Source: an uncultured Candidatus Saccharibacteria bacterium (GTDB lineage Bacteria > Patescibacteriota > Minisyncoccia > Phycocordibacterales > UBA9973). From it: DNA of 64,000 nt. Below are positions 1 to 64,000 of the stretch, one piece after another. The position numbers and the translations under genes were made by a program. The notes under the pieces are model-generated. The model worked only from the letters and a program-made list of their open reading frames with translations. It searched no databases and had not been told where the DNA came from. The stretch spans positions 41,666-105,665 of the forward strand of contig CAYODR010000002.1 of the NCBI GenBank assembly GCA_964402895.1. The letters run 5' to 3'. Positions within the stretch are counted from its first letter, which is position 1. Each line of letters begins with the position of its first letter.

Positions 1-99
1 CTTGGCCTTATATATTTCTTCTTGATAACCATGCTGAGCACTAGAAATATTCGGAATAAATAATATTAAAAATACTAAAAACAAAAGGTTTTTTCTCAT
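1..99 (-). CDS. partial CDS (N-terminal 33 aa, signal-peptide-like MRKNLLFLVFLILFIPNISSAQHG...), continues off window
   Basis: Manual minus-strand translation from ATG at 99..97; hydrophobic N-terminus; no stop before window edge. Confidence 0.3.
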   Translation of the reverse strand, partial: MRKNLLFLVFLILFIPNISSAQHGYQEEIYKAK

Positions 100-125
100 A
101 AAAGCAGTATACATATAAAACCAAA

Positions 126-158
126 AAACACGAAGCCCCATGGGGCTTCGTGTTTTTA
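126..158 (-). terminator. rho-independent terminator downstream of ftsX
   Basis: GC hairpin cgaagccccatggggcttcg flanked by A/T runs. Confidence 0.6.
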
Positions 159-167
159 TATTAATAT

Positions 168-1136
168 TTATACATTTAAATATCTACGAGTTGCTACTAA
201 ACTTGAAACAATCCCTAAAATAAATCCGATGCCTAGTACTCCGATGATAAGTAATGAGTTTGAAATATAATAATCAAATAAATTCATTCCTAATACCCCG
301 ACAAGCTTTGGTCCTAAGAAATAAACAATTGTACCAAATAAAACTTGTGTAATAAGCCAAGCAAATGCTCCATAAAGCATACCTTCAATCATAAACGGGG
401 CTCTTACATACAATTTACTCGCCCCAACCAATCTCATGATATTGATTTCTTCACGAGAAGAATAAATAGTCAATCTGATAGTTGTATACATAATCACTAT
501 AGAGATGATTGCCAAGATAACACTTGCGACAATTCCTACACGATTGGCTATATCAATAAGATTGTTTAATCTATCAATGATAACTTTATTTTGAGAATAA
601 TTGACTCTTTCTATAATAGTAGCATTGTCTCTAGCTATCTGACTGTCGCCCTCAAGCAACCTTGCAATAGAATCGTAGTGTTTTGAATCTTGAGCCATGA
701 TTCTAAGCATTCCACCAAATGGATTATCTCCCAATTCATCAAGAGCTTGAAGTGTTAGATAGTCATCTGCATGTCTTTCTCTAAAAGCAAGTGCTTGTCC
801 TTCAGAAGAAACATAATCAACTTCTCTTACTTCTGGTAATTTATTTAATTCCTCTTGTAAAATTAAAATCCGATCTTCACTTGATTCTGCTGTAAAATAC
901 ACAGCAATATCAACTTTCTTTTGAACTTCTGAAAGAGTGTTTTGTAAAACTGCACGAGATAAAATAAGTCCAGTAAAAACAGAAAGTGTAATAGTCGTCA
1001 CTAAAATAGCTGCAGATGAAATAAATCCATTTCTTCTAAAATTAATCCATGCACTTTTAAACGTTCTTTGTAATTTAATCCAAAACATAATATTTATTAT
1101 AACTTTATAATTTAGGAGCTCTTTTTTGCTCATCAC
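168..1136 (-). CDS. ftsX: cell division permease FtsX (ABC transporter permease)
   Basis: 322 aa; N-terminal cytoplasmic segment, large periplasmic loop, three C-terminal TM helices typical of FtsX; directly downstream of ftsE (overlap); GTG start. Confidence 0.85.
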   Translation of the reverse strand: MMSKKELLNYKVIINIMFWIKLQRTFKSAWINFRRNGFISSAAILVTTITLSVFTGLILSRAVLQNTLSEVQKKVDIAVYFTAESSEDRILILQEELNKLPEVREVDYVSSEGQALAFRERHADDYLTLQALDELGDNPFGGMLRIMAQDSKHYDSIARLLEGDSQIARDNATIIERVNYSQNKVIIDRLNNLIDIANRVGIVASVILAIISIVIMYTTIRLTIYSSREEINIMRLVGASKLYVRAPFMIEGMLYGAFAWLITQVLFGTIVYFLGPKLVGVLGMNLFDYYISNSLLIIGVLGIGFILGIVSSLVATRRYLNV

Positions 1137-1791
1137 CTACAATGCGACCACGCTCAATTGTGACAATACGATTACCAACTGCTTTGATAAGCTCAGGATC
1201 GTGTGTCGCGAGCACAACTGTAGTACCGAGGTCATTTATTTTCCTTAGAATATGAATAACTTCTTTTGTATTTTTAGCATCAAGATTTCCGGTCGGCTCA
1301 TCAGCAATCAATACTTCTGGTTGATTGATAATAGCACGAGCAATAGAAAGTCTTTGTTTTTCTCCGCCAGAAAGCTGTCTAGGAAAATGAAACATTCTAT
1401 CTTGTAAATCAACAAGCTGCAGTACATGTGGCACATCACTTACGATCTCTTCATCAGTCTTACCCGCAGCTTCCATTGCAAAAGCAATATTTTCATACGC
1501 AGTTTTATTACTTAATAATCTAAAATCTTGAAAAACCACACCCACACGACGACGAAGCTTGGTTAAATCTCTATTAGAAAACATATCTAAATTTGCATTC
1601 TCAAACAACACAGCACCTTCTGTGGGATATTCCTCAGCTAAAATGAGTTTACTTAATGTTGTTTTCCCGGCACCTGATGGCCCGATAATTGTTACAAGGT
1701 CTCCTTTTTCAATTTCTAAGTTTATATCTTCAAGTGCGACTGCACCATTTGGATATATTTTTGAAACATTGATGAATTTTATCATTGTCAT
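1105..1791 (-). CDS. ftsE: cell division ATP-binding protein FtsE (ABC ATPase)
   Basis: Walker A GPSGAGKTT, ABC signature LSGGEKQRLSIARA, Walker B LIADEPTGNLD; ftsEX operon order. Confidence 0.9.
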   Translation of the reverse strand: MTMIKFINVSKIYPNGAVALEDINLEIEKGDLVTIIGPSGAGKTTLSKLILAEEYPTEGAVLFENANLDMFSNRDLTKLRRRVGVVFQDFRLLSNKTAYENIAFAMEAAGKTDEEIVSDVPHVLQLVDLQDRMFHFPRQLSGGEKQRLSIARAIINQPEVLIADEPTGNLDAKNTKEVIHILRKINDLGTTVVLATHDPELIKAVGNRIVTIERGRIVGDEQKRAPKL

Positions 1792-1799
1792 GCTAGGTA

Positions 1800-2684
1800 T
1801 TATAGCATGTGATTCTCATCTAGGAATACTTCAATATCCCCATCTTCAAGTACACCATCAATATTGTGAACTTCTACCCCACTTAAATGATCTTTAATTT
1901 GTTTATATGGATGAAGAACATAACTCCTCATCTGGCTTCCCCACTCTATATCAGTACTTTTTGAAATCTTCATTCCAGATTCTTGAGCAATCCTTTCTTC
2001 TTCTTGAAGTTTAAAAATTTTTCCACGAAGTATCTCTTTTGCTCTTTCTCTATTTTGTTCCTGACTCCTTTCATTTGAAGCATTCACACTTAAACCGGTA
2101 GGTTTATGTACAATACGCACCGCAGTCTCTCTCTTGTTTACATTCTGTCCTCCTGGTCCACCTGCACGCGCAAAAGAAATATCTAAATCATTATCATTTA
2201 AAATCACACTTGTATCTCGACTTTCAAGTTCTGGTACCACCTCAACCAAAACGAAAGATGTTTGCCTTTTGCCACCAGAATTAAATGGTGAAATCCTGAC
2301 AAGTCTATGCACCCCAGATTCACCCTTTAATATTCCATAAGATTTTTTTCCATCTATCGAAAAGGTGATATTTCTATATCCACCAAGAGTATTTGGGGTA
2401 TCATTTAAAATGCTCAGACTCCAACCCTTTTTTTCAATATACTTGCTATACATTCTAAAAAGCATTGATACAAAATCCTCCGCATCATCACCGCCTGCAC
2501 CCGCATAAATAGTAATGATAGCATTTGATTTATCATGTTTATCAACACCCGAAAGTTTATCTTTCAAATCCTGAAGTTCTTTAATCTCTGATTGCGCCGC
2601 ATTTTTATCATTCCAAAAATCCGCCTGCATCATCGCATTTTCTATTTCAGTTATTCTATTTTGAATTTCTTCTTTATTCATCAA
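1800..2684 (-). CDS. prfB: peptide chain release factor 2 (short N-terminus, no programmed frameshift)
   Basis: SPF tripeptide motif (RF2-specific), GGQ motif ([11 protein letters not shown]), 294 aa; single continuous ORF. Confidence 0.85.
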
Positions 2685-2960
2685 TTAAAACAAATCACTG
2701 TGTGAACCAATATCTACTAATATTATTTCTTTTATAGCTTTTTCAACTTTATAAATAAGCAATAAATCTGGTTTTATATGTAATTCTCTATACCCCATAA
2801 AATCACCTAATAATTTATGATCTTTATACCTTTTGGGTAAAACCTCTCCATTACTTAGAAAATCTAAAATATTTATAAAATCTTTTTTGGAAAAATCTCC
2901 AGAATTCTTTATTTTCTTGAAAGATTTTTTGAAACTTTTAGTATGAGTAAAGGTATACAT
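2685..2960 (-). CDS. type II toxin, RelE/YafQ family
   Basis: 91 aa; ...KDHKLLGDFMGYRELHIKPDLLLIYK...IGSHSDLF resembles YafQ/RelE mRNA interferases; immediately downstream of DinJ-like antitoxin. Confidence 0.75.
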   Translation of the reverse strand: MYTFTHTKSFKKSFKKIKNSGDFSKKDFINILDFLSNGEVLPKRYKDHKLLGDFMGYRELHIKPDLLLIYKVEKAIKEIILVDIGSHSDLF

Positions 2961-2963
2961 ATA

Positions 2964-3230
2964 CTACCAACTCTCTATTTCTTTAATAAAATCTTTTTTA
3001 CTTTTAGAATTTTTAGCCTTAGCTAAGAGAACTTCTTTATCCCATTTATCTTTAATGTCTTTAGGGTTTTTTGTAATACTAAAAGGAATAGAATTTTTTT
3101 TGATTACTTGATTTAAAAATATTTTTATACCAGAAGATATATCAATACCTAAATCGTCAAAAACCCTTTTCGCTTGTTTTTTAGTTTTTTGATCAATGCG
3201 TATTTGGATAGTGGTATTTTGTGTATTCAT
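2964..3230 (-). CDS. type II antitoxin, RelB/DinJ family
   Basis: 88 aa; TIQIRIDQKTKKQAKRVFDDLGIDISSGIKIFLNQVI matches DinJ ribbon-helix-helix N-terminus; 3 nt upstream of toxin gene. Confidence 0.7.
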   Translation of the reverse strand: MNTQNTTIQIRIDQKTKKQAKRVFDDLGIDISSGIKIFLNQVIKKNSIPFSITKNPKDIKDKWDKEVLLAKAKNSKSKKDFIKEIESW

Positions 3231-3272
3231 AATTCTATAATAATATTATGTAATGACAATGTCAATACATAA

Positions 3273-3980
3273 TCACTTCTTTTCAAAATAACAAACCACA
3301 CTTCTTCTTTTATTTGGCTTCCCCCTGATGTTGTGCTTGTGAGATGCTTCTTTATGCATAAGCTCAAAATCTTCACTAAAATTATCTTCTAGCGCCTTAT
3401 CTGTCCAGACATATTCATATACTCCAAGCTTTGGATGTATATATGCATTTTCTTCTCCTGCACCTTTGTTTTTTATCAAATCTTTTGCATGCTTATCGCC
3501 TTCTGCATAAAATGATTTAAAAAATAAAACACCCTGTGGTTTTAAAACTCTTTTTACTTCTTGTATATATTTCTCTCTTTCTACTTCTTTTAAGAAATGA
3601 CTTGCCATCATATCAAGTACAATATCTACACTTTCATCTGGAAGTGGAATCTCTTGACCAATAGATCTTACTTCAAAAACAAGTTTACTACCCCATTTTT
3701 GTTCACTTGCCTTCTTTTGAGCCTGAGTTATAGCTTCATTTGAAATGTCATATCCCAGACCTTTTACACGATATATATCATTAAGCCAAAGAAGGTTGCG
3801 ACCATTACCACAACCGGCATCTACCACCATCACATCTGGGCGAAGCACATCTTTGCCGTATTCTTTTTGTAGCCATCTAACAAATTTCTGTAAATCCCCA
3901 CTAACTTCATCGGAAAGCGCAAAAAACATTGGATCCTTATATTCCTTATCCCAAAATTCTTTCAATCGCTTTTCATTCAT
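3273..3980 (-). CDS. class I SAM-dependent methyltransferase
   Basis: Motif I VVDAGCGNGRN, downstream acidic motif II (GYDIS), 235 aa. Confidence 0.7.
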   Translation of the reverse strand: MNEKRLKEFWDKEYKDPMFFALSDEVSGDLQKFVRWLQKEYGKDVLRPDVMVVDAGCGNGRNLLWLNDIYRVKGLGYDISNEAITQAQKKASEQKWGSKLVFEVRSIGQEIPLPDESVDIVLDMMASHFLKEVEREKYIQEVKRVLKPQGVLFFKSFYAEGDKHAKDLIKNKGAGEENAYIHPKLGVYEYVWTDKALEDNFSEDFELMHKEASHKHNIRGKPNKRRSVVCYFEKK

Positions 3981-4030
3981 AGTGCTATACTAGCACACTT
4001 TTATTTTTATCTAAATATTATTAATTAAAA

Positions 4031-4053
4031 AACCGCCGAAGCGGTTTTTTATT
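4031..4053 (-). terminator. rho-independent terminator downstream of typA
   Basis: aaaaaccgccgaagcggtttttt hairpin plus T-run. Confidence 0.65.
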
Positions 4054-5853
4054 TTAAGATTTCCTTTTTGCTTTAGATCTATCTGTTTCTGTAAGATACT
4101 GCTTACGAAGACGCGCTGACTCTGGTGTGATTTCTAAATATTCATCATCACTCATCACCTCAAGACCCCGCTCAATAGTCATGAGAAGTGGCGGGGTAAG
4201 ATTTACTGCTTCATCACTTCCACTTGCGCGCATGTTGGTAAGCTGTTTTCCTTTTGTTGGGTTTACAGTCATCTCTTCTCCTTTAGAAGTATTACCGATA
4301 ACCATACCTGCATATACTTCTGTTTGTGGACCAATATAGAGAGTCCCCCTATCTTGAAGCCCCCAAAGAGCAAAAGCTAGAGCTTTACCTGTCTCCATAG
4401 AAATCATAGAGCCTACACTCTTGCGAGTTATTTCGCCTGCATAAGGTTGGAATCCAAGAACTCTTGAAGACATGATACCTTCACCATGAGTATCTACTGT
4501 AAACTGACTTCTATATCCCAGAAGTCCACGAGTAGGACCAGTAAATATCATACGCACAGTGGCATCATTCATTTGCATATCGCCCATTATGAATCCTCTC
4601 ATACCAAGCTTTTCAATAATCACACCTTGATAATCAATCGGTGAATCAATAGTCACTTCTTCAAAAGGCTCACTCTTAACACCATCAATATCTTTGATGA
4701 TTACTTGTGGTTGAGAGATTTGCATTTCATATCCTTCACGGCGCATAGTTTCAAGAAGTACCGCAATGTGCATTTCTCCACGACCAAATACTTTAAAACC
4801 TTCTGCTAATCTGCTTTCATCTGGAGAAAAATCTACCTTAAGACCTACATTCACCTCAAGCTCTCTTTCAAGTCTTTCTCGAATCTGACGACTTGTTACA
4901 AATTTTCCTTCACGACCAGCGAATGGAGAGTTATTTACCAAAAAATCTAAGACAATAGTTGGTTCATCAATAGTAATGGCAGGAAGAAGTTCTGCTTCTT
5001 TTTCTTTACTAATAGTCTCACCGATAAAAATATCCGGAATACCAGCAATCATCACAATGTCTCCTGCTTGCGCTTCAGAAACTTCTTCACGAGTAAATCC
5101 ACGGAATGTGAAAAGCTTTACTATTTTTGATGCACGCACTTCACTTCCTACGCCTTCTACATATACAGTATCACCTGCTTTAGCCACACCCTCATACACA
5201 CGACCCACAGCAAGACGCCCTAGGAAATTATCATATGCCAAGTTGAAGGCCTGCATACGAAAAGGTTTAGTTGTGTCATTTTGTGCAACCGGAACTTTTT
5301 CTAAAATAGTTTCAAAAAGTGGTTGAAGATCCTTTTTTTCATCTTCAACATTTTTCATGGCTACACCATCACGCCCAATAGCATATACGGTCGTAAAATC
5401 TAATTGCTCATCATTTGCACCAAGCTCCATGAAAAGCTCAAAGACAGCGTCATGAGTTTTTGATACATCACTCCCTGGTTTATCTATTTTATTGATTACA
5501 ACAATAGGCTTAAGCCCAAGCTCAAGAGATTTTTTAAGTACAAAACGAGTTTGAGGCATTGGACCCTCTTGAGCATCAACAATCAAAAGCACAGAGTCTA
5601 TACTACGAAGCACGCGCTCTACTTCACTACCAAAGTCCGCGTGACCCGGAGTGTCTACAATGTTGATTTTTGTGTCTTTATAATAAACTGCAGTATTTTT
5701 TGCGTATATAGTAATACCTCTTTCAGATTCAATTTGGTTTGAATCCATAGAGCTACCCTCTTTCATCTCACCTGAAAAAGCAAGCATCTTGTCTGTAAGT
5801 GTGGTTTTTCCGTGGTCCACATGTGCAATAATTGCAATATTTCTAATTTCCAT
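4054..5853 (-). CDS. typA: translational GTPase TypA/BipA
   Basis: 599 aa; G1 [22 protein letters not shown]; EF-G-like domain order with BipA-specific C-terminus. Confidence 0.9.
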   Translation of the reverse strand: MEIRNIAIIAHVDHGKTTLTDKMLAFSGEMKEGSSMDSNQIESERGITIYAKNTAVYYKDTKINIVDTPGHADFGSEVERVLRSIDSVLLIVDAQEGPMPQTRFVLKKSLELGLKPIVVINKIDKPGSDVSKTHDAVFELFMELGANDEQLDFTTVYAIGRDGVAMKNVEDEKKDLQPLFETILEKVPVAQNDTTKPFRMQAFNLAYDNFLGRLAVGRVYEGVAKAGDTVYVEGVGSEVRASKIVKLFTFRGFTREEVSEAQAGDIVMIAGIPDIFIGETISKEKEAELLPAITIDEPTIVLDFLVNNSPFAGREGKFVTSRQIRERLERELEVNVGLKVDFSPDESRLAEGFKVFGRGEMHIAVLLETMRREGYEMQISQPQVIIKDIDGVKSEPFEEVTIDSPIDYQGVIIEKLGMRGFIMGDMQMNDATVRMIFTGPTRGLLGYRSQFTVDTHGEGIMSSRVLGFQPYAGEITRKSVGSMISMETGKALAFALWGLQDRGTLYIGPQTEVYAGMVIGNTSKGEEMTVNPTKGKQLTNMRASGSDEAVNLTPPLLMTIERGLEVMSDDEYLEITPESARLRKQYLTETDRSKAKRKS

Positions 5854-5945
5854 AATAAAAAGTGATTAAGCTTAAGCCGTGATTATACATCAAAAGCAGC
5901 AAAAATCAAAGATTTTTGCTGCTTTTGTAATTTAAATATAAAACT

Positions 5946-6611
5946 TTATGGCTTAAGAACAATACGCCCCTCAATCTCAAATTCATTTGGAACACCCGCA
6001 ACAAATGGAATACTTGGTATAACCAAATCAAAATCTTTTCTATTTAAATCAGCATCTATCTCAGCCACAAAACTATCAATGCCTTTGTATAAATCTAAAT
6101 CAAAAGAAATTCTTTTTGTTTTTCCATTTAAAAATAAATCACCCATTAAATCCAAATCAAACTTATTTTGATCTTCTCTGTCTTGTTCAAATTTTTGAAC
6201 AGTGATATTTGTAATTTTAGCAAATTCTTGCCCTTCATTCTCGCTTTTAACGATAGACCTGACTATTGCATTATCGCGTTGTGGATTGTCTGTCTTAAAA
6301 GTACGAGCATCTACATAGATGTCGCTAATTACAATACTATCTTTATCAAGATTTCCATTTTTTAAAATAAGACTTCCGTTAATTTCATTTGTTTTACCAA
6401 CAACAGTAAATGGATTACCTCTTAAAATTTCGTCTATTTCAAATCTTATTTCTGAATTTTCTTTATCTACTGAATAAACAATATCACTTTCACTTACATT
6501 CACTGCCGGATCTATCTGAACATCTCTCATCTTGATTGGTCTAGTAAAATACTTATAGAAAGCAAAAGCTAGAACTAACAAAACTAAAATTAAAATAATT
6601 ACTTTTTTCAT
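5946..6611 (-). CDS. YceI-like family protein (secreted)
   Basis: N-terminal TM/signal; EIRFEIDE...ARTFKTDNPQRDNAI resembles YceI polyisoprenoid-binding fold motifs. Confidence 0.45.
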   Translation of the reverse strand: MKKVIILILVLLVLAFAFYKYFTRPIKMRDVQIDPAVNVSESDIVYSVDKENSEIRFEIDEILRGNPFTVVGKTNEINGSLILKNGNLDKDSIVISDIYVDARTFKTDNPQRDNAIVRSIVKSENEGQEFAKITNITVQKFEQDREDQNKFDLDLMGDLFLNGKTKRISFDLDLYKGIDSFVAEIDADLNRKDFDLVIPSIPFVAGVPNEFEIEGRIVLKP

Positions 6612-6683
6612 AAATAAATTATATCATAACAAAATAAAATTTATGAGATGTATTTGACATTTATATAGATATATGTATAATGT

Positions 6684-6908
6684 GTGAAAACAAAACCCTA
6701 TATCTATATGAACTTCAGACAAAAATTTACTGCAATAAATGCTTATGTTTTTATTGTAGTAGCAACTATCATATTGCTCTTGCATCATACAAGAACAATA
6801 AATGAAACAACTATTCCAGTGATAAAAGTACTCGCAGTTATAGTACTTGTGAGCTGGGTTATTTTATTGATAACAATCCCCTTTTTTCATAAAAAGAGGG
6901 AGGGTTAA
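6684..6908 (+). CDS. small hypothetical membrane protein (2 TM)
   Basis: 74 aa ORF with two hydrophobic helices; no homolog recognised. Confidence 0.3.
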   Translation: MKTKPYIYMNFRQKFTAINAYVFIVVATIILLLHHTRTINETTIPVIKVLAVIVLVSWVILLITIPFFHKKREG

Positions 6909-7013
6909 AATATCCTTTTCGATAGCAATATTGAGTTACCACCACATCTCCCTCCTTTTTTAGATAGGGAGATGTTTTTTATTAAATAGAATTCTTAATT
7001 ATTATTTTAAGAT

Positions 7014-7265
7014 CTACCGATGAATACATCCTGGCCAACAACAAGGCCTACGCTTTCCTTCTATAAGTTCTGTGCGAGCCCTATCAATTCTTCGATTCCT
7101 TGTCTCTGTTTTCTTGGCAGACTCAACCCAACAAATCCATTCATTGCGTGCTAGTGGTGTTATATCTTCCCATGCTATCCTTGCTCTTTCAGAAGAAAGA
7201 AGAACTTTTTTTAAGTCTGTTGGTACTTTGTGTACGGTAGCTCTGGAAATTTCTTTCTTACTCAT
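7014..7265 (-). CDS. YdeI/OmpD-associated family protein (short)
   Basis: 83 aa; C-terminal RRPCCWPGCIHR motif characteristic of that family. Confidence 0.5.
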   Translation of the reverse strand: MSKKEISRATVHKVPTDLKKVLLSSERARIAWEDITPLARNEWICWVESAKKTETRNRRIDRARTELIEGKRRPCCWPGCIHR

Positions 7266-7274
7266 ATGATTATT

Positions 7275-7943
7275 TTAACTTAAATATTTGAATCTAGAAA
7301 CAAGTTCTTTTTTAAAAGCATAAAGAGCTATCAACAATCCAGAAATCTCCAAGATTTCTTCAACTGAAGACGCAATAATATAATATAGGTGGGACTGTCC
7401 GAGCGTATCATAAAAATACGAACCAACCATCTCCATACCTACTGCTCCGGATATAAAAACAATCACAGATAAAATTATCATACGCTTATTTCTTAAACGC
7501 ATGATAAATGGTAAATAATATATTGCTAATATCCCAAACAAAATCATATATGGGATAACCCAAGCAAAAGCTAAAAACCCTCCTGTATTCAGAAAAATCT
7601 TAATAGGCTCTGTTAGCTGCTCATGTATTTGTGCTAGCTCATCAAGTCCTAGAAATAAAAAGAGTATCATAGTAAAAATCCAAGGAATTATAGAATTTCC
7701 TTTTTCTCTTTCTAGTGCACCGATAGTCCAAGCAATCACACCCAGTAAAATAAATAGTAAGACAGAGTAATATGTTGGCAGATTTGCTTCAAGTCCAACA
7801 TGAAAAAACTGAAAAATAAACTTATTAACAAAAAGTGGGTATTTTATAGCTACAAGTTGAAATACTATATGTACACCGACAAGAAGTGCTCCAGTCCAAA
7901 TTAGATATTTATAAAACCCTGATAGATATTTCTCCCAATTCAT
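7275..7943 (-). CDS. hypothetical integral membrane protein (6 TM)
   Basis: 222 aa, multiple hydrophobic helices; no family recognised. Confidence 0.5.
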   Translation of the reverse strand: MNWEKYLSGFYKYLIWTGALLVGVHIVFQLVAIKYPLFVNKFIFQFFHVGLEANLPTYYSVLLFILLGVIAWTIGALEREKGNSIIPWIFTMILFLFLGLDELAQIHEQLTEPIKIFLNTGGFLAFAWVIPYMILFGILAIYYLPFIMRLRNKRMIILSVIVFISGAVGMEMVGSYFYDTLGQSHLYYIIASSVEEILEISGLLIALYAFKKELVSRFKYLS

Positions 7944-8024
7944 TATGGTTATTATACAAATATTAGTAAATAATAAAAGCTTCTATACAATCTTTACATC
8001 ATATTTTATGGTATATGTCAATAG

Positions 8025-8111
8025 CGGAGGATAGGAGATTCGAACTCCTGAGGGCATTACTACCCTGCCACCTTTCCAAGATGGTGCACTAGACCGCTAT
8101 GCGAATCCTCC
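8025..8111 (-). tRNA. tRNA-Ser (anticodon GGA)
   Basis: Manual fold: acceptor GGAGGAT/ATCCTCC, 3-bp D-stem, anticodon stem CCATC/GGTGG, loop TTGGAAA, long variable arm, T-arm GGAGTTCGAATCTCC. Confidence 0.8.
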
Positions 8112-8146
8112 ACAACATACATATTATATATGTATGTTGTGATTGT

Positions 8147-8854
8147 CTATTCAAAAGAAATTTCTTTTTCTTCTTCCCCTATTTTATATTTAAGAGTACT
8201 TTGTCCTTCCCAAGAAATGAAAGATGCATTTTGCATGCGGGCATCCAAATATTCTGTATCATTTATTTTTTCTATGATTTCTAAAGTATTTGCATCATAT
8301 ACATAAAGCCCACATTTTGCTTCAAAACAAGAACCTCTATAAACAAAGTATTTTCCATCAGCTGAGAACCCTAAAAATTCATTTCCTAAATAATAGTTAG
8401 TGAGCATTTTCACCCCACCTTCTTGTGTATATACACCTACAACAGTATCCGGTGCCAAAGTGTCGCTTTCAATGGTAAAACCAACAACATCATTTTTAAG
8501 AGATGAAAAAACATTCTTAAAACTAGTCTGTTCTCTAAAGCTCTCTACGCTCATACAAAAAGATTCTCTTCCAAATACACCCATCATGTTAAATTCATCA
8601 CAAAGATCACTATTTTTAAAAAATTCAAAAATTTGCTCATTATCAATAGAAAGATAGACAGAATCACCACTCATGATTTCTTTTTGATTATTAGAGAGAG
8701 TATATAGGTTTAAAATAACCTCTTCTTGCGTCTTCTCTTCTAATGAAGAAGACAATGTCTGCCTATTTGTATCATACGCATACTTAATAAGCCAAACTAA
8801 AAATAATACAACTGCGATACCTGCTATGATTTGGAAAAATTTTTGTTTATTCAT
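8147..8854 (-). CDS. hypothetical secreted/membrane-anchored protein
   Basis: 235 aa; N-terminal TM (IIAGIAVVLFLVWLI); no family recognised. Confidence 0.5.
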   Translation of the reverse strand: MNKQKFFQIIAGIAVVLFLVWLIKYAYDTNRQTLSSSLEEKTQEEVILNLYTLSNNQKEIMSGDSVYLSIDNEQIFEFFKNSDLCDEFNMMGVFGRESFCMSVESFREQTSFKNVFSSLKNDVVGFTIESDTLAPDTVVGVYTQEGGVKMLTNYYLGNEFLGFSADGKYFVYRGSCFEAKCGLYVYDANTLEIIEKINDTEYLDARMQNASFISWEGQSTLKYKIGEEEKEISFE

Positions 8855-8994
8855 ATATATAATTATAGTTTTTTATAAGATAAAAACAAATACTTTAAAA
8901 CCCGACCTTAGTACTCTTTGTGATAAAACATCATAAACACAAATATTATTTTAATAAAAAAACCTTTAAATAAAAGTCGGAGAATTTTAATATA

Positions 8995-9480
8995 CTATTT
9001 TCCCCCAAGATCTTCAGAGTCTCTTATTTTCATCCATATTTTTCCTAAGATATTTTCACCATTTCCATCAGGCCCTGCTCCCCAAAAATTATCTATGGGA
9101 GAATTTTCAATTATTTTTTTATTACCCGTCTCTCTTAAAACCCTTCTCACCTTTTCATGCTGTCTGATTTTAGCTTTTAAAATCTCTTCCATAATTTGAG
9201 TCTTTTTATTATGAAAATCTATAGGCACATGTGTTCTATGCTCATCTGAAATCTTTTTAGCAATACTTGGACTAGGTGCCATTAATATATCATTAGCTAA
9301 TTCAGGCTTTGAATTTTCAAATTTTTTCCACTGATATGCGTGTTCAGCTGTTAAGAATTTATTTCCCCATATATCTACAACATATGCGGAAAAATTATCT
9401 AATGCATAAAATACTGGGGTATAAAAATAAATAGCATCATCAGTTTCTTTGTTAAAATCATTTCCTAAAAATTTATTCAT
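8995..9480 (-). CDS. NADAR family protein (YbiA-like N-glycosidase domain)
   Basis: AEHAYQWKKF...NSPIDNFWGAG..GNGENILGKIWMKIR matches NADAR/DUF1768; start trimmed to ATG 9480 because the longer ORF would run through tRNA-Ser at 9519..9605. Confidence 0.7.
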   Translation of the reverse strand: MNKFLGNDFNKETDDAIYFYTPVFYALDNFSAYVVDIWGNKFLTAEHAYQWKKFENSKPELANDILMAPSPSIAKKISDEHRTHVPIDFHNKKTQIMEEILKAKIRQHEKVRRVLRETGNKKIIENSPIDNFWGAGPDGNGENILGKIWMKIRDSEDLGGK

Positions 9481-9518
9481 ATTCTCTAAATAATTAAACT
9501 TGCACCAAATTCTTTTAG

Positions 9519-9605
9519 CGGAACCGGTGGGATTCGAACCCACGAGGGCTTTTACACCCTGCCTCTTTAGCAAAGAGGTACATTCGACCACTCTGACACG
9601 GCTCC
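9519..9605 (-). tRNA. tRNA-Ser (anticodon GCU)
   Basis: Acceptor GGAGCCG/CGGTTCC, anticodon stem CCTCT/AGAGG, loop TTGCTAA, long variable arm, T-arm GGGTTCGAATCCC. Confidence 0.8.
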
Positions 9606-9682
9606 ATAAAGATACTTTATCATATATAAAAATAAGGACAAAATATATACACGAATATAAATAAGGGGTATAATATTTTTGT

Positions 9683-10114
9683 ATGAAAAATATTATAAAG
9701 AGAAAAGTTTGTACTTCACAATTTATTATCCGATTATTTATTGGGACCATTTTCTTAGCACATGGTATTGCTAAATTCAATATCGGAATGGATGGTGTTT
9801 CAGAATTTTTTGGAAGTGTATCCATTCCCTTCCCAACATTCTTTGCCTGGGTTGTGACATTACTTGAAACATTTGGTGGACTATTTATTATTCTTGGTGT
9901 TTTTGTCAGAAAGTCAGCAACACTTTTGATGTTTACTATGCTTGTGGCTATTTTTACAGCCAAGAAAGGATTACCCTTAGTTGGCGGATATGAATTAGAG
10001 CTCGCACTTATAGCTGGACTTATACCATTATTAGTACATGGCGCAGGAAGATATTCTATAAAGAAATTCTTCAAGAAAAAAGAGGTACAAAATACTCCTA
10101 TCCCTCAATATTAA
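9683..10114 (+). CDS. DoxX family membrane protein
   Basis: 143 aa, 4 TM; FLAHGIAKF...FFAWVVTLLETFGGLFIILG typical of DoxX. Confidence 0.75.
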   Translation: MKNIIKRKVCTSQFIIRLFIGTIFLAHGIAKFNIGMDGVSEFFGSVSIPFPTFFAWVVTLLETFGGLFIILGVFVRKSATLLMFTMLVAIFTAKKGLPLVGGYELELALIAGLIPLLVHGAGRYSIKKFFKKKEVQNTPIPQY

Positions 10115-10117
10115 AAC

Positions 10118-10165
10118 AATAAAGAAAGGCATATCCAAAAAGATATGCCTTTCTTTATTAAAACA
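10118..10165. terminator. bidirectional hairpin terminator
   Basis: aaagaaaggcatatc..gatatgcctttcttt perfect 15-bp stem with A/T flanks. Confidence 0.6.
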
Positions 10166-10204
10166 TTTAATTATGCTAATATCATAAACACAAAGACCAT
10201 TACT

Positions 10205-10294
10205 GGAAGCGTGGATGAGTGGTTGAAATCAACGGTTTACTAAACCGTCAGGCTGTAAAAGGTCTCGTGGGTTCAAATCCCACCGCTTCCGCCA
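10205..10294 (+). tRNA. type II tRNA (Ser-like, encoded CCA), apparent anticodon ACU
   Basis: Acceptor GGAAGCG/CGCTTCC+G+CCA, 3-bp D-stem, anticodon stem ACGGT/ACCGT with loop TTACTAA, long variable arm, T-arm GTGGGTTCAAATCCCAC. Confidence 0.6.
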
Positions 10295-10346
10295 AGGGTT
10301 AGTTTATACACTTTCCCACTAGTTTTTAATAATAACAAATAAAGAT

Positions 10347-10796
10347 ATGGAGTACGAAAATATATGGAATAAAGTTTTAAGAGAAGATGAAAAAATTGAT
10401 TATGAATTCTCTATTGGTAAAAGATACCGAATACTTGGTTTGATAGTATCAGTGTTCACAGGCCTTATTATATCATTAGGATCTTCAACTGTTGGATTAA
10501 TTATCATCGGGCTCGGAGCATTCTATTTTGGATATTACCTAAAAGTAGCGAACGCATATGCTCTTACAGATCGAAGAATACTTGTTCATAGAGGATGGTT
10601 TTCAACAAACACCATAAGTGTTGATTATAAAAATATAACTGATATTACTGTCGATGAGCCATTCCTTGAACGTATCACCACAAAAACTGGTACCCTCTCG
10701 ATCAACACAGCGGGGTCGGGCACAAAGGAAATTGTTCTCAAACATATTAATACACCCTATGAAGTTCGTAAAAGGTTAGATAAAGGGCGAAACTAG
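10347..10796 (+). CDS. bacterial PH domain (bPH_2/YdbS-like) membrane protein
   Basis: Two N-terminal TM helices followed by YALTDRRILVHRGWFSTNTISVDYKNITDITV motif. Confidence 0.65.
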   Translation: MEYENIWNKVLREDEKIDYEFSIGKRYRILGLIVSVFTGLIISLGSSTVGLIIIGLGAFYFGYYLKVANAYALTDRRILVHRGWFSTNTISVDYKNITDITVDEPFLERITTKTGTLSINTAGSGTKEIVLKHINTPYEVRKRLDKGRN

Positions 10797-10841
10797 AATA
10801 ATTAATAATTTACGAAAATATTAAACCCGTTCCACACATTC

Positions 10842-10988
10842 CTAACTAAAAGCTTATGATAACATCATCACACCAACATGTAATCGGCGGTTTTGACCTT
10901 TTCCAAGATTTGCTTTGAATATTGTGAGCATGCTTTGAACTTGCTCAAAATTCATAAAGTCTGTAATGCCAATATACGGGATATACAT
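10842..10988 (-). CDS. small ORF (48 aa) with strong Shine-Dalgarno
   Basis: GGAGGAAATT 6 nt upstream of ATG; MYIPYIGITDFMNFEQVQSML...; not in ORF track (<60 aa). Confidence 0.25.
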
Positions 10989-11066
10989 AATTTCCTCCTT
11001 TTTTAATTTGTGAATATTTTTTATTTACCTAAGATATTACTTATTTAAAGGAAAAAGTCTAGAAAC

Positions 11067-11336
11067 CTAAAAAGATTCATATATATCTTTTCTATGACCC
11101 ACAGCAAATAAAACTGCCTCATCATTTTCTATGTAAAAAATACCACGATAAGATCTATTGATTCTAAAAGAAAAAACATTTCCACTACCAATTCCTTTTA
11201 ATTTTTTAATATGTAATTGTGGATGAAAAATATTCTCCAGTAAAAAATCTTCCTGTTTTTCAAGAAGTACTCTATCTTTATTTTCTAAACGCGCAACCAT
11301 TTTTTTATAATCACTTGTTTTGAAAATTTTTATCAT
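11067..11336 (-). CDS. type II toxin, RelE/ParE family
   Basis: 89 aa; 4-nt overlap (ATGA) with upstream antitoxin; ...IKKLKGIGSGNVFSFRINRSYRGIFYIEN..VLFAVGHRKDIY. Confidence 0.7.
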   Translation of the reverse strand: MIKIFKTSDYKKMVARLENKDRVLLEKQEDFLLENIFHPQLHIKKLKGIGSGNVFSFRINRSYRGIFYIENDEAVLFAVGHRKDIYESF

Positions 11337-11569
11337 TTCTTATTCTTTAAAGATTTTTTATATGCTGATAAGATTTCATTTTTATTAGAATAATTTCCCA
11401 AAGAATCTGTTGGCAACTTTGAAATCGTAATACCCTGATTAATTATAAATTGTCTTAATGAAGCATTTATAATATCTGCTAAAGAAAAGCCCAGCTCTCC
11501 TGCTAATTTTTTAGCTTTATCTTTTAGGTCCTTTTTAGTTCTTATCAAGATAGTTGTATCCATATACAA
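11333..11569 (-). CDS. type II antitoxin (RelB/DinJ-like RHH)
   Basis: 78 aa; TILIRTKKDLKDKAKKLAGELGFSLADIINASLRQFI; upstream 24-bp perfect palindrome atacaaaagtatatacttttgtat (11573..11600) as candidate operator. Confidence 0.6.
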   Translation of the reverse strand: MYMDTTILIRTKKDLKDKAKKLAGELGFSLADIINASLRQFIINQGITISKLPTDSLGNYSNKNEILSAYKKSLKNKK

Positions 11570-11665
11570 AAGTATATACTTTTGTATATTAATGTCAAAT
11601 ATGTTTTATGTCTTTCATATGCATCAAAAATATGCTTTAATACAGAAAACTAAAAAAGGAGACAT

Positions 11666-12245
11666 ATGAAAATTGGATTAGACTTTGACGGTGTAATTGC
11701 TGACTGTGGTCAACTTAAATCACAGGCAGCAAAAGAAATCTATGGTATAGATGTACCAAGAGAACTTTTTAAAAGAGAAATCCTTATTGAGAACGGAATA
11801 ATGTCCGGTAATCAATATAGTGAATTTCAAAAAATAATCTATCACACCATGGAATTTGGGTTAAGAATGGAACCTGTAAAAGATTCATTTGAGTTTATAA
11901 ATAAACTTCTCGATCTTGGATACAGCGTAGAAGTCATAACCTCAAGATCTGACTCATCGCTTGATGTAGCCAAAGAGTGGTGTAAAAAGAATGGCTTGAA
12001 CATTCAAAAATTCACAGGAGTTGGGGGGGGGTAGAAGTAAGGCTCGGGCCTGCCAAGGTTTAGACATCTATATAGATGATGACCTGGACAAGATTATCCC
12101 TCTCGCAGTCATTGTGCCTCATAGATTTTTATTTTCTTGGGGGTATAATGAACAAATTTTAGAACAAAACCATGCAAAAAGAATTCATTCTTGGAAAGAA
12201 TTCTTTTGTGAAATAATGCTTCTCTCAGATATGCGATCTTACTAA
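11666..12245 (+). pseudogene. HAD-family 5'(3')-deoxyribonucleotidase-like gene, split by frameshift at a 9-nt poly-G tract
   Basis: N-terminal ORF (GLDFDGVIAD motif I) stops at 12034; C-terminal ORF (...DIYIDDD motif IV) continues in +1 frame from 12021; deleting one G fuses them. Confidence 0.65.
12023..12031. repeat. homopolymeric G9 tract (candidate slipped-strand site)
   Basis: ttGGGGGGGGGtag in a ~30% GC genome. Confidence 0.8.
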
Positions 12246-12510
12246 AGACCGCATATTTTTATTTAAATTAGAAATGATATTTATCAAAATTATTTTCAGG
12301 TTGTATAAGTGATTCCATACATCACATTATATGATATATAAAGTAAAGCTCCTTAAATATGAGTATTCAAAAACTCTTTAATTTATTGGGTTTTCTAATC
12401 TCTATAACTCCCTATACTAACTGATATATCTGTGCTACAATGTCCCCATTGTAATGTGCTCCTCTCGAAAAAGGTCCGTTGCAAGTAATAATAAGTAAGT
12501 AAAATTAAAA

Positions 12511-12771
12511 ATGAAAAATAAAGTTTTCGTTGGGAGTATTTCTTTTAATACTACTCAAGAAGGATTGTCAGCATACTTTGCACAAGCTGGTACTGTAACT
12601 AGTGCAAACATCATTAATGACAAAATGACTGGTCGCAGTAAAGGTTTCGGATTCGTAGAATTCTCTACAGAAGAAGAAGCTCGTGCAGCAGTTGAAAAAC
12701 TTAACAACACTGAACTTGACGGAAGAACTATCTTTGTAGACCTTGCACAACCTCGTGTTGAAAACAAATAA
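12511..12771 (+). CDS. RRM-type RNA-binding protein
   Basis: 86 aa; RNP-2 VFVGSI and RNP-1 KGFGFVEF motifs. Confidence 0.85.
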   Translation: MKNKVFVGSISFNTTQEGLSAYFAQAGTVTSANIINDKMTGRSKGFGFVEFSTEEEARAAVEKLNNTELDGRTIFVDLAQPRVENK

Positions 12772-12780
12772 TTAATATAA

Positions 12781-12807
12781 ATCACGCCGCCCTTCGGGCG
12801 GCGTGAT
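12781..12807 (+). terminator. rho-independent terminator
   Basis: cacgccgcccttcgggcggcgtg GC hairpin followed by ATTTATATTT. Confidence 0.75.
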
Positions 12808-12814
12808 TTATATT

Positions 12815-12892
12815 TGAAAACAACACAACATGTTTATATTTAGAAACAACATAATATGTTTATATTTAGAAACAACATAATATGTTTATATT
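12815..12892. repeat. 3 x 26-bp tandem direct repeat, each containing palindrome AACATA-A-TATGTT
   Basis: tgaaaacaacacaacatgtttatatt / tagaaacaacataatatgtttatatt x2; upstream of membrane protein-recG unit. Confidence 0.75.
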
Positions 12893-12981
12893 TAAAAACC
12901 TTTTCTAGTGTTTTATATTTTAAAAACTTTTTCACATCTCTTATGTGGCACTTTCAAATTTAAAGATGTATAATATATTTA

Positions 12982-13422
12982 ATGAAAAAAGTTATCGTAA
13001 CTAAAAGAATATTACTTTCTATCGTCATCGCCGTAATGCTTTTAAGTGTCTTTGGAAAATTCATAGGGCGCGAAACTATAAACATGCTATATGGACAAGC
13101 CAATCTCTCTGATCAGATGATTCATATTGCAGCTCTCCAGCTTATCACAGTTATTTGTCTTGTTTATAAACCCCTTCGCAACCTTGGCGTACTTCTAGGA
13201 AGTACTATACTTGGAGGAGTAATATTCCTAATGTGCTCTACTGGCAACAACCCTATTATTGCTATCGCTACACTTATTATCCTTTGGGTTGCTTATAAGC
13301 TAGACCTACTTACATACTGGAAATATCTAACCCGCAAAATAGAGTGGATTCCTAAAAAAGAAACAGAAGAAACATTTAGAACTTGTCAGATAGAAATGAA
13401 AGACGGTGTATATAAGTGCTAA
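12982..13422 (+). CDS. hypothetical membrane protein (4 TM)
   Basis: 146 aa hydrophobic ORF directly upstream of recG. Confidence 0.5.
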   Translation: MKKVIVTKRILLSIVIAVMLLSVFGKFIGRETINMLYGQANLSDQMIHIAALQLITVICLVYKPLRNLGVLLGSTILGGVIFLMCSTGNNPIIAIATLIILWVAYKLDLLTYWKYLTRKIEWIPKKETEETFRTCQIEMKDGVYKC

Positions 13423-13441
13423 TTTGGTACAATAGTACTAT

Positions 13442-15619
13442 ATGGAAAAAATTAACCTAGAAAGCCCGATTTCAGACATCATCCGCTTAAAAGAAAATAT
13501 AAAACTAGGCTTAGACCGTCTTAAAATCCACACAATCAAGGATCTTCTTTACCACTTCCCTACAAGATACGCAGATGCTAGCGTATTTACTTCTATTTCT
13601 GGATTAAAAGATGGAGAGACTGCTACTATCCGTGGTACTGTTCAAAATGTAAATACAAAAAAATCATGGAAGACAAAAGTGCCGATGAGTGAAATGGTGG
13701 TTGAAGATGTAAGTGGTAGTATTAAGGCTATCTGGTTCAATCAAGCATATCTTGCCAAAATGATATCTAAAGGAAATATTGTAGAACTCACAGGAAAAGT
13801 ATCTATGTATAAAGATACTCCGGCATTAGTTAATCCTATTATCCGAGAAGAAAAATCTATGCCTATAGATAATCATGATTCACTTTTTGGTGATGATACA
13901 AAAGACGGCATACTAACACCGATATATCCTGAGACCAAAGGAGTTTCTAGTCTATGGTTTTCCCATACTATATCCAGAGCTCTCTCAAAATTAGAAGACA
14001 TACCAGAACACATTCCGAAAGAAATACTTGAAAAATATTCTCTTCCGAACATAAAGTCGGCTTTAATTTGGATACACAGCCCTAAAAATAAAAATGATGC
14101 AACTATTGCAAGAAAAAGATTTGCTTTTGATGAAATCTTTTCTATCAATGTAGTTCGTCAACAAGAAAAAAATCGTATAAAAAATATTAAAGCTTATAGT
14201 ATAGATATGAGTACTATTGATATGGAGTATTTTATGAAAAGATTTTCTTTTAAGCTCACAGATGCTCAGCAAAAATCAGTCAGCTCTATTTTAAATGATC
14301 TAGAACAAGATGTCCCAATGTCTAGACTACTTGAAGGTGATGTCGGTAGTGGAAAAACAGCCGTAGCAGCAGTGGCAGCATACGCAACTGTCATGAATAG
14401 GCCCAACAATACAAAGGGCGCCAAGCAGACATTTGGAAACCTACAAGTTGCGTACATGGCTCCAACTGAAATCCTAGCTACTCAACACTTTGAATCTTTT
14501 ATAGAGCTTTTTGAAGGTACAGGTATATCTATTGCACTAATTACCGGAAGTGGATGCAGAAAATACCCAAGTAAAGTTGCATCAAATACTAAAAGTTGGA
14601 CAAATATTTCCAAAAGCCAACTTTCTAAATGGATTGAAAATGGAGAAATCCCCATAGTCATCGGTACACATGCACTCATTCAAAAAAGTCTAAACTTCAA
14701 ACACTTAGCCTTAGCCATCATTGATGAGCAACATCGTTTTGGACTTAAACAAAGACAATCTTTAGCAAAAAAAGACACACACTTTCCACATTTATTATCA
14801 ATGACTGCAACACCTATTCCCCGAACTCTTGCGCTCACTATCTATGGTGACCTTGATTTATCTATCTTAGACTCTATGCCAGAAGGCAGAAAACCAGTAA
14901 AGACTATTCTGACTCATCCTGAAAAAAGAGATAATATGTACTCAGAAATTAAAAATCTTCTTAAAGAAGGTCGTCAGCTTTATGTCATCTGCCCCAGAAT
15001 AGATGAACCAGACCCACAAAAACAAAAAGCTCTACAACTAAAATCCGTAAAGTCAGAAGCAGAAAGACTTAAGAAAGATATCTTTCCTGAATACGAAATA
15101 GATATCTTGCATAGTAAAATGAAAAAAGATGAAAAAGAAGAAGTTATGCAAGCTTTCAAAAATAAAGAAATAGATATTTTGGTAGCAACATCAGTTGTTG
15201 AGGTGGGAGTAAATGTACCCAATGCAACAATCATCATCATTGAAGGCGCAGAAAGATTTGGACTTGCCCAGCTCCATCAACTAAGAGGAAGAGTTATCAG
15301 ATCAAGCCATCAAGCATATTGCTACATACTAGCAGATATAAAATCAGAAAAAACTTCTGAGAGAATGAAGTATTTTATAGAAGCAAAAAATGGTTTTGAA
15401 TTAGCTGAATATGATCTTGGTATGCGCGGTAGTGGAGAGCTTATAGGAAAAAGTCAGTGGGGTGTCAGTGACATCGGAATGGAAGCACTGCGTAATCTAA
15501 AATTAGTTGAAGCAGCTAGAGATAGTGCCCAAGAGCTCGTGTCAAAAGACCCAGATCTAAAAAATAATTCTAACCTTTCTAAAATAGTCTCTAAATACGA
15601 AACTATGCACTTTGAGTAA
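13442..15619 (+). CDS. recG: ATP-dependent DNA helicase RecG
   Basis: 725 aa; wedge domain, helicase motif I DVGSGKT, motif II DEQHRFG, motif VI QLRGRVIRS. Confidence 0.9.
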   Translation: MEKINLESPISDIIRLKENIKLGLDRLKIHTIKDLLYHFPTRYADASVFTSISGLKDGETATIRGTVQNVNTKKSWKTKVPMSEMVVEDVSGSIKAIWFNQAYLAKMISKGNIVELTGKVSMYKDTPALVNPIIREEKSMPIDNHDSLFGDDTKDGILTPIYPETKGVSSLWFSHTISRALSKLEDIPEHIPKEILEKYSLPNIKSALIWIHSPKNKNDATIARKRFAFDEIFSINVVRQQEKNRIKNIKAYSIDMSTIDMEYFMKRFSFKLTDAQQKSVSSILNDLEQDVPMSRLLEGDVGSGKTAVAAVAAYATVMNRPNNTKGAKQTFGNLQVAYMAPTEILATQHFESFIELFEGTGISIALITGSGCRKYPSKVASNTKSWTNISKSQLSKWIENGEIPIVIGTHALIQKSLNFKHLALAIIDEQHRFGLKQRQSLAKKDTHFPHLLSMTATPIPRTLALTIYGDLDLSILDSMPEGRKPVKTILTHPEKRDNMYSEIKNLLKEGRQLYVICPRIDEPDPQKQKALQLKSVKSEAERLKKDIFPEYEIDILHSKMKKDEKEEVMQAFKNKEIDILVATSVVEVGVNVPNATIIIIEGAERFGLAQLHQLRGRVIRSSHQAYCYILADIKSEKTSERMKYFIEAKNGFELAEYDLGMRGSGELIGKSQWGVSDIGMEALRNLKLVEAARDSAQELVSKDPDLKNNSNLSKIVSKYETMHFE

Positions 15620-16108
15620 TTAACAATTTATCTCTTGATATTTTTGCTCACTTACAAGTCTATCAAGTTTTGGTACAAGCATTCCTTCTGATTCTTCAAG
15701 CTCATATCTAAGCTTAATTAAACCATCATTTACAATTTTATAAATTTCTCTTTCCGAATTTTGAGAACCTTCTACTGTATATGAAAATACTGCCTCTATC
15801 TTATCCCCCTTCACAAAACCATCAATATCGCCAAAATACCCATTAGACATGGTCGGGCCAAATTGAGTACCAACTTTTTTTCCACTAACAATATTACCAT
15901 CAAAATCTAAACTAATCCTCTCGCTAACACTATAAGGAGCATCTTCTAACGCTCTTTGTTCATACATAAAACACCTAGAAAATTCTTGAAAAGTACCTGT
16001 ACTAATTACACCCACATCTTCTTGATTGTTTTTATTTAACACCAAAAGTACCGTACTAAATACTACTATTGCAATCACACCTAAAATCAAAATTTTTTTA
16101 AAATTCAT
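15620..16108 (-). CDS. hypothetical secreted protein
   Basis: 162 aa; N-terminal TM/signal ILILGVIAIVVFSTVLLV. Confidence 0.45.
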   Translation of the reverse strand: MNFKKILILGVIAIVVFSTVLLVLNKNNQEDVGVISTGTFQEFSRCFMYEQRALEDAPYSVSERISLDFDGNIVSGKKVGTQFGPTMSNGYFGDIDGFVKGDKIEAVFSYTVEGSQNSEREIYKIVNDGLIKLRYELEESEGMLVPKLDRLVSEQKYQEINC

Positions 16109-16175
16109 AAATACATTATCTCATGAAATTAAGATAATCCTAAGTTTTTTGACAATAACACGGGGTTATGATTAT

Positions 16176-16733
16176 ATGTCTCTAAATACTAAATCAATAT
16201 ATATGAAAAAAATCAAAGAAATCTCTGGATACCTGGGCGTAGACCAGAGAGAGCTTGAGCTGAATCTTGGTGTATATAATGCACCGAAAAGTTTTCATGA
16301 AGCTCAAAATATGTATGATATTTTGATAAATTTAAATAATAAAAATCTTCTTGATAAACTTTATCAAGACTGGAACAAACTCTATGTTTTTGCTTTAAAC
16401 AGAAGTAACAACCTAAAGGATCTTAAAAATCTATTTGAGAAAATTCCTATAGTTTTACCCGCCACTGAGAGAGTATTGCATAAATGGAAAATTCGCTCAA
16501 AAATAGATATTAGACTACCTCACAATCTTCGGAGCCTAAAGTATCTGTATGAAAATATTTACTTTAGACCCAATGATTGGGAAATGAAATCTGAAGCATT
16601 TGCAATGTACACGGAAGAAACAGAGGTATTGCTTGAAAATGCTCAAAGCTTAAAAGACCTTAAATATATCTTAATGTATGGCGAGCCGAACATTAAAAAA
16701 AGGGCTTTTGAAAAAGTAAAAAAATTACTTTAA
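16176..16733 (+). CDS. hypothetical protein
   Basis: Start trimmed to ATG 16176 (MSLNTKS...) to avoid overlap with convergent upstream gene; no family recognised. Confidence 0.4.
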   Translation: MSLNTKSIYMKKIKEISGYLGVDQRELELNLGVYNAPKSFHEAQNMYDILINLNNKNLLDKLYQDWNKLYVFALNRSNNLKDLKNLFEKIPIVLPATERVLHKWKIRSKIDIRLPHNLRSLKYLYENIYFRPNDWEMKSEAFAMYTEETEVLLENAQSLKDLKYILMYGEPNIKKRAFEKVKKLL

Positions 16734-16796
16734 AGGTAGTAAACTAATAAAATAAACTCCCTGCGTACACAAGATGTATGCGGGGATTTTTTAATG

Positions 16797-16870
16797 TGGG
16801 AGTAGATGGATTCGAACCATCGACCGCAGAGGTATAAGCTCTGTGCTCTAACCAACTGAGCTATACTCCC
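16797..16870 (-). tRNA. tRNA-Ile (anticodon UAU)
   Basis: GGGAGTATAGCTCAGTTGGTTAGAGC A CAGAG-CTTATAC-CTCTG CGGTC GATGGTTCGAATCCATC TACTCCC A; Ile-like body with TAT anticodon. Confidence 0.75.
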
Positions 16871-16924
16871 CCAATTGATTATTTGATTTTACCAGTATTA
16901 TTCAAAAAAACAACCTATAAAATA

Positions 16925-17950
16925 CTATGGTACAAACTTCTCTTTTATCAGCATATTTTCACTAAATGGGATTTTTTCTTGCGGTACAAATTGCCTAGAC
17001 AATGGGCTGACAAAAATCTCCTTGGTAAAATCTTTAGTTTCTGGATTATATAAAACACTAGCAACCATTCCTCTCATGGTATGCTCTGAAAAATATTGAT
17101 CAAAAATAAAGTTCCCCAATCCATATAAAATTATCTTTCCATTATATTCTTCTATAGACTGCATCACATGTGCGTGGTGCCCTACCACAATATCTGCGCC
17201 ATTATCTACTGTGCTTCTGGCAAGAGTCTCTTGTCTTTTATTGGTAGGAGAATATTCATCCCCAAAGTGAAATGATACAACCAAAACATCAACCTCGGAT
17301 TTTGCATTTGAAATAATCTCGGAAAAGTTTTTATCATTTGCCAAAAGTGTACCTGATGAATTCTCTTTTGCTACAAGCCATGTCGGACCTACATCAGTGA
17401 ACCCTAAATATCCAAATCTCACACCCTCAACCTCTATCACGCTCGGTGTAATAGCTTCTTGATAATTCTTTCCTGCACCAACATATTTTATTCCAACACT
17501 ATCAAGCCTTTCTAGAGTCTCATCAAAAGCTTCTTTTGTATAATCCCCAACATGATTATTGGCAAAAGATACAATGTCAAAACCTGCATCAAAAAGTGCA
17601 TTCAATACTTGAGGCTCCATCCGAAAAGAATAAATACTACCAACATTTCTACCCCCGAGTGCAACGGGTCCTTCTAGATTTCCAAAAGTAACATCAGCAT
17701 CTTTTAAATACGGAGTATTTCTAAAAAGCTTACTATAATCCCCGCCTAGATGCGCATCTACATTTCTTTTCACTCCACGATCAAACATTATATCTCCAAC
17801 AAAAATAAGTTTAATACTACGAGATTCTCTTTTCTCTACTACTTTCGGAATAAATTTTTCAACCGTTATAGAATTTTCATTTTTTTGAACAAATAAAAAA
17901 ACCCCTACAATAAAAAATAAAACTAAAATTACTGTAAGGATTTTTCTCAT
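16925..17950 (-). CDS. CapA family metallophosphatase (poly-gamma-glutamate synthesis-like)
   Basis: N-terminal TM; FVGDIMFDRGV, GNHVGDY, GHHAHV metallophosphatase motifs typical of CapA/PGA_cap. Confidence 0.7.
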   Translation of the reverse strand: MRKILTVILVLFFIVGVFLFVQKNENSITVEKFIPKVVEKRESRSIKLIFVGDIMFDRGVKRNVDAHLGGDYSKLFRNTPYLKDADVTFGNLEGPVALGGRNVGSIYSFRMEPQVLNALFDAGFDIVSFANNHVGDYTKEAFDETLERLDSVGIKYVGAGKNYQEAITPSVIEVEGVRFGYLGFTDVGPTWLVAKENSSGTLLANDKNFSEIISNAKSEVDVLVVSFHFGDEYSPTNKRQETLARSTVDNGADIVVGHHAHVMQSIEEYNGKIILYGLGNFIFDQYFSEHTMRGMVASVLYNPETKDFTKEIFVSPLSRQFVPQEKIPFSENMLIKEKFVP

Positions 17951-17951
17951 A

Positions 17952-19847
17952 TTATTCTTCTAATTTTTTAATTGGAATATTGTATCTACTGATCAGCTCT
18001 TCATACTCTGCCCTTTCAAGAGTTTCTACTTCCATAAGTTTTTGGGTAATTGCTTCAAGTATATCTTTGTGTTTTGTCAGTACATCTCTAGCGCGTCCCA
18101 AGGCTTCTTTCATTATCTTTTCCACCTCTTCATCAATCAGTGCACTAACTCTCTCAGAATATTCTTTACTATTTACACTGTTTCCAAAAAGTGGCTTTCC
18201 TCCATCATTTTCAAGCGCGATAGGTCCTATCTTTTCACTCATTCCCCATCTAGTAACCATAGCGCGAGCAAGACTAGTGGATACTTGTAAGTCATTTGAG
18301 GGTCCAGTACTAACAGTACCAAACATCATTTCTTCGGCTACATACCCACCAAGCGACATTGCAATATCATCTAAGAATTCTTTTTTATTTTGAAGTTTTC
18401 TTTCTTCAAGTGGAAGTTTTAATGTATATCCCCCAGCTCGTCCACGAGCGACAATAGACACTTTATGCACTGGGTCTGCATCTGGAAGTACTGATGCAAT
18501 GAGAGCATGTCCTGCTTCATGATATGCTGTTAAAAGTTTTTCTTTTTTACTTAATAAATGACTCTTTCTTTCAGGTCCAAGCATTACTTTTTCAATAGAA
18601 CGAATCAAATCATATTGAGAAATCTTTTTTCTATTTTCGCGCGCTGCTAATATCGCACCTTCATTCATCAGAGAATAAAGGTCAGCACCAGAGAACCCCG
18701 GTGTTCTCTCTGCGATTACCTTAAGGTCTACATCTTCTGCAAATGGTTTCTTTGTACTATGTACATTTAAAATCTCTTCACGATCTTGTCTATCTGGTAG
18801 ATCCAGCATTACTCTTCTATCAAATCTACCCGGTCTTAAAAGCGCTGGATCGAGCACATCACTTCTATTGGTTGCCGCCATCACTATGACTTTGTCATTT
18901 GGTTCAAAACCATCCATTTCCACAAGAATCTGGTTTAGTGTTTGCTCACGCTCATCATTTCCACCACCATATCCTCCACCACGAACACGACCAACAGCAT
19001 CTATTTCATCAATAAATATAATCGCGGGAGATGCTCTTTTGGCCATTTTAAATAAATCCCTAACCCTTGAAGCACCTACTCCCACAAACATTTCCACAAA
19101 CTCACTACCAGAAAGATGGAAAAAAGGTACTCCTGCTTCCCCAGCTACGGCTCTAGCTAAGAGTGTCTTTCCTGTACCGGGTGCTCCTGCCAAAAGCACT
19201 CCCTTAGGAATACGCGCCCCAATATCTAGAAATTTTTTAGGATTTTTCAAGAAGTCTACAATTTCTCTAAGCTCTTCTTTTGCTTCCTTTGCTCCAGCTA
19301 CATCTTTAAATGTAACTTTATTATTTAAATCATTGGGATCTGTAATACGAGCTTTAGATTGACCGAAAGTAAATGCTTGCATACCAGAACCTTTGGCTTG
19401 TTTAGTTAGTATCCAAAAGAAAAAGATGATAAGCCCAATAGGTAAGATAATAGGAAGAAGATTGAGAAGTATGTATCCAAAACCAGTTTTGTTTTCAATA
19501 CTAATATCTATACTTTTTATATTTTCATCAGACACTCCATACGCCGAAAGAGTTTCAACCAATGAAGTTGCTGATTCTTTTTTTGACTTAAAGATAGTAT
19601 CGTCATTTTTTGTGATTTCCAAATTTTGGTCTTGAACAACAATACTCTTGATTTCTCCGCTGTGTGCAAGTCTTGCTACTTCTGAAAGTGTAATGTCTTC
19701 AGACTTTTTACTGTCTACACTAGAAACAGCTGTATATAGACCAACTATCACCACAAAAATAAAGAAGGTAGATAAAACATAAGAAAGGAACGACCTTTTT
19801 GGCTTTTGTGGGATTTTCTTTTTGGGGTCTAACTGATTCGTATTCAT
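17952..19847 (-). CDS. ftsH: ATP-dependent zinc metalloprotease FtsH
   Basis: 631 aa; 2 TM, AAA Walker [12 protein letters not shown], zinc site HEAGHAL. Confidence 0.95.
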
Positions 19848-19920
19848 AAAGTATATTATACATAAAATCTAAATCTTGGCTTCTTTATTTAAAGAAAAAA
19901 TATTGTGATAATATAAAGAT

Positions 19921-20358
19921 ATGGAATACATCCGCAACAAAAAGGCTTCTTTTGATTATTCTTTTGAAAAAACAATTGAAGCTGGTATAGAACTCTTGGG
20001 TACAGAGGTCAAATCTGTTAAAAATAAGCACGGCGGTCTAAATGGTGCTTATATACAAGTCTTTGGCGGAGAAGTGTTTTTAATGGGCGCTCATATCCCA
20101 GCATTTCAAGAAAAAAATGCACCGTTAGGATTTGACCCTTATAGAAACAAAAAGCTATTATTAAAGAAAAAAGAGATTGAGGAAATATTAAAAGCCCTCT
20201 CAACCAAGGGCTTGACTGTAATCCCTATTTCATTGTATAATAAAGGGAGTATCATTAAGATACAAATAGCCATAGCTAAAGGTAAGAAGAACTTTGATAA
20301 AAGAGAAACTATCAAAGCGCGAGATATCGAAAGAGATTTAGCGCGAGAACTTTCCTAA
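19921..20358 (+). CDS. smpB: SsrA-binding protein SmpB
   Basis: 145 aa; ...FDYSFEKTIEAGIELLGTEVKS... SmpB fold; immediately upstream of tmRNA. Confidence 0.9.
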   Translation: MEYIRNKKASFDYSFEKTIEAGIELLGTEVKSVKNKHGGLNGAYIQVFGGEVFLMGAHIPAFQEKNAPLGFDPYRNKKLLLKKKEIEEILKALSTKGLTVIPISLYNKGSIIKIQIAIAKGKKNFDKRETIKARDIERDLARELS

Positions 20359-20360
20359 AT

Positions 20361-20735
20361 GGGGATGACAGGTTTCGATATATAAATGCTTTAAATATAT
20401 GCATACCGAGCATGAATAAACTCGTTAAATTTATTCAAAACGATTAACTGGCAACAGTATCGCAAAAGTAAAGTCACCTTTTAGTGGCTTTGCTCCGGCA
20501 TTCGCTTAAATAAGCCAATCTGGTGTCGTACGAAGTGAAACTTGATAACTTCATTACGGCAAAATTCATCAAGTTATAGTTTTATACTGTCTTGATATAA
20601 AACTGAAAATAAAAGACTCGAAGAAATATCATTTTGTAAGGTTTATAGATTTTCTTTTAAAAAACAAAACCATACTAAGTATGTAGATTATATTTAATGC
20701 CTTATATACACGGGGTTTCGATACCCCCATCTCCA
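20361..20735 (+). ncRNA. ssrA: transfer-messenger RNA (tmRNA, ssrA)
   Basis: 5' GGGGATGACAGGTTTCGA pairs with 3' ...CATCTCC+A (tRNA-like acceptor); T-arm GGGGTTTCGATACCCCC; internal tag ORF ...AKVKSPFSGFAPAFA-TAA; directly after smpB. Confidence 0.8.
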
Positions 20736-20742
20736 CAAAAAA

Positions 20743-20770
20743 AGCCAGCCCCTTTCGGGGGCTAGTTTTA
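20743..20770 (+). terminator. rho-independent terminator after ssrA
   Basis: gccagcccctttcgggggctag + TTTTATTT. Confidence 0.7.
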
Positions 20771-20918
20771 TTTGTGGAGACGGAATAAGCAAATTTATTT
20801 GCTTATGTGGGTATCGAAATGTCGGAGCTATATTGAGCTTGCGAAATAAGCGAGACGGGCTCGAGAATACTTATCAGAATTTGAGCTTGCGAAAAATTAT
20901 GATTAGTAATTCGTGAGG

Positions 20919-20938
20919 CGATACCCCCATCTCCACAA
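20919..20938 (+). repeat. exact 20-nt duplicate of tmRNA 3' end (cgatacccccatctccacaa), 200 bp downstream of the original
   Basis: Identical to 20719..20738; third partial copy atctccacaata at 21446..21457. Confidence 0.8.
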
Positions 20939-20990
20939 TACAAAATCCCGAAAGGGTTTTTTTGGTGTATGCGTATATTACCAGTATCTA

Positions 20991-21019
20991 TTGACTTTTT
21001 AATAAAGATATATTATAGT
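20991..21019 (+). promoter_or_regulatory. sigma70-like promoter (TTGACT-17-TATAGT) preceded by terminator 20943..20968
   Basis: ttgactttttaataaagatatattatagt upstream of ORF 21063. Confidence 0.5.
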
Positions 21020-21062
21020 ATTAAAAAATTTTCTAACTCAAATTAATAAAAAAATATAGACC

Positions 21063-21434
21063 ATGGTAGAAATAAAAAAGTTTAGACAATTTTTCTTTAG
21101 CTTAGGAGAACTTTGTCAACAAATTAGGTCAGTAGAAAGACCTGAAGATATATCTGATTACACAAAGATAAATATTATTCCAGATGTATTATTGGAAAGA
21201 TTTCCAGAAGTGGTAGCAAGTTTTTATATGTCAATGCATCGAACGCAGGCAGAGAGTATCAAATGCTTTTTGATGAAAGATGGATCAGTTGTAGTTGAAT
21301 TTTATGATTCAAATTATAAAATTGAGAATATGGTGAATTACAAAACCATCACAGAGGTCCGACGAAACCAAATTTCAATTATCCATCATCTTTCAAAAAT
21401 ATCGACAAGAATGGATTTCAATTTATTTTTTTAA
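21063..21434 (+). CDS. hypothetical protein (cassette ORF 1 downstream of tmRNA)
   Basis: 123 aa; no family recognised; flanked by tmRNA-end repeats. Confidence 0.45.
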   Translation: MVEIKKFRQFFFSLGELCQQIRSVERPEDISDYTKINIIPDVLLERFPEVVASFYMSMHRTQAESIKCFLMKDGSVVVEFYDSNYKIENMVNYKTITEVRRNQISIIHHLSKISTRMDFNLFF

Positions 21435-21483
21435 GAAAAAAAATTATCTCCACAATAAAAAAGTCCCGAAAGGGATTTTTTGT

Positions 21484-21511
21484 TTGACTTTTTATATTTT
21501 ATATATAGAAT
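21484..21511 (+). promoter_or_regulatory. sigma70-like promoter (TTGACT-16-TAGAAT) preceded by terminator 21459..21480
   Basis: Second copy of the repeat-terminator-promoter module. Confidence 0.45.
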
Positions 21512-21536
21512 AAAATCAGAACTAAAAAATAAAGAT

Positions 21537-21839
21537 ATGGCTAATCAAAAATCTAGAAATCAATCTAACTTGATTGACGAAAGCTGGTTGGGATTAAAAA
21601 ATTTCAACAAAGCATCAGGACTAACCCACCGAGAAGCATTGGATAAGGGTATAGATTACCTCGCAAGAAATAAAGATCTAATAGGTATTGTTGTTACCTA
21701 TAAAGGAGAATATTCCTTTCGACTAATCAACCTGAGTCGTTTTAGGCTTCCGCCTAATCACCCGCAACTTTGTTGCAACATAACCTACAAAAGAAGTGGC
21801 CAAGAATTTTGTAAGTTCTTGGGCATAAATGCTGTATAG
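21537..21839 (+). CDS. hypothetical protein (cassette ORF 2)
   Basis: Start trimmed to ATG 21537 (MANQKSRNQ...) downstream of the promoter; 100 aa. Confidence 0.4.
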   Translation: MANQKSRNQSNLIDESWLGLKNFNKASGLTHREALDKGIDYLARNKDLIGIVVTYKGEYSFRLINLSRFRLPPNHPQLCCNITYKRSGQEFCKFLGINAV

Positions 21840-21851
21840 CATCGCAAGAGA

Positions 21852-21880
21852 TTTTTAAAACCCCGCCTTAAAAAGCGGGG
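21852..21880. terminator. bidirectional terminator
   Basis: aaaaccccgccttaaaaagcggggtttg. Confidence 0.6.
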
Positions 21881-21885
21881 TTTGT

Positions 21886-22650
21886 TTATTTTTTTATATC
21901 CACCCTCTTTATTCTATAAGCCAGCGCGGGTACTCTTAATTTTTCACCTATGTATTCAGCTAATGATCTCATATAAGTACCGCTAGAAACTTCAGCTTCA
22001 AAACTAACAATTATGACTTCTTGATCTTTGTTTTTCACTAAAAACTTTCTCCAGCCATTAGCAATCTCATCTTGCCGAAAATCGCCCTCTACACTTTCTA
22101 TGATAGGCAGTGTCTCATATACACAATCACTTACTTTTTTTCTTTCTATACCCAAGAGTTTAATATCTCTGATATATACATTCTTTACTGGTACATCTAC
22201 AATATTTCCTTCCCGTGCATGCATAAAAAGAGGTTTTCCTTCTACCGGCCTTGAAGAGTACATTGGATAAGAAAGCTCTCTAATATAAGAAATAGATTCT
22301 ACCGCCTGCCTTACAACTTCATCAGTATAGAAAGACACCCCCGCACTTGAAGTCACCAGCCCAAGCATATCAAGCGTATCAGTTTTTACCCCCAACAAGA
22401 CTTGTACTTCATAAGTCTTGTCTTTATTTGAATATTTCTCTTTCTTAAAACGAGCCATACCCTCAAGGATTGGAACTATTCCTGAGGCCATTGGGTCAAG
22501 TCTCCCGGCATAAGTGAGTTTAGATTTCTCTGATAATCCATACTCCTTTTTAAATCTTTCAAGCATAATAGCCAAAGTCTCACCTTCTTTTTTCCAAAAG
22601 TAATAAATTCCTTGACTATTTAACTTATTTTGTGTATTATCTAAAGACAT
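21886..22650 (-). CDS. truB: tRNA pseudouridine synthase (TruB-like)
   Basis: AGRLDPMASG catalytic-Asp motif region; 254 aa. Confidence 0.65.
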   Translation of the reverse strand: MSLDNTQNKLNSQGIYYFWKKEGETLAIMLERFKKEYGLSEKSKLTYAGRLDPMASGIVPILEGMARFKKEKYSNKDKTYEVQVLLGVKTDTLDMLGLVTSSAGVSFYTDEVVRQAVESISYIRELSYPMYSSRPVEGKPLFMHAREGNIVDVPVKNVYIRDIKLLGIERKKVSDCVYETLPIIESVEGDFRQDEIANGWRKFLVKNKDQEVIIVSFEAEVSSGTYMRSLAEYIGEKLRVPALAYRIKRVDIKK

Positions 22651-22669
22651 TTATTGTACTACTATAGCT

Positions 22670-23185
22670 TTGAAAGAGAAAATCAACAAGCAAATAAGAG
22701 CAACGGAACTCCGCGTTATAGACGAATCAGGAGACAACAGAGGAGTGATGACACTTTCTGAAGCTCTTAACCTTGCTGAGGAAATGGGTGTAGACTTGAT
22801 TGAAGTAAATTCAAAGACAAATCCCCCACTCGTGAAGCTTATGGAGTATGGTAAGTACCAATACGAACAAAAGAAAAAGGCTCAAAAAGCAAGAACAAGC
22901 TCAAAAACCACAGAGACCAAGTCTATTCAGATCAAAATAGGTACAGGCGACCATGACCTTGAATTAAAGGCAAAAACCGCCTCAAAATGGCTCAGAGAGG
23001 GTCACCGTATAAAAGTTGAGCTTTTCCTAAGAGGTCGTTCAAAAGGTATGGAAGAAGCATTCCTTAGAGAAAGACTAGACAGGGTCTTGCATTTTATCAC
23101 AGAACACTATAAGATTGCAGAGTCCCACAAGCGTTCACCAAAAGGACTCAGTATTGTCATTGAAAAAGACAAAAACGCAAAATAG
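22670..23185 (+). CDS. infC: translation initiation factor IF-3 (TTG start)
   Basis: 171 aa; IRATELRVIDESG...; infC-rpmI-rplT operon; non-AUG start typical for infC autoregulation. Confidence 0.85.
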   Translation: MKEKINKQIRATELRVIDESGDNRGVMTLSEALNLAEEMGVDLIEVNSKTNPPLVKLMEYGKYQYEQKKKAQKARTSSKTTETKSIQIKIGTGDHDLELKAKTASKWLREGHRIKVELFLRGRSKGMEEAFLRERLDRVLHFITEHYKIAESHKRSPKGLSIVIEKDKNAK

Positions 23186-23211
23186 AACGCAAATAACTTT
23201 TTAAATAGCTT

Positions 23212-23403
23212 ATGGCAACAAAAACCAACAAATCATATACAAAACGCCTTAAAATGACTAAAACAGGCAAATTGATTGCACGTAAGCCAGGTTTCAACCA
23301 CTTCAACGCAAAGCAATCTCGTACACACCAATTAAATGGTAAGAAAGGTCAAGAAATCAACCTCTCTCCAAAAGAAAAGGGTATGTTTATTCCACATAAT
23401 TAG
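23212..23403 (+). CDS. rpmI: 50S ribosomal protein L35
   Basis: 63 aa basic protein; operon position. Confidence 0.85.
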   Translation: MATKTNKSYTKRLKMTKTGKLIARKPGFNHFNAKQSRTHQLNGKKGQEINLSPKEKGMFIPHN

Positions 23404-23412
23404 TATAAAAAT

Positions 23413-23760
23413 ATGACAAGAGTAAAAAGAGGAACAACCGCAAATAAACGCAGAAAAAATATTTTATCCCAAGTAAAAGGATATAGATTTGGACGCAGCA
23501 CAAAAGAAAAGATGGCAAAAGAAGCTATTGCTCATGCTGGATCTTATGCTTTTGCACACCGTCGCGACAAAAAGAGTGATAAGCGTCGCCTATGGCAAAC
23601 TCAAATCAATGCCGCAGTTCGTAGTTTAGGTCTTACATACTCAGTTTTCATTGATAAACTAAAGAAATCAAGTGTGGAAGTAGATAGAAAAATCCTTTCT
23701 ACTCTCTCAAGAGAAAACCCTGAGACATTTAAAAAGATTGTTGAAACTGTAAACAAATAA
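23413..23760 (+). CDS. rplT: 50S ribosomal protein L20
   Basis: MTRVKRGTTANKRRKNIL... ; 115 aa. Confidence 0.9.
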   Translation: MTRVKRGTTANKRRKNILSQVKGYRFGRSTKEKMAKEAIAHAGSYAFAHRRDKKSDKRRLWQTQINAAVRSLGLTYSVFIDKLKKSSVEVDRKILSTLSRENPETFKKIVETVNK

Positions 23761-23764
23761 TTAA

Positions 23765-23800
23765 AGCCGGAGACATAGTCTCCGGCTTTAATTATAAAAA
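23765..23800 (+). terminator. rho-independent terminator after rplT
   Basis: aaagccggagacatagtctccggcttta. Confidence 0.7.
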
Positions 23801-23971
23801 GCGCTGAAGTCTACTGACTCCAACGCTTTTTGTGAATGCTTGCTAAGGGGAAAGATTAAATTCCTAATTTAAATCCTTACCTCAGTTAAACTGAGGATTT
23901 TTCTGACTTTTTTTAACCATAGGCAATATTATATTTGGTTTAAGTAAACTATAGCACATATCTGAAAATAA

Positions 23972-24511
23972 TTAACTATTTTTAATTTTCTTAAGCAAAT
24001 TAAAGCTATTAGCATGAATACAATGCCCTAGATAAGAACTTACCTTAGGAATATCTTTGATTTGGATAAAACCATCTTTTTTATTCAAAATTTCATTATA
24101 AAAACTTTTAATATCCATTTTTAAATAAAAAAGTCTTTGCCTATTTACACCCCCGCGAGTAATAAAAAATCGCGCCCTCTTAAAAGCACGGTGTGTCCCC
24201 CTACCAATCCTATTGGCAAAAGAGCTATCCAAAAATTGTTTCTCAAAAATCTCTTCTATTTCATTACACAAAAGATGTTGAACTATCCTGTCCCTAAAAT
24301 CACTAGCAAAAACTTCCCTTGGTGCAGGATTTTTTACTACAAAACATATATGTCTAGATATTTTGTATTCCCCACTCTTTAATTCATTCAACAATTCTAA
24401 CAAATTAGCCTCACGATTTAATTCAAATTTTAAAGCATTTGTAGTATTTTTTTTATTTCTTATACATTGCTTATAAGCCATGTATAAATTTTTCATTGTA
24501 AAAATCGTCAT
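23972..24511 (-). CDS. DGR-type reverse transcriptase, C-terminally truncated (domains 1-3 only, no YxDD)
   Basis: 179 aa; NPAPREVFASDFRDRIVQHLLCNEIEEIFEKQFLDSSFANRIGRGTHRAFKRA matches the conserved DGR RT N-terminal block (FRDRVVHHALCN..E.IFE..F...SYA.R.GKGTH.AL.R); motif 3 YLKMDIKSFYNEI; ORF ends ~50 aa later. Confidence 0.75.
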   Translation of the reverse strand: MTIFTMKNLYMAYKQCIRNKKNTTNALKFELNREANLLELLNELKSGEYKISRHICFVVKNPAPREVFASDFRDRIVQHLLCNEIEEIFEKQFLDSSFANRIGRGTHRAFKRARFFITRGGVNRQRLFYLKMDIKSFYNEILNKKDGFIQIKDIPKVSSYLGHCIHANSFNLLKKIKNS

Positions 24512-24546
24512 ATAATAAATATATTAGACCAAGCAAAAAAAGAATA

Positions 24547-25338
24547 CTAGGCGGCACAGCGGACATACCTCCCATTAGTAACGCTATGCCTATTCACACT
24601 ACCATTATTGAAATTCTGGGGGTAAGCATAGGAACTAGAAGAAGAAGTAGAAGACCAGTAAGCGCCCGAAACAAAGGAAAGGTTCCCACTTTGTGCTCCA
24701 TAGTCATTGATAGCTTTTAGGATTTCAACAGATGGAAGTCTTTTACCAAGTGAAGCACAGGTATTGTTGGCATTAGCCCAATTTAAAAGTGTGGTACTAT
24801 CATTTATATCATTTGCATCTAATGTGATAACTCCTGTTGTGTCTACTCCGTAGTGTCTATTGTTGTAGTATACTGCCACACCGAAGTTTCTAGTCTCTAG
24901 GGAGTCTTCTGGGACATAGTGAGTATTTAATGTGGTATCTGGAACATTTGAAGTTCTAACAACACATCTGATATTTCCTGCTCCTGCAATACTTACGAGT
25001 GCATCTATCATGGGCTGTATTGATGAGTGTGGTGATATACCTGTTTTGTTGTATGCACAAAGTCCTGCAAATGTACCATTGTCTAGGTGGTATAGTTGTG
25101 CTTGAGTTTGAAGATTCTTTAGATTTGATTTGATTGAAGCTACTCTACCACTTGTGCGAGCTGAGTTTAGTGATGCGATAACTACACCTGCGAGGATTCC
25201 GATGATTGCAATCACTACTAAAAGTTCAATGAGCGTGAAGGCTTTATTTTTATTATTAAAAATTTTTAGCGCAGAGAAACTCTTTTTAGAATAGCGCCCC
25301 TTCATTTGTATTTTTGGATGAAAGGTTAATTTTTTCAT
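24547..25338 (-). CDS. type IV pilin-like protein with C-terminal FGE/C-type-lectin-fold domain carrying a DGR variable-region scaffold
   Basis: Start at MKKLTFHPK (25338). Prepilin N-terminus NNKNKAFTLIELLVVIAIIGILAGVVIASLNSA. C-terminal C..LGKRLPSVEIL...GAYWSSTSSSSSYAYPQNFNNGSVNRHSVTNGRYVRCAA ends the ORF. Stop is 35 nt upstream of the DGR RT ORF. Confidence 0.75.
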   Translation of the reverse strand: MKKLTFHPKIQMKGRYSKKSFSALKIFNNKNKAFTLIELLVVIAIIGILAGVVIASLNSARTSGRVASIKSNLKNLQTQAQLYHLDNGTFAGLCAYNKTGISPHSSIQPMIDALVSIAGAGNIRCVVRTSNVPDTTLNTHYVPEDSLETRNFGVAVYYNNRHYGVDTTGVITLDANDINDSTTLLNWANANNTCASLGKRLPSVEILKAINDYGAQSGNLSFVSGAYWSSTSSSSSYAYPQNFNNGSVNRHSVTNGRYVRCAA

Positions 25339-25549
25339 GTTTTTATTATAACATAGATATTTTATAAAAAGTACAATATACTTACCTTGATAAAAACAAC
25401 AAAATTCCAGTATTAGGTTTATTTTTTCCATAATCCTATCATTTTAGCTATTTAATCCTATCATAATGATAGGATTAGTAAAAAAATTTTAAGCTTTATA
25501 TTTATTAAATAAACTTGCATATGATAATATCATATGATAATATCATACT

Positions 25550-25759
25550 ATGACCACACTTTCAGTCCCCCTTACAGCAGAATTAGCTAATCATGTAGAA
25601 AAGTTAGTAGAACTTGGTTATGGCTCAAATAAAGCTGATGCTGTCCGCAAAGCAATACAGGCTGCAGCTGAAGATCAGGCTGTCCAGGCAATACTAAAAG
25701 CTGCGAAAGAAACTCCACTTAGAGGGAATATTCGTGATTTAGCAAATAAAATAATTTAG
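25550..25759 (+). CDS. type II antitoxin (ParD-like RHH)
   Basis: 69 aa; LTAELANHVEKLVELGYGSNKADAVRKAIQ resembles ParD; 2 nt before toxin gene; upstream 24-bp palindrome taatcctatcataatgataggatta and 13-nt direct repeat. Confidence 0.55.
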   Translation: MTTLSVPLTAELANHVEKLVELGYGSNKADAVRKAIQAAAEDQAVQAILKAAKETPLRGNIRDLANKII

Positions 25760-25760
25760 A

Positions 25761-26033
25761 ATGAAATCTATTATTTATGAGATAGAATATACACCTAGTT
25801 TTCTTAGAACATTTAAAAGACTTAACCCTCGTCTCCAAGAGGAAATAGAGGATACTTTAGAAAAACTTAAATATTCAACTAACCATGAAAAATTAAAAGT
25901 TTATAAACTAAATGGTAGATTAAAAAGTTTCTATAGTTGTTCAGTAAATTATAAATATAGAATTATTTTTGAATTTAAAAAAAATAAAATTCTACTTATT
26001 ATAAATTCTGGTGATCATAGTATATATAACTAG
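25761..26033 (+). CDS. type II toxin, RelE/ParE family
   Basis: 90 aa; ...KLNGRLKSFYSCSVNYKYRIIFEF... conserved RelE/ParE core. Confidence 0.7.
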   Translation: MKSIIYEIEYTPSFLRTFKRLNPRLQEEIEDTLEKLKYSTNHEKLKVYKLNGRLKSFYSCSVNYKYRIIFEFKKNKILLIINSGDHSIYN

Positions 26034-26035
26034 AA

Positions 26036-27145
26036 TTATAATTTAGTTTTCAAAGAAACTATCTTTTCGTATGTTTGATTTATCCTATCTATAGATATTT
26101 CTCCATTTTGAACTGCATCATATATCATTTTTCTAGCTTCAAAGTATGAATCTGGATTGTACTCCGAAATATTATTTGAAAGTACGATTATATCTACTCC
26201 GGCATTGATAGCAAGTACTAATGCATTTTTTCTGCCGAAATTATCAGTGATAGCTTTCATATCCATATCATCACTTATTACAAGTACATCATCACAGCCA
26301 ATATTTTTAAGTACATCTAGATGTTTTTTAGAAAGAGTTGCTGGATAAACATCATCTACCTTACGATTAAATACATGTCCTACCATGATAGCTGAAAGCC
26401 CTGCCTTACAAGCTCTTTCAAATGGAACAAGCTCGTACTGCTTATAAGTATTCGTAATATCTGTAAAACCTTTATGGCTATCGGATAGCGCGCTCCCATG
26501 CCCAGGAAAATGTTTACCGACTGGCATAATGCCAGCATCAGAAAGCCCGTTTGCAAAATTTATTCCTTTTATAGATACAACACTTTGAAGGTGTGAAAAT
26601 GCGCGCCCTACAGCTCCGATAGCAGGACTTTTAGGATTTACTCTTACATCTAAACTTGGAGCAAAATTCATATTAAATCCTAAATATTTTAAGGTGGTGC
26701 CTAAATTATAAGCTATATTTTTTACAGCTAAATCCGTAAAAGATCCGAGTACAAAAGCTGAGGGCGTTGTGTAGTATCCTGGAATAGTTTTTAATCTACT
26801 CACACGCCCGCCCTCTTCATCTATACTAATGAATGGCTTGGTCTTAGATAGGGAAATTATATCTGCATTTAACTTTCTTACTTGTTCATAGTCTTTGATA
26901 TTGCGAATGTACTTTTTAGTTGGAGTATCATAATCAAAAAGTATTACTCCTCCAAGATTTGTTTCTGTGAGTGCGCGTTTTAAATCAGGAGCACTATCAA
27001 TATCAAAACCTCGAAATCCAACAATAAACATCTGGTCTATCCTATCTTGAATAGAGACTTCGCTTGAAGCAAATGAAACACTAAAATGAAAACTAAATAC
27101 AAATAAAGAAACAAGTAGTGACTTAATAAAATTCATACCTTTCAT
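26036..27145 (-). CDS. glycoside hydrolase family 3 (NagZ-like beta-N-acetylhexosaminidase), secreted
   Basis: Signal peptide; GVILFDYD, KHFPGHGSALSDSH catalytic region of GH3 N-terminal domain. Confidence 0.8.
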   Translation of the reverse strand: MKGMNFIKSLLVSLFVFSFHFSVSFASSEVSIQDRIDQMFIVGFRGFDIDSAPDLKRALTETNLGGVILFDYDTPTKKYIRNIKDYEQVRKLNADIISLSKTKPFISIDEEGGRVSRLKTIPGYYTTPSAFVLGSFTDLAVKNIAYNLGTTLKYLGFNMNFAPSLDVRVNPKSPAIGAVGRAFSHLQSVVSIKGINFANGLSDAGIMPVGKHFPGHGSALSDSHKGFTDITNTYKQYELVPFERACKAGLSAIMVGHVFNRKVDDVYPATLSKKHLDVLKNIGCDDVLVISDDMDMKAITDNFGRKNALVLAINAGVDIIVLSNNISEYNPDSYFEARKMIYDAVQNGEISIDRINQTYEKIVSLKTKL

Positions 27146-27158
27146 TATAGTATGAATC

Positions 27159-27779
27159 TTACTTAATCTCCAAAACTTTCTTTCTTAGAGAAGATTTTAT
27201 CTCTTCAAAACTTATCTGCATTTGATTTTTATAAATAATCTCTTCCTTTTCTATATCATCAAAATATACTAACGACTTTAAGATAAGATTAGTATCAAGA
27301 GTAGGTAGTTTTTCTTTTGAATACTTTAAAACATCTGAAAGAGTAAAATCTTTCAAAATAAAATACATATCTACATAATCCTTCATCGCACTACGACTAG
27401 AGATGGCGGAGCATTTCATACAAGCAATATCTAAAATAGAAGCCATTTTAAAATAATCTGTGTTAACAAATGGCTTAATCATCTTGTATTTATAAGACAT
27501 AAAACTTATTTTAATCTCATTGTCTACAATAATTCCTAAAGTATTTTTTTCTTCTTGTACCTTTACTATTCTATCTAACCCAAAAAGTTCTGATATATGA
27601 TCAAACAATTTTTCAGTATCTATGTCTACTTCAGTAAAAAAATCAAAATCAATACTATCTCTATGTCCTATCTGTAAAGCCAATGCTGTGCCCCCAGCTA
27701 AATAAAAATTATATACAGTAATACCTCCAAGTATTGGCAGTATATCTTTTCTCTTCTGATCTAAAATATCCCAATGCAT
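27159..27779 (-). CDS. nucleotidyltransferase AbiEii/AbiGii toxin family protein
   Basis: 206 aa; YLAGGTALALQIGHRDSIDFDFF motif typical of AbiEii (DUF1814). Confidence 0.7.
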   Translation of the reverse strand: MHWDILDQKRKDILPILGGITVYNFYLAGGTALALQIGHRDSIDFDFFTEVDIDTEKLFDHISELFGLDRIVKVQEEKNTLGIIVDNEIKISFMSYKYKMIKPFVNTDYFKMASILDIACMKCSAISSRSAMKDYVDMYFILKDFTLSDVLKYSKEKLPTLDTNLILKSLVYFDDIEKEEIIYKNQMQISFEEIKSSLRKKVLEIK

Positions 27780-27783
27780 AAAA

Positions 27784-28050
27784 TTAAAATCTACTTTTTA
27801 TTGCTGAATCAATACCGTATTTCATTGACCAGTAATTTAAAGATTTTTTATTTAATTCATAAGATTTTTTATTAAATACCTTTTTAATATCATCTTTTGA
27901 GTAGACATCTTGTAATTTATCAGTAGCCTTTTTGGTGCCCAAATTAAGCACATTTAATATAATGCGCTCTTTATCTTTCTCTAAATCCATTTTGGATATA
28001 TCATAAGACCATAAAAACGGCTTAAATTCTACTGGAACAGATCTCTTCAT
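27784..28050 (-). CDS. hypothetical protein, putative AbiEii partner (antitoxin candidate)
   Basis: 88 aa, 4 nt upstream of AbiEii gene; no clear AbiEi wHTH recognised. Confidence 0.3.
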   Translation of the reverse strand: MKRSVPVEFKPFLWSYDISKMDLEKDKERIILNVLNLGTKKATDKLQDVYSKDDIKKVFNKKSYELNKKSLNYWSMKYGIDSAIKSRF

Positions 28051-28153
28051 AATTACATTATACCATAAAATAGCTGTATTTTCTAATGAAAAACCAATTA
28101 ACCAAATGAAATTAACTAGAAATATACTTGATATTTTATGGGGTATTAAAGTG

Positions 28154-28192
28154 TAATACTAAATGTGAGTATTATACTCACATTTAGTATTA
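28154..28192. promoter_or_regulatory. 39-bp perfect palindrome (19+1+19) in promoter region of AbiE-like operon
   Basis: taatactaaatgtgagtat t atactcacatttagtatta. Confidence 0.55.
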
Positions 28193-28278
28193 TGAGAAAA
28201 GATACAATATTAAAAAATACTTATGTCTAAAAACACTAGTTTTGAATTTTAAAATTCATTTTTTATAAAAAGGGTAGG

Positions 28279-28388
28279 TCCTCCGCAAACTCTCTTCTGT
28301 GCAGACTTGCGGAGCACGACTGGTGCGAGCACAGGAATTTTTTAGCAAAAAAATATCCGTGTCTGTACAGAAGAGAGTTTGCGGAGGA
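28279..28388. repeat. 28-bp inverted repeat (1 mismatch) flanking 54-nt spacer
   Basis: tcctccgcaaactctcttctgtgcagac ... gtctgtacagaagagagtttgcggagga; GC-richer than surroundings. Confidence 0.7.
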
Positions 28389-28415
28389 ATTCTTTCTAAT
28401 TTTAATTATTTAAAA

Positions 28416-28440
28416 AACCGCTCCAGCGGTTTTTTAAATA
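28416..28440 (-). terminator. terminator downstream of map
   Basis: aaaaaaccgctccagcggttttttaaa. Confidence 0.6.
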
Positions 28441-29201
28441 ATAGTGAGTACTTCAGGATATCCATCTTCTTTAATGAGAACAGTATGTTCAAAATGAGCA
28501 CTTTTTGAATTATCTGTTGTTTTAAGAGTATATCCATCATCAAGCATGATGAAGTCTTCGCTACCACGAGAAAGCATTGGCTCTATTGCTATAGCCATCC
28601 CCGGTCGAAGTTTATCACCTCGTCCCTTCTTACCATAATTCGGCACATACGGATCTTCGTGTATCTCTCTACCTACTCCATGCCCCGAAAGCCCGCGCAT
28701 AATACCAAGTCTATGTGGCTTTACATATTGCTCCACTGCATATCCAATATCTCCAATAGTTGCTCCTGGTACAATAGCTGAAATAGCTTCATCAAGCGCA
28801 CCCTTAGTGATAGAGATGAGATGTTTATCTTTACTACTTATTTCTCCTACTCCAACTGTGATTGCATGATCTAAAAATACATTTTTATATTTTAATCCCA
28901 AATCAAGAGCAATAACATCTCCTTCTTTAAGAGCATAATCAGATGGAATACCGTGCACCACCTCACTATTTACTGAAGTAATGAGTGTAGCAGGATATGG
29001 CCTATCTGCCCCATCGGGTTTGTAATTTAAAAATGCCGGAGTACAATCAGCTTCATTGATAAGTTTGAAAGCAATATCATCAAGTTCTTTTGTAGTAATC
29101 CCCACCCTTACATGTGTTGCCACATCAGACAAAATACGCGCAAGGACTTTACCTCCTTCACGCATTTTTTCTATTTCTTCTTTTGTTTTAATTATAATCA
29201 T
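28434..29201 (-). CDS. map: type I methionine aminopeptidase
   Basis: 255 aa; metal ligands in DLG..Y, HG.GH, EPM motifs; follows adk as in spc operon. Confidence 0.9.
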   Translation of the reverse strand: MIIIKTKEEIEKMREGGKVLARILSDVATHVRVGITTKELDDIAFKLINEADCTPAFLNYKPDGADRPYPATLITSVNSEVVHGIPSDYALKEGDVIALDLGLKYKNVFLDHAITVGVGEISSKDKHLISITKGALDEAISAIVPGATIGDIGYAVEQYVKPHRLGIMRGLSGHGVGREIHEDPYVPNYGKKGRGDKLRPGMAIAIEPMLSRGSEDFIMLDDGYTLKTTDNSKSAHFEHTVLIKEDGYPEVLTII

Positions 29202-29839
29202 AAAATATCTTTAAAACTTTTTCTTTGTTCTACTTCTTCTTTCCATTTGTTTAGTCCGATAGAATAAGCTATATCATTGTGTACCTCTTCTATAGTTTGC
29301 TCTCCGTATATATCATGTGTAGTTATAAGCGGACTCTCTCTAAGCATATCTATTGCAGGTTGTACGCTAGTATGAAACCACCTAATACGAGACCATATAT
29401 CTTCATCTGGAGCCTTATCATCTACTCTACCGCGAATCTTGATATGATCATATGCCCACTCATCACTTACAGATAAATTGATAACATGTGCTTTCCAACC
29501 ATAAAATTTGATAGCTGAAAGTAAAAGTGGTACTTCTGTAGTCTTTCTGGGTGTACCGTCCATAAAGACAAGACCAGTGCCAGTGTATCCTTCTATGAGA
29601 CTAGATGCCCACATATGAACACCCAGAAAAGATGGTGATAATTTACCTGTATTTACGATATCACGAAGTCTTCTCCCCGTATATGAATCTGTATCTACAA
29701 GTGCACGAAACTTTTTTCCAGTCTCAGCAATAAATACAGCCTTTGTAGGATCTATTTCTTTTATTTTCTTTTCAAGCAAGGCAACCTGAGTTCCTTTTCC
29801 TGCTCCACTTCTTCCTACAAAAATATATACACCATCCAT
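29198..29839 (-). CDS. adk: adenylate kinase-like protein
   Basis: P-loop GRSGAGKGTQ; between secY and map (conserved position). Confidence 0.7.
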   Translation of the reverse strand: MDGVYIFVGRSGAGKGTQVALLEKKIKEIDPTKAVFIAETGKKFRALVDTDSYTGRRLRDIVNTGKLSPSFLGVHMWASSLIEGYTGTGLVFMDGTPRKTTEVPLLLSAIKFYGWKAHVINLSVSDEWAYDHIKIRGRVDDKAPDEDIWSRIRWFHTSVQPAIDMLRESPLITTHDIYGEQTIEEVHNDIAYSIGLNKWKEEVEQRKSFKDIL

Positions 29840-29862
29840 GGTGTATATATTATAACAATATT

Positions 29863-31134
29863 TTAGTATTCTTGCATTGAGACCTGAGCGTCTATTCTGC
29901 GGATAAGATCAATCACTACAGATACTGTAATAAGTAGTGATGTACCTCCGACAGCAAAGGCTGTAATACCTGTCATATTTTGAACTATGATAGGCAGTAC
30001 CGCCACAATACCTAGAAAGATTGAACCGACAAGTGTAATGCGAGTCACTACATTTGCTAAGAACAATCTAGTAGGGTCTCCTGGTCTAACACCCGGGACA
30101 AATGCGCCATTCTTTTGAAGATTTGTTGCGATTTGTTTTGGATCAAAAGTTATTGCTGTATAGAAGTATGTAAAGAATACAACTAAAGCAAAGTAAACGA
30201 TTCCATAAGACCATTGATTTTGTAGGAAAGACCCCACAGCCTGAGCAATATTTAATATCACTGGTGAAGAAGAGTTTTGTAGAATCGTCACCAAAAATTG
30301 AGGAAATACGAGCATAGAAGATGCGAAGATGATAGGCATCACACCTGCTTGAGTAAGTCTAAGTGGAATATATGTATCACTGCCACCAAGCTGACGAATA
30401 CCACGAACCTGTCTTGCGTAAGTTACCCCTACCGGTCTTTCTGCTTCATAAATATATACTACTCCTGCGATAACTATCAGACCAATAGCAAAGTATGCAA
30501 GTGCCATCGGAATCTGATCTACTGTGAAAGTAAATAAGAATTGTGAAATACTAGTTGGAAGAGATGCAATAATTCCTCCCATAATAAGAAGTGAAACACC
30601 ATTACCAATACCATATTCATTGATAAGCTCACCGAGCCACATCAAAAGCACAGATCCAGCTGTAATGATTAAGATATTTACAATCATAGCGCTCATAGAC
30701 AGCGCGCCAATTGCACCTTGAGTTTGAAGAAACTTCAAAAATGCAAAAGATTGAACTAGTGAGATAGGGACTGAAAGAAGTCTAGTATACTGACCGAATT
30801 TCTTTCTACCAATTTCTCCACTTTCTTGCATAAGCTCTTTTAGAGATGGAGTCATCATACCCATCACCTGCATTATGATAGATGCAGTAATGTAAGGACT
30901 CACACCAAGCATTACGATAGAGAAAGAAGAAAGTCCTCCCCCGGTTAAAGTACTAAACAAACTTAGAAGTTGGTTATTCGCCAAAAATTCTGAAAGCTGT
31001 GTAGTGTTTACTCCAGGTACAGGAATTGTTCCAAGAAATCGAAAAATAACCAGTATAAAAACTACAAACAATACGCGATTGCGAAGTGATTTATCTGTAA
31101 ATACTGTTTTAATTTTTCTAAAAAAACTGTTCAT
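29863..31134 (-). CDS. secY: preprotein translocase subunit SecY
   Basis: 423 aa, 10 TM, follows rplO. Confidence 0.9.
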   Translation of the reverse strand: MNSFFRKIKTVFTDKSLRNRVLFVVFILVIFRFLGTIPVPGVNTTQLSEFLANNQLLSLFSTLTGGGLSSFSIVMLGVSPYITASIIMQVMGMMTPSLKELMQESGEIGRKKFGQYTRLLSVPISLVQSFAFLKFLQTQGAIGALSMSAMIVNILIITAGSVLLMWLGELINEYGIGNGVSLLIMGGIIASLPTSISQFLFTFTVDQIPMALAYFAIGLIVIAGVVYIYEAERPVGVTYARQVRGIRQLGGSDTYIPLRLTQAGVMPIIFASSMLVFPQFLVTILQNSSSPVILNIAQAVGSFLQNQWSYGIVYFALVVFFTYFYTAITFDPKQIATNLQKNGAFVPGVRPGDPTRLFLANVVTRITLVGSIFLGIVAVLPIIVQNMTGITAFAVGGTSLLITVSVVIDLIRRIDAQVSMQEY

Positions 31135-31138
31135 ATTA

Positions 31139-31579
31139 TTAACCCAATACCTTTCCTCCAGCAGCTTCTACTTTTGCTTTTGCTTTATCAGTGATTTGAC
31201 AATCTCTAATGATTACAGAAGTGTTGATTTCTCCATTTGATAGAATCTTAACTTGAGGATAGTGTCCTTTTACTCTTTTTACAAGACCCGCTTCGAAAAG
31301 AGTCTTTGGAGATACCACTTGATTCTTTTCAAATTTTGCTTCAATTTGACTCACATTCACAGGTGATGGTTTGATAGCAAAGGCTTTGTTGATATTTTTA
31401 CCACGACCGCGAAGCTTTGGAAGCTTTTTGATCATATCTCTAATCTCTGGACGAATCTTATGTCCAGCACGAGCTCTTTGACCTTTTGTACCACGACCAC
31501 TAGTTTTACCTCTAGTTCCGCCACGGCCAACTATTTTTCCTTTTTTATTTGCGTTTGTGCGTTTAATAGTGTGTAACAT
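31139..31579 (-). CDS. rplO: 50S ribosomal protein L15
   Basis: 146 aa; GRGGTRGKTSGRGTKGQ glycine-rich N-terminus. Confidence 0.9.
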   Translation of the reverse strand: MLHTIKRTNANKKGKIVGRGGTRGKTSGRGTKGQRARAGHKIRPEIRDMIKKLPKLRGRGKNINKAFAIKPSPVNVSQIEAKFEKNQVVSPKTLFEAGLVKRVKGHYPQVKILSNGEINTSVIIRDCQITDKAKAKVEAAGGKVLG

Positions 31580-31590
31580 AATTCTACTCC

Positions 31591-32235
31591 TTATTTTTTA
31601 GCTTCAAAATTTTCTGCGGGCTTAGGTGCAGAAAAAATATATTTAGTTGAAATTGGCTCCAGTGCTTTCATTACTGCTCTTGCTGTATTTAACTTGTTTT
31701 TACTTCCAGAAATAACTTTACCAGTTACATCTTTAAGTCCTGCCATAAGAGTGATTTCTCTGATAGCCGCACCTGTTACAAGTCCTTTACCTTTGTTTGG
31801 GAAAAGAATTACTTTACTTGCACAGTATTTTGCACTGATATCATGAGGGATTGAAAAAGCTTCTGTTCTGTTTATTTTGATAGCATTTTTCTTTGCATCT
31901 TTAAGAGCTTTTTGAATAGCAAGTGCTGTATCGTTTCCTTTACCAGTACCTACTCCAACTACTCCAAGGTTTTTGTCTCCAATAACCATTGAAACAGCAA
32001 AACTCATACGACGACCTCCAGCAACCACACGAGTTACTCTACGGATGTCTAAGATTTTATTATCAACTTCTTTTGGACGTTCTTGAAAACGGTTGTCTCC
32101 TCTTTGTGGGCGACCACCTCTTCTGTCTCCTCCCTGACCTTGTCCAGGACCTCTAGAAGAATTGAAGTTTCTTCTAAAACCTGTATTTGCACCTGCTGGT
32201 GCTGTTTTTGTATTTGTATCTGTTGTTGTAGTCAT
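31591..32235 (-). CDS. rpsE: 30S ribosomal protein S5 with ~55-aa RG-rich N-terminal extension
   Basis: Core ...DIRRVTRVVAGGRRMSFAVSMVIGD...GTGKG; L30 gene absent between rpsE and rplO. Confidence 0.9.
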   Translation of the reverse strand: MTTTTDTNTKTAPAGANTGFRRNFNSSRGPGQGQGGDRRGGRPQRGDNRFQERPKEVDNKILDIRRVTRVVAGGRRMSFAVSMVIGDKNLGVVGVGTGKGNDTALAIQKALKDAKKNAIKINRTEAFSIPHDISAKYCASKVILFPNKGKGLVTGAAIREITLMAGLKDVTGKVISGSKNKLNTARAVMKALEPISTKYIFSAPKPAENFEAKK

Positions 32236-32238
32236 ATC

Positions 32239-32586
32239 TTAAAAATTTAATCCTGCTTCTCTTGCAGCATCAGCCAATACTTTGATTCGACCTGTATACT
32301 TGAAACCATTACGATCAAATACTACTGATTTGATACCTTTTTGAGTTGCAAGCTTTGCAATTTCTTTTCCTACTGTTTCAGCATTTTCGATATTTGTACC
32401 TTTTTTACTTTTAATATCACTTGCTGAAGCAAGGGTCATACTGCGAGTATCATCAATCAACTGCACATAAATATGAGCACTTGATCTAAATACAGTCATG
32501 CGTGGACGCTCTTCTGTACCAGAAATTTTAGCACGGATTTTGCGCTTGATACGAAGTTTTTTATCTTGTGTACTTTGTCGTGACAT
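32239..32586 (-). CDS. rplR: 50S ribosomal protein L18
   Basis: 115 aa; operon position; conserved C-terminal region. Confidence 0.9.
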
Positions 32587-32599
32587 ATATTTATTTTAA

Positions 32600-33133
32600 T
32601 TAAGCGGTTTTCTTACCAGCTTTGCGGCGGATAACCTCGTTATCATATCTAAAACCCTTACCTTTATAAGGTTCTGGTTTTTTGAGTGCGCGCGTTGAAG
32701 CTGCGAATTCTCCGACCTTTTCTTTATCAATACCAGAAATGGTAATATTATTTTTCTCAGCAGTAACTTCTAAACCTTCTGGTATAGATACTACCACAGG
32801 ATGAGAAAAACCAAGAGCAAGATGTAATTCTGTACCCTTAACTTCACTTTTAAAACCTACCCCTTCAAGAATAAGCTTCTTAACATATTTCTGATTTACA
32901 CCAGCAATCATGTTTTTAACATGTGAAGCATAAGTTCCCCAGATTGCACGAGCAAATGGGTCATCACCTTTTTGTGAGAAAGAAATCATTCCTTCTTCTA
33001 TATTGATATTAACTGCATCTCTGAAAGATTTTTCTAGAGTACCAAGAGGTCCTTTAGCACGAAAAATACCATTTTCGTATGAAACTTCTGTTCCTGCTGG
33101 TATTACTATTTGTTGTTTTCCTATTCTACTCAT
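32600..33133 (-). CDS. rplF: 50S ribosomal protein L6
   Basis: Start trimmed to MSRIGKQQIVIP (33133), 5 nt after rpsH stop; longer ORF would overlap rpsH. Confidence 0.85.
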   Translation of the reverse strand: MSRIGKQQIVIPAGTEVSYENGIFRAKGPLGTLEKSFRDAVNINIEEGMISFSQKGDDPFARAIWGTYASHVKNMIAGVNQKYVKKLILEGVGFKSEVKGTELHLALGFSHPVVVSIPEGLEVTAEKNNITISGIDKEKVGEFAASTRALKKPEPYKGKGFRYDNEVIRRKAGKKTA

Positions 33134-33137
33134 AAGC

Positions 33138-33527
33138 CTACCAAATTTTAAATAATACCTCTCCTCCGACCTGTTCTTTCTTTGCTTGCTTATCACTCAA
33201 AATTCCTTTTGGAGTTGATAATACAGTCAAACCATATCCATTTTTAACTGGACGAATTTCTTTTACGCCAGCATAGATACGACGAGAAGGTTTTGAAACA
33301 CGAGCTACGTCGTGAATTTTTGCGCCTTTTTCGTTGTACGCTAGTGCGATTTCAATAACGGGAACGTTATTTTTTTCTGTCTTTTTTGAAACGTTCTCTA
33401 CGAAGCCATGCTCTTTCAAGCATTCTGCAATAGAAAACTTCATCTTTGAAAAAGGTACAACAACACGGTCTTTTGACACCATTGATGCATTTTTCATTGA
33501 TACTAACATGTTTGCGATTGGATCCAT
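33138..33527 (-). CDS. rpsH: 30S ribosomal protein S8
   Basis: 129 aa; MDPIANMLVSMKNA N-terminus typical of S8. Confidence 0.9.
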   Translation of the reverse strand: MDPIANMLVSMKNASMVSKDRVVVPFSKMKFSIAECLKEHGFVENVSKKTEKNNVPVIEIALAYNEKGAKIHDVARVSKPSRRIYAGVKEIRPVKNGYGLTVLSTPKGILSDKQAKKEQVGGEVLFKIW

Positions 33528-33541
33528 ATATTTTTACTTTT

Positions 33542-33727
33542 TTACCAAGAAGACTTGCGAATGCCCGGAATCATGCCCTCATTAGCAAGTTCACGGAAGC
33601 AAATACGACATAGTCCAAAATCACGCATAAAGCCATGTCGACGACCACAGCGGAAGCAGCGATTCACAGCGCGAGTACTATATTTTGGTGCCTTTTGGGC
33701 ACGAGCTATAACTGATTTCTTTGCCAT
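33542..33727 (-). CDS. rpsZ: 30S ribosomal protein S14 type Z (zinc-binding)
   Basis: 61 aa; CxxC...CxxC zinc ribbon (CFRCGR...CRIC). Confidence 0.9.
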
Positions 33728-33978
33728 AATTCTTTTAATTTAAATAATTCTCAATGCAATATCTCACACCCCCTTCTTAGACATCATTAAAAATGAAGAG
33801 AAAGAAAGAAATATGGATTACAAAGAGTGCTAAAATACTAACAAAATAAAGCCTTTTTGTCAATTTGAGAACCTTAAATTATTTTATAAAACAAGAAAAA
33901 TCTATTTTTATTCCAAATGCTCCGTATCTTGCCTATGTATTTGGAAGAGAATGTATTATGTCTTATGTATAAAGAATG

Positions 33979-34797
33979 CTAGGCGGCACAGCGTACATGG
34001 CCGGAACTGGTAGTAGCGCCCCTGTACACACCACCATCAGGGAAATACTGGTTGTAAGCGTAGGAGCTTGCTGACAGAGTAGACGACCAATAACCGTCTG
34101 CAAGGAACCCAAGGTTTGTCGTCTCAGATTCACCTTGCGCTCCATAGTCATTGATAGCTTTTAGTATTTCTATTGATGGAAGTCTCTTGCCTGCTGTAGC
34201 GCATCTGTCCATAGCTACTTGCCAATTAGTAGCACCACCATTATCTGCAGAATCAAGAGTGACAACTCCTGTAGTGTCAACTGCGTAGTGTGTTTCGTTA
34301 AAATATACAGCTACACCGAAGTTCTTAGTCTCAAGAGAATCTGCTGGTATAAAATGTGTAGCTCCAGTACTTGGTACAGAAGCAGTACGTACAATACATC
34401 TAACATTGTTTGCTCCTGCAATACTTGTAAGTGCATCTATCATAGGCTGGATTGACGAATGGTATCCTTGAGGAGTACCTAGGGCTGCATAATTATTTAG
34501 ATTTGAAACTTGTCCGCATAATCCTGCAAAAGTACCATTGTCTAGGTGGTATAGTTGTGCTTGAGTTTGAAAGTTTTTAAGATTTGATTTGATTGCTGCT
34601 ACTCTTCCACTTGTTCTGGCTGAGTTTAAAGATGCGATGACGACTCCTGCAAGGATACCTATGATTGCTATTACTACTAGAAGCTCAATGAGCGTGAAGG
34701 CTTTATTTTTATTATTAAAAATTTTTAGCGCAGAGAAGCTCTTTTTAAAATAGCACCCCCCTATTTGTATTTTTGGATGGAAGGTTAATTTTTTCAT
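33979..34797 (-). CDS. type IV pilin-like protein with C-terminal FGE/CLec-fold DGR variable-region scaffold (paralog of 24547..25338)
   Basis: N-terminal ~115 aa nearly identical to the other copy (MKKLTFHPKIQIGGCYFKKSF...KAFTLIELLVVIAIIGILAGVV). C-terminal ...GKRLPSIEIL...DGYWSSTLSASSYAYNQYFPDGGVYRGATTSSGHVRCAA. Inserted between rpsZ and rplE. Confidence 0.75.
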   Translation of the reverse strand: MKKLTFHPKIQIGGCYFKKSFSALKIFNNKNKAFTLIELLVVIAIIGILAGVVIASLNSARTSGRVAAIKSNLKNFQTQAQLYHLDNGTFAGLCGQVSNLNNYAALGTPQGYHSSIQPMIDALTSIAGANNVRCIVRTASVPSTGATHFIPADSLETKNFGVAVYFNETHYAVDTTGVVTLDSADNGGATNWQVAMDRCATAGKRLPSIEILKAINDYGAQGESETTNLGFLADGYWSSTLSASSYAYNQYFPDGGVYRGATTSSGHVRCAA

Positions 34798-34851
34798 GTT
34801 TTTATTATAACATTTATATTTTTTTCAACAAAGACAAAATGTAAAAAACAA

Positions 34852-34876
34852 AAAACCGCTTGATGCGGTTTTTTGT
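34852..34876 (-). terminator. terminator downstream of rplE
   Basis: aaaaaaccgcttgatgcggttttttg. Confidence 0.6.
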
Positions 34877-35410
34877 TTAAGCCTCTTTCTTAAAAGGCAT
34901 TCCTAGATATTCAAAGAATTTTGTTGCTTCTGATTTATCTTTTGCACTTGTTACAAGTGTGATAGATAGACCAAATACATCTCTTAAATCTTCATCAGAA
35001 GTTTCTGGGAAGATAGTGTTTTCTTTAATACCCAAAGTCATGTTTCCAATACTGTCTACTGACTTTTTATCAATTCCTCTAAAGTCTTTTGTACGAGGAA
35101 GCGCTATATGAATAAGCTTATCAAGGAAATGAAGCATTCTTGCTCCGCGTAGTGTTACAGTTAGACCGATTGGATCACCCTCACGAATCTTAAAACTTGC
35201 AACTGATTGTTTTGCTACACGAAGAGATGGTTTTTGTCCTGTGATTTTTGCTAGACGGTCAGCGATAAGATTATTTCTTTCTCTGTCCTTTTTCATACCA
35301 CTACCAGTACCACTTGAAACTACGATCTTTAGAAGTTTTGGAGCAGAAAGTTTGTTTTTATAACCGAAAACTGAATTTGTGTTTTCTTGTTTTGTTTTAG
35401 TAATTTGCAT
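34877..35410 (-). CDS. rplE: 50S ribosomal protein L5
   Basis: 177 aa; operon position after rplX. Confidence 0.9.
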   Translation of the reverse strand: MQITKTKQENTNSVFGYKNKLSAPKLLKIVVSSGTGSGMKKDRERNNLIADRLAKITGQKPSLRVAKQSVASFKIREGDPIGLTVTLRGARMLHFLDKLIHIALPRTKDFRGIDKKSVDSIGNMTLGIKENTIFPETSDEDLRDVFGLSITLVTSAKDKSEATKFFEYLGMPFKKEA

Positions 35411-35414
35411 AAGC

Positions 35415-35723
35415 CTATTTTATAGTTTGATTACTTTTCTTTGCAAAACGAACGACCTTTCCGTCTTCAACTCTTTTTCCAATACGTGTTCCTGAGCCTG
35501 ACTTACTATCTACAAGCATTACGTTTGATGCATGGATTGGAGCTTCTACCTCTACAATAGAACCTTGTTGTCCACGAGTACGAGCTTTCATATGTCTTTT
35601 AGTTTTGTTTACTCCATCGATAATAACACGATCTGTATCTCTAAAAACTTTTGCTACTGTACCTTTCTCGCCCTTATTTTTACCTGCGATAACTATTACA
35701 TTGTCTCCTTTCTTGATTTTCAT
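35415..35723 (-). CDS. rplX: 50S ribosomal protein L24
   Basis: MKIKKGDNVIVIAGKNKGEKG KOW motif. Confidence 0.9.
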   Translation of the reverse strand: MKIKKGDNVIVIAGKNKGEKGTVAKVFRDTDRVIIDGVNKTKRHMKARTRGQQGSIVEVEAPIHASNVMLVDSKSGSGTRIGKRVEDGKVVRFAKKSNQTIK

Positions 35724-35734
35724 ATAAAAACTCC

Positions 35735-36106
35735 TTATAGCACTTCTGGTGCAAGTGATGCTATTTTCTGATAACCAAGCTCACCTATTTCTCTAGGTAT
35801 TGGCCCGAATATACGACCTGCTTTTGGTTCTTTCTTAACTTTATCAACTAGAACCACAGCGTTATCATCAAAACGAATGTATGATCCATCTTTTCTTCTA
35901 AATGCTTTCTTTTGGCGCACAACTATACCATATACGATATCTTTTTTCTTTACTGGTTTTCTAGGTTCTGCCACCTTTACTGATAGTACAACCTTATCAC
36001 CAATCTGTGCATAACGACGCTTTGATCCACCTAGAACCTTAAAAATCTTGCCGATTTTACCGCCACCGTTGTCTGTTATTTTTACTACTGTTCCTGCTTG
36101 TAACAT
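35735..36106 (-). CDS. rplN: 50S ribosomal protein L14
   Basis: 123 aa; MLQAGTVVKITDNGG... ; operon position. Confidence 0.9.
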   Translation of the reverse strand: MLQAGTVVKITDNGGGKIGKIFKVLGGSKRRYAQIGDKVVLSVKVAEPRKPVKKKDIVYGIVVRQKKAFRRKDGSYIRFDDNAVVLVDKVKKEPKAGRIFGPIPREIGELGYQKIASLAPEVL

Positions 36107-36112
36107 AATCCT

Positions 36113-36355
36113 TTATTTAATGATAGTAAATCTTTTATCTTTTGAGATAGGACGACCTTCTTGAATAGACACCTTATCACCAATCTTAGAAGCATTATCT
36201 TCGTTATGTGCTTTATATTTTTTAGTTATTTTAAAATACTTTTGGTATTTTGGGTGCTTCACAAAACGAGTTACTGCAACAACAGCTGTTTTATCCATTT
36301 TATCTGAAACAACTGTTCCATTTAGTATTCTTTTGTTATTTCTATTTGTAGTCAT
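36113..36355 (-). CDS. rpsQ: 30S ribosomal protein S17
   Basis: 80 aa; GTVVSDKMDKTAVVAV...; 44-nt gap to rplP leaves no room for rpmC (L29). Confidence 0.9.
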   Translation of the reverse strand: MTTNRNNKRILNGTVVSDKMDKTAVVAVTRFVKHPKYQKYFKITKKYKAHNEDNASKIGDKVSIQEGRPISKDKRFTIIK

Positions 36356-36399
36356 AATTAAGTATTTTTATAGTACTTGTTTTTTGTATTTTGGCAAGC

Positions 36400-36816
36400 C
36401 TAAACACGAGAAACAACGCGTGTTTTGATTGGTAATTTTGTGCCAGCTTTTCTCAAAGCTTCTCTTGCAACAGCCTCATCGACACCATCAACTTCAAAGA
36501 TAATACGACCAGGAAGAACTTCTACATGGTAGCCTTCCAAATCACCCTTACCTTTACCCATCGGTTGTTCAGCTGGTTTTGTTGTAAATGGTCTATCAGG
36601 AAAAATCCTGATCCACATCTTACCTATTTTTGTAAGATGACGATTTGCCGCCTTACGAGCTGCCTCTATTTGGTTTGATGTCACACGTCCTAGTGTTTCG
36701 GCTTTTAAACCAAATGAACCAAAGTTTATTTCAGTCCCACGAGCAGCCACACGATTAGTCATATCGGTGCGCTTCTTTTGCCATTTTCTGAATTTTACTT
36801 TCTTTGGAAATAACAT
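36400..36816 (-). CDS. rplP: 50S ribosomal protein L16
   Basis: 138 aa; [16 protein letters not shown]. Confidence 0.9.
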
Positions 36817-36826
36817 AAATTAACTC

Positions 36827-37504
36827 TTACTTTTTAGCTTCTTTGCTATCATTAAATACTTGACCTTTATAAATCCAAACCTTGATACCGATACCTCCGT
36901 ATGCAAGTCTTGCTGTCTCTCTTGCATAATCAATATCTGCACGAATTGTCTGAAGTGGAATAGAACCACGCTTTAGCTCTTCTGAACGAGCAATTTCTGC
37001 TCCTCCAAGACGACCTCCAACATAGAATTTTACTCCTTGAACACCACGAACAGCCATAACTTTTTCAATGATAGTTTTCATGACTCTTCTATAAGGCATT
37101 CTTTTTTCTAGTCCTTCTGCAATCATATACGCTACGATTTTTGCATCAGCATCTGGATTTGCTACTTCTACTATTTCAAGTTTGAGTTCATCCGCTGATA
37201 CATTTAAGTCTGCGCGCTTTAAAATTTTAAGAAGATCTGTTTTAAGTTTTGTCGCTCCTTCACCAGATCTACCAATAACCATTCCTGGTCTTGATGTTCT
37301 GATAATAACACGAATAGACTTTTGATCGCGTTCTATTTCTACGCTTGAAACATAAAAACCACGAAGCTTCTTGTCTAAATACTCTCTGATAGTTACATCT
37401 ACTGAGAGATTGTTTACATAATTTTTATCGGTAGCAAACCAGCGAGACTTCCAGTCACGGAGGATTACTAAACGATGTGAATAAGGGTGTACTACTTTTG
37501 TCAT
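36827..37504 (-). CDS. rpsC: 30S ribosomal protein S3
   Basis: 225 aa; KH domain GRSGEGATKLK. Confidence 0.9.
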   Translation of the reverse strand: MTKVVHPYSHRLVILRDWKSRWFATDKNYVNNLSVDVTIREYLDKKLRGFYVSSVEIERDQKSIRVIIRTSRPGMVIGRSGEGATKLKTDLLKILKRADLNVSADELKLEIVEVANPDADAKIVAYMIAEGLEKRMPYRRVMKTIIEKVMAVRGVQGVKFYVGGRLGGAEIARSEELKRGSIPLQTIRADIDYARETARLAYGGIGIKVWIYKGQVFNDSKEAKK

Positions 37505-37515
37505 ACTTCTTTAAA

Positions 37516-37854
37516 TTATTTCTTCTTAGCTGGAGCTTCACCTAGAGTAACCTCTACATGACTTGTGCGTTTATTGATACGCTTTGCGACTCCCATAGCG
37601 CGGGGCATTATACGCTTAAGCACAATACCTTTGTTAACCTCTATATTTTTGACAACTAGAGATTCTGGATTTACTCCGAGAATTTGTGCATTAGCAACAG
37701 CACTCTTAATGAGTTTTTGAATTGGTTCCGCTGCACGCTTTGGCATATAAGACAAAACAGTGTCAGCAGTTTCTATATTTTTGCCCTTTACAGCATCCGC
37801 TACTAAGCGAACCTTTCTTGGACTTTGGCGATAATTAGGAAGTGAAGCTTTCAT
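37516..37854 (-). CDS. rplV: 50S ribosomal protein L22
   Basis: 112 aa; operon position; SPRKVRLVAD. Confidence 0.9.
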   Translation of the reverse strand: MKASLPNYRQSPRKVRLVADAVKGKNIETADTVLSYMPKRAAEPIQKLIKSAVANAQILGVNPESLVVKNIEVNKGIVLKRIMPRAMGVAKRINKRTSHVEVTLGEAPAKKK

Positions 37855-37863
37855 ATATTAAAA

Positions 37864-38208
37864 TTATTTTTTCTTATCAGAAGTAGATGCCTTCGCTGCT
37901 CTTGCTGCTGCTATTTCTGATTCTTTCTTTTTCTGATCAAGCTCTTTTTGCATCTTACCTCCATGGCGTGTGAACTTACGAGTAGGTGAAAATTCACCCA
38001 GCCTGTGTCCGACCATATCTTCAGTAACAAGAACTTCTATGTGTTGACGACCGTTGTGTACTCCGAAAGTAAAACCAACCATTTCTGGAGCTATCTGACT
38101 GTCTCTTGACCATGTCTTAATAACACCAGCTGAAAGTGGCTGTTTTCCTTCGATTTTTTTAATTAGCTTTGGGTCAACATATGGACCCTTGTGTAGTGAT
38201 CTTGTCAT
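37864..38208 (-). CDS. rpsS: 30S ribosomal protein S19 (with lysine-rich C-terminal extension)
   Basis: Start trimmed to [12 protein letters not shown]; ORF-track N-terminal 22 aa are hydrophobic junk. Confidence 0.85.
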
Positions 38209-38289
38209 GATTTTAATAAAAAGAGGCTCTTTCTGAGCTGATGCATATATTAGCAAATTATAGATTAATGTCAAATATTTCCTCTATAT

Positions 38290-38685
38290 TTAAAAGATTA
38301 GCACCCAAATCTTAGGAAGAAAAATTATAAGTCCAATAATAAGCGCCCCAATTCCTGCTATGAGCACAGCTCCTGCTGCAACATCTTTTGAGTCTTTTGC
38401 ATATGGATGATATTCTGGACTACTTAAATCTACATCAAACTCTATTGCCGTATTAACAGCTTCAGTCACAAGTACACCCGATATAGCCAAAACAACCATA
38501 CACCACTCTACAGGGCTTATCTGGAGCCAAAAACCCATACATATGACTAGAATACCCACAGACAAATGTATCCATGAATTATGTTGAGTCAAAACTATAA
38601 CTCTTAAACCACGAAAGGCGTATTTAAAACTTCTTGCCCTTGCAATAATAGAGAATCTCTTTTTTTCTGGGATTAGATTGTTCAT
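38290..38685 (-). CDS. dgkA: diacylglycerol/undecaprenol kinase (DgkA family)
   Basis: 131 aa; RARSFKYAFRGLRVIVLTQHNSWIHL...EAVNTAIEFDVDLSSPEYHPYAKDSKDVAAGAVL matches prokaryotic DAGK; inserted between rpsS and rplB. Confidence 0.8.
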   Translation of the reverse strand: MNNLIPEKKRFSIIARARSFKYAFRGLRVIVLTQHNSWIHLSVGILVICMGFWLQISPVEWCMVVLAISGVLVTEAVNTAIEFDVDLSSPEYHPYAKDSKDVAAGAVLIAGIGALIIGLIIFLPKIWVLIF

Positions 38686-38768
38686 CTAAATATTATAACA
38701 CTATTTATTTTAAAGGTTCATAATGGTAACTAATTTTAATATTGTATTTTTGTATCTATAATAAAAAA

Positions 38769-39282
38769 CTAATTTGCTATTTTTACATAGTTTCCAGGAA
38801 TACTATTATTTAAAGAGGATTTTCTACAATTAAGATAGGTATCATATGACATATCTTCGCCAGATCCAGATTCTAGTCTAACAAAAATTATATATCTATC
38901 TACAGAACCAACGGGCGTACACCCCGTATAATCTCTTCTGTAATAAGCATACTCATGTGAATTTGGTAAACTTGAAATATATGGAGATAAAGAGTTAACT
39001 AGATTAGTTCTACCTGAATTACTTAAAAATCCTAAAGTTTCAGGGTAAATACCATTTTCAGCAAAATGCATTTCAAGTGCTGTTTGAATATTTTTAGCAG
39101 TAGCAAGCCTTGCGGCATCTCTCGCTTTACCTCTCGCACTATTTAAGCTTGCTATCACAACTGTTGCGAGTATTCCAATAATTGCTATCACTACTAATAG
39201 TTCTATCAGAGTGAAGGCTCTACTTTTTAGTGTATACCCCCCCCCCTATTTGTCTTTTAGAGTTTGCTGGTAAAATTTTCAT
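38769..39282 (-). pseudogene. type IV pilin-like gene, leader-peptide region frameshifted by a 10-nt poly-G tract (phase-OFF)
   Basis: ATG 39282 encodes MKILPANSKRQIGGG then the 10-G run (39237..39246) puts the pilin body (AFTLIELLVVIAIIGILATVV... from 39191) in another frame; removing one G gives MKILPANSKRQIGGGYTLKSRAFTLIELL. Confidence 0.65.
39237..39246. repeat. homopolymeric C10/G10 tract
   Basis: tataCCCCCCCCCCtattt. Confidence 0.85.
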
Positions 39283-39319
39283 GATTTTATTGTATCATAT
39301 TTTAATTTTACCCCACAAA

Positions 39320-39970
39320 TCAAATAGGTCCATTAGACATCCTATAATGAATAGCACCTGTAGATGTATAAGTTATTTTCCCACATCTTCTTTTTGTATT
39401 ATTATCCTCTGAAGATTCGTGCGGATCAAAAATATCATTAAGTTTATTAAAAATATCTAATAAAGAACTCTCTCCTGATGAAATAAAAAGATTAACTCCA
39501 TTAGTGGGAGCATTTGAAGTTGAGGCACAGGTTGAAACCTCATGGAAATTACCATCATTATCATACGCATAATTATTCCCATTATGAGGAAATGGAAACA
39601 CGGGCGCAGAAGAAAGATAATTTGAAAAATTAGTAGTATTTGAAGATATTGCTTGAGCTATAGATGGATTCGATGTACTTGAAGTTAAAGCATAAGTACA
39701 ATAAGTAGAAGCATGGCTATTTCTCTCTTTAGGCCAACAACCTGTTTCTAACAAAAGCATATTAAATGCCAATTCTATACTTCTTAGATCTGATGCAACT
39801 TTTGAAATTCTAGATTTCTCTCTTGCACTATTTAGACTTGCAATTACAACTGCAGCTAAGATTCCTATAATAGCTATCACTACTAGTAGCTCTATGAGGG
39901 TGAAAGCTTTTCTATAGGATGAATACCTAAATCTTATTTGCCTTTTAGAATCCGCCTGCAAATTTTTCAT
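39320..39970 (-). CDS. type IV pilin-like protein
   Basis: Start MKNLQADSKRQIRFRYSSYRKAFTLIELLVVIAIIGILAAVVIASLNSA; 216 aa; conserved upstream motif gtttttattataacat. Confidence 0.75.
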   Translation of the reverse strand: MKNLQADSKRQIRFRYSSYRKAFTLIELLVVIAIIGILAAVVIASLNSAREKSRISKVASDLRSIELAFNMLLLETGCWPKERNSHASTYCTYALTSSTSNPSIAQAISSNTTNFSNYLSSAPVFPFPHNGNNYAYDNDGNFHEVSTCASTSNAPTNGVNLFISSGESSLLDIFNKLNDIFDPHESSEDNNTKRRCGKITYTSTGAIHYRMSNGPI

Positions 39971-40133
39971 GTTTTTATTATAACATATAAAATACAAAGG
40001 TCCTTCGGGATCCATCTCCTAAAATGGAGATAGAAAAAGCTAGAGCATCAATGCTCTAATTTTTGTTTTTATATCTAAAAAATCTATTTATTGATATATT
40101 GATCTTTGGAATTTCTAACAAATACTAAAGCTT

Positions 40134-40238
40134 CGAAATACATTCCTATTTTTAGACACGGATAAATTTCTGCTGAAATTTTCCTGTTCTCGCGCCAGTA
40201 GCGCTGCGAAAGTCTAAAAATAGGAATGTATTTTTTCG
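40134..40238. repeat. large hairpin element: 22-bp perfect inverted repeat flanking ~58-nt loop with inner GC hairpin
   Basis: aaatacattcctatttttagac ... gtctaaaaataggaatgtattt; inner cgcgccagtagcgctgcg. Confidence 0.7.
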
Positions 40239-40259
40239 CTTTATTTCTTATACAAAACA

Positions 40260-40290
40260 AAAAAACCGCTGATGCGGTTTTTTGTTTAAT
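40260..40290 (-). terminator. terminator downstream of rplB
   Basis: aaaaaaccgctgatgcggttttttgtt. Confidence 0.6.
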
Positions 40291-40291
40291 A

Positions 40292-41137
40292 TTATCTCTT
40301 TCCGTTTTTGCGGCGAGCAACAATATTTTTGTTTGAGTACTTCTTCGGAGTTCTTGTACGCACACCGTAAGCTTGCTTACCGTGACGAGTCTTAGGGCCA
40401 CGACGAAGACCAATACCTTGTTTTTGTTCACCTCCACCATGTGGGTGATCTACCGGGTTCATGGCAGTACCACGAACTGTAGGACGGATACCTTTCCATC
40501 TTGAACGACCCGCTTTACCGAGTTTTACAAGTTTGTGTTCACTGTTTGATACTTCACCAACAGATGCCCATGCTGTGTTTTGAACACGGCGGATTTCTGT
40601 TGAAGGCATCTTAAGCTGAGTATATCCATCTTGTTGAGCTACAACTTGAGCATAACTTCCTGCACTTCTTACAAGTTTTGCACCTGCTCCTGGTTTGATT
40701 TCTATATTGTATACAAATGTACCAGAAGGAATATTTTTAAGCGGAAGACGATTGCCTGTTTCAACAGGAGCGTTTTCAGATACGATAAATGTATCTCCCA
40801 CCTTTACAGATCCTGGAAGTACCACATATCTTTTTTCACCATCAGCATATACAGCTACTCCAATAAATGCACTTCTGTTTGGATCGTATTCTACTGTAGA
40901 GATTTTTGCAGGAATATCGTGTTTGTTGTAGAAAAAGTCTACAAGACGATAAAGTCTTTTATTTCCTGATCCTTTATGAGGAACAGTAATTCTACCCATA
41001 TTATTGCGGCCAACATGACGCTTACGCCCTAATGTCAAAGACTTTAGAGGTGTATCTGTAGTAAGTACTTTACGATAATCAATCGTAACTGTATTACGGC
41101 GAGATTTTGTAGTTGGTTTATATGTTTTCATTGCCAT
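40292..41137 (-). CDS. rplB: 50S ribosomal protein L2
   Basis: 281 aa; GRNNMGRITV..HKGSG, HPHGGGE motifs. Confidence 0.95.
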   Translation of the reverse strand: MAMKTYKPTTKSRRNTVTIDYRKVLTTDTPLKSLTLGRKRHVGRNNMGRITVPHKGSGNKRLYRLVDFFYNKHDIPAKISTVEYDPNRSAFIGVAVYADGEKRYVVLPGSVKVGDTFIVSENAPVETGNRLPLKNIPSGTFVYNIEIKPGAGAKLVRSAGSYAQVVAQQDGYTQLKMPSTEIRRVQNTAWASVGEVSNSEHKLVKLGKAGRSRWKGIRPTVRGTAMNPVDHPHGGGEQKQGIGLRRGPKTRHGKQAYGVRTRTPKKYSNKNIVARRKNGKR

Positions 41138-41141
41138 AAAA

Positions 41142-41447
41142 TTATGCGATATCTACTGTTACTCCTTTTGGAAGGAATACATATGCTTTCTTACCAAAAG
41201 TACCTTTTCCTAACTGACCACGACGGAAATAAGTCTTTGGGATTGAATTTACTGTGTTAACCTTAACTGGTTTTTTGTTGTATTTTGCTTGAAAAGCTTT
41301 TGCGATTTCACTTTTAGTTGCACCTACTGCCACATTAAAAGTGTAGATACTATACTGAGAGTTATTTGCGGCCTTTTCAGTAATGCGAGCATCTTTAAGA
41401 ATCACATTTTTTACAACTTCTTCTTTTTTTGTTTCTTTTTTTGCCAT
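41142..41447 (-). CDS. rplW: 50S ribosomal protein L23
   Basis: 101 aa; operon position. Confidence 0.9.
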   Translation of the reverse strand: MAKKETKKEEVVKNVILKDARITEKAANNSQYSIYTFNVAVGATKSEIAKAFQAKYNKKPVKVNTVNSIPKTYFRRGQLGKGTFGKKAYVFLPKGVTVDIA

Positions 41448-41464
41448 ACCTTAACTCTTTATAA

Positions 41465-42172
41465 TTATTTAATCTTAGCCTCTAAAGACTTAATTGATTC
41501 TTCTGGATTAACCACAACAATCGTATTGAAAGTTGAAGCATTTAGTGCGTTTAATTCTGATGCCGTAATCACAGTAACACCTGGAAGGTTAGCAAAACTC
41601 TTTACAAGAATTTCTTCCTTTTCTGGTACTACCATAAGAACTCCTGTTTTCTTTTTTGTATCAACTCTTTCAAAACCTTCAATTTTAGCAAGAGTACTCA
41701 TAACTGATGAAGCATCTTTTGTTTTGATTTCACCAAATAGAATATTGTCTACAAATAATATTTGACTATCAACGAATCTTTTTGAAAGTACTGTAAATAG
41801 AGCTTTCACTCTCATTTTTTTGTTGATTTTCTTTGAATAGTCTTTTTCATTTCTAGGGCCGAAAGTTGTTCCTCCGCCTACCCAGATAGGAGATCTATTT
41901 GATCCATGACGAGCACGTCCTGTACCTTTTTGTTTCCATGGTTTTTTACCACCACCTGAAACCTCACCTCTATCTTTTGTGTGAGCAGTACCAGCACGCA
42001 TGTTTGATTGCATTCCTACAATCACTTGGTGTACCAAGTCTCCATTCCAAGCAAGACCGAAAATATTTCCTGGAATACTGATTTTACCAGCATCTTTTCC
42101 TTTTTGGTTATAGAGTGTTGCAGATAGTTCTACATTTTCTACCTTTTTTGATTTTGTTGTTTCTTTTTTCAT
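41465..42172 (-). CDS. rplD: 50S ribosomal protein L4
   Basis: 235 aa; operon position; GTGRARHGS motif. Confidence 0.9.
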   Translation of the reverse strand: MKKETTKSKKVENVELSATLYNQKGKDAGKISIPGNIFGLAWNGDLVHQVIVGMQSNMRAGTAHTKDRGEVSGGGKKPWKQKGTGRARHGSNRSPIWVGGGTTFGPRNEKDYSKKINKKMRVKALFTVLSKRFVDSQILFVDNILFGEIKTKDASSVMSTLAKIEGFERVDTKKKTGVLMVVPEKEEILVKSFANLPGVTVITASELNALNASTFNTIVVVNPEESIKSLEAKIK

Positions 42173-42182
42173 ATTTCAACTC

Positions 42183-42794
42183 TTAACCAATTATTTGTAC
42201 AACTGTTCCACGACGACCAGCAATAGCACCACTTATAGCGATGATATTTTTTTCTGTATCAACAGAAACAACCTTCAGACCTTTTACAGTCACAGTGTCG
42301 CCCCCTGTTCTACCCGCCATGCGCATACCTTTTACAACACGACCTCCAGCTCTTCCTGGACCTCCACCAATAGAACCCGGTTCTCTTTCTGAGTGTTTTT
42401 GACCGTGTGATCTAGGACCTCCAGCGAAATTGTGTCTTTTAACAACACCTTGAAAACCTTTTGCTTTTGATGTACTTGTCACAGTTACAGCATCACCTGG
42501 TGTAAAAGCATCTACAGAAACAACATCACCGATATTTTTATCAATGTTTGCATCTTTAAATTCTTTTATAGTCTTATAGCCTTTTCCGCCAAAAGCACCT
42601 AGCTGAGCTTTATTCACGCGACTTTCTTTTTGTTCTTCAAAACCAAGAACAACAGCACTATAGCCATCTCTTTCAAGAGTTTTGATACCTGCAACTACGT
42701 TTGGAGTCGCTTCCACAAGCGTAACAGGTGTAACACGACCGTTTTCATCGAAACGTTGTGTCATTTCTATCTTTTTTCCTAATATATATTTCAT
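42183..42794 (-). CDS. rplC: 50S ribosomal protein L3
   Basis: 203 aa; FQGVVKRHNFAGGPRSHG motif. Confidence 0.9.
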   Translation of the reverse strand: MKYILGKKIEMTQRFDENGRVTPVTLVEATPNVVAGIKTLERDGYSAVVLGFEEQKESRVNKAQLGAFGGKGYKTIKEFKDANIDKNIGDVVSVDAFTPGDAVTVTSTSKAKGFQGVVKRHNFAGGPRSHGQKHSEREPGSIGGGPGRAGGRVVKGMRMAGRTGGDTVTVKGLKVVSVDTEKNIIAISGAIAGRRGTVVQIIG

Positions 42795-42929
42795 AATTTA
42801 TGTTCATGCCCCTTGCTGATTATGATAATTTAGCAAGTTTTGGGTATTGGACCATTGCAAATAGTATTAAATGCAAGTGGGTATGATTATACACATTTTT
42901 TTTTAAATCGCAATATCTAAATCATTAGC

Positions 42930-43640
42930 CTATTTACCACATAAAACTCTTCGAATTAGCGTTTTATCCTCAAGAACAGTTGATCCATTATCAAGCCTAA
43001 TCCTAAAAGCTGTATCAGCACTAACAGAAGTCCCTGACCAATATTGAACACTTGATGCATAATTTGCATTGTGAATATCAAATAAAGCTTTCATAGAAGA
43101 TACTCCTGGAACCCTTTTGCTAAGTGACGCACAATAAGCCAATGCCCCATCAAAAGTATAACTGGAAACAGAGCTTGCACTATCTAACTCTAAAATCCCA
43201 TGAGGGTCAGCAGTATAATTAATATCTCTATATAGCACGCCTATACCGAAATCTATTGAATTTAGAGTAGCGCTCCCGATATAACAATTTGCATTTGATA
43301 TAACATTTAGAGAATCTAAAATTGAAACAATTTTTTGATCATTACACAAACCAGCATAAGAACCATTATTATCTAAATAATACACATGTGCTTGAGACAC
43401 CGCATTTCTTAAATTAGATTTAATCGCTGCTATTCTCCCTCTATCTCTTGCACTGTTTAATGACGCTATCACTACCCCCGCAAGTATTCCTATAATTGAG
43501 ATGACGACTAAGAGTTCAATGAGAGTGAAAGCTTTACTTTTTATTGTATACCTCCCCATAGAATTTTTGAAAAATTGATTAACTTTTTCATTGGTTTTAT
43601 TATAACATTTAATAATTTCAAAAAGAAACCTTATCTTCAC
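42930..43640 (-). CDS. type IV pilin-like protein (start uncertain: 43640 or internal MGRYTIKSK at 43559)
   Basis: KAFTLIELLVVISIIGILAGVVIASLNSARDRG...; conserved MKKL-type leader ATG (43591) is out of frame at the GGGGAGG tract. Confidence 0.7.
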   Translation of the reverse strand: MKIRFLFEIIKCYNKTNEKVNQFFKNSMGRYTIKSKAFTLIELLVVISIIGILAGVVIASLNSARDRGRIAAIKSNLRNAVSQAHVYYLDNNGSYAGLCNDQKIVSILDSLNVISNANCYIGSATLNSIDFGIGVLYRDINYTADPHGILELDSASSVSSYTFDGALAYCASLSKRVPGVSSMKALFDIHNANYASSVQYWSGTSVSADTAFRIRLDNGSTVLEDKTLIRRVLCGK

Positions 43641-43792
43641 TCTGTGTTTAGAAAAAAAATAATAACGACAAAGAAAAATTTGTCTCTATTTTATCAAATT
43701 ATTGACCTTTTTAGATATATATGATATAATTAGATATGAAATAGGTGATTTCTCATACCTGTAAGTTGAGATAAATTTTAACAACCAAATAA

Positions 43793-44404
43793 ATGAAAAA
43801 GATTTTATTCTTAGTTTTCGGCGTGCTGGGAATGTTTTTGATTACAACCCTCGGGAGTTGTGAAGGACAGAAACAAAAAGGTTCAAATACCTTTGAAGTT
43901 GAAGTATCTCTTGATACTACAGTGTTTTTCCAAACACCGGTTACAGCCCCTCGCTGGGACTGCAACGGTAACTTACTCCCCGAGCCAAAACTTATTGGAA
44001 GCGAAATCCGTGAAGAAAATATTCAACTCACACGGACTGTTACGATAAACGAAGATGGACAATTAATCTCCAGCGGAGATTATGTATACCCGGTAAAGGT
44101 ATACTCGCCTGATGTCCAGCCCAATATTTGGAGGATGGCTGAAAATCCAATTCTTGGAGTACTGTATTTTTTGGTTCTTCTTACGCTCGTGGCTTTATTA
44201 TTTTTATTTTTCATCTGGCTAATAAAACAAATTATCCAAATGTTGAATAATGATTCTAATCGGTCTCAAGCAGTACCCGAAACGAAGACGGTAGTCCAAG
44301 AAATCACTAAGGAAAAACCGAATTCAGAACCTGAACAACCCGAAAAAAGTGTAGAAATAAAATTCTACAAAAACGGGAAAATCAAAACCCTGAGAATAAC
44401 ATAA
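43793..44404 (+). CDS. hypothetical lipoprotein/membrane protein
   Basis: Signal peptide with LGSC lipobox-like motif, internal TM helix; 203 aa. Confidence 0.45.
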   Translation: MKKILFLVFGVLGMFLITTLGSCEGQKQKGSNTFEVEVSLDTTVFFQTPVTAPRWDCNGNLLPEPKLIGSEIREENIQLTRTVTINEDGQLISSGDYVYPVKVYSPDVQPNIWRMAENPILGVLYFLVLLTLVALLFLFFIWLIKQIIQMLNNDSNRSQAVPETKTVVQEITKEKPNSEPEQPEKSVEIKFYKNGKIKTLRIT

Positions 44405-44538
44405 ATATTCAAAGTTTTGACCCAAAAAGTCTTGTGTAGTATGCACAAGACTTTTTTTCTTGCCTATTATTTTTGTTTTTTAAATAAAAATAGATTTTAT
44501 ATAAAATCTTCAATATTTAAGTTAGCGTCTTTTATTAT

Positions 44539-44710
44539 CCTAATTATAAAGTCCTTTCTTAATTTCTCTATTATGAATAGGAACTATGATTAAGGGGTGA
44601 CCACTTTTTTTAAATATTTTATGACTTCCTTTTTGTCTGATAAATACAAAACCTGATTTTTCTAAAATCTTTACTAAATCCTTATCTAAAATCGGATGAA
44701 ACTTAGGCAT
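44539..44710 (-). pseudogene. hicA: HicA family toxin gene with +1 frameshift
   Basis: MPKFHPILDKDLVKILEKSGFVF then frame shifts; HicA core RQKGSHKIFKKSGHPLIIVPIHNREIKKGLYN continues in next frame; overlaps hicB stop. Confidence 0.6.
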
Positions 44711-44927
44711 TTACAAGTACATTACCAATAATAGGCATAGAGGTATTGTAGTTTTCTCCTAATTCTTCAAGATAAAGCTCTATAGCTTCAATTATATTTT
44801 TTTGAGCTTCTTCAAAAGTTTCTCCTTGACTATAGCACCCTGGTAATCCAGCTACAGACACAACAAATCCTCCTTCTTCAGATGGTTCATATAACACAGT
44901 AAAAAGTTTTTCCTTTTTAATTTCCAT
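44703..44927 (-). CDS. hicB: HicB family antitoxin (UPF0150)
   Basis: 74 aa; FVVSVAGLPGCYSQGETFEEAQKNIIEAIELYLE hallmark motif. Confidence 0.8.
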   Translation of the reverse strand: MEIKKEKLFTVLYEPSEEGGFVVSVAGLPGCYSQGETFEEAQKNIIEAIELYLEELGENYNTSMPIIGNVLVNA

Positions 44928-45009
44928 ATTAAAATACTGACATATTTAAAAGAAAAACTCAACTAAAAAACAAGAATCCCCCGAACGACATGTTCGGGGG
45001 GAGTATTCC

Positions 45010-45294
45010 CTAAAATCTTCTATGGCATGGTTCCCATTTCCACTTACCATTATTTTTTATAAAAAAGAACGAAGTATTTTTAAACCAAATACGAACTTTC
45101 TTATAATCGCCAGAAAACATTTCATAAACACCGACTGGTTCACCCAATACGATCCTAAGAATTTCATAAAGATTTTCTTCATCTTTTTTTTGTAAAATTC
45201 CTAAAATTTTTTTAGCCCTGTGTTGTTTAAGAAAAAACTTTACTAACAGCAGTAAAACTATTACTGCTGTTAGTAGGAGTAAAACTATTTCCAT
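45010..45294 (-). CDS. hypothetical membrane protein
   Basis: 94 aa; single N-terminal TM. Confidence 0.4.
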   Translation of the reverse strand: MEIVLLLLTAVIVLLLLVKFFLKQHRAKKILGILQKKDEENLYEILRIVLGEPVGVYEMFSGDYKKVRIWFKNTSFFFIKNNGKWKWEPCHRRF

Positions 45295-45411
45295 TTTGTT
45301 TGGGGTTAAAATTAAACTTTAATTTAATGATATCATATAAATTCTAATCTGTCAATAGTATAGATATATACTCAAAGACAAAAATCCCCTTTCGGGGATT
45401 TTTGTTTTTGA

Positions 45412-45819
45412 CTACATCATCTTTACATCGATATCAACACCAGATGGCATTGAAAGATTGGTCAGAGCTTCAATCACTTTTGGTGATGGGTTCTCAATAT
45501 CAATCAATCTCTTATGAACTCTCATTTCAAATTGTTCACGAGAATCTTTATAAATAAATGTAGAACGGTTTACAGTATACTTCTTGATTTCAGTTGGCAA
45601 AGGAATCGGTCCACGAACTACTGCATCATAGCGTGTAGCTGTATCTATTATTTGTTTTACTGAAGAATCAAGAATTTTATTTTCATAAGCGCGTACTCTA
45701 ATGCGAAGCATTGATTGTACTGCGTCTTTTGAAGCTTTAGTTTTTGCTGTTTTTGCTACCATTTTATAAGGAACTCGGTAAGAATTCTTTGGAATATATG
45801 TGAGTTCTAATGTTTTCAC
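45412..45819 (-). CDS. rpsJ: 30S ribosomal protein S10 (N-terminal extension or alternative start at 45762/45708)
   Basis: Core LRIRVRAYENKILDSSVKQIIDTATRYDAVVRGPIPLPT...HKRLIDI. Confidence 0.85.
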   Translation of the reverse strand: MKTLELTYIPKNSYRVPYKMVAKTAKTKASKDAVQSMLRIRVRAYENKILDSSVKQIIDTATRYDAVVRGPIPLPTEIKKYTVNRSTFIYKDSREQFEMRVHKRLIDIENPSPKVIEALTNLSMPSGVDIDVKMM

Positions 45820-45860
45820 CTATATCTTATCACTTCAAACCATTAAACTATTTTATAGGC

Positions 45861-47051
45861 TTAAGCAACAACTTTCGTTACCACTCCGGCACCTACAGTA
45901 CGACCTCCTTCACGGATAGCGAAGCGCATTTGATCTTCAACTGCTACAGGTACAACAAGCTTAACCTTGATTTTCACAGTATCACCTGGCATAACAAGAT
46001 CTACTCCTTCTGGAAGAGACACTTCACCAGTAACATCTGTTGTACGGATGTAGAATTGAGGTTTGTAACCATTGATGAAAGGAGTGTGTCTACCACCTTC
46101 TTCTTTCTTCAAAACATAGATTTCACCTTCAAATTCTGTGTGAGGAGTAACTGAACCTGGTTTCGCAAGAACTTGTCCACGAGTTAGGTCTTCTTTCTTC
46201 ACACCGCGAAGCAAGATACCTGCGTTGTCACCTGCTTGACCTTGATCAAGAGATTTGTTGAACATTTCAATACCAGTAACAGTTGTTTTTGCAGTATCTT
46301 TAATACCAACAATTTCAATTTCTTCACCAACTTTTACGATACCTCTTTCAACACGACCTGTTACCACAGTACCTCTTCCTTCAATAGAGAAGATATCTTC
46401 GATAGGCATAAGAAATGGCTTATCTGTATCTCTTTCTGGAAGTGGGAAATAGTTATCAAGTGCATCTGCTAATTCAGAAATCTTTTGTGCCCATGGGTCA
46501 TCCATAGATGTTGCTTCAAGACCTTTAAGAGCTGAACCGCGGATGATAGGACAATCCTTATCAAAACCTTGTTTCTCTAGGATTTCACGGATTTCTTCTT
46601 CTACAAGTTCGATCATATCTTGATCTTCTACAAGATCACATTTGTTTAGGAATACGATCATCTTTGGAACACCAACTTGTTTTGCAAGAAGGATGTGCTC
46701 ACGAGTTTGTGGCATTGCACCATCTGTCGCTGCCACCACAAGGATAGCACCGTCCATCTGAGCAGCACCAGTAATCATGTTCTTGATGTAGTCCGCGTGA
46801 CCAGGAGCATCAATGTGCGCATAGTGACGAGTAGGTGTTGAGTACTCGTTGTGAGAAATGTTGATAGTAATACCACGAGCTTTTTCCTCAGGTGCACCAT
46901 CAATTTCATCAACCTTTTTCATTTTTACATCTTCACCTCTTAGGTTAAGGACGTGAAGGATAGCCGCACTTAAAGTTGTTTTACCGTGGTCAACGTGACC
47001 AAGTGTACCAACGTTTACGTGTGGCTTTGAACGATCAAAAGCTTCAGCCAT
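45861..47051 (-). CDS. tuf: elongation factor Tu
   Basis: 396 aa; [21 protein letters not shown]. Confidence 0.95.
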
Positions 47052-47206
47052 AATAATAAACTTAAATTAATTCTAATATTTTCTAACAAAAACAATCAGT
47101 TTATTTGAGCAGAAATGCAAAAATAAACGCAAAAATGATTGTGTGATTATGTTACTATGAAATGACTTATAAAGCAAATAAAAACACCATTACTGGTGTT
47201 TTTATT

Positions 47207-47452
47207 TTATGCAACGGATTTGATTCCTAAAGCTGTTTCTGCTCTGTCTATCTTACCCAATAGCTCTGAAAGATTTAATTCATCAAAATCTTTATGGATT
47301 TCGGGTGTGACAGTAGTAGCCACGCCATCAAAACTACCCACCTCATTAAGAATAGTAATGACTTCATTTCTAAGTTCTGAGTTTTTTTCAATTAGAGACT
47401 CTTTACTCTCAGCTTTAATCTCTTGATTGTTTAAAAAATTTTCTTTTTCCAT
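47207..47452 (-). CDS. hypothetical small acidic protein
   Basis: 81 aa ORF between fusA and tuf. Confidence 0.35.
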   Translation of the reverse strand: MEKENFLNNQEIKAESKESLIEKNSELRNEVITILNEVGSFDGVATTVTPEIHKDFDELNLSELLGKIDRAETALGIKSVA

Positions 47453-47456
47453 AATT

Positions 47457-47627
47457 TTAACTTTTTTCTTCTTGAGCTTTTAAAAATTCTTCTTTGATGC
47501 GATTTAGATATTTTTTCATCACATTATAAGAAAAGGCTATTTCTTGTAAGAGTTCTACTTCTTCTGCTTCCGTAGCTTCTCCATATTGAACTTTTTCTAT
47601 AAGCTCATCCATTTTCGCTTGATCCAT
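47457..47627 (-). CDS. hypothetical small protein (56 aa)
   Basis: Manual translation MDQAKMDELIEKVQYGEATEAEEVELLQEIAFSYNVMKKYLNRIKEEFLKAQEEKS; 4 nt upstream of previous ORF. Confidence 0.3.
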   Translation of the reverse strand: MDQAKMDELIEKVQYGEATEAEEVELLQEIAFSYNVMKKYLNRIKEEFLKAQEEKS

Positions 47628-47686
47628 ACAATACGGATTATATCACATAATATAAAAACCTAAAGAAATCTTTAGGTTTTTATAAA

Positions 47687-49828
47687 CTACTTACGAGATT
47701 CTATGATTGTTGCTGCCACATTTTGTGGAACAATATCATAACGCAAGAATTCCATAGTGAAACCTGCGCGGCCTTCTGTCATAGAGCGAAGTGTCGTCAT
47801 GTATCCAAACATTTCTGACAATGGTACTACCGCATTTACCACTTGGTTCATACCGCGAGTTTCCATTCCTTCAATAAGTCCACGACGAGAAGAAAGTGAT
47901 CCAGTAACATCTCCCATGAATTTATCAGGAGTCACAACTTCAACCTTCATCATCGGCTCAAGGATTACAGGCTTAGCTGCTTGAGCTGCTTCTTGAAGCG
48001 CCATAGATGCTGCGATTTTGAAAGCCATTTCGTTTGAGTCCACATCATGGTAAGAACCATCGTAAAGATCAACTGAAACATTTTCCATTTTAAATCCTGC
48101 AACCACACCTCTATCAAGACCTTCTTTTAGACCTTTTTCAATAGCTGGAATAAATTCTCCTGGAATAACACCTCCTTTAATATTGTTAATAAATTCAAAT
48201 CCTTCAGTACGCTTAACATTCTTAGGAAGATTCTCAACATCAACATTCATATCCATAGGTTTGATTTTGATTCTTACATGACCGTAGTTACCCTTACCTC
48301 CAGATTGTTTGATGTACTTACCTTCTGCTTGAGATTCTGTAGTGATAGTTTCTCTATATGCAACTTGTGGCTTACCAACATTAGTTTCAACAGCGAACTC
48401 TCTTTTTAGACGCTCAACAATAACATCAAGGTGAAGCTCTCCCATACCCGCGATGATGGTTTCTTCTGTTTCAGGATCAGTAGATACTTGAAGTGTTGGG
48501 TCTTCACTTACAAGACGAGAAAGTGCAAGTCCCATTTTTTCTTGGTCTGACTTTGTTTTAGGCTCAATACGCAAGTTAATAACTGGTGCTGGGAATGTGA
48601 TTCTATCTAAAATAATAGGATCATTTTCATTACACAAAGTATCAGATGTATTTGTATCTTTTAATCCAACAGCAGCAGCAATTTCTCCAGCAAATACTTT
48701 TTTGATTTCTTCACGGTCATTTGCCTGCATACGCACGATACGACTGATTCTTTCTTTGTTACCAGTTCTTGGATTGTATACATAAGACCCCGCTTCTACT
48801 GTACCTGAATACACGCGGAAGAATACAAGCTGTCCCACAAATGGATCTACCATGGACTTGAAAGCAAGGGCTGCAAGCGGAGCATCGTCTTTTGTTGGCG
48901 CTGTGATTTCTTCATCTGTATCTGGGTGGTGACCAACAACATCCGGAATATCAGTTGGAGCTGGTAGATAATCTACAACAGCGTCAAGTACAAGCTGAAC
49001 ACCTTTATTTTTAAGAGCAGTACCACACATTACTGGGAATATCTCATTTGCAATCACAGCTTTGCGTAGAAGTTTTTTAAGATCTTCGAGTGCTGGCTCA
49101 TTACCTTCTAGATAAGCATTCATCATATCCTCGTCGTTTTCAACGATTTTTTCAATGAGTTCAGCACGAAGTGTTTGTGCTTCTGCTTTGAGATTTTCTG
49201 GGACATCTTTTCTTACGATTTCTGTGCCCATATTTCCTTCAAAATATACTGCTTGCATTGTAAGCAAATCAATCACGCCTTCAAAATTTTCTTCTGAACC
49301 AATTGGTAATTGTAATTTTACAGCTTTCTTTGAAAGACGCTCAAGAATAGTACCAAACGAACGCTCAAAAGATGCGCCTGTACGGTCTAGTTTATTAATA
49401 AAACAAATACGAGGAACATTGGCTTCATCAGCATAACGCCAGTTAGTTTCTGATTGAGGTTCAACACCCGCAACACCATCAAATACTACTACCGCACCAT
49501 CAAGTACACGAAGAGATCTCTTCACCTCTACAGTAAAATCAATGTGACCAGGAGTATCAATCACATTAAAACGATATTTATTTTTTGTATCACCATTTGC
49601 ATAAGTCGGGACCCAGTTACATGTCACAGCAGCTGCTGTAATAGTAATACCTCTTTCACGCTCTTGATCCATCCAGTCTGTCACAGCCTCACCTTCATGA
49701 GTCTCACCTAGCTTATGTGTCATACCTGTATAGAAAAGTACACGCTCTGAAGTCGTTGTCTTACCAGCATCAATGTGCGCAATGATACCGAAGTTTCTTG
49801 TTTTTTCTAGAGAAAATTCTCGTTCCAT
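47687..49828 (-). CDS. fusA: elongation factor G
   Basis: 713 aa; AHIDAGKTT, DTPGHIDF, NKLDR. Confidence 0.95.
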   Translation of the reverse strand: MEREFSLEKTRNFGIIAHIDAGKTTTSERVLFYTGMTHKLGETHEGEAVTDWMDQERERGITITAAAVTCNWVPTYANGDTKNKYRFNVIDTPGHIDFTVEVKRSLRVLDGAVVVFDGVAGVEPQSETNWRYADEANVPRICFINKLDRTGASFERSFGTILERLSKKAVKLQLPIGSEENFEGVIDLLTMQAVYFEGNMGTEIVRKDVPENLKAEAQTLRAELIEKIVENDEDMMNAYLEGNEPALEDLKKLLRKAVIANEIFPVMCGTALKNKGVQLVLDAVVDYLPAPTDIPDVVGHHPDTDEEITAPTKDDAPLAALAFKSMVDPFVGQLVFFRVYSGTVEAGSYVYNPRTGNKERISRIVRMQANDREEIKKVFAGEIAAAVGLKDTNTSDTLCNENDPIILDRITFPAPVINLRIEPKTKSDQEKMGLALSRLVSEDPTLQVSTDPETEETIIAGMGELHLDVIVERLKREFAVETNVGKPQVAYRETITTESQAEGKYIKQSGGKGNYGHVRIKIKPMDMNVDVENLPKNVKRTEGFEFINNIKGGVIPGEFIPAIEKGLKEGLDRGVVAGFKMENVSVDLYDGSYHDVDSNEMAFKIAASMALQEAAQAAKPVILEPMMKVEVVTPDKFMGDVTGSLSSRRGLIEGMETRGMNQVVNAVVPLSEMFGYMTTLRSMTEGRAGFTMEFLRYDIVPQNVAATIIESRK

Positions 49829-50017
49829 AATATTTTGTATTTGTTTTGTTTATTAACCTTTAATAAGTGAGAATACTATACAAAGATATTACTTTTTTAG
49901 CAATAGCAAAACACGCTTTACCACAAAAAATAAAAAAGAGTATACAGGGCCTTGCGGCCCATGTATACTCTATGAAGTGATTATCCCTATCTCAATATTA
50001 TCAATTCTAAAAGAGAA

Positions 50018-50040
50018 AAACACCCTTTTCAGGGTGTTTT
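50018..50040 (-). terminator. terminator downstream of rnpB
   Basis: aaaaacaccctgaaaagggtgttttt. Confidence 0.6.
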
Positions 50041-50045
50041 TCATG

Positions 50046-50363
50046 TGTTGTACTAGTAAGCCGAATTCTGTTTAAATGATTATTTATCTAGGATGTAAAT
50101 TACTCTACACCTCAAGCGACACTCCAGAATAAATCTGGCACGGCCTTGCACACAAGTAAGGATTTAGCCGTTTCAATTTTATAGTTACCTATAAAGCTTA
50201 TCCCAAATGGGATACCTCTACCTTTCGGTTTTGGCGTCTCTGTTCGCACCTCGCACCTTGCGATGGATGGGTATTACCCACTACTCTGCTCCTTGATAAA
50301 TCAAGGGTGTGTTCGGACTTTCCTCACATAACCTAAAGCTATGCGCAATCAAACAGTACAACC
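50046..50363 (-). ncRNA. rnpB: RNase P RNA (bacterial type A-like, reduced)
   Basis: On minus strand: P4 strands GAGGAAAGTCCGAACAC (50325..50309) and ACAGAATTCGGCTTAC (50072..50057); GGTGCGAGGTGCGAAC P10/11-like block; P1 pairing TTGTACT/AGTACAA at ends; GC content well above flanks. Confidence 0.8.
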
Positions 50364-50399
50364 ATTATTACTTTACTTGAAATGAGTTAAAAGTAAAGA

Positions 50400-50672
50400 T
50401 TAAGCTCTTTTATCTGCTTCCATATAAACCATTTTTCTATGAGCAATCACAAGTACATATACAATATTTTTTTGTATTTTAAATACAATCCTATAATCCC
50501 CAACACGAAGCTTTCTGTATCCTACCAAACTATGATGAAGCGGTAATCCAAAAATCTCTGGTCTAGTCATGAGTTTATTCTCAATAGCCAAACGAATTCT
50601 TTGTTTGTCTTTAGTATTTATACTAGACAAATCCTGTTCAAGAACTTTGGTATGATATAAAACCTCATACAT
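50400..50672 (-). CDS. type II toxin, RelE/ParE family
   Basis: 90 aa; ...LVGYRKLRVGDYRIVFKIQKNIVYVLVIAHRK conserved core. Confidence 0.7.
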   Translation of the reverse strand: MYEVLYHTKVLEQDLSSINTKDKQRIRLAIENKLMTRPEIFGLPLHHSLVGYRKLRVGDYRIVFKIQKNIVYVLVIAHRKMVYMEADKRA

Positions 50673-50673
50673 A

Positions 50674-50895
50674 TTATCCCCAAACTTGTTTATGAGTTAT
50701 AAACTTTTCTTTTTTAGAATCTCTAGTCTTTGCCATAGACTCAAGTACAAAATCTTCTTCAATAGAAAGTGCAAACGCTAAAAGCTCAGCTGCTTTTGTT
50801 GCTTCTGGTACATTATCTCTCTTTGCGCTCATCTCAAGTGCTTTTTCTAATTTTGGTTCAAGTGTGATATTTACTCTTTTCTTTAGTGTAGCCAT
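50674..50895 (-). CDS. type II antitoxin (RHH/ParD-like)
   Basis: 73 aa; 2 nt upstream of toxin; KRVNITLEPKLEKALE RHH-like N-terminus. Confidence 0.55.
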   Translation of the reverse strand: MATLKKRVNITLEPKLEKALEMSAKRDNVPEATKAAELLAFALSIEEDFVLESMAKTRDSKKEKFITHKQVWG

Positions 50896-50992
50896 ATTTT
50901 AAGTGTATCAAAAGTGTATCACTTGTGTCAAATAAATACTTAAATACTTTATATAACAACAAAACCCCCTTTCGGGGGTTTTATCGTTGAGA

Positions 50993-51466
50993 TTAAAAGT
51001 TTCCAAGGTGAGCAAAAGCTTTGTTTGATTCTGCCATCTTGTGAGTGTCTTTCTTTTTCTTTACAGCATTTCCTTCTCCTTTTGAAGCAAGAGAAAGTTC
51101 TTCTGCTAGAGCAATGTGAGTTTTAACTCCTTTTCTTGAACGAGACGCATCAATAATCCATCTCATAGCAAGTGCAGTTCTTCTCTCAGTACGAACTTCA
51201 CGAGGGACTTGATAGTTTGCACCACCAACTCGACGAGAACGAACTTCTACAAGTGGTCCCGCATTTTTCATTGCTGATTCAAAGACCTCTAATGCATTTT
51301 CAACACCTTCTTGTTCTTTAATGATATCAAGAGCACCATAAACTATAGATCTTGCAGTGTTCTTCTTACCATCAAGCATGATGTAGTTGATAAACTTTTC
51401 TAGTTTGTCTGATCCGTATTTGATATCAGGTTTTACGATATTACGATTTGTTACTTTTCTACGCAT
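50993..51466 (-). CDS. rpsG: 30S ribosomal protein S7
   Basis: 157 aa; str operon order after rpsL. Confidence 0.9.
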   Translation of the reverse strand: MRRKVTNRNIVKPDIKYGSDKLEKFINYIMLDGKKNTARSIVYGALDIIKEQEGVENALEVFESAMKNAGPLVEVRSRRVGGANYQVPREVRTERRTALAMRWIIDASRSRKGVKTHIALAEELSLASKGEGNAVKKKKDTHKMAESNKAFAHLGNF

Positions 51467-51474
51467 GTTGATTA

Positions 51475-51894
51475 TTATTTAGCTGCTTTCGGACGCTTTG
51501 TACCGTAAAGTGAACGACTCTTGCGACGCTTCTCGATACCTTGAGTATCAAGTACACCACGCACAATGTGATACCTTACTCCAATCAAGTCTTTCACACG
51601 ACCACCACGAATCATTACCACTGAGTGTTCTTGTAGGTTGTGACCCATACCTGGAATATAAGCTGTAACTTCTTGACCATTTGTAAGTCTTACACGAGCG
51701 ATTTTACGAACCGCTGAGTTAGGTTTCTTAGGAGTAGTAGTTGTAACCTTTGTACAAACACCACGCTTAAAAGGAGATGAATAAAATACCGGTTTGTTTT
51801 TAATGTGGTTCATACCACGAGAAAGAGCGATCGCCTTTGACTTGCGAACTACATTTGTTCTTGGTTTCTTTATAAGTTGACTAATTCTTGCCAT
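51475..51894 (-). CDS. rpsL: 30S ribosomal protein S12
   Basis: 139 aa; [45 protein letters not shown]. Confidence 0.95.
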
Positions 51895-52032
51895 GTCCCG
51901 CTATGCTACTATATTTAAAAAAATAAATCAAGTACCCTTTATAAAATAAACTCCGTTTAAGACTGAGTGAGAGCATTATTTAACTCTTTTAAGATATTTT
52001 CTTTATCCATATTGAACTAATTAAAATTGCAT

Positions 52033-52656
52033 TTATATATTGATGCCGGAAAGAAGTGAAAAGGCACCAAAAGCAATTGGAGCAACATATTTCCACCCAA
52101 AAATAATAAAGGCAATCAATAATGGAATAGAAAATTGCTCAATCTGTCTCATAAATGGCCTCGTTGAATATGGCAAAACTGCCGATAAAAATCTAAAGCC
52201 ATCAAGCGGAGCAAGAGGGATACTATTAAATAGTGCTAAAACTATATTAAGCAAAATAACAATACTAGCAATATCTATAATAGGTGCATATACATACCCA
52301 AAATAAATCATAGCTCTAATCAAAATCCCGAAAAAAATAGCAATGCAAAGATTTACTACAATACCGGCAATTGCAACTTTTGCCTCACTCCATCTGCCAT
52401 TTTTAAGATTCCTTGGATCATAAGGTACTGGTTTTGCCCAACCAACAACAATTCCTGAGCTTGAGATTATAAGTATTGCTGGCAATATAATAGAACCAAA
52501 AATGTCTATATGTTTGATAGGATTAAGCGTAATCCTACCCAACATGCGGGCGGTAGGGTCTCCTTCTCTTTCTGCCATCATCCCATGTGCAACTTCGTGC
52601 ACAATAATACTGGCGATTAAAATTAAAAAATAGAAAATAGAAATTGACCCCTCCAT
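52033..52656 (-). CDS. site-2 protease family (M50) zinc metalloprotease
   Basis: 207 aa polytopic membrane protein with HEVAHG zinc motif. Confidence 0.7.
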   Translation of the reverse strand: MEGSISIFYFLILIASIIVHEVAHGMMAEREGDPTARMLGRITLNPIKHIDIFGSIILPAILIISSSGIVVGWAKPVPYDPRNLKNGRWSEAKVAIAGIVVNLCIAIFFGILIRAMIYFGYVYAPIIDIASIVILLNIVLALFNSIPLAPLDGFRFLSAVLPYSTRPFMRQIEQFSIPLLIAFIIFGWKYVAPIAFGAFSLLSGINI

Positions 52657-52738
52657 AAGATATTTAGAATATTATCATGATATGATTATATAAGCCAAAC
52701 TTGCAAATAATATTTTCACATGCTAATATCCGTCTACT

Positions 52739-52984
52739 ATGGCTAAAGAATGTGCTATCACAAAAAAATCATCTCTTGTCGGAGGAAAGTATGCGAACCG
52801 CACTCGTGCGACTATCTTTACCCCTACTGGCAATCACCGCAAGTACGCAAACCTTCAAAAAAAGCGTATCTATGTTCCAGAAATTGATAAAACCCTAACT
52901 CTAACAGTTTCAACAAAAGGACTTCGTACAATTCAAAAGAATGGTGCATACAATACTCTAAGAGAAGCAGGAATCATTAAATAA
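52739..52984 (+). CDS. rpmB: 50S ribosomal protein L28
   Basis: 81 aa; MAKECAITKKSSLVGGKYANRTRA...; terminator hairpin 52988..53016. Confidence 0.8.
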   Translation: MAKECAITKKSSLVGGKYANRTRATIFTPTGNHRKYANLQKKRIYVPEIDKTLTLTVSTKGLRTIQKNGAYNTLREAGIIK

Positions 52985-53113
52985 TAAAATCCCCTTACTG
53001 AATAAGGGGATTTTATTATTTTAAATCAACACTATATTGACTTTATAGTGATTTTATGATATAATATATAATGTAGTAAACAAATTGTTCAACCTTTTAA
53101 AATAAATAAAAAT

Positions 53114-53323
53114 ATGGAAAGATATTCTTTATTACTTGTCTTGATACAAGTAATAGTATTTTTTTGGTTATTTGGATTGGGTCTAGCTTTTTTAACAAAA
53201 AGCCAAAAGAGCTACATAGCAAATAGCCAAAAACAGGTAGCTCTATTATTTCAATATCAATGGAAGTTGATATTGGGAATAGGTATAGGATATTTACTAT
53301 CCTGCGCTACTATAAATTTTTAA
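53114..53323 (+). CDS. hypothetical small membrane protein
   Basis: 69 aa, 2 TM. Confidence 0.3.
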   Translation: MERYSLLLVLIQVIVFFWLFGLGLAFLTKSQKSYIANSQKQVALLFQYQWKLILGIGIGYLLSCATINF

Positions 53324-53620
53324 TATCTATACTCATAGATTTTTACACCTTCGTGAGAAGGTGTATTTCTTTACATAAAAATAAATATGTGTTATTTTAA
53401 ATAAAAATAAATAATATGAGAAAAATGGATACACTCGGAATCTTGGGGATTGGATTAGTCACGCTCGGCATTACCCTGATAGCGATCAGGGGGAATAAAA
53501 AAAGAAAGTTTAAAAAATCTTGTAAGTTCTCTGGAGAATATACCGGAGAACAAACAAACGAACTCGGCGCTGCTTAAAGCATTAATCTCCTACAAACAAA
53601 AAGACGGACAGGGTCCGTTT

Positions 53621-54481
53621 TTAATTTTGCCATTTTTTACCATCAGTTCTTAAATGAATTCTTCCATTTTGGGTATTTAAAATATCTATTTTATTTTTTA
53701 TCAATCTCTCAACAACTTCTGGATGTGGGTGTCCATAAGTATTTGAGATACCCGATGAAACAATCCCTATCACTGGTTTAACTTTTGAAAGAAAGATGTC
53801 TCCAGTAGAAGTTTTTGATCCGTGATGCCCAAGCTTTAAAATATCAGACTCTAACTTTTGAGATAAATTACTTTTAACTAAAAAGTTTTCTATTGATAAA
53901 GTACTATCTCCAGCAAGTAGCATACTCCTAGCATCAACAGTAAACTTGCCTATGACAGATGACTGATTGGTCTTCCAGCCAGCAGTATTTCTATCTGGAA
54001 AAAATATTTCAAAATTAGTTTGAGCAAAATCATCATCTTGAAAAATCAAATTCATTCCCCGCCGAACATAAAAACTAGGAATTTTCTTCTTTTCTAGAAT
54101 ACTAAATATTTCTAAAATATTTTTGTTTTCACTTAGTGCTTCTGTAGTTAAAAACAATCCCACATCATATCTAGAAAGTATATGATGAAGTCCGCCAATA
54201 TGATCGGCATCAAAATGCGTGGCAATAATCACATCTATTCTCCTATCTCCAATAGGTAAAACTCTAGAAAGCTCATTCAAAACCTTACTATCTCGTCCTG
54301 TATCTACCAACAACCTTCTACCGTTTTGTGTTTCAAGTAAAATAGAATCTGCTTGCCCAACATTTAAAACATAAACTTCTGAAAAAATATCTTTTTTATT
54401 AACCCTAAAAATTAAAATAAAAATTCCACAAAAAAATATTAGGATACAAAAAATCAAAATTGTGCTTATTTTTCTTTCCAT
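53621..54481 (-). CDS. MBL-fold metallo-hydrolase (ComEC C-terminal-like beta-lactamase domain)
   Basis: N-terminal TM; LNVGQADSILLETQNGRRLLVDTG, HFDADHIGGL, LGHHGSKTS. Confidence 0.75.
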   Translation of the reverse strand: MERKISTILIFCILIFFCGIFILIFRVNKKDIFSEVYVLNVGQADSILLETQNGRRLLVDTGRDSKVLNELSRVLPIGDRRIDVIIATHFDADHIGGLHHILSRYDVGLFLTTEALSENKNILEIFSILEKKKIPSFYVRRGMNLIFQDDDFAQTNFEIFFPDRNTAGWKTNQSSVIGKFTVDARSMLLAGDSTLSIENFLVKSNLSQKLESDILKLGHHGSKTSTGDIFLSKVKPVIGIVSSGISNTYGHPHPEVVERLIKNKIDILNTQNGRIHLRTDGKKWQN

Positions 54482-54526
54482 GTAGTATACTTAAGTATAA
54501 CTCCTTTATTAGTAAGTTAAAATATT

Positions 54527-55108
54527 ATGTATACAGAAAAAACTTTTAATACTCCAAGTCTTGTGGGTATCTCAGAAAAAAATATAGAAGAACACAAAAA
54601 GCTATATAGTGGATATGTAAAAAATGCAAATCTAGTGCTTGAAAAAATTTCATTATATAAGGGTGACGAAACTAAAGTTTATGAACTAGCAGAACTATAT
54701 AGACAATTTTCTTTTGAATTCAATGGCATGCGTAATCACGAAGCATACTTTGAGCTACTATCTGGAGCAAAAGATTTAAGTTCAGAAAGTATACTATCTA
54801 TTGCTATCAATAAAAAATTTGGTAATTTAGAAAATTTCAAAACAGCTTTGGCAGAACTTGCGCTTACACGCGGTATTGGCTGGGCAATGCTTTCAGTTGA
54901 TCTTGAGACAAGAGACTTAATAATGCATTGGATAGATGAACAACACCTCGGACAACTACAAAACACATCACCGGTAATAGCATTAGACATGTGGGAACAC
55001 TCCTATGTTGCCGACTATCAACCCTCTGGTAAAAAACAATACATTCTAGATTTTATTGAAAATATCAATTGGGAGGTCGCTGAAAAAAGATTTGAGAATT
55101 ACAAATAA
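54527..55108 (+). CDS. Fe/Mn superoxide dismutase family protein (possibly degenerate N-terminal metal site)
   Basis: 193 aa; C-terminal DMWEHSYVADY signature; N-terminal HH..H partly replaced. Confidence 0.55.
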   Translation: MYTEKTFNTPSLVGISEKNIEEHKKLYSGYVKNANLVLEKISLYKGDETKVYELAELYRQFSFEFNGMRNHEAYFELLSGAKDLSSESILSIAINKKFGNLENFKTALAELALTRGIGWAMLSVDLETRDLIMHWIDEQHLGQLQNTSPVIALDMWEHSYVADYQPSGKKQYILDFIENINWEVAEKRFENYK

Positions 55109-56507
55109 AATTCCATAAATCTTTTCTAAACAAAAACAAATTTAATAAAATATAAATACCTATTACACCCCACCCAGAAAATGGTGGGGTGTAATATATT
55201 GGCATCAGAGATAATACTTCAAGTATATAAAAAACAAAGTCTAATAAATAAGAGAGTGCATTCCCCAATATTGTAGACAAAATACTAAATGGTGAAAAAA
55301 CTAAAATACCAACCCCAAAAATCATTAAAATAGGTATGACTAGAGACAATAAAATATTGGCCAAGAAAAATGAAAGTGAAAAGTTACCAGAAAAAAATAA
55401 AATATAAGGCAACATATAAAATGAAGCTATTAACGAAACAGATATTGCTCCCCTTATATCAAAATATTTATTTTCTGGAATAAATTGAAAATACTTTTCA
55501 AACTTAGGCACTATTAAAATCATGCAGAGTGTCGCTAAAAATGACAAATGTAAACCCGGATCAACAAAGACACTCATGGGTGACCAAAAAAATAATATTA
55601 AATAAGCCAAAGTTAAAGCTCTAGCTGGATTATATTTTTCAATAAAAAACTTTGAGGATAGCGCAATTATCCCCATGATTCCAGCGCGCATAGCCGCAAT
55701 ACCTGCACCACTAATAAATACTAATAGAATTATAGAAATTGAAGTGAAAGATATCTGGAAAATTCTAGGAAATCTAGAAAATAAAAATACACAAAATCCA
55801 GCTAATAGCATAATATTGTACCCAGATAAAACTAAGACATGTATAGTCCCCGTCTTGAAAAAAACATCTTCTACTTCACTAGATAGTCCACCACGATAAC
55901 CAAGTATCATTCCAGAAATAATTCCATCATAAGGATAATGGACATACTTTGAAATCCTCTTCGCCAAATCAAAACGAATAATATCTGAAAATCTACGCAA
56001 ACTAAGCTCACCGTCCACAATATTTTTTATATCTGGATCATACATCACCCCAGAAATCCCCTTAGACTGCAAATACTTTTCATATGGAAATATTCTATTT
56101 GTTTCAGTCAAAAAATCCTCTACTGGTAAAGTATTTCCTGATATATAAATAACATCTCCTGAAAGAAAACCACTATTTTTAGTATGAATACGAATCTTTT
56201 CTTGATACTGATTGTCTAAAACTGTTAGATTTGTTCCTTCTATTTTTTTATCAACTGAGACAATCTTTGCTTGAAAATCTCTTTTACCAAAAAAGCTTAA
56301 ATCTACATCTCTTTGTTTGATTGAAAAATAAAATGCCCCAACAAAACAAAGTAAACCTAAAATTATTCCAAATATTAAAAATCTTTTATTAAACAAAGTA
56401 GGAAATAAAAGCAAAAAGCTAACCAACAAAACATCAGTTAATTTAAAATACTCTGTATATAAAAGTCCTGCGCCGACTGTAAGTAATAAACTTCCAATCG
56501 CTATCAT
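55065..56507 (-). CDS. comEC: ComEC/Rec2 family competence membrane protein (membrane channel domain only)
   Basis: 480 aa polytopic; competence-domain motif GYRGGLSSEVEDVFFKTGTIHVLVLSGYNI. Confidence 0.7.
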   Translation of the reverse strand: MIAIGSLLLTVGAGLLYTEYFKLTDVLLVSFLLLFPTLFNKRFLIFGIILGLLCFVGAFYFSIKQRDVDLSFFGKRDFQAKIVSVDKKIEGTNLTVLDNQYQEKIRIHTKNSGFLSGDVIYISGNTLPVEDFLTETNRIFPYEKYLQSKGISGVMYDPDIKNIVDGELSLRRFSDIIRFDLAKRISKYVHYPYDGIISGMILGYRGGLSSEVEDVFFKTGTIHVLVLSGYNIMLLAGFCVFLFSRFPRIFQISFTSISIILLVFISGAGIAAMRAGIMGIIALSSKFFIEKYNPARALTLAYLILFFWSPMSVFVDPGLHLSFLATLCMILIVPKFEKYFQFIPENKYFDIRGAISVSLIASFYMLPYILFFSGNFSLSFFLANILLSLVIPILMIFGVGILVFSPFSILSTILGNALSYLLDFVFYILEVLSLMPIYYTPPFSGWGVIGIYILLNLFLFRKDLWNFICNSQIFFQRPPN

Positions 56508-56515
56508 TTAAAAAA

Positions 56516-57238
56516 TTAAAATAAACTATCTAATGTAAAATCTTGAATCACCTGAGTCTCCTCTTCTTTTGAAAAGACTTTTTTATATTTAGCCCCACTT
56601 CTACCTTTAACTCTTTTCTCACAAGCTTCCCAAGTCTTATCACTATGAGCAACACCATCTATAAAAGATACATAGGCATAAGCTTTTTTATTACTTGAGG
56701 AAGATTTCTTTGGAGTAGAAGTCTTCACTTCTAATACAGCTAGGGTCTCTTCATATGCATTATACTTTCCATCATATAAAACCAAGTCTTTACCAAGCGC
56801 AGCGTTTACTGCAAGCTCATCACATCTTTCATTGTATATATGCCCACTATGCCCCGCTACTTTTACAAATTCAAGCCTGTCTTTAAAAAATATTTTAAGC
56901 TTTATCAATTCTTGCCAATAAGATTTATTTTCAACTGGTTTTTTGGTGGAGGTTATCCAATTGTTTTTTTGCCATCCATAAATCCAAGATGTGATGCCAT
57001 TTATCACATAAGCAGAATCACTATGAACAATTATATTGTATTTAGGAAAATGCTCCCGTGCGTACTCTAGTGCTCTCTGCACAGCCAGTAGCTCCATTTG
57101 ATTGTTCGTAGCATTCTTTGATGCTCCTGCAAGCTCTACAACCCTCTTATCTGACATAAGGATACATCCCCATCCTGCCTTTCCAGGATTTCCACGAGAT
57201 GCACCATCAGTATAGATTAATAAATCATTTTTATTCAT
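56516..57238 (-). CDS. rnhA: ribonuclease HI with C-terminal extension
   Basis: YTDGASRGNPGKAGWG, HSDSAYVI, GHSGHIYNERCDELA catalytic residues. Confidence 0.8.
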   Translation of the reverse strand: MNKNDLLIYTDGASRGNPGKAGWGCILMSDKRVVELAGASKNATNNQMELLAVQRALEYAREHFPKYNIIVHSDSAYVINGITSWIYGWQKNNWITSTKKPVENKSYWQELIKLKIFFKDRLEFVKVAGHSGHIYNERCDELAVNAALGKDLVLYDGKYNAYEETLAVLEVKTSTPKKSSSSNKKAYAYVSFIDGVAHSDKTWEACEKRVKGRSGAKYKKVFSKEEETQVIQDFTLDSLF

Positions 57239-57245
57239 GCCGATA

Positions 57246-58889
57246 TTATATCAAATCTAAACTCCGTATACGAATCCTTACCCCACCCCGAAAACCGGAC
57301 TCAATCACCCCTACTATATCCATGAACCTATCTGCTTTTACATTCTTAATCATTTCTTCTTCTGCAAAAAAAGTATAAGCTGTCACCGTACTTGCTCCAT
57401 CAGACAGTATACATTCTAAATGCTCACCATTTTTACCAAACATTTTTGAACTCTTGACTTGTACTCCTTTAAATAAAAACTCAAATTCTGGATTCCCCAC
57501 TCCAAAGGGTGCAAATTTTCTAACAGTCAGAAGTGATCTAGTATTTACATCATTTAATCCAATTTCTACATAATTTAAATCTAATAAATCCTCTTTTTCT
57601 TCTTCCAGAGAACCTAGAGTTTTATTTAATTTTTCTTCTAAAAAATGAATTTGTTCTTTGGTGGTAGAAAATCCCCCCGCAGCTTTATGCCCTCCTGCAT
57701 GAAGAATACTATCTTCTGGTAATGCTTGAAATATTTTTGCAGCATTATGAATACTACACATCCGACACGATCCTTTTATACTTCCATCCCCTGCCAAACC
57801 CCAAACGAAAAAACTCTTATTGAATTTTTCTTGAAGTTTATTTGCTACAAGTCCAAGCACTGCTGGTCTCCACTCTGGATTCCCTACCACAACAATCTCC
57901 GGCATACTTCTATCTTCTACACTTTGATAAGCTTCTTTAGTAATCCTAGCAACTAAAGATTTTCTTTGAGTATTTATTTTTTCAAGTTCTCTGGATATGG
58001 TTTCTGCTTCAGATAAATCATCAGTTGATAGAAGTCTAAAGGCTAAATCTGGAGTAGACATACGAGAAGCAGCATTAAGCCTGGGAGCAACTGTAAAAGT
58101 CAGGTCTGTTTCTGTTAGTGAATTCAAGTAAATTCTATTTTTTAAAAACAAAGTTTTAAGTCCTAGTCTTCTAGTTTTTTTCATTACAATCATACCGTAA
58201 TGTACGAGCGCTCTATTTTCTCCTATAAGTGGGACCATATCTGATAGAGTCGCAAAAGCAACTAAATCAAGTAGCCACTTTTCTGCCCCCTCTTTAATAC
58301 CAAAATCATTTCCATATTTTTGAATAAAAGCACGAACTAGCATAAACGCCACACCTGCCCCACAAAGATTTTTGTTTGGATAATCTCCATTTTCAGGATG
58401 GATAACTGCATAAGCATCGGGATATGTATCAAGTGGTGCGTGATGGTCTGTGATAACCACATCTAATCCTTCTTTATTTGCAAAAAATGTACCTTCTATA
58501 GCAGTAATACCTAAATCAACAGTAATGATCAGACTTACTCCTTTTTCTTTTAAATTTAAAATACCTCTTTCACTTAATCCATACCCTTCATCATGGCGAT
58601 CTGGAATATATACATGCACACTATCTTGTGCTTTTAACATCTTAAACAAATCAAACAAAACAACTGCTCCAGGTATACCATCACAATCATAGTCAGCAAA
58701 AATCCCGATCTTTTCTTTATTGTCTATTGCCTGCTTTATTCTTTGAACAGCCTTATCTATACCATTAAAAGTAAAAACATCTCCTAATTCATATTTAGGA
58801 TTTAAGAATTTATCTTTCTCTAAATTATCACTGATACCAAGTCTATCAAATAATACATCCTCTAAACTTGATCCATTAGTAAAACTCAT
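57246..58889 (-). CDS. recJ: single-stranded-DNA-specific exonuclease RecJ
   Basis: 547 aa; DHH motifs DYDCDGIPG, ITDHH, DHHA phosphoesterase signatures. Confidence 0.85.
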   Translation of the reverse strand: MSFTNGSSLEDVLFDRLGISDNLEKDKFLNPKYELGDVFTFNGIDKAVQRIKQAIDNKEKIGIFADYDCDGIPGAVVLFDLFKMLKAQDSVHVYIPDRHDEGYGLSERGILNLKEKGVSLIITVDLGITAIEGTFFANKEGLDVVITDHHAPLDTYPDAYAVIHPENGDYPNKNLCGAGVAFMLVRAFIQKYGNDFGIKEGAEKWLLDLVAFATLSDMVPLIGENRALVHYGMIVMKKTRRLGLKTLFLKNRIYLNSLTETDLTFTVAPRLNAASRMSTPDLAFRLLSTDDLSEAETISRELEKINTQRKSLVARITKEAYQSVEDRSMPEIVVVGNPEWRPAVLGLVANKLQEKFNKSFFVWGLAGDGSIKGSCRMCSIHNAAKIFQALPEDSILHAGGHKAAGGFSTTKEQIHFLEEKLNKTLGSLEEEKEDLLDLNYVEIGLNDVNTRSLLTVRKFAPFGVGNPEFEFLFKGVQVKSSKMFGKNGEHLECILSDGASTVTAYTFFAEEEMIKNVKADRFMDIVGVIESGFRGGVRIRIRSLDLI

Positions 58890-58950
58890 AAATATGATTA
58901 TAGCATGCAGATAAAGAGCTTTTTTATAATATTATTGTATAATTCACAAT

Positions 58951-59346
58951 ATGAATACAACAGTTTTTGGCAAAATTATTAGAGGAGAATTACCTTCTAC
59001 GAAGGTGTATGAAGATGAAGAATTTTTAGCCTTTTTTACTATAGATCCTGAAACAAAAGGTCATACCCTTCTAATCCCTAAAGAACATATAGTCTGGATA
59101 CATGAGGCAAGTGATGAAATGCTATCAAAAATAATGATTAAAGCTAAAGAAATAATCAAAGCTCAAATAAAAGGATTAAATTGTGATTATGTAAAACTAA
59201 TAGTTGTAGGTGATGAAGTACCGCATTTACATATACATCTTGTGCCTAGATATAGAGATAGTGAAAGACTTGAAATAGAAAAATTGATGTACAAAAATGA
59301 CGAAGAAAAAAATAAATACGCAGAGAAAATAATTTCTGGATTATAA
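58951..59346 (+). CDS. HIT family hydrolase
   Basis: 131 aa; histidine triad HLHIHLVPR. Confidence 0.85.
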   Translation: MNTTVFGKIIRGELPSTKVYEDEEFLAFFTIDPETKGHTLLIPKEHIVWIHEASDEMLSKIMIKAKEIIKAQIKGLNCDYVKLIVVGDEVPHLHIHLVPRYRDSERLEIEKLMYKNDEEKNKYAEKIISGL

Positions 59347-59359
59347 AAAATATCCCAAA

Positions 59360-60190
59360 CTAATACAACTCATATTTTTCCACCAATTCTCTTGGTACAA
59401 AAAATTCTTTTGAAAGCTTCTTGCGAAGCTTTTTTGCTTTTTCTTTATCTCTTTCAATTATGAGTTTCACCTTTTTCTTTTCAATACCCATTTTTTGTAA
59501 ACGAGATTCAAGCTCGGCAGTATCTATACTTGTCTGATAGATATGTTCTATTTCTTCTGCTAATTTTGAAGAGAGTTTTGTAGTGACTATATAATCAGCG
59601 AAAATTGTGGGGTATTCATTTTTTGAAAAATATTCTATACCTAAAGCAATTTGTAAATAATCACTTTGTAATTCTTTTTTTATTTTAATATCATGTATTG
59701 TTTTCCCTCCAAATAAAGCAAATCCATAATTTTTATTTTTTAAAAAAGAATCATAGTACTCATACTCACTCTTCTTTCTACTATCACCTAAATGTATCCA
59801 TGTCTCATGGGGATTATAAAAAAATATTGGCATATCTGGATACCTATCGTGAAGTGGTAAAATTATATTTTTCCATTGCTGATCCAAATGAGCAAGTGAA
59901 TTAAAATCAAAAACAATTTTTTCCCCCTCAGAGAGTTTGAGGCTTCTTGATTTTTTATTCAATAAATCAATAACACCATTACGCCACTCCTCAGATAAAG
60001 AGTAGATATTTCCTTGTTTTATAACTACTTCTTTTTGTATCAATAAACGCAATATCTTATATATACCTTGGATGGTTATATTTTCTTCATCTTTAGCTAA
60101 AAGAATTTTTAACCCTTTTACCGAAAGACTTTTATCAGAAAGAATTCTTACAACCATATCTTCAATTGATTCTTTTTTTGAGGAAATCAT
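59360..60190 (-). CDS. hypothetical protein
   Basis: 276 aa; no family recognised. Confidence 0.4.
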   Translation of the reverse strand: MISSKKESIEDMVVRILSDKSLSVKGLKILLAKDEENITIQGIYKILRLLIQKEVVIKQGNIYSLSEEWRNGVIDLLNKKSRSLKLSEGEKIVFDFNSLAHLDQQWKNIILPLHDRYPDMPIFFYNPHETWIHLGDSRKKSEYEYYDSFLKNKNYGFALFGGKTIHDIKIKKELQSDYLQIALGIEYFSKNEYPTIFADYIVTTKLSSKLAEEIEHIYQTSIDTAELESRLQKMGIEKKKVKLIIERDKEKAKKLRKKLSKEFFVPRELVEKYELY

Positions 60191-60288
60191 TACATAAGCA
60201 TATCATTTTTTAAACTTTTTGTTTAAAATTATATATAAATACAATATATTTTTGATATGTCAATTAAATACTGTTATTATCCTTTTAT

Positions 60289-60975
60289 ATGAAAAAAGAA
60301 GTGATCAAAAAACAATATGATAAATTTCACAAAACTTATAGCCACAACATTATAGACCAAGATAAGGTAGGCAACTTTATGTTTCATAAATTAATAAACT
60401 TTAATCTAAAGAATAAAAAAGTGCTTGATGTTGGATGCGGAGATGGCGTAGATTTGGCAATCTTAACTAAAAAGGGAGCAAGGGTTTTTGGTATTGATCC
60501 AAGTATAGAATTTATTAAAAAAGCACAAATAAACAACCCTACAGGTATTTTCAAAGAAGGTGTTGGTGAAAATATTCCAGCTGATGACAATTCTTTTGAT
60601 ATCGTCATATCTAAATATGCGATACAGACTTCTACTAATGTACCTGGTGTATTATCTGAAATAGCAAGAGTTATAAAAAAGAACGGTATGATCGTACTTT
60701 TATCAAAACACCCCTTAAGACAATATCTTGAAAAAATACAAAGTTATGGACACGGAGCAGATTATTATAAACAAAAAATAGTCACATCAAATATTTACAA
60801 TGGCGAGATTGTTTTGAAAGAACCAAGTCATACTATCGGTGAATACTTTAATTCAGAATTTTTAAAAAACTTTGAATTATTAGAATACCAAGAAGGTACA
60901 GACTTTCCTGCTTCAGAACAAATCAATGGTGATATTTATCCCACTTTCTTTATTATAAAAGCAAGAAGAAAATAA
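60289..60975 (+). CDS. class I SAM-dependent methyltransferase
   Basis: VLDVGCGDGVD motif I; 228 aa. Confidence 0.7.
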   Translation: MKKEVIKKQYDKFHKTYSHNIIDQDKVGNFMFHKLINFNLKNKKVLDVGCGDGVDLAILTKKGARVFGIDPSIEFIKKAQINNPTGIFKEGVGENIPADDNSFDIVISKYAIQTSTNVPGVLSEIARVIKKNGMIVLLSKHPLRQYLEKIQSYGHGADYYKQKIVTSNIYNGEIVLKEPSHTIGEYFNSEFLKNFELLEYQEGTDFPASEQINGDIYPTFFIIKARRK

Positions 60976-60985
60976 AGAGTTTAGT

Positions 60986-61540
60986 ATGAAAATTGCAATT
61001 TTTAGTTCTTGGTTACCTGAAGTCTCTGAAAAAAATAAAGTTTTAGCAGAAAAAATAGGTGTGTATCTATCTCAAAAAAATATAACCGCTGTAACAGGAG
61101 GTTGTAGTGGTATACCAGCACTATGTATAGAATCCGTATACAAAAATAATAGAAAAACAATTGGCTATTTCCCCCACAAAGATAAAATAGACTACTTTGA
61201 TCGCCAACATGAAATAAATACTCATGACATAAAATACTACAATAGCGCACACTTCATCTCAGGCTTCACTGCTAGAAGTTTAGAAATGATTAAAAGTGTA
61301 GATGCAGCTATTGTACTAAATGGAAGAATCGGGACACTTTCTGAATTTGGTATTGCTGTTGAAGAGGGTCTCCCTGTAGCTGTAATAGAAAATACTGGCG
61401 GGATTGCAGACGAGTTAAAAAATATAATTAAAATAGCAAAAAAAGAATTTCCAAATAATGAAGTTATATTTGAATCTGATTATAAAAAAGCGATAGATAC
61501 ACTTATACAAAACCATATAGAAAACAAAAAATGCACATAG
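60986..61540 (+). CDS. LOG family / TIGR00725 Rossmann-fold protein
   Basis: 184 aa; VTGGCSGIPA... and GG.GTL.E motifs of LOG-like proteins; terminator 61530..61556. Confidence 0.5.
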   Translation: MKIAIFSSWLPEVSEKNKVLAEKIGVYLSQKNITAVTGGCSGIPALCIESVYKNNRKTIGYFPHKDKIDYFDRQHEINTHDIKYYNSAHFISGFTARSLEMIKSVDAAIVLNGRIGTLSEFGIAVEEGLPVAVIENTGGIADELKNIIKIAKKEFPNNEVIFESDYKKAIDTLIQNHIENKKCT

Positions 61541-61571
61541 TGCATTTTTTGTTTTCAAGAACTATATAGTT

Positions 61572-62696
61572 TTATTTTATTACTTTTATACCAGGCAATG
61601 TCCCCGTTGAAAGATAGTCTAGTGTCGCACCGCCACCTGTTGAGATAAACAATCTCTTTTGATCAAAATCTTTTCCAAATACACCGCGAACCATAGCCCC
61701 TGTATCTCCTCCACCTATTATGGTTTTAGCTTTAGACTCTTTAATAGTTTTTGCAATAGACTTTGTTGCTCCACCAAAACCTTTTTCATACCACCCTGTT
61801 GGACCATTCCAGAGAAGTGTTTTTGATTTTAATACCTTATCATTTATCAAGTCTACACTCTGCTTTCCAATATCTACGATAACATCTCCATTCTCAATTT
61901 CATTTGGTAAGATATTTAATTTCTTATCTCCCCTCAAGACCAATACATCTATTGGTAAAAGAAGTTTTGGGTTTTTGGAAAGTTTTAATATATCTCTTTT
62001 AAAACCTTCTTCGTATTTTGATTTACCAATATTAAAACCTAATTCTTTGTAAAAAGTATTTAAAAGCACTCCAGCAATAATCACATTATCAGCTTTTTCT
62101 ATTATTTTTTTAAGTAGTGGAATTTTAGTAGAAAGTTTAGCTCCTCCTAAAATAAATAAAAATGGAGATTTTGGTGAAACTAAAGTATCTAATCTATTTA
62201 TCTCACCTATAAAAGAAATTCCAAAAAAAGAATCTAAATACTTAGGAATACCCACTACAGAAGCATGCTTTCTATGCGATACAGAAAATGCGTCATTTAT
62301 ATATATGTCGCCTAAAGATGCAATTCTTTTAGCAAACTTCATATCATTAGTTTCTTCTTCTGGGTAATTTCTAATATTATCCAGCAAAACTATTTCACCT
62401 TTTTGAGTATTTTCAATATCTTTTAAAATATTTTCTTCAAAAATATTTGTTTTTATAAAATTAGTTTTATATTTTTTATTTAAAAATTTATAAACTAAAT
62501 CTAAACTTTTTAACTCTCCATGATGAGTTATGATTATAGGTAGACCACCTTTTTTTAAAATAAAATCTATAGTATTAAAACTATTTTCTATTCTACTTGG
62601 ATCTATTATCTTTCCATTTTTAATAGGTACATTAAAATCTGTACGGATAATAACTTTTTTACCTTTTAAATTCTTTAAGTCTTTTACACTTTTCAT
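61572..62696 (-). CDS. pgk: phosphoglycerate kinase
   Basis: 374 aa; VIIRTDFNVP N-terminus, GGGA.L.YL C-terminal motif. Confidence 0.9.
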   Translation of the reverse strand: MKSVKDLKNLKGKKVIIRTDFNVPIKNGKIIDPSRIENSFNTIDFILKKGGLPIIITHHGELKSLDLVYKFLNKKYKTNFIKTNIFEENILKDIENTQKGEIVLLDNIRNYPEEETNDMKFAKRIASLGDIYINDAFSVSHRKHASVVGIPKYLDSFFGISFIGEINRLDTLVSPKSPFLFILGGAKLSTKIPLLKKIIEKADNVIIAGVLLNTFYKELGFNIGKSKYEEGFKRDILKLSKNPKLLLPIDVLVLRGDKKLNILPNEIENGDVIVDIGKQSVDLINDKVLKSKTLLWNGPTGWYEKGFGGATKSIAKTIKESKAKTIIGGGDTGAMVRGVFGKDFDQKRLFISTGGGATLDYLSTGTLPGIKVIK

Positions 62697-62697
62697 A

Positions 62698-63447
62698 TTA
62701 AATCAAACTCTTCATTAGCCCTCCAAATCTTTTTGCATCAAGACTAACTCTGCCTACAAGAAGTCCATCTACATCTCCTTCATCTACAAATCTTCTAGCA
62801 TTATTTTCATTTACAGAACCTCCGTATAATATCTTCACGCTTTGAGCAAATTTTGCTCCATAGATATCATTTATCATCTTTCTAATATAGATAACCATTT
62901 CTCTACATTCAAGAGGAGTAGCCTCTCTTTCAGCTGATTCTCCTATTGCCCATACTGGCTCATAAGCAAGAATAACTTTTTTAAAACTATTCTTTGTTAA
63001 ATTAGACAAAAGAATATCTATTTGATCTTTGATTTCACTTAAATACCAACCCTGCGCATCTCTTTGTTTTTCACCAATACACACTATTGGAATCATTTTT
63101 TTCTCTAAAACCTTTTGTGTTTTTAAGATAATATTTTCATTAGTATCTCCCCTGAGTCTTACTTCTGAATGCCCTACGATGACATAAGATACTTCCATAC
63201 TAGCAAGTTGCCCAGCACTCACAAGCCCTGTATTTGAAATGATTTCAGCTTCTGATACATTTTGAGCGCCTAGATAAAGTGGTTCTTTTACATATTTTTG
63301 TATAATTCCTAAGTGTACAAATGAGGGGCAAATTATGGTTTGTATATCATTCTTATATTTACGCGCAAAAGTTAAAGTATCTTTTGCTAAAGAAAGTGCC
63401 TGCTCTTTTTTTTCTGGAGCCATTTTCCAATTTCCAACTAAAATCAT
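62698..63447 (-). CDS. tpiA: triosephosphate isomerase
   Basis: 249 aa; GNWKM, AYEPVWAIG, GGS motifs. Confidence 0.9.
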   Translation of the reverse strand: MILVGNWKMAPEKKEQALSLAKDTLTFARKYKNDIQTIICPSFVHLGIIQKYVKEPLYLGAQNVSEAEIISNTGLVSAGQLASMEVSYVIVGHSEVRLRGDTNENIILKTQKVLEKKMIPIVCIGEKQRDAQGWYLSEIKDQIDILLSNLTKNSFKKVILAYEPVWAIGESAEREATPLECREMVIYIRKMINDIYGAKFAQSVKILYGGSVNENNARRFVDEGDVDGLLVGRVSLDAKRFGGLMKSLI

Positions 63448-63469
63448 TTTATAATTATATCATAAATAA

Positions 63470-63498
63470 AAAACAGCACAGAATGTGCTGTTTTTTAT
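63470..63498 (-). terminator. terminator downstream of partial upstream gene
   Basis: aaaaacagcacagaatgtgctgtttttt. Confidence 0.6.
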
Positions 63499-63508
63499 TT
63501 TAATATTT

Positions 63509-64000
63509 CTAGAACTCAATGATAGTAATATCTTTTTGTGGTGAACATTCAAGAGTAGTAGAATCTTGTCTCATACCCTCAGGAACAGTTTCTTGTGTAC
63601 CTTCTATATTTATACACATATCACCATTTACATAACAATTATCTCCCATTCTAAAGTGTCCGGCAGGAACAGTAGCTTGCATACCTGATATATTTAAACA
63701 CATATCGGTTGGACACGCTACGGGTAATGTAACATTGACATATTCTGTTATAGATCCAGAAGTTAGTGTGTAATTATAGCTAGCCCCCGGTGTTAACCCA
63801 GAATCAATCACAGAATATCCTATACCATTATATAATGGTATACCTGGTGCTCTTTCAATGTAAACATCTTGACTAGAATCCCATGAAAGAGTTATTGATG
63901 TTACTCCACACGAACCACCTACAGATGCTGAAAAGTCAAAACCTTGTTGAGCACAATTATTATCTACGAATGTTCCTGTAGCACTTACCTGTCCAGAAGA
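63509..64000 (-). CDS. partial CDS (C-terminal part of a Cys-rich surface protein; 5' end off window)
   Basis: Open frame continues to window edge; C-terminus ...GDNCYVNGDMCINIEG... Confidence 0.35.
   Translation of the reverse strand, partial: SSGQVSATGTFVDNNCAQQGFDFSASVGGSCGVTSITLSWDSSQDVYIERAPGIPLYNGIGYSVIDSGLTPGASYNYTLTSGSITEYVNVTLPVACPTDMCLNISGMQATVPAGHFRMGDNCYVNGDMCINIEGTQETVPEGMRQDSTTLECSPQKDITIIEF

What the first reader, a model, noticed from the sequence alone, without database searches (positions are those of the whole stretch)
39191..39282. Poly-G(10) tract frameshifts a pilin leader peptide: candidate phase-variable pilin
All five pilin-like paralogs share a leader of the form MKKL/ILxxxxKxQIGG(C/R/G)Y...KAFTLIELL, in which the GG codons form a G tract. 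The tract differs between copies: G6+TGC in 34797 (in frame), GGGGCGC in 25338, none in 39970, GGGGAGG in 43591 (out of frame from the conserved ATG), and a 10-G run here that places the ATG at 39282 out of frame with the pilin body. A 10-nt homopolymer in a ~30% GC genome strongly suggests slipped-strand ON/OFF switching.
Basis: partly seen in the sequence, partly recalled or inferred. Interest (0 to 1): 0.7.

Follow-up and report, generated by a model that had tools for sequence, protein, structure and literature searches.

The report
Poly-G switch in a pilin leader
A run of ten G's sits inside the leader-peptide coding region of an otherwise intact type IV pilin gene of an uncultured Patescibacteria (CPR) bacterium and puts it out of frame, which is the classic signature of a slippage-driven ON/OFF switch, a mechanism well known in pathogens that I found no report of in this group, and switching itself is not shown here.

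Summary
On the minus strand a G10 run (39246-39237) lies 12 codons after an ATG (39282). That ATG sits 6 nt after an extended -10 box, so the mRNA is probably leaderless. With 10 G the ATG frame stops after 20 codons. The intact pilin body (to 38769) is in the +1 frame and has no usable start.

G9 or G12 would give MKILPANSKRQIGGGYTLKSRA|FTLIELL..., which matches the leaders of intact relatives. The body is a prepilin by Pfam, NCBIfam and AF2 model.

G runs occupy the same leader position in paralogues and relatives: G6, in-frame G10, and interrupted versions. All use GGG codons, although GGG is only 12.6% of Gly codons here. The same design (long leader, poly-G, Ala at -1) occurs in Elusimicrobia, with in-frame G9 and G13 and an out-of-frame G10.

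Best reading: a hypermutable contingency tract, caught OFF. Switching is not shown, because no read-level or same-locus strain data were reachable.

One caution. The only other long G run in the window (G9, 12023-12031) also carries one G too many and breaks a conserved housekeeping-type gene. A homopolymer miscall or non-adaptive slippage therefore remains a live rival.

The mechanism is a known kind in a new lineage. Interest is moderate.

The parts
39289..39297 (-). Extended -10 promoter box TGATACAAT. Its last T is 6 nt before the ATG, which implies a leaderless mRNA.
   Evidence: Read from the sequence. The same TGnTAnAAT + 6-7 nt + ATG layout is present in all five pilin copies and in many other genes of the window. 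SD-like motifs precede only 5 of 76 starts.
39280..39282 (-). Conserved start codon of the prepilin leader.
39220..39282 (-). The 20-codon dead-end ORF (MKILPANSKRQIGGGVYTKK*) that is read from the ATG when the tract is G10.
39237..39246 (-). G10 homopolymer, the candidate slippage tract. G9 or G12 would fuse the leader to the pilin body.
39195..39218 (-). Prepilin cleavage/methylation motif A|FTLIELL (Ala at -1, Phe at +1, Glu at +5).
   Evidence: Pfam PF07963 N_methyl 31.9 bits against a cut-off of 21.2. TIGR02532 30.4 bits against a cut-off of 16.3.
38769..39245 (-). Intact pilin body frame (GGGYTLKSRA|FTLIELL...IAN*), with no further stop or frameshift.
   Evidence: It is 42-48% identical to full-length Patescibacteria pilins. 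The AF2 model has pLDDT 84.5, with a long N-terminal helix plus a beta domain. The top PDB fold matches are type IV pilins, although weakly.
39320..39970 (-). Adjacent pilin paralogue with the same promoter/leader cassette, no G tract, in frame.
33979..34797 (-). Pilin paralogue (with a weak, below-cut-off Pfam Lcl_C match) carrying G6 at the homologous leader position, in frame.
24547..25338 (-). Pilin paralogue with an interrupted tract (AAGGGGCGC), in frame.
42930..43591 (-). Pilin paralogue with an interrupted tract (ATGGGGAGG). The conserved ATG is out of frame, and an internal ATG gives MGRYTIKSKA|FTLIELL.
12023..12031 (+). The second long G run in the window (G9). It is not part of the pilin locus, but it bears on the artefact and hypermutability rivals.
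11666..12245 (+). NT5C/HAD-like gene broken by the G9 run. G8 would restore a 192-aa protein.
   Evidence: Pfam NT5C on the restored protein. Full-length homologues at 50-60% identity, with the conserved motif GVG[YG]G.SK at the tract.

Best explanation
This is a type IV pilin paralogue of a Patescibacteria (CPR) bacterium. It is transcribed as a probably leaderless mRNA from its own extended -10 promoter. Its unusually long leader peptide is encoded partly by a homopolymeric G tract. Slipped-strand mispairing at this tract during replication would add or remove G's. With G9 or G12 the 5'-terminal AUG is in frame and a complete prepilin is made: MKILPANSKRQIGGGYTLKSRA|FTLIELL.... That prepilin would be cleaved after Ala(-1) by a prepilin peptidase and assembled into the pilus. 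With G10, the assembled state, translation ends after 20 codons and no pilin is made, because a leaderless mRNA offers no other start before the cleavage site.

The locus would therefore be a stochastic, heritable and reversible ON/OFF switch for one member of a multi-pilin repertoire.

Shown: the tract, the frames, the intact pilin body, the homology of the restored leader, the promoter layout, and the recurrence of the tract in relatives.

Inferred: slippage itself, its reversibility, its adaptive value, cleavage, and assembly.
For: (1) The frameshift maps exactly to the tract. The residues after the tract in the body frame (YTLKSRAFTLIELL) are identical to the intact leader of P0003, and the DNA is near-identical to the leader of L002/P0034.

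(2) The body is open to its stop. It is 42-48% identical to full-length pilins, carries the N_methyl/TIGR02532 domain, and models as a pilin fold.

(3) Relatives carry G runs of different length at the homologous position: G6 (copy 34797 and L002), in-frame G10 (L003), and interrupted GGGGCGC and GGGGAGG. At the protein level the same position reads GG, GGG, GEGG or GW in relatives.

(4) Codon choice is homopolymeric against the genome's preference. GGG is 12.6% of Gly codons, and 0 of 56 Gly-Gly dipeptides in 33 long ORFs are encoded GGGGGG. Yet L002 and L003, which were found by protein similarity, use only GGG in the run.

(5) The same long-leader, poly-G, Ala(-1) design occurs in another phylum. 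Elusimicrobium posterum Dip510 has G9 in frame next to G10 out of frame. An Elusimicrobiaceae MAG has two G13 tracts in frame. A low-GC metagenome contig has G9 in frame. In all these loci the only G/C runs of 7 or more lie at pilin genes.

(6) About 80 A/T runs of 7-9 in the window never break an ORF, so the assembly is not generally prone to homopolymer errors.

(7) The -10 box 6 nt before the ATG, and the rarity of SD motifs, make this ATG the only plausible start.

(8) Precedent: gonococcal pilC switches through homo-G tracts in its signal-peptide region (PMC5354566).
Against: No tract-length heterogeneity was observed. Only one assembled copy of the locus exists, and the Logan assembly of SRR16797981 has no contig across 39225-39763.

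The other long G run (G9, 12023-12031) also has one G too many, and it truncates a conserved, non-surface NT5C/HAD-type gene. That points to a systematic +1 miscall or to indiscriminate slippage rather than to a dedicated switch.

Out-of-frame alleles in other assemblies (L111, L118) could equally be homopolymer errors.

The pre-tract part of the leader shows only non-synonymous differences between paralogues. Its translation is therefore supported by frame conservation rather than by purifying selection.

Prepilin peptidase and mismatch-repair status are unknown, since neither gene is in the window.
Confidence: 0.58

Rival explanations
1. Homopolymer length miscall. The true majority tract is G9 (or G12), and the pilin is simply in frame in most cells. 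The G10, like the G9 in the NT5C-like gene, would be a sequencing, PCR or assembly +1 error. The tract would still be a mutable G9, but the OFF state would be an artefact.
For: Both long G runs in the window are exactly one G longer than the in-frame length. The second run breaks a conserved housekeeping-type gene that has more than 100 intact homologues. The Logan assembly of the same run fails around the pilin tract, and its contig starts 12 nt downstream of it. That is as expected if reads there are noisy.
Against: An independent assembler reproduces the G9 in the NT5C-like gene from the reads. About 80 A/T runs of 7-9 are all in frame. Other assemblies deliver in-frame G9, G10 and G13 tracts in homologous leaders. 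From general knowledge, PCR stutter mainly shortens runs rather than lengthening them.
Confidence: 0.2
2. Non-adaptive decay. The frameshift is a real, incidental inactivation of a redundant pilin paralogue in a genome where long G runs are simply error-prone. No switch is under selection.
For: At least six pilin paralogues exist, so losing one is tolerable. Another copy (43591) also has its conserved ATG out of frame, through a change outside the tract. The NT5C-like gene is broken in the same way.
Against: The body has no second lesion, and the promoter is intact. The homopolymer is conserved as all-GGG codons across diverged relatives and in another phylum, which neutral decay would erode. 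Interrupted tracts in other copies show what decay or stabilisation looks like.
Confidence: 0.14
3. Recoding. The G10 allele is expressed because RNA polymerase slippage or +1 ribosomal slippage on GGG GGG GGG G restores the frame in a fraction of products.
For: The run allows tRNA-Gly re-pairing one base downstream, and long homopolymers can cause transcriptional slippage (general knowledge). Two genes carrying the same +1 excess would both be rescued.
Against: There is no stimulatory structure: the fold of the first 123 nt has z = -0.92. The A-site codon after the run is an ordinary GUA. Homologous tracts elsewhere are in frame at the DNA level.
Confidence: 0.05

Closest known systems
Neisseria gonorrhoeae / meningitidis pilC1/pilC2 homo-G tract
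   Same: A homo-guanine tract lies inside the signal-peptide coding region of a type IV pilus gene. RecA-independent frameshifting gives ON/OFF expression (PMC5354566).
   Different: PilC is a pilus-associated protein needed for pilus assembly and host-cell adherence, not a pilin subunit. As I recall, it has an ordinary (Sec-type) signal peptide. Here the tract is in the prepilin-type leader (PF07963/TIGR02532 cleavage motif) of a pilin subunit, on a probably leaderless mRNA, in a Patescibacteria genome. Switching has been demonstrated experimentally in Neisseria and not here.
Poly-G/C contingency loci of low-GC Campylobacter jejuni and Helicobacter pylori (general knowledge)
   Same: These are AT-rich genomes in which rare G/C runs of 8 or more are concentrated in surface-structure genes and toggle the reading frame by slippage.
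   Different: The targets there are mostly glycosyltransferases, flagellar-modification genes and restriction-modification genes, not pilins. They are documented by read, colony and strain polymorphism, which is missing here.
Neisseria pgtA/pglA poly-G (pilin glycosylation)
   Same: A poly-G tract controls a property of the type IV pilus by frameshifting (PMC2193922).
   Different: That tract lies inside an enzyme ORF rather than in a pilin leader.
Long-leader Ala(-1) pilins with poly-G in Elusimicrobia (found here; I found no report of them in the searched library)
   Same: Layout M-(K/N-rich)-Gly run encoded by G9-G13-(V/Y)x3-8-[KRNS]-A|FTLIELLVV. In E. posterum Dip510 one copy (G9) is in frame and its neighbour (G10) is out of frame.
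   Different: These genes have SD-led starts (AAGGAG), not leaderless ones. They belong to a different phylum, and their C-terminal domains are unrelated.

Membership tests
Type IV pilin / prepilin-type protein | Prepilin-type N-terminal cleavage/methylation domain (PF07963, TIGR02532). | tested here: met
   PF07963 scores 31.9 bits against a cut-off of 21.2. TIGR02532 scores 30.4 bits against a cut-off of 16.3.
Type IV pilin / prepilin-type protein | Phe(+1), Glu(+5) and a hydrophobic alpha1-N helix of about 20 residues. | tested here: met
   The sequence reads A|FTLIELLVVIAIIGILATVVIA. The AF2 helix spans residues 13-64 of the model.
Type IV pilin / prepilin-type protein | Gly at -1 of the cleavage site. 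| tested here: not met
   Ala is at -1 in this gene, in all five window paralogues and in the long-leader relatives. From general knowledge, Ala(-1) occurs in some processed pilins such as streptococcal ComGC. I treat this as a variant rather than an exclusion.
Type IV pilin / prepilin-type protein | Pilin fold: a long N-terminal helix packed on a beta-sheet, with a C-terminal Cys pair. | tested here: inconclusive
   The model has pLDDT 84.5 and pTM 0.74. The top Foldseek PDB hits are type IV pilins, but only at E = 0.025-1 with TM 0.35-0.48. Two Cys residues are present (YTGC...YLNC).
Type IV pilin / prepilin-type protein | Prepilin peptidase and pilus assembly machinery in the same genome. 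| not tested
   None lies in the 64-kb window. A PilB-type ATPase sits next to paralogue P0034 on L002, from the same sample. That L002 belongs to the same genome was not shown.
Simple-sequence contingency locus (homopolymeric-tract phase variation) | A homopolymer of about 8 or more inside the ORF or promoter, over-represented relative to base composition. | tested here: met
   G10. About 0.005 such runs are expected from composition (my arithmetic). Shuffles give 0.29 G8 matches against 5 observed.
Simple-sequence contingency locus (homopolymeric-tract phase variation) | A change of one repeat unit toggles a complete ORF against a truncated one. | tested here: met
   G10 gives a 20-codon stop. 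G9 gives a 170-aa prepilin whose leader matches P0003 and P0034.
Simple-sequence contingency locus (homopolymeric-tract phase variation) | Tract-length polymorphism at the same locus among reads, clones or strains. | not testable with these tools
   No reads are available. The only other assembly lacks the tract. No orthologue above 50% identity is in the databases.
Simple-sequence contingency locus (homopolymeric-tract phase variation) | Tract length varies among paralogues and homologues at the homologous site, with both in-frame and out-of-frame states. | tested here: met
   G6, G6, G10 (in frame), G10 (out of frame) and interrupted tracts. In Elusimicrobia and low-GC metagenome contigs: G9 and G13 in frame, G10 and G12 out of frame.
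Simple-sequence contingency locus (homopolymeric-tract phase variation) | The gene encodes a surface or host-interaction determinant. | tested here: met
   It is a pilin subunit. However, the second long G run lies in a cytoplasmic-type NT5C/HAD enzyme.
Programmed frameshift / transcriptional slippage site | A slippery run plus a stimulatory element, with the out-of-frame arrangement conserved in homologues. | tested here: not met
   No significant structure (z = -0.92). Homologous genes are in frame at the DNA level.

The most novel reading that the evidence does not exclude
The tract would be one instance of a dedicated switch cassette shared across phyla: promoter, start codon, K/N-rich leader, poly-G, short basic segment, then Ala|FTLIELL. 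This cassette would define a distinct class of prepilins in Patescibacteria and Elusimicrobia. It would give ultrasmall, host-dependent bacteria a stochastic way to vary which pilins they display, and hence attachment, host range, DNA uptake or phage exposure. As far as the searched literature shows, these would be the first contingency loci described in the CPR.
Probability: 0.35. Interest if true: 0.65.

Novelty: new member of a known kind. Interest (0 to 1): 0.45.

Why it matters
From the literature, pili of cultivated Patescibacteria (Saccharibacteria) are implicated in episymbiosis, host competition and twitching motility (PMC11623550 abstract). A slippage switch on individual pilin paralogues would mean that CPR populations hedge their bets over surface structures, as mucosal pathogens do. 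No paper in the searched library links phase variation to the CPR.

There is also a practical consequence. Gene callers truncate such genes: the database protein P0001 starts at an internal GTG and lacks the cleavage site. Pilin repertoires in MAGs are therefore under-annotated. Poly-G leaders also break de Bruijn assemblies.

The Elusimicrobium posterum isolate has the same design and offers a cultivable system in which to test it.

Tried and rejected
It still yielded the Elusimicrobia cases.

(2) The metagenome scan with G9+ gave only 8 contigs. That is too few for a frame statistic, and high-GC hits cannot be scored because start codons abound.

(3) Same-locus comparison failed. Exact-protein look-ups of the pilin, the adjacent pilin (two starts), rplB, P0001 and P0003 found nothing. 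Look-ups of DgkA, S19 and L22 returned only the one Logan contig, which starts 12 nt after the tract. L23 found 98%-identical strains in two other runs, but on contigs that stop before the pilins.

(4) A leader-only protein search and the profile search of representatives were dominated by the conserved mature N-terminus. They added only a handful of long-leader relatives.

(5) cluster look-up gave no organism names. The lineage is inferred from the names attached to homologues. A paper search for SRR16797981 found nothing.

(6) A frameshift-stimulating RNA structure was rejected.

(7) A general homopolymer-error assembly was rejected, because no A/T run breaks an ORF.

(8) An alternative start after the tract was rejected. 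No ATG, GTG or TTG lies between the TAG at 39248 and the cleavage site, and the first start (GTG 39191) lies inside the mature helix.

Full report
**What is there**

The window is 34% G+C. The gene in question lies on the minus strand. Reading that strand, the elements come in this order:

- an extended -10 box, TGATACAAT (39297-39289);
- six bases;
- an ATG (39282);
- eleven further codons (KILPANSKRQI);
- a run of ten G's (39246-39237);
- TATACACTAAAAAGTAGA;
- GCC TTC ACT CTG ATA GAA, the start of the pilin.

From the ATG the frame reads MKILPANSKRQIGGGVYTKK and stops at 39222-39220. The pilin body (GGGYTLKSRA|FTLIELLVVIAIIGILA... to the stop at 38769) is in the +1 frame. That frame is closed just upstream by a TAG that overlaps the first G.

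The ATG-to-Phe codon distance is 67 nt here. In three in-frame paralogues it is 66, 99 and 99 nt. One G fewer, or two more, fuses leader and body.

No ATG, GTG or TTG exists in the body frame before the cleavage site. The ORF finder, and the database protein P0001, begin at GTG 39191, inside the mature helix. That product could not be processed as a pilin.

**Is it more than chance?**

The window has only two G/C runs of 7 or more: this G10, and a G9 at 12023-12031. From the base frequencies, about 0.005 runs of ten are expected (my arithmetic). Dinucleotide-preserving shuffles give 0.29 G8 matches against 5 overlapping matches observed.

GGG is a minority Gly codon, at 12.6%. None of the 56 Gly-Gly dipeptides in 33 long ORFs is written GGGGGG.

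**What the gene is**

- The restored protein carries the prepilin N-terminal methylation domain (PF07963; TIGR02532).
- It has Phe(+1) and Glu(+5).
- It is 42-48% identical over its length to Patescibacteria pilins.
- It models with pLDDT 84.5 as a long helix plus a beta domain.
- Its best PDB fold matches are type IV pilins, although only weakly (E = 0.025, probability 0.97).
- Ala, not Gly, is at position -1. The same holds in all five window paralogues.

Names attached to homologues place the organism in the Patescibacteria/CPR. The window also holds ComEC and RecJ. A PilB-type ATPase lies beside paralogue P0034, on a contig from the same sample.

**The start codon**

All five pilin copies share TGnTAnAAT, then 6-7 nt, then ATG. 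The same layout, often a perfect TGnTATAAT, precedes many other genes in the window. SD-like motifs precede only 5 of 76 starts.

I infer leaderless mRNAs, so the 5'-terminal AUG would be the only start available. Diverged copies keep the frame open from this ATG into the pilin, even across a 33-nt insertion. That supports its use as the start. The few codons before the tract differ only non-synonymously between copies.

**Comparative evidence**

Removing one G gives ...QIGGGYTLKSRA|FTLIELL. The intact homologue P0003 reads MKKLTNLSKSVGGGYTLKSRAFTLIELL. P0034 reads MKKIPTNSKTQIGGYTLKSKAFTLIELL.

| Sequence | Tract at the homologous position | Frame |
|---|---|---|
| L002 (P0034 DNA) | ATA GGG GGG TAT (G6) | in frame |
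| L003 (P0029, another sample) | G10 (R GGG V) | in frame |
| Window copy 34797 | G6 | in frame |
| Window copy 25338 | AAGGGGCGC (interrupted) | in frame |
| Window copy 43591 | ATGGGGAGG (interrupted) | conserved ATG out of frame |
| Window copy 39970 | none | in frame |

The profile search added a few more long-leader relatives, reading QIGGC, MGGY, RGEGGY and QIGW. So the site is a labile Gly/G run in a small family.

The DNA scans also recovered the same design outside the CPR:

| Source | Tract | Frame |
|---|---|---|
| Elusimicrobium posterum Dip510, complete genome (L111) | G9 | in frame |
| Elusimicrobium posterum Dip510, neighbouring pilin (L111) | G10 | out of frame |
| Elusimicrobiaceae MAG (L028, L045) | G13 in each of two pilins | both in frame |
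| Low-GC metagenome contig (L117) | G9 | in frame |
| Metagenome contig (L118) | G12 | no in-frame start |

In E. posterum both genes sit behind strong AAGGAG sites. Three short-leader Gly(-1) pilins lie nearby. In every one of these loci the only G/C runs of 7 or more are at pilin genes.

**Interpretation**

The arrangement is that of a simple-sequence contingency locus. The closest precedent is the homo-G tract in the signal-peptide region of gonococcal pilC (PMC5354566).

I consider slippage-driven ON/OFF switching the most likely mechanism (0.58). Part of the reasoning is that any real G9-G10 run is expected to be hypermutable, whatever its exact length in this assembly (general knowledge).

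**Cautions**

(a) No length heterogeneity could be examined. The Logan assembly of SRR16797981 is 100% identical to the window. However, its contigs end at 39764 and restart at 39224, 12 nt past the tract. That fits noisy or mixed reads, but it is not diagnostic.

(b) The G9 at 12023-12031 also has one G too many. It truncates an NT5C/HAD-type gene that is intact in more than 100 Patescibacteria homologues. In those homologues the tract corresponds to a conserved GVG[YG]G.SK motif. The Logan assembly reproduces that G9. Two runs with the same +1 excess fit a systematic miscall, indiscriminate slippage or recoding as well as they fit a dedicated switch.

(c) Against a general artefact, about 80 A/T runs of 7-9 never break an ORF, and long G tracts are in frame in other assemblies.

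(d) No frameshift-stimulating RNA structure is present (z = -0.92).

**Novelty and verdict**

Literature searches found no report of phase variation or slipped-strand switching in Patescibacteria or Elusimicrobia.

The mechanism is classical. The lineage is new. So is the tract's placement, inside the prepilin-type leader of the pilin subunit itself, on an apparently leaderless mRNA.

I file it as a new member of a known kind, with moderate interest (0.45). Read-level tract counts are the decisive missing test.

Noticed in passing
window 12023-12031 (+), gene 11666-12245: A G9 run breaks a conserved Patescibacteria NT5C/HAD-like gene. G8 would restore a 192-aa protein that is 50-60% identical to more than 100 full-length homologues. 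The run encodes the conserved GVG[YG]G.SK motif. The Logan assembly has the same G9.
   Followed up: yes
window, about 76 gene starts (e.g. 1791, 6611, 7943, 13422, 19847, 28050, 38685, 57238, 58889, 63447): Many promoter-proximal genes have a perfect extended -10 (TGnTATAAT) 6-7 nt before the ATG. SD-like motifs precede only 5 of 76 starts. The organism appears to use mostly leaderless mRNAs.
   Followed up: partly
window 24547-25338, 33979-34797, 38769-39282, 39320-39970, 42930-43591 (all on the minus strand): Four of five pilin paralogues are inserted at four places inside the ribosomal-protein supercluster (upstream of rplC, two between rplB and rpsS, one between rplE and rpsH); the fifth (24547-25338) lies about 2.4 kb past its downstream end. 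Each has its own promoter/leader cassette. Two have a weak, below-cut-off Lcl_C match at the C-terminus. A DgkA gene also sits between a pilin and rpsS.
   Followed up: partly
window 43500-43610 (-): In copy 43591 the conserved ATG is out of frame because of a 1-nt loss upstream of the interrupted tract. An ATA-to-ATG change at the tract edge creates a new in-frame start, giving a short leader MGRYTIKSKA|FTLIELL.
   Followed up: partly
L111 673-681 and 2517-2526 (Elusimicrobium posterum Dip510, NZ_CP152277.1, about 1.072-1.080 Mb): Five pilin genes lie in 8 kb. Three are short-leader Gly(-1) genes. Two are long-leader Ala(-1) genes with G9 (in frame) and G10 (out of frame) behind AAGGAG sites. 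This is a cultivable system with the same design.
   Followed up: partly
L028 4769-4781; L045 500-512 (Elusimicrobiaceae MAG EPI_MAG_00158): Two pilin leaders each carry a G13 tract, both in frame (GGGGV).
   Followed up: partly
L118 41-61 and 117-128: A G21 run lies 56 nt upstream of a G12 pilin-leader tract on a JGI metagenome contig. The G21 may be a two-colour-chemistry poly-G artefact or a second tract. The pilin has no in-frame start at G12.
   Followed up: no
L119 1344-1352: In a 33% G+C contig a G9 run sits 4 nt upstream of a pilin ATG (GGGGGGGGGAAGATG), in the ribosome-binding region rather than in the ORF.
   Followed up: no
window 34792, 39224, 39764; L001, L123, L124: Logan contigs of the same and related samples end at or inside pilin genes and leader cassettes. 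Contigs of a 98%-identical strain (SRR23593165) cover rplC-rplB only and stop at the flanking pilins. This suggests that the pilin loci are repeat-rich or variable between strains.
   Followed up: partly
window about 44540-44927 (-): A HicB-like/HicA toxin-antitoxin pair lies between rpsJ and the pilin at 43591, according to the Pfam marks on L123.
   Followed up: no
window 20361-20738 (+), 50041-50364 (-): tmRNA and bacterial RNase P class A genes are present. RNase P scores just above its gathering threshold (105.5 against 100).
   Followed up: no
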